DNA of 26,044 bases from Candidatus Zixiibacteriota bacterium (GTDB lineage Bacteria; Zixibacteria; MSB-5A5; CAIYYT01): positions 1-26,044 of the forward strand of contig JBECKX010000085.1 in assembly GCA_040235515.1 (NCBI GenBank), written 5' to 3'. A program made the translations under genes and the position numbers. The notes under the pieces are model-generated. The model made no database searches and was not told the origin of the DNA. It saw only the letters and a list, made by a program, of their open reading frames with translations. Positions 1-26,044 of this stretch are shown one piece after another (positions within the stretch are counted from its first letter, which is position 1; each line of letters starts with the position of its first letter).

Positions 1-354
1 CTCCAGAGAGGTGTGTATTTCAAAACTCTCAGTCAACCTCTGAGGGAGTCTAAATTGTTCCTTATCCCTCTCGCTTGTCAGTCATGGCGAAGAGAATGAC
101 GAGGTAGGGGTGAAAGTAGATTCCGACGCACAGTTGGGAATACCGAGTGGCAGGCACGATTCTTCCAGCGTTCCTCTCCCGCATCTTCCAATTCATCTTG
201 ACTTCATGTAATCGAGGGTCTATATTATTTGCACAAAAGTTGGCGGCTAACAGGGCGGGCGTTCTGACTTCATCTCGTGTATGTTCCGTAAAGGTTGTGC
301 GATCGTGCATTCTCGAGTCGCCGTGGGAACCCTATTAGAGGAAGGTGGGCAAAA

Positions 355-1305
355 ATGGCAAATGATGACAGTGACAATCGTCTCCACAGGCTGGAGATGG
401 AAAAACTGGAACTGGAGATGAAAGATCATCTTCAGTCGGTGCTCGACGAACGCATCGAACATACTCGTGAACGAGTAACCAAAACTTATCGCACGTACGT
501 GCTGATTGCCGCGGTCATCCTCAGTGCTGCATTCACGACTGTTGGAATCTTTGGCTACAACGATCTCTATGACAAAGTGATGAACGACGCCGGTCTCGTA
601 TCGCTGCAAACGGCAGCTACTGATATCCTAACTACAATGCGAAATGATTCGACCTCGATCGCATCGGTGCACGCTGGAGTCAAAGCCTATTGCGACTCGA
701 TCGCTGATTTCAAGTCAAAGTGGGTTCCGGTTGGGACAATCGCACCGTTCGCGGGAAGTGTGAAGAAAATTCCGGAAGGCTGGGCCCTCTGTGATGGACG
801 GGTTATCGACCTCACACGTGACAAACAGTACAGCGAGTTGTTCGCGGTGATCGATACTGCATTCGGACCCGGTTGTAACAAGGACGGCAGAGTCCTTGGA
901 GACTTCAACCTGCCTGATTTTCGTGGTAAGTTTCTGCGTGGTGTAGCTCACAAGGCCGGGCTTGATGTTGCTCCGCAGCGAGATTCTCGATCCGCTGCCC
1001 TGGTATGCCAGCGCGGTAACAGAGGTAATAACGTCGGTTCCGAACAGGGATTTTCTACAGCGCTGCCGACACAGAATCGGTTTATTTCCGATACGACCGG
1101 CGCTCACACTCACGATGTTCTCCTGGAGATGAAAGCGAGTCGTGATCCGGGAACGAACAGGCCGTGGAATACAGCCACGAGTCACACGGAGACTGATCCG
1201 CATGCTACCTCGGTAGCCGGAATGCACTCACACTCGATCATTGGGGGCGACTACGAAACGCGACCGATCAATTCGTATGTCAACTGGATTATCAAGGTGT
1301 TCTGA
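355..1305 (+). CDS. Phage tail-collar domain protein (MdpB-like) with N-terminal coiled coil and transmembrane helix
   Basis: Collar motif VPVGTIAPFAG..IPEGWALCDG..YSELFAVI..FG..FNLPDFRGKFLRG; C-terminal ETRPIN.YVNWIIK; hydrophobic segment YVLIAAVILSAAFTTVGIFGY; ATG at 355 downstream of purine-rich GAGGAAGG. Confidence 0.85.
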   Translation: MANDDSDNRLHRLEMEKLELEMKDHLQSVLDERIEHTRERVTKTYRTYVLIAAVILSAAFTTVGIFGYNDLYDKVMNDAGLVSLQTAATDILTTMRNDSTSIASVHAGVKAYCDSIADFKSKWVPVGTIAPFAGSVKKIPEGWALCDGRVIDLTRDKQYSELFAVIDTAFGPGCNKDGRVLGDFNLPDFRGKFLRGVAHKAGLDVAPQRDSRSAALVCQRGNRGNNVGSEQGFSTALPTQNRFISDTTGAHTHDVLLEMKASRDPGTNRPWNTATSHTETDPHATSVAGMHSHSIIGGDYETRPINSYVNWIIKVF

Positions 1306-1391
1306 TCACATCCGGTGGACGCTAGCCAGTGTGAGATCGTGCAGGTGGCCATCCAATTTCAAGTGAACCTATAGTTGCGAACATATGTCAG

Positions 1392-1426
1392 CAAAACAAG
1401 GGATACGTCCTGGACGCATCCCTTGT
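1392..1426 (-). terminator. Intrinsic terminator of the SBBP gene, between convergent genes
   Basis: Minus strand ACAAGGGATGCGTCC-A-GGACGTATCCCTTGT followed by TTT. Confidence 0.7.
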
Positions 1427-1505
1427 CTTCAAACGACGGTTCAATAACGGCCGTCTCTCCTTATCCGGCTCAATTCCTCCCCGCCGCTAGTTCAGTTGTT
1501 CCCGA

Positions 1506-3848
1506 TCATTCACTCGGACAGGTCAGAACTCCGCCGTAAGTGAACCAATTGTAGTATGCCGTATAATCAGCCATATCGACGTCGCCATCCTGATCGAAGT
1601 CGCCGGCTTCAAGTGGGCATGGAGCCGGGCCACCATAGTAGAGGTAGTAGATCAAGAAAATCAGGTCAGCAACGCTGTACCCAATGCCATCTCCGTTGAG
1701 GTCGCTACAAGTAAACTGGGAAATCTTGGTCACGAATGCATCGGTGCCATTGCGACTTGCATCATATGCGTTAGCCGTCGGGAAATCGCTGGATTGAGTC
1801 GATCCAGCGGCATACATCCGGCACTCAGCATCCACTGCTACACCCAGACCGAGATCCTGGCCCGATCCGCCCAGATAGGTACAGAAAGTTATGTAGTAGT
1901 TGTATGACAACTGGGTACCTATGCGGGCAACGAATGCATCGATTGACCCACCGTAGCTGTTGTCGACCGGATTGGAGACTGGAAGATCTGATGATTCGGT
2001 TCGTCCGCAAATCACCGGTTGATTCCTGCTCGTGAGAGCCAATTCGTAACAGTAGTCGTGGCTGCTGCCGCCGACAAGGGTGCTATAGATCAGGCTGGCA
2101 CCGTCAGCCGCCACCGCAGTCACCGGGGCATCATAAGTGCCATCCAAAGTTGAATCTGACGCTGCGACGGTAGGGTAATTGGACGATGATGTCAGGCCGG
2201 TAAAATAGGCAACTCCCGAGGATGAAACATCCAACGCGATCGCCTCATCCTGCCCTGAACCCCCTACATAGGTACTGTATGTCAGCGATGATCCATTGCT
2301 GCTTAGCTGTGTTACGAAGCAGTCTTTAGTACCTCCGTTGTAGGATGCATCGTAGGCGCTCGCGGTTGGGAAGTTGGAAGAGGATGTAGATCCGGCAACG
2401 TAGACACCACCGTTCTTTTTTATCTCCCAGCCGATTTCACTGCCGCTGCCCCCGAGGTAGGTGCTGAAAATGAGCGATCCCAGGCTTCCGAATGCAGTCA
2501 CAAAAGCATCGTTGGAGCCGCCGTTGTAGGTTGCATCATACGCGCTTGCAGTTGGAAAGTCGCTGGATGAAGTCCAGCCTGTGCAGTAAAACTTCAGACT
2601 GGGATCGAAGTAGACTCCAAACCCATCCTCGCTTGACGAGCCACCCAGGTAAGTCGAGAAGATCAAGCCGGTACCGGTAGAGTTCATCCAGATCACAAAT
2701 GCGTCACGCACTCCCCCCAGTGTGTTATCATAAGCATTCGACAATGGGAAATTCGAAGACTGCGTATAGCCCGTTAGCGCAACTTCGCCCTGGTCCTCGT
2801 CGATGAAGCGACCCAACTCGTTTCCACTGCCTCCGATGTAAGTGCTATAGATAAGCGAACTGCCATCAGTGTCGAGTTTGGTCACGAAAACATCCTCGTT
2901 GCCGTTGAATGTGGAGTCGAAGTGACTGATCGTAGGGAAGTCGGACGAGTAAGTATGTCCGGTCACGAAGGCGTAGCCGTCAGGCGATACATCGATACTC
3001 AGCGCTTCGTCTGTCGACGAACCTCCCAGAAATGTGCTGTAGGTAAACACCGGGTCGATAGTGAATGCACGCGATTGGTCAATTGATGCTGGAATATCGA
3101 ACCCGAAGCTCCTCTCCCCCCTCAGTTGAAATGGTGCGTTCTCATCGATTGAACCTCGAATCGAATTTTGTCGCACAGTTGGCGACGATTGTGCAATGGT
3201 GCCAAGCTTGGTTCGTGCTACCAACTCACCCGTCGCAGTCTCGGTCAACTCTTCAATTCCCTCAAATCGTAGCATGATTTGAGAGGCATCAGCACCCGGT
3301 GCAACGAGAAATTGATACTCAACCGCAGAGCCTCTTGACACCAATTGCAGGGAGATACCATCGTACACGTCGTGCAACACGATGCTCTTGTATGATGGCA
3401 CTTCGCTACGCCAGCGAGCCGGGTCGTTACCAAGAAAGTAATTTGTGTAGTATCCAAGCTCTCCCTGCGGCTCGATTCTCACGTCACGATTGGAGCTAAC
3501 AAGGTCCAATCGTACGACTTCAGTTGCTACGGGCTCCGGTTCAGAGCCCCGCGGGACGAGAGCTCTCGCATCTTCCCGGGCCAACAGAGATGTAGTCCTT
3601 GCTGACTTCGGATTGCTCATCCTGCAATTGAATTGGAAATAGACACCATCGACAGTAATCCACATGGTAGCTCCATTTCCATTCACTCGGTATTGGATTT
3701 CTTCATCCCATTGGCCCTGGTTGGGAGTGAAAGCCAATTGTGCATCACCCACACCTGAGGTGATCTGTGTTTCGACGGTAGTCGTAGCTGTAGCTATCCC
3801 GCTCAGCAGCAGAATCGCACAGACGACGCACCACACCTTCATTCGCAT
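1506..3848 (-). CDS. Secreted SBBP (beta-propeller) repeat protein with C-terminal dockerin
   Basis: Signal peptide; N-terminal FTPNQGQ..NYFLGNDPARW..VYDGI domain; repeated YSTYxGGS..G.T.S.DFPT..DAFV units; two Ca-binding repeats (SDLNGDG, GDFDQDGDVD); RBS AGGAGGAG. Confidence 0.9.
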   Translation of the reverse strand: MRMKVWCVVCAILLLSGIATATTTVETQITSGVGDAQLAFTPNQGQWDEEIQYRVNGNGATMWITVDGVYFQFNCRMSNPKSARTTSLLAREDARALVPRGSEPEPVATEVVRLDLVSSNRDVRIEPQGELGYYTNYFLGNDPARWRSEVPSYKSIVLHDVYDGISLQLVSRGSAVEYQFLVAPGADASQIMLRFEGIEELTETATGELVARTKLGTIAQSSPTVRQNSIRGSIDENAPFQLRGERSFGFDIPASIDQSRAFTIDPVFTYSTFLGGSSTDEALSIDVSPDGYAFVTGHTYSSDFPTISHFDSTFNGNEDVFVTKLDTDGSSLIYSTYIGGSGNELGRFIDEDQGEVALTGYTQSSNFPLSNAYDNTLGGVRDAFVIWMNSTGTGLIFSTYLGGSSSEDGFGVYFDPSLKFYCTGWTSSSDFPTASAYDATYNGGSNDAFVTAFGSLGSLIFSTYLGGSGSEIGWEIKKNGGVYVAGSTSSSNFPTASAYDASYNGGTKDCFVTQLSSNGSSLTYSTYVGGSGQDEAIALDVSSSGVAYFTGLTSSSNYPTVAASDSTLDGTYDAPVTAVAADGASLIYSTLVGGSSHDYCYELALTSRNQPVICGRTESSDLPVSNPVDNSYGGSIDAFVARIGTQLSYNYYITFCTYLGGSGQDLGLGVAVDAECRMYAAGSTQSSDFPTANAYDASRNGTDAFVTKISQFTCSDLNGDGIGYSVADLIFLIYYLYYGGPAPCPLEAGDFDQDGDVDMADYTAYYNWFTYGGVLTCPSE

Positions 3849-3939
3849 GTCTCCTCCTGAGATTAGCGCGCCCTGGATTGTTATGATTTTTAAAAGTACG
3901 GAAGTTAGCGGGGATTAGCCCACTGGGCCTTTTGCAATC

Positions 3940-3968
3940 ATGCTAGTGTTTGGAGGCAATGTTGTCAA
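3940..3968 (-). promoter_or_regulatory. Sigma70-type promoter of the SBBP gene
   Basis: TTGACA-17 nt-TAGCAT on the minus strand. Confidence 0.65.
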
Positions 3969-4070
3969 GACCAAAGTTCGTCATGGTTTGGAGGTGTACA
4001 GAACGAGCCTGGCATGGCAATCTCGACCTGTTGCACAAAAAGATACATTCTGCTGGCTCCGACTTCTTCT

Positions 4071-4217
4071 CCCTCTCCCTTGCAAGGGAGAGGGCCGGGG
4101 TGAGGGTTGGATGAGTGATCGTGCGCGGCGTACGTCCCCGTGCGCCGCGATTCGCAGCAGCCAGACGAGGATGGTTGGCGGCCACAAGATTTGTACCCAC
4201 CGCAAGCGGTGGGGCAC
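4071..4217. repeat. Cluster of REP-like palindromes downstream of glyQS
   Basis: Perfect 24-bp palindrome CCCTCTCCCTTGCAAGGGAGAGGG plus CCGGGGTGAGGG tail (4071-4106); CGCGGCGTACG/CGTGCGCCGCG (4124-4149); CCCACCGC-AA-GCGGTGGG (4196-4213). Confidence 0.6.
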
Positions 4218-4225
4218 CGAGACAG

Positions 4226-5575
4226 TTATCCGTCTATCTTCTTCTGGATAAACGAGGTCAGCTCGCTGATCTTGATGCGATCCTGCTCCATCGTGTCGCG
4301 GTCGCGAACAGTGACCGATTCATCATTGGCGGTGTCGCCATCGATCGTGACACAGTACGGCGTGCCAATCTCATCCATACGGCGATAGCGGCGCCCGACA
4401 GCACCCGAGTCATCATAGAAACACTTGAAATGCTTCTTGAGGTCATGGAAGACCCTGGTGGCCGTCTCCGGCATACCATCCTTCTTGACCAGCGGAAACA
4501 CACCAACCTTTACCGGTGCGATCTTCGGTGAGAACTTGAGCACAACGCGCGTCTCACCCTTCACCTCTTCCTCTGCATAGGCATCAAGCAGCACCGTCAA
4601 GAGTGTGCGATCACAACCTGCCGAGGTCTCAATGATGAAGGGGATGAACCGTTCATTGGTGAATGGATCAAGATAGGTCAAATTCTTGCCGGTCGCTTCG
4701 GCATGACGCGACAGGTCAAAGTCGGTGCGGTTATGGATCCCCTCCAGCTCTTTCCAGCCGAACGGGAACTCATACTCGATATCGAATGCCTTCTTGGCAT
4801 AATGCGCCAGTTCATCGGGGCCGTGCTCATGGAACCGCAACTTCTCCTTGCGGATGCCCAGCTTCAGGTACCACTCCCAGCGCTGCTGCTTCCAGTAGTC
4901 GAACCACTTGTCATCTTCCTTGGGGTTGATGAAGAACTGCATCTCCATCTGTTCGAACTCACGCGTACGGAAAATGAAGTTGCCGGGCGTGATTTCATTA
5001 CGGAATGCTTTACCGATCTGCGCGATACCGAACGGCACTTTCTGCCGCGCAGGTCCCATCACATTGAGGTAGTTGACGTAGATACCCTGCGCCGTTTCGG
5101 GACGCAGATAGATCACCGCACTATCCTCCTCCACCGGACCCATGAAGGTCTTGAACATCAGGTTGAATTTGCGCGGCTCGGTCAATTCTCCCCCACACTC
5201 GAGCGGCGATTTGGAGGGCTTCTCAGGGCAGCGTGCCGTCTCCAGCTGATCAGCACGGAAACGCGCCTTGCACTTCTTGCAGTCCACCAATGGATCGGTG
5301 AAATTCTGGACGTGGCCGGATGTTTCCCAGACTTTGGGATGCATCAGGATTGCGGCGTCGAGGCCTTCGACATCATCGCGCTCCTGCGTCATGGCGCGCC
5401 ACCAGAAATCCTTGATGTTGCGTTTCAGTTCGATGCCGTATGGACCGTAGTCCCAGCAGCTGCCTAAGCCGCCATATATCTCTGAAGATTGAAAAATGAA
5501 GCCGCGCCGTTTGCAGAGCGACACCATTTCATCCATCATTTTGCTCGACTTGTCAGTGGACTTATCTTTGGCCAC
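4226..5575 (-). CDS. glyQS: Glycine--tRNA ligase, homodimeric (alpha2) type
   Basis: KRRGF..SEIYGG..WDYGP, YLRPETAQGI, GKAFRNEITP..FIFRTREFEQME, ELEGIHNRTDFDL, GRRYRRMDEIGTP anticodon domain; GTG start with GGAGG. Confidence 0.98.
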   Translation of the reverse strand: MAKDKSTDKSSKMMDEMVSLCKRRGFIFQSSEIYGGLGSCWDYGPYGIELKRNIKDFWWRAMTQERDDVEGLDAAILMHPKVWETSGHVQNFTDPLVDCKKCKARFRADQLETARCPEKPSKSPLECGGELTEPRKFNLMFKTFMGPVEEDSAVIYLRPETAQGIYVNYLNVMGPARQKVPFGIAQIGKAFRNEITPGNFIFRTREFEQMEMQFFINPKEDDKWFDYWKQQRWEWYLKLGIRKEKLRFHEHGPDELAHYAKKAFDIEYEFPFGWKELEGIHNRTDFDLSRHAEATGKNLTYLDPFTNERFIPFIIETSAGCDRTLLTVLLDAYAEEEVKGETRVVLKFSPKIAPVKVGVFPLVKKDGMPETATRVFHDLKKHFKCFYDDSGAVGRRYRRMDEIGTPYCVTIDGDTANDESVTVRDRDTMEQDRIKISELTSFIQKKIDG

Positions 5576-5596
5576 TTGTTCCTCCGTCCGATTTCA

Positions 5597-6376
5597 CTAT
5601 TTCAACAGCTCCAGTTTGCGCAGAAAATCGAGAGACTTCAAATCCGCACGCCTGCCGAGGTGATACTCGGTCATGGCGGTAAGGATACTCTTGATCTGAT
5701 CGGCTTGTTGAGGCGATATGCTTACCTTGCGGTTATCACTCACGCTGACCCCCGAGAGCTGCTTCAACACGCGGGCGGTCCCTCGATCCAGCTGGATCGT
5801 CCGTGAATCGCCAATAAACTCCTTCGCGAGCACACCGCCACGCGCCGGATCGAAATAGAGTCGATCTTCTTCGATTTCTGCGCCTGATTCCACGCAGCGC
5901 TCCAGCTCGGGAGCGTAGCCAGAGAATATAAAGAGGAGGTACCAGAAATGCAAAAGCTCGCGCTCGAAATTTCCGCCGCTCTGCGATTTCTCACTCGAAT
6001 CTAACAATCGCAGGTATTTCTTGAGGGAAAAATAAAGCTGCCGATTCTCCTCATGTTCCGGCACGAAGATATTCACCAATTCCAGAGCCGCCGCCGCGAA
6101 CCCATATTTCTGTTCATCCTGGCTGATCTGATCGAACGATTCGGAGACTTCCGCTTTGGAGATGTAGTCCGCCGATTCCTTCTCGCGCTGGTAAAAAACG
6201 ACCTCGGCAACCGTGAAATATTGTACCGCTTCTGCCAGCATTGATCCCGGCTTGGTGGCTCCGCGCGCAACCAGCTTCAGCTTGCCAAAATCACGCGACA
6301 TGCAGATCAGGAAGAGGGAGCTATCCTGTACCTTCACGCGCTTGAGCACGATTATTTCAGTTTTGGAGAGTGACAT
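5597..6376 (-). CDS. recO: DNA repair protein RecO
   Basis: N-terminal OB fold (TEIIVLKR..GKLKLVARGA), GYAPELERCVESG..FDPARGGV degenerate Zn region, LKSLDFL end; adjacent to glyQS. Confidence 0.92.
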   Translation of the reverse strand: MSLSKTEIIVLKRVKVQDSSLFLICMSRDFGKLKLVARGATKPGSMLAEAVQYFTVAEVVFYQREKESADYISKAEVSESFDQISQDEQKYGFAAAALELVNIFVPEHEENRQLYFSLKKYLRLLDSSEKSQSGGNFERELLHFWYLLFIFSGYAPELERCVESGAEIEEDRLYFDPARGGVLAKEFIGDSRTIQLDRGTARVLKQLSGVSVSDNRKVSISPQQADQIKSILTAMTEYHLGRRADLKSLDFLRKLELLK

Positions 6377-6391
6377 GCTGCAATCGGATTC

Positions 6392-6420
6392 ATCATAGGA
6401 AATCTGATTAGTGCAGGCAA
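6392..6420 (-). promoter_or_regulatory. Sigma70-type promoter for recO-glyQS
   Basis: TTGCCT-17 nt-TATGAT, ending 15 nt upstream of the recO ATG. Confidence 0.6.
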
Positions 6421-6484
6421 TGCTGACTTTGCGGGTGTGATCTACGCAGCTTGCAGGGGCTCAGCCTGCTGAGCCCAGGTGAAA

Positions 6485-6790
6485 CTAATACTCTATCACG
6501 GTCTCGTCGAGTCGCCGCAGTTGATATCGCTCGCGCGCGAGTTTCTCGATGTAGAGGGTGTCGTTTTTGAGGCGTTCCCGTTTGACTTCCAGATCCACCA
6601 GTTCGGCGTTGAGTTTGACCTCCTTCGCCTTCAACTCCGCGATCTGCCTGTCGATCTCAAGCATATTGACGAAGCCATACTTACCCATGGCGAGATTGTA
6701 GCCCAGTGCCAGCAGCACCGCCACCAACAGGAAGAGGACAATCTTGCCGCGGACGCGCTGCCAGCGGCTCTCTTGCTTACGTCGTGCCAT
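6485..6790 (-). CDS. ftsB: Septum formation initiator FtsB/DivIC family
   Basis: One TM helix, GKYG, coiled coil, YIEKLARERYQL; directly downstream of eno (a widely conserved pairing). Confidence 0.88.
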   Translation of the reverse strand: MARRKQESRWQRVRGKIVLFLLVAVLLALGYNLAMGKYGFVNMLEIDRQIAELKAKEVKLNAELVDLEVKRERLKNDTLYIEKLARERYQLRRLDETVIEY

Positions 6791-6822
6791 AGGAATCCTT
6801 AACGCTCTTACGGAAACGTCCC

Positions 6823-8148
<1,326 letters not shown>

Positions 8149-8161
8149 TCAATTTCCGGCG

Positions 8162-8190
8162 AATTTAAGAGTTGTAAATCAGTCGTACAA
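8162..8190 (-). promoter_or_regulatory. Sigma70-type promoter of eno
   Basis: TTGTAC-17 nt-TAAATT on the minus strand. Confidence 0.55.
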
Positions 8191-8242
8191 TAATTTTAAG
8201 AAAAAACGTCAGGGAGGATCAGTTCGCCCCGCCGGATAAAAC

Positions 8243-8271
8243 TTGACAATAAAATCTGTGATGTGCAGTAT
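8243..8271 (+). promoter_or_regulatory. Sigma70-type promoter, probably giving a leaderless mRNA
   Basis: TTGACA-17 nt-CAGTAT, then 6 nt, then ATG (8278); no SD. Confidence 0.5.
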
Positions 8272-8277
8272 TCAAAT

Positions 8278-9300
8278 ATGTCTGAAAAGGAGCCAAGCAA
8301 TGCCGCGCGCAAGTTTTCCTGCCCCGATTGCCACGCAGAGATAGTCATTAAGTACCTCAATCCGGGGGACACCGCACTCTGTCGTCGCTGCGGGAGCGAG
8401 GTCACCGTCCCGTCGGAGTTGATCGAGACCGAAGAGGCGCCATCATTTGCGACTCAAGAGCGACCAGAACCGGTGGCTGGAGGAAAATCAGTTGAAAAGC
8501 GACCCTGGAATCCTCGCTGGCTTGCGTTCTTCGGATTCTTCTTTTCTTACGCGGCAGCGGGTTTTCTATGGGCGCTCAATTTCAAGAGGCTCGGTGAGCC
8601 GGAGAAGTCCAGGTCTGCCTGGCTACAGCTTGTATTCTTCGTGATCGCAGCCTATTTCGTTTCGGACTACATCCAGGGACAGGACTGGCCGTGGCTTGCC
8701 AAGGTCATAGTGGGTGAACTGGTCAACTTCCCTTTGCTTTTCTATATGACGTACACCCAGCTTGAGCGTTTCAAAAGATACAGGGAGGATGGCGGAAAGG
8801 GGGCAAGTTATGTTAAACCAATATTCGTGACCATCGGGACCTATCTGGGCATCGCACTGACTTTGACCCTCGTGGTCTATGCAGTTGCAAAGCACGAAGT
8901 GACCTCCTTTCTCGAGCACAATGCCAAGCTTGCAGCCGAAGAGCGGATTGTTCAGTCGCTGCTACTGCGCGGTGACACTGATTCCGCCAGGGCATACGTA
9001 GATTACATGGAAGAGAGATACCCATATTATCGGGACGGCGACTACCATCGTTCCTACTGCTTTTTCTTCGCGCACCAATATGATTCCAGCGTGGCCTACG
9101 CCGAGCGATATCGGGATGCCAGGCCGGATGATCCGCAGGCAAAGGCTTTATTCCACATGGCGCGTGCTTATCAGAGATATCAAAAGGGAAGGCTTGAGGA
9201 TGCACTCGTTGATATCACGATTTACCTGGAGGCAAATCCCGCGGATGAAGCAGAGTTCCTTTTCAGGCGCCGGCTGCTTCGAGAGATCGACGAGAAATGA
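8278..9300 (+). CDS. Membrane protein with N-terminal Zn-ribbon and C-terminal TPR-like repeats
   Basis: CPDC..CRRC; about 4 hydrophobic helices; helical TPR-like C-terminus (A..YAERY..RPDDP.A, AL.DI..YLEANP.D). Confidence 0.75.
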   Translation: MSEKEPSNAARKFSCPDCHAEIVIKYLNPGDTALCRRCGSEVTVPSELIETEEAPSFATQERPEPVAGGKSVEKRPWNPRWLAFFGFFFSYAAAGFLWALNFKRLGEPEKSRSAWLQLVFFVIAAYFVSDYIQGQDWPWLAKVIVGELVNFPLLFYMTYTQLERFKRYREDGGKGASYVKPIFVTIGTYLGIALTLTLVVYAVAKHEVTSFLEHNAKLAAEERIVQSLLLRGDTDSARAYVDYMEERYPYYRDGDYHRSYCFFFAHQYDSSVAYAERYRDARPDDPQAKALFHMARAYQRYQKGRLEDALVDITIYLEANPADEAEFLFRRRLLREIDEK

Positions 9301-9328
9301 ATGGGCGCACAGGCACGCGATCTGTCTC

Positions 9329-11521
9329 TTACAGCAATTGCCAGCGCTTCCGCAGGTACCACTCCACACAGAGCAGCAGGATAATCAGAATCAGAATGTA
9401 GATGTTGTCAAAGAGGACAAACTCCGATCGACGGACTATTGTCTCTGGCTGCAGGTCGGAGAATTCAGGCATCTCGGCGAGATTGTTGACCGTGTAGAAC
9501 TCCCCACCCGACAACTCACTAACCCGTTTCAGCAGGTCAAAATTCGATATCTGTGATAGATCTTCCAGCGTGTAGGGCTCAACGACGAAGGTGGCGTTCG
9601 GCGCCCCGATCGCCAGTTCACTTCGCTTGACAGTACCGTTAACCTTGTAGTTGCCGGGTGGCAGATAATGGAGCTCCGCCGAGTAGTACCCGGGGCGATC
9701 ATAACGGAAACTGACGAAGGTCGTATCGGCAGGGTTTTCTCTTGAGATCAGAGCCGCTTCCACCTGGGCATCCTCCACGGCGATGTAGCTCTCATCCAGC
9801 ACGCGCGCCTGCAGGTCAACCGATTCGCCCGAAATGAAGATTGGTTTTGCGGGCAGGATCGTAATCCGCTCCAGGTCCTCGCGCGAGACCAGCCAGAGCA
9901 CCGAGTTCTCCATCAATTTGGCAAATGTCGAATCGGAGCTGTTTGCTCCGCGCGCTACCATATCGAGCCGCCAGAGGGGGAAGGCAGAGAGGCAGGCAAC
10001 TTTGCCGTTGCGGTAACGTTGCGCGGCCATGATCGGAACCATCCCGGCGGTTGCTGTCTGTGCCGGTACTTCCGCCAGGATCACAGCTTCACGCCGCGGA
10101 TTGATAGCATCAAGATAGCCGAGGAATGGTGGCAATTGCTGCAATCGACGCTGCGTCTCTTCGCCATCTTCGCTCAATCTGAGCAAGGGATGTATCTTGC
10201 CATGCTCTGTCAGATTGAACTGCACACGCTGTTCGACCACGGTCCGAAGTTCGGCGAAGTCATAAGGAAGGATGCCGCTCTGCAGCGGGCGCTTCGTATG
10301 GTTCCCGAAGTTCTCACCGGCAATGAATAGCATCCCCTTGCCGGTGCGGTCAAAGAACGCATCAAGGAGTTGTTCATGTTGTTGCAGCCAGGCGGCATCG
10401 AAATCGTAGAGAATCAATGCGTCGTATTCGCTCAGCCCATCAACGTTGCTGGGGAACGGGATACTCCCGGTGATCCGTTGCGGCGACTCGATGTACTGGT
10501 CAACCTGGAAATCCTGTTTCGCCTCCAGCGCCTTGCGCATCGAACCAAATTCCCAGTTGAGGTAGGCTGAGGCCAGCAGGATCTTAATCTGACTCTTCCT
10601 GATCTTAACCTGTATCTGCTTATTGTTATTTTTCTGTGACTCCTCGTTCTGTTGCACCGGGATCGATAGCTCAAGCACCAACTCGCCCTCGTTTTGCGGC
10701 TCAAACTTTAGTTCGACGCTCTGTTGGCGTCCCTCACCCACCAGGTCGATGTCGCGCTCGGTCAGGGTGGCATTGCCCTGCTTCAGCCGTACCGGAAGCC
10801 TGACCTTGTCGAATCCGCGAGATTCAATCGTGACCTCAACCGGAAACTCCTTGCCGACGAACCCGACCGGATTGTTTTTGACATCCACAATCTTGATATC
10901 CGGCAGCGGATTCGGGTCGCCGAAACCGACTGTTGTGATCGGAACCCCCAGTTGCTTTGCTTCCGATGCCGGATTGCGTCCGAGATTGGACGAGCCGTCA
11001 GACAGGAGGATCACCCGCCGCAGGTTTTCCTCTTCCATCGCTGCAGCCAGATAGTCCAATGCATCACCGAGAGCCGTGACCGGCTGCGAACCGTCAAGCG
11101 GTGCATTGGCGCGGATTGAATCGGAAACGGCATACTGCAGAACTCTTGCGCCCGGAGGAATGCGGTCACTCACCTCCTTGAGGATTTCACTCATGCGCTC
11201 AAACTGCGGTCCCGACTCGCGGTTCTGTCGCATCGAAGCGGAGTTGTCGACCAGCACAGCGACCGTAGGCTCTTTGACATCCTCACTCTTGACTATCACG
11301 AGCGGTTCGGCGAACACAAAGAAGAGTGCCGCCAGGGCAAGGCCCCGCAGTACCCCCAACGTGATTCGCCAGGCGCCCGAGAGCATCGGGTTGGTGCGGT
11401 GATAGTAGAAATAGGTCAGGATTATCGTGACAACGAACGCCAGCACGATCAGCCAGAGCCAGACCGAGGTGAACGCGAGGGAGTATGACGCGGCCACTGC
11501 GCTTGAGAAATGATCAAACAT
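9329..11521 (-). CDS. Membrane protein with VWA domain, Ig-like domain and glutamine-amidotransferase-like domain
   Basis: Two N-terminal TM helices (LR.LAL..L..AEP), MIDAS motif VLVDNSASM..T..LLSDG, C-terminal LKRVSELSGG..LLCVEWYLRKR anchor. Confidence 0.82.
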   Translation of the reverse strand: MFDHFSSAVAASYSLAFTSVWLWLIVLAFVVTIILTYFYYHRTNPMLSGAWRITLGVLRGLALAALFFVFAEPLVIVKSEDVKEPTVAVLVDNSASMRQNRESGPQFERMSEILKEVSDRIPPGARVLQYAVSDSIRANAPLDGSQPVTALGDALDYLAAAMEEENLRRVILLSDGSSNLGRNPASEAKQLGVPITTVGFGDPNPLPDIKIVDVKNNPVGFVGKEFPVEVTIESRGFDKVRLPVRLKQGNATLTERDIDLVGEGRQQSVELKFEPQNEGELVLELSIPVQQNEESQKNNNKQIQVKIRKSQIKILLASAYLNWEFGSMRKALEAKQDFQVDQYIESPQRITGSIPFPSNVDGLSEYDALILYDFDAAWLQQHEQLLDAFFDRTGKGMLFIAGENFGNHTKRPLQSGILPYDFAELRTVVEQRVQFNLTEHGKIHPLLRLSEDGEETQRRLQQLPPFLGYLDAINPRREAVILAEVPAQTATAGMVPIMAAQRYRNGKVACLSAFPLWRLDMVARGANSSDSTFAKLMENSVLWLVSREDLERITILPAKPIFISGESVDLQARVLDESYIAVEDAQVEAALISRENPADTTFVSFRYDRPGYYSAELHYLPPGNYKVNGTVKRSELAIGAPNATFVVEPYTLEDLSQISNFDLLKRVSELSGGEFYTVNNLAEMPEFSDLQPETIVRRSEFVLFDNIYILILIILLLCVEWYLRKRWQLL

Positions 11522-11609
11522 ATATTCGTTATACTTGGCTGGAGCGGAAAAGTGGCAACGGGAAGTCGATTAAATGGAGCAATAATTGGAATGCGGGAGG
11601 ATTCACTGC

Positions 11610-12602
11610 CTAGACGTCGCGATTGATCGAGAAATTCGCCAGCTTTTCCAGAGTTTTGAAATGCTCGTTACTCTGGAACGGCTCCATATAGGTCAGCGCA
11701 CGGTCGGCCAGCGAAGCTGCCCGCGCACGGGCATAGTCGATACCGCCGGATGTATAAACGAAATCGAGAACCTTCTCAAAGCCACCATTCTCTATGCCAT
11801 CCTCCAGTATTTTCAGAATAGCCTGCCTGGTAGAAGTCTGAGATTTCTTGAGGGCATATATCAACGGCAGTGTCATTTTGCCGCCCTCCAGATCAATGCC
11901 GATCTTCTTGCCGGTACGCTTGCTGTCACCCACCAGGTCAAGGAGATCATCCGCAATCTGGAACGCGCAACCGGAATACTCTCCGAAGTTTTCGAGGCGG
12001 GTCACGACATCTCGCGACGCTCTACCGAGCAGCGACGGGGAGACCGCCGAAGTCGAGAAGAGAGCAGCTGTCTTGTCGGATATGATCCGCATATACTCTT
12101 CCTCGGAAAGATTGTAGTTGTGAGTTTCCTCAATCTGCCGTAGCTCACCAACCGAGACCCGCTCGGTCGCCTTGGAAACACGACCCAGCAATTCAATCGA
12201 ACCGGTCTTCACGAGGAGGGTGAATGCCTTGGCAAAGAAGTAGTCTCCCATCAACACCGAGGTGAGATTGTTCCACTTGGAATTGACCGTCAACTCGCCG
12301 CGCCGAGTATCGGATTCATCGACGACGTCATCGTGAAGCAGGGTCGCGGTGTGGATCATCTCCACCGAAAGCGCTGCTTCCACCAGGTGCTTTGACTCCA
12401 GCCCCGTGGCTTTGCTTACCAGGAATGCAAAAGTTGGCCTCAGCCGCTTCCCCTTGGTGCTGAGCAGATGTCGAGAAATGGCAAAGATGAGCGGGGATTC
12501 GTGCTTGAGGACCTTTGCCTCAAGGCGGTTAAACCGATCTAATTCGGCCTGAATCGGCGCTGTTAGCTCGGACAGATCATTTGATTCAGTCACTGTTGAC
12601 AT
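11610..12602 (-). CDS. ispB: Trans-polyprenyl diphosphate synthase (IspB/HepT-like)
   Basis: GKRLRP, LHDDVVD..RRG, GDY, KTA.LF, FQIADDLLD, GK..G.DL..GKMTLP. Confidence 0.9.
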   Translation of the reverse strand: MSTVTESNDLSELTAPIQAELDRFNRLEAKVLKHESPLIFAISRHLLSTKGKRLRPTFAFLVSKATGLESKHLVEAALSVEMIHTATLLHDDVVDESDTRRGELTVNSKWNNLTSVLMGDYFFAKAFTLLVKTGSIELLGRVSKATERVSVGELRQIEETHNYNLSEEEYMRIISDKTAALFSTSAVSPSLLGRASRDVVTRLENFGEYSGCAFQIADDLLDLVGDSKRTGKKIGIDLEGGKMTLPLIYALKKSQTSTRQAILKILEDGIENGGFEKVLDFVYTSGGIDYARARAASLADRALTYMEPFQSNEHFKTLEKLANFSINRDV

Positions 12603-12736
12603 AGCGCGTAACTTATCCTTTCAGCCAGTCCAAAGCAACCATTTTATATAACGCATGAATCGTAGGGGAAATGGCATCAGTTTCGACCCGTAACGCTTCA
12701 GAGTTTTGTGCCGCAGAGGACTGTGCCCCTCTTGAT

Positions 12737-12772
12737 AAGAAAAGGCGGGCGACCCATCGTAAGTCACCCGCC
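12737..12772 (-). terminator. Intrinsic terminator after the tandem dockerin genes
   Basis: GGCGGGTGAC-loop-GTCGCCCGCC followed by TTTTCTT on the minus strand. Confidence 0.75.
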
Positions 12773-12822
12773 GGAGTTGTCGAATCATCGCTGTGGCAAC
12801 GAGTTCGAATCGTACGGCACAG

Positions 12823-13797
12823 CTACTGAGAGCATCCGGGCGGCGATCCCCCGCCAAAGAGATACTGGATAAGCCCCACGGCATCCCCCAGTGACAGGAC
12901 GCCGTCGCAGTTGACATCCCCGCGCACCGGGTCACAATTGTTCGGGAGCTGGTTTACCGTCACTTTGATAGTGAGCGGCAGTTCATATTGCGCCGTATCG
13001 ATTATGCGCACATAGAGATTCCAGATACCATACTGAAAGATTCCCGGAATCCAGGGAATCGAAGCAGGATTGGTACCAACCACTGCAGGGAGTGAATCGC
13101 TTGCGATCTGGTCACCGGTAACAGCATTCACAATGCTGTCCACAACGACTGCGGCTACGGGCAAAGACGAGTAGACTTCGACGACAATCGGTATCTCATA
13201 CCCGGCATTACCGGTATAGGTAGTCTGAGAAATCAGGAAGAACTCGCCCGGTGCGTTTTCCAGCGTAAGGACGCCGCCAACGAACTGCGGCACGAATTCG
13301 TTCTGACCGCTAAGGAAAATCACGGGGCCTGCAGGGATTGTGTATGCCGTATCTACTTCAATCTGTTGGCCACCAATCGCTCCGTGGAAGAACACATCCC
13401 CCAGCTTGTAGCGTCCCGGCGGCAGGGAGTTATTGCCGATGGCCGCCAGCGGGACCGTATCTGGAAGTGTGCCCTCCAGAGTAATCGAATATTGGCCGAA
13501 ACCGAGAAGTTCGAACGCCACAACAACCTCGGGTGAGGAGGCAGCTATCGAAACCGAGTCGAAGGCAACCCCCGGGTGTAGTGTGCCGAACTCCATCCCG
13601 AAATTGAAGGCGTTCACCGGTTCGTCGCAGGTGAAAAAGACGGGTACCTTGTAGTTCCCGTTAAGAATCCCGAAGGCTTTGCCATCCTCTCCAAAATAGA
13701 GGGTGTCTGGTACCCCGGGGTCGGCAGCCAGAACAATCCCGGTTGAGAAGACCAGAATCAGGCCGGCAGCGAGTATTTTCAAGAACAGGTTGTTCAT
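12823..13797 (-). CDS. Secreted beta-sandwich protein with C-terminal dockerin repeat (paralog B)
   Basis: Signal peptide MNNLFLKILAAGLILVFSTGIVLA; DPGVPDT start; RGDVNCDGVLSLGDAVGLIQYLFGGGSPP; RBS GGAG before ATG 13797. Confidence 0.85.
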   Translation of the reverse strand: MNNLFLKILAAGLILVFSTGIVLAADPGVPDTLYFGEDGKAFGILNGNYKVPVFFTCDEPVNAFNFGMEFGTLHPGVAFDSVSIAASSPEVVVAFELLGFGQYSITLEGTLPDTVPLAAIGNNSLPPGRYKLGDVFFHGAIGGQQIEVDTAYTIPAGPVIFLSGQNEFVPQFVGGVLTLENAPGEFFLISQTTYTGNAGYEIPIVVEVYSSLPVAAVVVDSIVNAVTGDQIASDSLPAVVGTNPASIPWIPGIFQYGIWNLYVRIIDTAQYELPLTIKVTVNQLPNNCDPVRGDVNCDGVLSLGDAVGLIQYLFGGGSPPGCSQ

Positions 13798-13842
13798 TTC
13801 ATATCTCCATTCCAAGGCAGTTAGCGACTTCTGCATGACACT

Positions 13843-14820
13843 CTACCGGCACTGCGGTGGTAATCCACCGCCGAAGATGTAGTTGATAAGATAGACCGCG
13901 TCTCCGATCGAGACGAAACCGTCACAGTTGGCGTCACCACGTACCACGTCGCAATCTTCCGGCAGTTCGTTGACGGTGATGTTGAGTGTCAACTCCAGCA
14001 TGTTGGTCGCCCCATCCGAGATTGTGAAGAACGCCTGCCACTCTCCATACTGGATAGTATTCGGAGTCCAGATTGCCTGGAATGGATTTGAGCCCATCAC
14101 GTTGGGTAGTGAGTCGGATGCAATCTGGAAGCCGCCCGAAACGTTCACGATGCTGTCGAGAGACGCGCTGTTGATTCCCCAGCCCGATACGACATCAAGC
14201 AGCAATGAAATCGGGTGTCCGGCATCGCCTGCGAATGACGTGGGAGTGAGAAGGTAGAATTCGCCGGGCGAGTTGGTAATCTCCAGGGTGCCGCCCACGA
14301 ATTGGGGTGCGTACTCTTCACCGAGAGGTTCAAGTAGCGCGAAATCCGCGGCTGGGGGAGCAAACGCGGAGTCGAAGGCGACAAACTCACCAAACGATGC
14401 TCCATGAAAGTAGACATCACCAAGCTTGTAGCGCCCCGGGCTCAATGGAGCATGAATCCCGAGACCGACCATCCCGATCGTATCGGGGAGAATACCGTCG
14501 CCCACATAGGTATATGCGCGGAAACTGAGTCCGTCGAAAACCGCCCAGGTCTCCGGGCTGGCGAAAACGGTAGATACAGAGTCGAATACTATGTTTGGAT
14601 TGAGCGGGAGCATCTCCATGCCTGGCTGGACAGCGATTACCGCCTGGTCAGACACCATGTAGATAGGTACTTTGAAGACGCCTCCAGCAAGCCCGTGAGC
14701 AGTTCCCTGGTCACCGAAGTAAACGGTGTCAGGGATGCCGGTATCTTGCGCATTGATTGTGTTGCACACAAGGAATGCCAGTGCTACCGACACCAAAAGT
14801 TCCTTGAGGGGGCTTCTCAT
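13843..14820 (-). CDS. Secreted beta-sandwich protein with C-terminal dockerin repeat (paralog A)
   Basis: Signal peptide; DTGIPDT; RGDANCDGFVSIGDAVYLINYIFGGGLPP; collinear with paralog B (PGRYKLGDV.FHGA, PQFVGG, QIASDSLP). Confidence 0.85.
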   Translation of the reverse strand: MRSPLKELLVSVALAFLVCNTINAQDTGIPDTVYFGDQGTAHGLAGGVFKVPIYMVSDQAVIAVQPGMEMLPLNPNIVFDSVSTVFASPETWAVFDGLSFRAYTYVGDGILPDTIGMVGLGIHAPLSPGRYKLGDVYFHGASFGEFVAFDSAFAPPAADFALLEPLGEEYAPQFVGGTLEITNSPGEFYLLTPTSFAGDAGHPISLLLDVVSGWGINSASLDSIVNVSGGFQIASDSLPNVMGSNPFQAIWTPNTIQYGEWQAFFTISDGATNMLELTLNITVNELPEDCDVVRGDANCDGFVSIGDAVYLINYIFGGGLPPQCR

Positions 14821-14949
14821 CGTGCAACTCCTTTCCCGAAGGAAGAGGTGAGGGGTACAGCGAGACGATTTTGCGGAGAGAGTCGATACTATCGCCGGGC
14901 CCGTGTTTGTGGGTATTCCTCAGGTTTATTTTGTTATGTTGATACAATT

Positions 14950-14979
14950 ACTATAAACGAACTTCGACAAAGTTGTCAA
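14950..14979 (-). promoter_or_regulatory. Sigma70-type promoter of the dockerin pair
   Basis: TTGACA-18 nt-TATAGT on the minus strand. Confidence 0.6.
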
Positions 14980-15122
14980 GCTAAAACTGTGTTAGATTTG
15001 AGTTTGCGAGGATTCGCAGCGATTGCAGGAAGCCCACTGTAACCTCAATCCTGCAAGACTCGTAGTTTCCTGAAAGAGAGTTGCAGTCAAACCCATCGAC
15101 ATAAATCAAGGAGCTGATACTC

Positions 15123-16202
15123 ATGCGTAATCTGGAAAGGATACAACCGGCGCGACCAGCGCTCGTCTGGAGTCTGACCCTCGTACTATTCGCCTCACTC
15201 TGCGTAACCCTCACTCCCGTGCAAGCTTGGGGGCAGGAGAGTGCCGCGGCGGACAGCCTCGGCGTCCATGAAAGGCTGGTGGAAGAGGCACAGGCCGTTG
15301 CGCCATTGATGAAATCGACTCTGGCGAAGCGCTTGCTGGAAGCCAGCAGCAGTCTGCCGGTGATCTCCGAACCGCGCGTTCTTTACACAAACGCGGAGAC
15401 CAGGGAAGTGCTGAGTGAGGCCGAAGCAGCGGAGCTCTCCGAGGAGGAGTTGAGCGGCTTTGAGGCAAAGGAGCGAGATGGAGAATTCTATTACTACACC
15501 GGTTATGGCACACCCCTTGCCGCGGTGCATGCTTATGACCTGGTCGCGCAGCAGACCCTGCCACCTGCGAATGAACTGCGGATTCTGGAGTTCGGTTATG
15601 GATCGATCGGCCAACTGCGGTTGCTGGCGAGCCTCGGCGCAGAGGTGACCGGCATCGAAGTCAGCAAGACGTTGCGGGCTCTCTATAGCTATCCGGGTGA
15701 TACCGGCAAAATTGCGGCCGCAGCGGTCGAGGGGGCGAAGGCTGGCTATCTGAAGCTGATCGATGGTCACTTCCCCGGCGACAGCGCGGTCATGAGCCAG
15801 ATCAGTGGGTCATACGATATCTTCCTGTCAAAGAACACCCTCAAGCGCGGCTACATCCATCCCGAAGCTGAGGTTGACCCGAGGATGCTTGTTCACCTCG
15901 GCGTAGATGATACGACATTCGTGGAGACGGTGCATCGGCTGCTGAAACCGGGAGGGTACTTCATGATTTACAACCTCTGCCCGAAGTATACCCCGCCCGA
16001 TGCAGATAAGTATATCCCGTGGTCGGATGGTCGCTGCCCCTTCGATCGGGAACTGATCGAGAAGAGCGGTTTTGAGGTGATCGAGTATAACCGGGACGAC
16101 ACGGAGTTCGCCCATACGATGGCGAAGGCGTTTGGCTGGGACTCGATGATGGATCTTGAGAACGATCTCTACGGTGTCTATACACTGCTGCGAAGAAAGT
16201 AA
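15123..16202 (+). CDS. Class I SAM-dependent methyltransferase-fold protein with signal peptide
   Basis: Motif I-like ILEFGYGSIG, VTGIEVS, YDIFLS, HRLLKPGGYF; N-terminal h-region ending VQA; RBS AAGGAG. Confidence 0.78.
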   Translation: MRNLERIQPARPALVWSLTLVLFASLCVTLTPVQAWGQESAAADSLGVHERLVEEAQAVAPLMKSTLAKRLLEASSSLPVISEPRVLYTNAETREVLSEAEAAELSEEELSGFEAKERDGEFYYYTGYGTPLAAVHAYDLVAQQTLPPANELRILEFGYGSIGQLRLLASLGAEVTGIEVSKTLRALYSYPGDTGKIAAAAVEGAKAGYLKLIDGHFPGDSAVMSQISGSYDIFLSKNTLKRGYIHPEAEVDPRMLVHLGVDDTTFVETVHRLLKPGGYFMIYNLCPKYTPPDADKYIPWSDGRCPFDRELIEKSGFEVIEYNRDDTEFAHTMAKAFGWDSMMDLENDLYGVYTLLRRK

Positions 16203-16279
16203 GAGGGGGGAGAGAGCTTTGATGTTAACAGCTTTGACTCGACCACGATCACTGCATGAGGCAAAGCTGCAATTCGGCA

Positions 16280-16930
16280 AAACGATCCAGGGACGGATGG
16301 TGTATCCGTCCCTGGTCACGGTAGATCAAGACCCCTTAGGTGGGGGTTTTGATTGGAAAGGCTAGCGAGAGATCGTCGGTCAGGTTGGTTGATGTGCCGG
16401 ACGGAGATCTCATTATTGTCACAGCATCACGAAAAGCCTTGATCTGCCGGATTTAGGCTCCTCGCAACCGAGGTCTGTGACTCTAACTGACCTCCGCAGA
16501 CACAGTTTGACCATGCATCGGTTCTGCATCAGGTAACCTGATCAGAGCCGATGTTGCGATCCGCTCGTAGCCTCAAGCGGGGTTAACAGCGATTTCGCGT
16601 GAGCGCATGGCGCTCCGACAGCGGCTATTTTCCCACTCAGTTGTGTAAGGAGGTACGATCAAACCGAAACCTCACGCCACCTCCGACTATGCTCAGCGCC
16701 AATTGGCTTGCCTGCACATTGGGAGTCCTCATGTCGCGAGGTTCCGACTGCGAATCTCTTTCTATTCTGTTTTTGATGTCGATCCGAAAGTGCTTCTCGG
16801 CCTGATGAGAAATAGGTGAGGGATTGCCAGCAGATCCGGCACCGCTGCCTGACGATACCAGATTGGGCGGAATCGACTTCCATGTCTTTCGACTTATGCT
16901 CGAATCGGAAACCTGAGCCTTTTCACTCCA
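16280..16930 (+). ncRNA. Candidate structured non-coding RNA region of unknown family
   Basis: No credible ORF in a ~900-nt gap; many nested helices whose G-U pairs favour the + strand. Confidence 0.35.
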
Positions 16931-17102
16931 GCTACCTTTCAAGCCAAATTACCATAATCTTCCGCGTGATTAAACGCAGAATAGCACTATAAAGTTCCCG
17001 AATTGATACGACGTGGAAAAGCCGTCAATGTGGAATCGTATCTTGCAACTTTGCTTTGCAGTCGCAAAATTTGATTCCGAACTCAAATCGCAGGGAGGTA
17101 TG

Positions 17103-18107
17103 ATGAAAACTGGAGATTTGATACCCAAATTCACTTCGTTTATAGCGCTGTTGCTGCTAACCGCGCTCGTGGCTCAGGCCACGAGCGAAGATTTGAAGCC
17201 GTTGCACCCGGTTAACACCTATTCGATCGTCGCCTTCGACAGCACAACCGGTCAATTCGGTGCCGCCGTGCAATCGCATTGGTTCAAGGTTGCGGATGTC
17301 ATCTGGGCGGAGCCGGGAGTGGGCGCGGTGGCGACGCAAAGTCTTGCAGAGTTCAGTTACGGCGCCCTCGGATTGGAAATGATGCGTCTGGGGAAAACCG
17401 CCGAGCAGGCTTTGAACGGTTTGCTGGCCAGCGATCCCAACAGCGCGGTCAGACAGGTCGCTATGATTGATCGGAATGGCGTCGTGGCGACCCACACGGG
17501 AGCGAAATGCATCGCCTATGCCGGGCATCATGTTGGCTATCACTACTCGGTTCAGGCCAACTTGATGGCAGACTCGACCGTCTGGGGGGCGATGGCGGCG
17601 GCGTTTGAGCGCAGCGGTGGTGATCTGGCAGAGAGGATGATGGCAGCGTTGGAGGCGGCGCAGGGGGAGGGTGGCGACATCCGAGGAATGCAGAGTGCCG
17701 CAATGCTGGTAGTCTCAGGAGACCCGACCGGTCAACCGTGGCGTGATCGGCAGGTAGACCTCCGCGTCGACGACTCGCCTCAACCGTTGACCGAGCTACG
17801 TCGACTACTCAATATCTCGCGCGCCTATGATCATATGGATAAGGGGGATGAATACATCGCCGAGGAAGATTTCGAAGCTGCAAACAGAGAGTACGCCACT
17901 GCGGCTGACCTGGCGCCGGGGAATCCGGAGATATTATTCTGGCATGCTGTGACGCTGGTGAGCGCCGGTGAAGTCGCACGCTCTCTCCCCATTTTCAAGC
18001 AGGTGTTCAGTCAGGACGCTAACTGGCGCGAACTGGTGCCACGGCTGGTTGAAGCCGATTTGTTGCCGGGCGATGCTGCCGTCATCCAGCAGATCGTCTC
18101 GCAGTAA
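17103..18107 (+). CDS. DUF1028 family Ntn-hydrolase with signal peptide and C-terminal TPR
   Basis: TYSIVAFD..TGQFGAAVQS, GVGAVATQ, RQVAMID, HTG..C, QANLM, GGDIRG.QSAA, DLRVDD..P..EL.RL; RBS GGAGG. Confidence 0.9.
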   Translation: MKTGDLIPKFTSFIALLLLTALVAQATSEDLKPLHPVNTYSIVAFDSTTGQFGAAVQSHWFKVADVIWAEPGVGAVATQSLAEFSYGALGLEMMRLGKTAEQALNGLLASDPNSAVRQVAMIDRNGVVATHTGAKCIAYAGHHVGYHYSVQANLMADSTVWGAMAAAFERSGGDLAERMMAALEAAQGEGGDIRGMQSAAMLVVSGDPTGQPWRDRQVDLRVDDSPQPLTELRRLLNISRAYDHMDKGDEYIAEEDFEAANREYATAADLAPGNPEILFWHAVTLVSAGEVARSLPIFKQVFSQDANWRELVPRLVEADLLPGDAAVIQQIVSQ

Positions 18108-18130
18108 GTTCTGGTCCGCCAGTGGTACTT

Positions 18131-20038
18131 TCACTGGAGTTTGCGTAGAACCAGTTTCGGATCCAGGATGGTCCGGCAACTGTCAAGAAACTGGCTGAAG
18201 GCCTCAAACTCCGAAGTATCTATCTGGTAGTGATCAATGAATCTGGTGCGCACCATTGAAATTGTGGAGTCGTGGGCAGCGAATGAGATATCACCTCCAC
18301 CGAAAGCGCCCACGTAGGATCGCGACTCGGGAAGATCGCCGGCAACATATCCACTCGGAAGGTGGATCGTGCAGGTATCAAGGTATGTGCGAGGATAGGC
18401 GAGGTGGAGTGGATAGCGCCGTTCCCTGAGATCCGTAGTCTCGGCGGGGGAGAAGATGGGAATCAGGGAGAGGTCAACATAGAGTTTTCCCGGGATCGCC
18501 ACGGACTGCTGCCTATCGCCGCCATGGAATGCAAAGCTAAACTCTGAGAGCCCCGGAGATGCGGGAGGTTGGTCGACGCCCGTCAAGGTTACATCATCCT
18601 CTATGAGTCCATAGCTCTTCAGCACGCCAAACATTTCCTCCTTGTCCAAACCAGGCATCCCGGCCCGGAGTCGATGACCCAGGTTCCCGGTGCAGGTTAG
18701 CTCTAACGAGAATTCGCCTGCCGATCCAACTGTTGGGTAGATGTGAGTGTTTCGAACAGCAAGGTTCTGATCGGCGGTGCTCAGCGGGGTGCGCACAAGG
18801 TCACCATTAACGGGATCAACAACGAGAGCGTAGGTGTCCTCATCGACCCACGGAAGATCCCCCGGCAGGCAATCGAAACAGGTTGGATCGATCCAGGTGG
18901 TATCATTCCCATCTATGCATGTCAAGATAACGTGATTGAATCCAAGCTTCGGGTAGTCAGCTGCAACCATGCCTTGATCGCGCGTCAGGATCAGTGCGGG
19001 TCTTGCATCAACATTCGTCCCGGTCAGCATGGCGGCATACATCGTTGAAAGATCTTTGCAGTCGCCATATTGTTTTGCGAACGTCTCGCTCGCGGGACGC
19101 GGCAACCAGCCGCTCAAACCGATCTCGACCGCAATGTAGCGACTACGGGAAGAAAGCGTGTCATGCAGGTCTGCGACGAGTTGCTGAGGTGGCAGATTCC
19201 GTGACTTCAGGGTATTGATGATCGCAAGCTGCGAGCTGGACAGGTCGTAGCAACTGGCGAACATTTCTGCGTGTCCGGCGGCGAGCGTCCGCCACGTTGA
19301 AGCATCGAATTCGAAGCGCTCCAATTCGAAGCTCGTCGGTGCAAACTCTATTGAATTCTTGAAAAGCGAAGGCGGTGGCATAAACGGCTCCGATTCGAAC
19401 GCAGGTGCGTTTTCAACACTCCATTTCCACATACTTCGCTTCTCTGCGATCAAAGAATCGGGCGGGGAGAACTCACCGTGGCTGAGGACGGTGAATCTGT
19501 AATCGTTCGGTGTAGATAACGTGTAGACGCCTCTCACCAGCGGAATCTCACGCTGTGCATGAAAATCAGGCAGAAATGCCGTGAAGTCCTTTGCCACCTT
19601 GTAGGCTACTTCAGTCTCAACCACTACCGGATATGACTTAACTTCAATTCGCTTGAAGTAGTGGCAGATATCGCTGTAGAGTATGAACGACTCACCGAAA
19701 CCGCATTGCCTGGAAAGGTCGCCTTGCTTCCACTTGTGGAGTTCCTTGCCTTCAGCGTCATAAAGGTGGGCATGGAATTCTTTGATTTCTACGTACTGAT
19801 CCTCGAAAATTGCGATCGTCGCTTCGTCGACATCATCCTCGTCGGCGACGAAGATTCTGGTAAGACGACGCCAGGTGGCCGAGCCGTCAGCGGCGATTTC
19901 ATACCCGGTGCTGTCGTACTCCACCACGCTCTCATCAACCAGGAGAGAATCGAGCAATGTTGCGCCGGCGACATGACTGCAAGCCAAGATGGAGGCAGTC
20001 GCCGCAGCGACAATGGTCCGGCTCAGTAGCTCGCGCAC
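18131..20038 (-). CDS. DUF3857 plus transglutaminase-like domain protein, catalytic triad intact
   Basis: Signal peptide; RYIAVEIG..GWLPRPA..T..YGDCKDLS, FNHVI, WIDPT; GTG start 6 nt after the upstream paralog's stop. Confidence 0.9.
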   Translation of the reverse strand: MRELLSRTIVAAATASILACSHVAGATLLDSLLVDESVVEYDSTGYEIAADGSATWRRLTRIFVADEDDVDEATIAIFEDQYVEIKEFHAHLYDAEGKELHKWKQGDLSRQCGFGESFILYSDICHYFKRIEVKSYPVVVETEVAYKVAKDFTAFLPDFHAQREIPLVRGVYTLSTPNDYRFTVLSHGEFSPPDSLIAEKRSMWKWSVENAPAFESEPFMPPPSLFKNSIEFAPTSFELERFEFDASTWRTLAAGHAEMFASCYDLSSSQLAIINTLKSRNLPPQQLVADLHDTLSSRSRYIAVEIGLSGWLPRPASETFAKQYGDCKDLSTMYAAMLTGTNVDARPALILTRDQGMVAADYPKLGFNHVILTCIDGNDTTWIDPTCFDCLPGDLPWVDEDTYALVVDPVNGDLVRTPLSTADQNLAVRNTHIYPTVGSAGEFSLELTCTGNLGHRLRAGMPGLDKEEMFGVLKSYGLIEDDVTLTGVDQPPASPGLSEFSFAFHGGDRQQSVAIPGKLYVDLSLIPIFSPAETTDLRERRYPLHLAYPRTYLDTCTIHLPSGYVAGDLPESRSYVGAFGGGDISFAAHDSTISMVRTRFIDHYQIDTSEFEAFSQFLDSCRTILDPKLVLRKLQ

Positions 20039-20044
20039 CGGCAG

Positions 20045-22042
20045 CTACTCCGCACTTGTGGAGCCAACATACTCTGCCGCAGATCGTTCGAGCCCGGCCT
20101 GAGCGACCTTCTCGAATGTCTCCCGCAGGGTAGGGTACTCCCCGACGCCGAAGAACTCCTTGCCGACTATCAGTTGCGATACCGTGCGCATGCTGCTACC
20201 ACCGCCAAAGGTTGACCTGTTAAACTGTATACCGTTCACATTTTCGCGTACCTGTTCCGGCAGGGTGACGATCTTGAGGCCATCGCCCACTGTTACGTCG
20301 GTGGTAGTATAGGAGGAAAACTTGAATCTGAAATCTACCGGATACATTCGCTCAGACTTCTTGAATGGATTCTCACGGGGAGCAAACAGCAGCGGTTCAA
20401 AGATGGCGTTGTCTTCAATCCTCTCGCAGAATTGAGGCAGATCGAGCACCAGGTCGATTGTCACACTGTCGTCAACACTGTAGTCGTTCAGGGTTGCCAT
20501 GTTGAGATCGAACTTGAGGTTCTCCGCATTCTCCAACAAGACATCCCTGATTGATTCTTCATCGATCTCACCGTCAAGCAATTCCCGATAGGTTGACAGG
20601 AGGTGTCCGCAAACAGTGACGTGCGTGCTGCAAACGGCTGCACCGCTGTCGTCGATTCTGAGTCGGGCATTCGCTGAAATCGAAGTCTTCCGATCCGGAT
20701 GGGTCAACTGAGCGATCTGAGAGTTTTCGCCATCGATGATTAAGCCGCCTGCGGCCATGCATTCCGGAGGCAGAAAGGCAAACGCCGCATACTTATCCTG
20801 TGTGTCGAGGAAATAATACTGGTCTTCAACTGACACCAGGCAGAGCACATGATTAAACTGTCCTGTGTGAATGATGTTAGGGCTGAACATGCAGTGATCG
20901 CGAGTACCGATCAGCAGCGGTAGAGCGCTGAACCCTGCAGCCTTCATCATCTCGACAAGCAGCAGATTCTTGCCGCTGGGGGTGCCGACCCGTTCCTCGA
21001 GCAGGTCTTTTGTCCCCGTAATATCAAAATAGTAATAGTCGGATTCCTCGGATGTCTTGAAGTTATCGCGAACGAAGCGGTAGAGGTACTTCGCCGAATC
21101 GAGGCTGCTTCCTCCTGCAAATTGAGCCAGTGCTTCTTCAGCAGCATCTTCGATATCACCACGGTTGTCGATGTTCCGCTCCAGGTAGTCCTCAAATGTC
21201 TCGCCGATTTTTGCCCAATCCCGATCGAACTTCAGCACATTGTAACGGTCTGCAAACTTGGTCAACTGAAAGTTAAGTTCGGGGCTGTAGTCCCTGACGG
21301 CAGGTCGAAACGGTTCCCGCTTGGTGGGGCGGAGGTCATGAAGAACCCAGGTGTACTTCGGGCATTTCTCCCCCCAGATATACTCTGTGTCTACGATCGG
21401 TTCCTCGTTTTCAAGGGGCACGTTGCGACGAACAACGAAATACTCGAAGCCATTGTGGATGATTACCGAAAACGAGGATTCCTTCGTGTACAAGTCATTC
21501 TGAAAGTACCATGGTGTCAGGTTCAGGAAGCGTTCGTGACGAATCTCGTATTTGTATTCGACGAAGCATCCTGCTTCGACAGCCGGGAAGGTGAATGTCA
21601 GTATCTTGTAGTCATCGAGACTCTGCTCATGAATGTCGTCACCCTTGACCTCAATCTTTCTCGTTCCATCCGCGGAAATGGTCTGCGCTTTCAAATCGCG
21701 AATCTTCTCACCATCGGCCAGATAGATTTTCACGTTGATGGCATCATCAGCGCCGGAAACGTTGAACACCTTGCAGCGCCGATGAAACTTGAAGTGAATC
21801 TTGTTGGATCCGTACGGTTGAGGAATCTCGACTGATCCCGTTTCGAACAGGACCGCCGCGCCTTCCTCCGCATAGTACTCGGGGAGTGTGTAAGCCATCT
21901 CAGCCTCAGTGACTTCTCCGAATTCTCGCTTATCCTCGGCAAAGGCGCTGACTGTGAGCGCGAGGAAGCAGGCGAACCAAAACCTCATCCAATGCTTAGG
22001 CCAATGCTTTGGCCAATTCTTTGCAATAGTGCTGCATCTCAT
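20045..22042 (-). CDS. DUF3857 plus transglutaminase-like domain protein, catalytic Cys absent
   Basis: FGEVT..EM, FTFPAVEAGCFVEYKY, PWYFQ, GTPSGKN in place of GDCKD, FNHVL, FLDT, NPFK..ER.YPVDF; start uncertain (22042 or 21988). Confidence 0.88.
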   Translation of the reverse strand: MRCSTIAKNWPKHWPKHWMRFWFACFLALTVSAFAEDKREFGEVTEAEMAYTLPEYYAEEGAAVLFETGSVEIPQPYGSNKIHFKFHRRCKVFNVSGADDAINVKIYLADGEKIRDLKAQTISADGTRKIEVKGDDIHEQSLDDYKILTFTFPAVEAGCFVEYKYEIRHERFLNLTPWYFQNDLYTKESSFSVIIHNGFEYFVVRRNVPLENEEPIVDTEYIWGEKCPKYTWVLHDLRPTKREPFRPAVRDYSPELNFQLTKFADRYNVLKFDRDWAKIGETFEDYLERNIDNRGDIEDAAEEALAQFAGGSSLDSAKYLYRFVRDNFKTSEESDYYYFDITGTKDLLEERVGTPSGKNLLLVEMMKAAGFSALPLLIGTRDHCMFSPNIIHTGQFNHVLCLVSVEDQYYFLDTQDKYAAFAFLPPECMAAGGLIIDGENSQIAQLTHPDRKTSISANARLRIDDSGAAVCSTHVTVCGHLLSTYRELLDGEIDEESIRDVLLENAENLKFDLNMATLNDYSVDDSVTIDLVLDLPQFCERIEDNAIFEPLLFAPRENPFKKSERMYPVDFRFKFSSYTTTDVTVGDGLKIVTLPEQVRENVNGIQFNRSTFGGGSSMRTVSQLIVGKEFFGVGEYPTLRETFEKVAQAGLERSAAEYVGSTSAE
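21989..22024. repeat. Three imperfect 12-bp tandem repeats
   Basis: CCAATGCTTAGG / CCAATGCTTTGG / CCAATTCTTTGC; encodes AKNW-PKHW-PKHW on the minus strand. Confidence 0.8.
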
Positions 22043-22335
22043 TGTTTCCAATCCCTTTCCTTAGTGCCGTTGTTTGCGAAGCCGAATAGCTCGGAATGCG
22101 GCGATTTATTGATATTCTGATCTGATCCAGTTGCACGGAATGAGACAACCCGGGTTACTTCTGCGCGGGGCCGTTGGGAGTCGGCTTGCGCTCGCGCTCG
22201 CTTGAGTAGTTCCACAAATCTTTCCCCCCAACCGCGCCATTAGATATCTCTTAGCAATAGTTGCTAATCAATTCTATGTTGTCAACTATTAATTTGGCAT
22301 CAAATGTCAATATTGCTGACAGGGATTGACAACCA

Positions 22336-22372
22336 AAGCAAGAAACCCGTTGGGAGCAGGTCCCAACGGGTT
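22336..22372 (-). terminator. Intrinsic terminator after the AsnRS-like gene
   Basis: 12-bp perfect stem AACCCGTTGGGA/TCCCAACGGGTT followed by TCTTGCTT. Confidence 0.75.
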
Positions 22373-22404
22373 CGGTATGTGTAAGTCTCAAGCGAATAGG
22401 TTGG

Positions 22405-23418
22405 TTACGGAACGAGATACTCCGGCGAGCGGGGGAGTTCGACAGCGAGTTTGATGCTGTTGATGCGGTTTGTCGGGCTTTGTTCCTCGCGCGCAGCGAG
22501 CACCGACTGGACGACACGCTCAAAACCGATGCCGCAACCGGCGGACTGACCTTCACCTTTACTCAAGACGTCGAAGTACCAACTGAACTGCTCCGGATCG
22601 ACGCCGCGATCGATCAGGTGGTCATACATGTATGACTCCTCGAACTGCTTCTTGCAGACCGCCGCGTCACCTTCACGTACAGCGCCGCCGACCGACTCGC
22701 CGACGTGAGGCAGCAGCAGATCACAGCAGATCGTCTCATCACCATCACGCTTCATCGAGAAGAACTTGATCACACCACCCTCGCGCGGTTTCGGGTCGGC
22801 CGGATAGTGGGTCACGAAGGTGGGACGGCCGTGCAGGTACTCGCAGATCGCGAGTTCCTCGGCGCTACCGAGGTCGTCGCCATACTCAACGTCGTGACAG
22901 TGTTGTTGCAGGGTGGTAATGACATCCGCATACTTGATGCGATTGAAGGGTTGGTTGATATACTCGGCGAGGCGAGTGCTGGGGACGACAGTCACCGCGG
23001 CGCGGTACATCGACTTGATGATGCCCTCGACATTGTCCATCAATCCATCGAGTTCAAAGTCACGGCCTTCGAACTCAATCAGAGTGAACTCACACAGGTG
23101 CCGATCGGTGACCTTGCGCTCCTGGCGGAAGGATGGACCGATCGTGAAGACGCGATTGTGAACGTGCGTGAATGCTTCAAGGTAGAGTTGACCGGTCTGC
23201 CGCAGGAACATCTGCTGCTCTTCGCCGCCCGGCTCGTACATCGTTACCGACATCGCGTTCGGAAACCATTCGCATGAGCCGGTGGCACCGGTGATATGGG
23301 GAACGCAGATCTCCATGAACTCGTTCTCTCCGAACCACTCGCGGGCTGCCTTGAGCATCTTCGAACGAAGCAGAGTTGTTTGCAGAAACCGACCTTCCAG
23401 GACCTCAAAGTGACGCAT
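22405..23418 (-). CDS. AsnRS/AspRS-like class IIb catalytic domain without anticodon-binding domain; probable asparagine synthetase A, archaeal type
   Basis: Motif 1 (AREWF..F.EI..P.IT), FLRQTGQLYLE, motif 2 GPSFRQE..RHLCEF, DLLLP.VGESVGGAVRE, WY, motif 3 GCGIGFER; 337 aa, no N-terminal OB fold; RBS GGAGG at 23427-23431. Confidence 0.85.
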   Translation of the reverse strand: MRHFEVLEGRFLQTTLLRSKMLKAAREWFGENEFMEICVPHITGATGSCEWFPNAMSVTMYEPGGEEQQMFLRQTGQLYLEAFTHVHNRVFTIGPSFRQERKVTDRHLCEFTLIEFEGRDFELDGLMDNVEGIIKSMYRAAVTVVPSTRLAEYINQPFNRIKYADVITTLQQHCHDVEYGDDLGSAEELAICEYLHGRPTFVTHYPADPKPREGGVIKFFSMKRDGDETICCDLLLPHVGESVGGAVREGDAAVCKKQFEESYMYDHLIDRGVDPEQFSWYFDVLSKGEGQSAGCGIGFERVVQSVLAAREEQSPTNRINSIKLAVELPRSPEYLVP

Positions 23419-23478
23419 CAGCGTGACCTCCATTGATTGGTAGTTAGATGGGTAGTTATCGCCTTGAGTAACAGGCAT

Positions 23479-23510
23479 AAAAAAACGCCACCCGGAAAAT
23501 CCGGATGGCG
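23479..23510 (-). terminator. Leader (attenuator) terminator about 60 nt upstream of the AsnRS-like start codon
   Basis: CGCCATCCGGA-TTT-TCCGGGTGGCG followed by T7. Confidence 0.88.
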
Positions 23511-23687
23511 ACGACTTTCAAATACAATAGCCGCAGCAAGAAAGAATGCTCCTGCGAGATCAGTCTTGTACAAGACCAACCTCCGGCGCGTACGACCTTA
23601 TGCTCAGAATCGTTTTCAAACCTGCTGCACTCTCACCTGTCGCGCCAGCTCCAGCCGCGGCACGACTTTATACTCCCTGAACTGCAT
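23479..23687 (-). promoter_or_regulatory. T-box-like leader / transcription attenuator
   Basis: Stem I-like 23687-23600 with AGUA/GAA loop-E halves, apical GGUGAGA and AAC after GAA; two further hairpins; terminator; canonical UGGNACC absent. Confidence 0.55.
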
Positions 23688-23882
23688 TTCCCCCTGATTC
23701 GCTGTATGAATGTCCTTAAAGCTACATGGATAGAAATTCTTGACGTTTAGTCAAGATAAAATTTCTCGCGGATCAAAAAAGTGTTGGTGCAGGTGGCTGG
23801 AGCGGGTCTGCGGCGACGGCGCAAGGAGGGTGGGATCGGCTGGAGTGGCATTTAGTCCGGGGCTGTGACTGTCCTGTCGATT

Positions 23883-24152
23883 CTAACGGTGCCAGAGATA
23901 TTGCGCGGCATTGAGGACGACGCCGAAGTAAAACAGCATTCCGCCCCACCATGCCAGTCGGGCGCCACGCTGGCCGAAGCGACGGCGCAGGCTGCGGAAA
24001 CTACTGAAGAGGTGCGGAACCTCGTCATCAGAATCATGCAGATGGCGGTAGGCCAGCAGAGAGATTACCAATCCCCAGATGATTCCCATCCCGGCTACAA
24101 TCACGACCAGGTCATCTCGCAGCAACGACAGCAGATCAGCTATTTCAATCAT
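23883..24152 (-). CDS. Small membrane protein with two TM helices (89 aa)
   Basis: Strong RBS GGAAGGAGG; two hydrophobic segments separated by a basic loop. Confidence 0.65.
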   Translation of the reverse strand: MIEIADLLSLLRDDLVVIVAGMGIIWGLVISLLAYRHLHDSDDEVPHLFSSFRSLRRRFGQRGARLAWWGGMLFYFGVVLNAAQYLWHR

Positions 24153-24225
24153 CTCTGGCCTCCTTCCCGGCGATCAAAGCGCCGGCGAGGATATTAGCGC
24201 AAGATGGTTGCCAATCGCTGCGGCG

Positions 24226-24309
24226 CTAGCGGCGCGATCGGCCGAGGATAAAACCGATCACCAGACCCACGAAGAGTACCAACAGGATAAGGAGGAGTCG
24301 ACTGATCAT
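24226..24309 (-). CDS. 27-aa single-TM small protein MISRLLLILLVLFVGLVIGFILGRSRR
   Basis: Translated by hand (absent from the ORF track); long hydrophobic core with GxxxGxxxG and basic tail; promoter TTGACT-17-CAAATT 6 nt before the ATG. Confidence 0.65.
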   Translation of the reverse strand: MISRLLLILLVLFVGLVIGFILGRSRR

Positions 24310-24575
24310 GCAGCGAATTTGAACAGAGCGTAACTGAAAGTCAATCGGAATCGAGGGGGTCTCGCAGTGACCGCACGGGCGCATCTTTGCGCAAACGATT
24401 TCACCGTGACCGCGCGAGAATATGCAGATGAATTCAACTATCGTCGGGTTTACCGGCTGCCGAAATGGGTCTGAATTGTCGGCTGCAACCGAGAAATAAG
24501 GGAACCATTGGCTGGATAGTGGTTTATACCAACCGAATCAACTGCGGCATCAATTGAGTCCTTCACCCATTTAGC

Positions 24576-24590
24576 TGGCAGGAAAATTGC
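24576..24590 (+). promoter_or_regulatory. Candidate sigma54 (-24/-12) promoter upstream of porU
   Basis: TGGCAGGAAAATTGC, with exact GG-N10-GC spacing. Confidence 0.45.
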
Positions 24591-24887
24591 GCTGGTAGAC
24601 CCTGTTAGACTTGACAAAAATTACTCCTAATCGTTAATTCTTCGGTGGTTAAGCCCTTTAAGCACCAAGAAATGTAATTGGAACGAGGTTTTATCGACCG
24701 ATAGGTAATTGTAAACGGGCTGTTGCGGCAGCCGCGATGTTTACCCGAAACACCTGCACGACTTGCTTGCGCAGAATACTGCGATGAGTAAATTACTCGT
24801 CTCTCCGGTTCGAACGAATGGCAGACGAGAAAGCTGGCGAGTCTTCAAGGTGGTAATTCGAGGACAGATTTCCGGTCGACAAAACTG

Positions 24888-26044
24888 ATGTTTCGATTTA
24901 CAGTCGTATTCTATTCATTTCTCCCGCTCGTTCTAATACTTGCGCCACTTGCTGATCGCAGCCAGTTGATGGCGGCGTTGGTGGATGTTGAGCATTCCTC
25001 GCGTGCCGGAATCAATTTCACCGCACATCTGACCGGAGAGGATCATGCCTCTTCAGCGATCAACCAGAAGCGAGTCTCTTCCCGCTCAGCCTTCGGCGCA
25101 ACCGGAGTTGCCGCCGGCGTTGACGAGACTGCCGACTACGAGGTTTATTGCTTCGCCGTCCCACCCGGATTGCGAGCGGAGATTGGCAGTGTCCGGTTGA
25201 GAACGGCAGAGGGTGAATTACTACCCGACAACGCGGTTTCTCTTAGCCCTCCGATCGAGGTGCGGGGGCTCAGGCTGGCGAAGCTTGTCGTTCCGGTCAA
25301 AGTCGTGAGTGGCGCCCGGACTGCCAGCGTCGCCACGGTTTCGGCAGAGATTAGATTTACGGCGTCCGCTACGGCGGAAGCGCCCCCCATTCAGCGGCGC
25401 GGCAATGGCCGCCTCGATCAGATCATTCGCGCTCTGCTCCTGAATGAGGAACAGATTGATGAGTGGTTTCCGGCTGAGTTGGCAAAGCCCCTCCAGAGCG
25501 CGCAGAATCCATTCCCGAATTCCACGCAATGGTACAGGGTGACCACTGACGTGAGTGGTATCTACCAGATCACCGGCGCTGATTTGAATCAAGCCGGCGT
25601 GAACCTTGCCACACTCAACCCGGCGCAGTTCAGGTTGTTCTACGCCGGCGGAAAACCGCTACCGCTCGAAAACGACGCTCCACATGACTCACTTCGCGAA
25701 GTCGCGATACTGGTTCAGGATGGTGGTGACGGGCGGTTCGACTCGCAGGATAAGCTGCAGTTCTACGCCGATGGCGGTGATTTCTGGGATTATGCCCAAA
25801 AGGAGCCGGAGTACATCTTCAATCCATATAGTGAGCGGAATGTATACTACCTGGCGTTGTCAGGCAGCTTCAGCGGTCAACCCGCACGGATTCCCGTAGT
25901 AGCGGGTGGCGGCGTATCCACCCCCGACACAGCGACGCAATTCATTGACTATATCCACAGAGAAGAGAATCTTGATCTCTCTGAGAATTCATCCGGCGAT
26001 GTCTTCGACTACTATCACTGGTATTGGGGCTTGGCGGGAGATAA
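24888..26044 (+). CDS. porU: PorU-like type IX secretion sortase / C25 (gingipain-family) protein; runs off the window end
   Basis: Hand translation, open to the end: signal peptide MFRFTVVFYSFLPLVLILAP.., WYRVTTDVSGIYQITGADL..G, FRLFYAGGKPL, LREVAILVQDGGDGRFDSQDKLQFY, NPYSERNVYYL; catalytic domain lies outside the window. Confidence 0.75.
   Translation, partial: MFRFTVVFYSFLPLVLILAPLADRSQLMAALVDVEHSSRAGINFTAHLTGEDHASSAINQKRVSSRSAFGATGVAAGVDETADYEVYCFAVPPGLRAEIGSVRLRTAEGELLPDNAVSLSPPIEVRGLRLAKLVVPVKVVSGARTASVATVSAEIRFTASATAEAPPIQRRGNGRLDQIIRALLLNEEQIDEWFPAELAKPLQSAQNPFPNSTQWYRVTTDVSGIYQITGADLNQAGVNLATLNPAQFRLFYAGGKPLPLENDAPHDSLREVAILVQDGGDGRFDSQDKLQFYADGGDFWDYAQKEPEYIFNPYSERNVYYLALSGSFSGQPARIPVVAGGGVSTPDTATQFIDYIHREENLDLSENSSGDVFDYYHWYWGLAGD

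Follow-up and report, generated by a model that had tools for sequence, protein, structure and literature searches.

What occupies the gene-free gap of 897 nt that separates a methyltransferase-like gene (15123–16202) from a gene for a DUF1028 and TPR protein (17100–18107), both on the plus strand, in the near-complete 3.6-Mb genome (G000) of a Candidatus Zixiibacteriota bacterium? The gap lies on contig C199, the 26,044-nt stretch of DNA that was analysed as a whole (the window), in surroundings of chromosomal housekeeping genes annotated by eye (enolase, tRNA synthetases and a recO-like gene). An earlier note had proposed that it holds an undescribed, selected, structured RNA read from the plus strand. 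Most of this proposal stood, as we found a syntenic homologue, compensatory changes, no match in Rfam and no conserved open reading frame (ORF); its choice of strand is probably wrong. We consider it very probable that the gap contains a real conserved structured element. This covers 16285–16945 (~660 nt), its right end at about 16945 falling a little past the 16930 of the earlier note, and the transcribed strand is likely the minus strand. The left neighbour would then be convergent with the RNA and the right neighbour divergent from it, both being given as context only. As to its nature, the sequences lead us, with marginally better than even confidence, to regard it as a candidate stand-alone noncoding RNA that would act in trans.

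The pairings listed in the earlier note hold when read pair by pair. The hairpin at 16287–16315 (H1) has 12 of 12 Watson-Crick pairs and that at 16325–16353 (H2) 11 pairs, including one G-T, while the domain at 16378–16492 is made of 6 + 4 pairs flanking a bulge, with one G-T. Within it, the closing stem GTCACAG/CTGTGAC (16418–16481) pairs at 7/7 positions and the junction arms AGCCT/AGGCT and CCTCG/CGAGG at 5/5 each. Further right, the hairpin of about 18 bp at 16515–16554 consists of 12 + 6 pairs with two G-T, CCGCT/AGCGG (16561–16580) pairs at 5/5 and GAGCGC/GCGCTC (16601–16615) at 6/6. The long-range pairing ~16739/16914 has 5 + 4 pairs flanking a bulge; it is an alternative to a better conserved helix, 16664/16747, and the conserved stem that closes the end of the element (16356/16940) was absent from the list.

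The folding check proposed in the earlier note placed the region 16280–16930 well below shuffled sequences on both strands (z −6.28 on plus and −8.56 on minus, with 0/20 shuffles as good on either). For 300-nt windows, the scores were −6.9 (plus) and −11.2 (minus) from 16285, and −2.6 (plus) and −6.7 (minus) from 16356, where the two left hairpins are left out. For a background, 300-nt windows were drawn from 59 of the genome's 394 gene-free stretches, each scored on its best strand; the median z was −1.0, and two of the 59 scored −7 or below, one of these two being a cluster of repeat hairpins. The folding signal of the element is concentrated in 16285–16680: 200-nt windows taken from 16585–16945 do not reach significance (z from +0.6 to +1.0 on plus and from −0.3 to −1.8 on minus). 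Elsewhere in the genome, a gene-free stretch of contig C35 (~977–1277) folds with a z of −9.7 into long irregular stems and is, by eye, no repeat cluster. A palindrome family, CCCCTCTCCC...GGGAGAGGGG, found on many contigs, accounts for many of the genome's 90 perfect hairpins of at least 11 bp. H1 was itself considered as a repeat family and rejected, its six loci at loose match having flanks that are all different.

A blastn search of related genomes, also proposed in the earlier note, identified a syntenic homologue in another species of the same genus (G001), where the element lies between the same two genes and is ~100 nt shorter (~560 nt). It was positive in 2/61 genomes, the host's own and this one, both of sediment bacteria. 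The two species have diverged far: identity at fourfold-degenerate sites of the flanking genes is 41/129 (0.32) and 35/121 (0.29), near saturation. Across this distance the element keeps 11 exact runs of 9–19 nt and a 59-nt block (16305–16363) with 92% identity, and such retention requires a present function. Indels of 1, 2, 15, 25 and 32 nt, together with stops in all frames, argue against coding. No ORF at the element is conserved between the two species, so that a type I toxin-antitoxin mRNA, with its small hydrophobic ORF behind a sequestered Shine-Dalgarno sequence, was rejected; the two ORFs that overlap the element had no Pfam match. A pseudogene is improbable as well, the tblastx matches being short, scattered over all frames and broken by stops. 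Folding is weaker in the homologue (z −3.3 on plus and −4.5 on minus), and beyond its first 200 nt mostly no better than in shuffles.

Other spacers of the window also contain invariant blocks, of 27–31 nt, so conservation alone is not special and the case depends on pairing between the blocks. Other parts of the window have features of their own. At 24612–24890 (plus) there is a separate and more widely conserved leader, in which a block (24684–24709) lies downstream of a sigma-70-like promoter; the block is matched in 16/21 genomes of the family and is complementary to the likely translation-start region (~24872–24888) of the next gene, which by eye looks secreted and gingipain-like. This leader folds with a z of −3.3 on the plus strand, its pairing is kept in an 11-sequence alignment and it has no Rfam match; we regard it as a candidate undescribed cis-regulatory RNA. 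The leader (23480–23770, minus) of a class II tRNA synthetase gene (22405–23478) shares invariant blocks with G001, among them a hairpin (23487–23512) and a 27-nt run near 23707–23733, and gave no T-box match in Rfam. A region of short minus-strand ORFs at 23780–24330 (23883–24152 and upstream) has codon-like conservation in G001 and may encode an unannotated small membrane protein. Finally, at 12823–14820 (minus) a tandem pair of paralogous genes for secreted proteins, whose ends look dockerin-like by eye and which had no Pfam match, corresponds to a single gene in G001.

Pairing between invariant blocks of the element was assessed by duplex tests against column shuffles, one for each pair of blocks and strand, with blocks that were hand-chosen by eye. 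Six of the 182 tests reached the floor p of 0.0033, where ~0.6 would be expected, joining blocks that lie up to 580 nt apart; three of these six best pairings are on the plus strand. We then tabulated ten homologous helices, six of which nest within one another, three of which favour plus and the tenth of which is neutral. The nested six are H1, P1 (16356/16940), 16419/16480, 16429/16465, 16664/16747 and 16778/16877. Read on the minus strand they contain six two-sided and five one-sided compatible changes and one mismatch cell; on plus there are four two-sided changes, one one-sided change and 12 mismatch cells. Since only two distinct sequences of the element are known, covariation is beyond statistical testing, and the helices were chosen after looking. 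What the comparison does show is that the element is homologous in the two species, is under selection and has shared helices that nest.

From left to right, the perfect 12-bp hairpin H1 (16287–16315) retains 11 bp in G001, where one pair has changed on both sides and the loop differs; its U-tract is weak in the host and absent in G001. In a minus-strand model H1 would be the 3' terminal hairpin, possibly in common with the convergent gene. H2 (16325–16353), inside the 92% block, is conserved with a 2-nt indel and competes with an invariant strand (16320–16328) that can form a 9-bp long-range pseudoknot, PK1, with 16440–16448. The strands of P1, 16356–16362 (3' strand on minus) and 16934–16940 (5' strand, close to the proposed 5' end), close a core of 585 nt through six invariant pairs and a seventh that changes from U-G to C-G on minus. 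The stem around the most conserved domain (16418–16481) has two two-sided changes among its six homologous pairs, and inside it stands an 11-bp helix (16429–16439/16455–16465) whose loop carries a PK1 strand; on minus this helix has 22/22 cells paired and two one-sided changes, and on plus six mismatch cells. The hairpin modules at 16515–16554, 16561–16580 and 16601–16615 belong to the host, G001 having a shorter, different stretch here. Next come a 10-bp helix (16664–16673/16738–16747, minus) with three two-sided changes, including a G-U/U-G swap, the right strand of which has a weaker alternative partner at 16905–16914, and an 8-bp helix (16778–16785/16870–16877, minus) that is fully paired in both species, with two one-sided changes. 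PK1 (16320/16448), a 6-bp helix (16845/16870) and a hairpin (16641/16658) that surrounds a Shine-Dalgarno (SD)-like motif have no mismatch cells on plus and nine on minus. Several invariant segments have two possible partners, and mutually exclusive pairings are seen in both species: an invariant 19-mer (16455–16473), for example, can pair with 16429–16439, with itself or with an invariant 16-mer (16638–16653). Such ambiguity may reflect tertiary contacts or a switch, between which two sequences cannot decide.

On which strand, then, would such an RNA be made? The earlier note had argued for plus from four wobble pairs, and all four are indeed G-U on that strand; they lie, however, at positions or in helices that are not kept in G001, and the changes in shared helices are mostly G-U on minus only. 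The energies agree with this. On minus, the minus helix set can be enforced for 1.6 and 2.7 kcal/mol in the two species, as against 6.8 and 11.9 kcal/mol for the best plus helix set on plus; with a strand-neutral set, the cost is 0.3 and 2.7 kcal/mol for minus versus 2.7 and 7.3 for plus. The strand asymmetry of the core relative to shuffles points towards minus (z −3.6 and −1.3), RNase P and tmRNA as controls scoring 2.0 and 1.0 towards their true strand, and consensus folding of the two sequences gave −107.1 on minus versus −94.1 on plus. With three tests (folding asymmetry, shared-helix changes and enforcing cost) in favour of minus and some helices in favour of plus, the plus-strand assignment is probably wrong. 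In both species a loose promoter scan detected sites in the right spacer that point leftwards; in the left spacer it detected no rightward site in either. The host's site (16946–16974, minus) is weak, an extended −10 ending at 16946 with 3 + 3 of 12 consensus matches plus TG; that of G001 matches at 10/12, lies 60 nt upstream of its P1 and is not at a homologous position. A stricter scan of the host found none.

The invariant 16-mer (16638–16653) is the most striking of the conserved segments. On minus it contains an anti-Shine-Dalgarno-like CCUCCUU, reading CCUCCUU-ACACAACUG, while the genome's 16S rRNA ends in GAUCACCUCCUUU; on plus it is SD-like, with no conserved ORF behind it, and a leader peptide was rejected here for want of a conserved ORF or start codon. 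On minus most of the 16-mer is free of pairing, CCUCCUU as such in G001 only; in the host its first four bases are paired in the ensemble. A search of the host genome for exact matches found no extended mRNA target and no match of 11 nt or more before an ORF, the best being 10-mers before two ORFs. In the 16S tail, Era recognises GAUCA together with the CCUCC that comes next (as described in PMC10582724); mimicry of its site is a weak proposal, because the GAUC part is present only in the host. In RNAIII, C-rich loops bind ribosome-binding sites (as described in PMC2837412).

We picture an RNA that would start in the spacer next to the DUF1028 gene, run leftwards and end at H1. P1 would close a multi-branch core with arms whose lengths vary by whole modules, and the loop of the best-conserved helix would pair with the 3' tail as a pseudoknot. 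Like OLE, ROOL and GOLLD, such an RNA could act in trans through its folded body. Its CCUCCUU, a copy of the 16S tail, would be masked when paired with the invariant 19-mer and otherwise exposed, and in the exposed state might titrate either mRNA ribosome-binding sites, in the manner of the C-rich loops in RNAIII, or proteins recognising the end of the 16S rRNA. A protein-binding or self-assembling scaffold is a tentative possibility and an SD-pairing regulator a doubtful one; the former requires no target and is slightly preferred. More boldly, the element may represent a new class of giant chromosomal RNA with a pseudoknotted core, which switches exclusive pairings to expose or hide its anti-Shine-Dalgarno copy and so mimics the small-subunit 3' end, a regulated decoy for mRNAs or for proteins that bind the tail, Era among them, a proposal that we rate as unlikely.

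The element is narrowly spread. It is single-copy in the genome, and three DNA runs from one study match it at 99% or more and add no variants; no RNA run was listed as containing the stretch, which speaks neither for nor against expression. A pattern scan over the phylum detected it in 2/285 genomes. With the G001 sequence as query, 19/285 genomes had matches at E ≤ 0.05, the 17 others being 19–37-nt matches that failed profile rescoring. Model R1 gave matches in 7/150, 1/108 and 0/52, R2 in 6/150 and R3 in 2/21; ten weak R1 and R2 matches were rejected as homologues, being short or gappy and in several cases inside ORFs. A pattern scan of metagenomes yielded one match, whose element sequence is the same as that of G001. 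All 89 loci from a GTDB pattern scan (best profile E 0.068) and all matches from seven viral scans (0, 16, 4, 1, 8, 30 and 4) were attributed to chance, and blastn against phages and plasmids gave one 34-nt match at E 0.7 and none, respectively. Exact patterns miss diverged members, so homologues elsewhere are best described as not found rather than absent. In a search of 5.8 billion proteins, identity to the left neighbour's protein fell from 70% (the species of G001) to 58%, and thus the genus appears thinly sampled; a named relative of this protein, at 56%, and the gene content both point to a member of the Zixibacteria. The 12 other genomes of the family that have the methyltransferase gene all lack the element next to it, and so do 28 of the 30 best DUF1028 loci; that it is attached to neither neighbour elsewhere argues for an independent unit.

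In the first of three other readings, the element would be a plus-strand cis-regulatory RNA, riboswitch-like or an attenuator, controlling read-through or translation towards the DUF1028 gene: the three-way junction and PK1 would form the sensor, and the 19-mer would switch between its own hairpin and the SD-like 16-mer. Several observations fit this. PK1 has a wobble that is U-G on plus and a C-A mismatch on minus, is paired at 9/9 positions on plus and is more stable there (−16.0 versus −10.8 kcal/mol on minus). The duplex of 19-mer and 16-mer is as good or better on plus (−14.5/−16.4 versus −13.6), plus accommodates three one-sided changes, the optimal plus-strand fold of either species has the junction, both neighbouring genes are on plus, and the same window has a leader that pairs with its start region. 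We nonetheless think it unlikely, as the SD-like motif is followed by no conserved ORF or start codon, while the DUF1028 gene begins 155 nt past the element with an SD and a promoter-like site of its own, and lacks the element at all but two of its 30 best loci. The loose scan, moreover, gave the left side no plus promoter, the energy tests favour minus and no riboswitch family in Rfam matches.

It is improbable that we are looking instead at a domesticated mobile-element part, RNA or single-stranded DNA (an IS200/IS605-type end, an omega-RNA, an ORF-less intron or a repeat cluster) that had become fixed before the species of the genus separated. The patchy spread in 2/285 genomes, the structure on both strands and also as DNA (z −6.2 and −4.0), and genes of the Y1 transposase family in both genomes would fit; so would H2, which we take to resemble the end hairpins of the IS200/IS605 family. 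Against this, the element is single-copy, shows no similarity to the flanks of four Y1 transposase loci and matches no HEARO or intron model; both genomes lack a TnpB zinc-ribbon domain and a reverse transcriptase, searches for which were positive in controls; and retention across near-saturated synonymous divergence demands a present function. A chain of separate sites, in which the left part would consist of a terminator or repeat hairpins, the right part of promoter or protein-binding elements, and the long-range helices would be partly chance, is quite improbable. It would account for the concentration of the folding signal on the left, for the invariant blocks of other spacers and for the repeat-hairpin cluster among the strongest background windows; it accords poorly with the complementarity of invariant blocks up to 580 nt apart (6/182 tests at floor p), with two-sided changes in interior helices and with six helices that nest at almost no energy cost. 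The stand-alone minus-strand RNA remains the reading that we prefer.

How does this candidate compare with known RNAs? Covariance-model searches against Rfam, a further check proposed in the earlier note, gave no match of note for window or element: at E ≤ 10 in Rfam 15 the host's element had four weak snoRNA, miRNA or CRISPR matches below gathering and that of G001 none, and the two weak matches of the whole window lie outside the element. ARAGORN called no tRNA or tmRNA in the window, in agreement with the earlier note; elsewhere in the genome it called a tRNA-Sec and a tRNA-Leu(aag). Several classes were considered and rejected. The genome has its own tmRNA (contig C142) and RNase P RNA (RF00010, contig C184), and the element has no ARAGORN match. 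6S RNA (RF00013) is a rod of ~190 nt with a central bubble, while the element is three times longer and branched; RF00013 had no match anywhere in the 100%-complete host genome. CsrA, the partner of CsrB/RsmZ-type sponges, is present in both genomes, but GGA occurs 9–15 times per strand versus 9–12 expected, 0–1 of them unpaired. Group II introns, retrons and other RNAs linked to reverse transcriptase were dismissed (PF00078 in 0/2 genomes and 3/14 controls; no intron model match), as was a hammerhead-like motif near 16801 that is not kept in G001. For IS200/IS605 omega-RNA, no ORF or remnant was found in six frames; TnpB (PF07282) is in 0/2 genomes and 8/14 controls, and PF14239 in 0/2 with the controls silent too. 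We assume a likeness of H2 to the end hairpin of HEARO/IscB omega-RNA and TnpB right-end RNA, and of the SD-like motif ~330 nt after H2 on plus to the arrangement in these RNAs; unlike them, the element has no nuclease ORF behind it, no HEARO score and a single copy.

RNAIII of Staphylococcus aureus has end-to-end pairing. With it and with the UCCC-motif sRNAs the candidate would have in common a large structured trans-acting RNA with conserved C-rich loops (as described in PMC2837412); unlike RNAIII, it has no sequence match, one C-rich segment rather than several and no embedded conserved ORF. Few bacterial structured RNAs longer than 500 nt are known, and the orphans among them, OLE, ROOL and GOLLD, form unexpected RNA-only assemblies (as described in PMC12286853). 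The element would be a further, unrelated large RNA, known in two natural forms that are set apart by entire modules, and could be tested in vitro without culturing the host; if its anti-SD segment is functional, it would link a large RNA of the orphan type to translation control. With two species, its general importance is limited. Our literature search found neither a description of the element nor any large RNA in print for the phylum; most subscription papers lay outside its scope, and supplements of RNA-motif discovery could list the element. The OLE, ROOL and HEARO models matched in 0/2 genomes each, the control genomes being silent too. The element differs from OLE, ROOL and GOLLD in having no covariance-model match to any Rfam family, in its housekeeping context as opposed to a prophage or tRNA island, and in its two species only, with much less covariation. 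It exceeds 500 nt and has nested helices, as large ornate RNAs do, its covariation coming from two sequences. In size class, multi-branch architecture, pseudoknots, variable linkers and unknown function it would be like OLE (RF01071), ROOL (RF03087; env-120 is 659 nt) and GOLLD, as these are described in PMC12286853, and it looks like a large ornate orphan RNA outside every described family.
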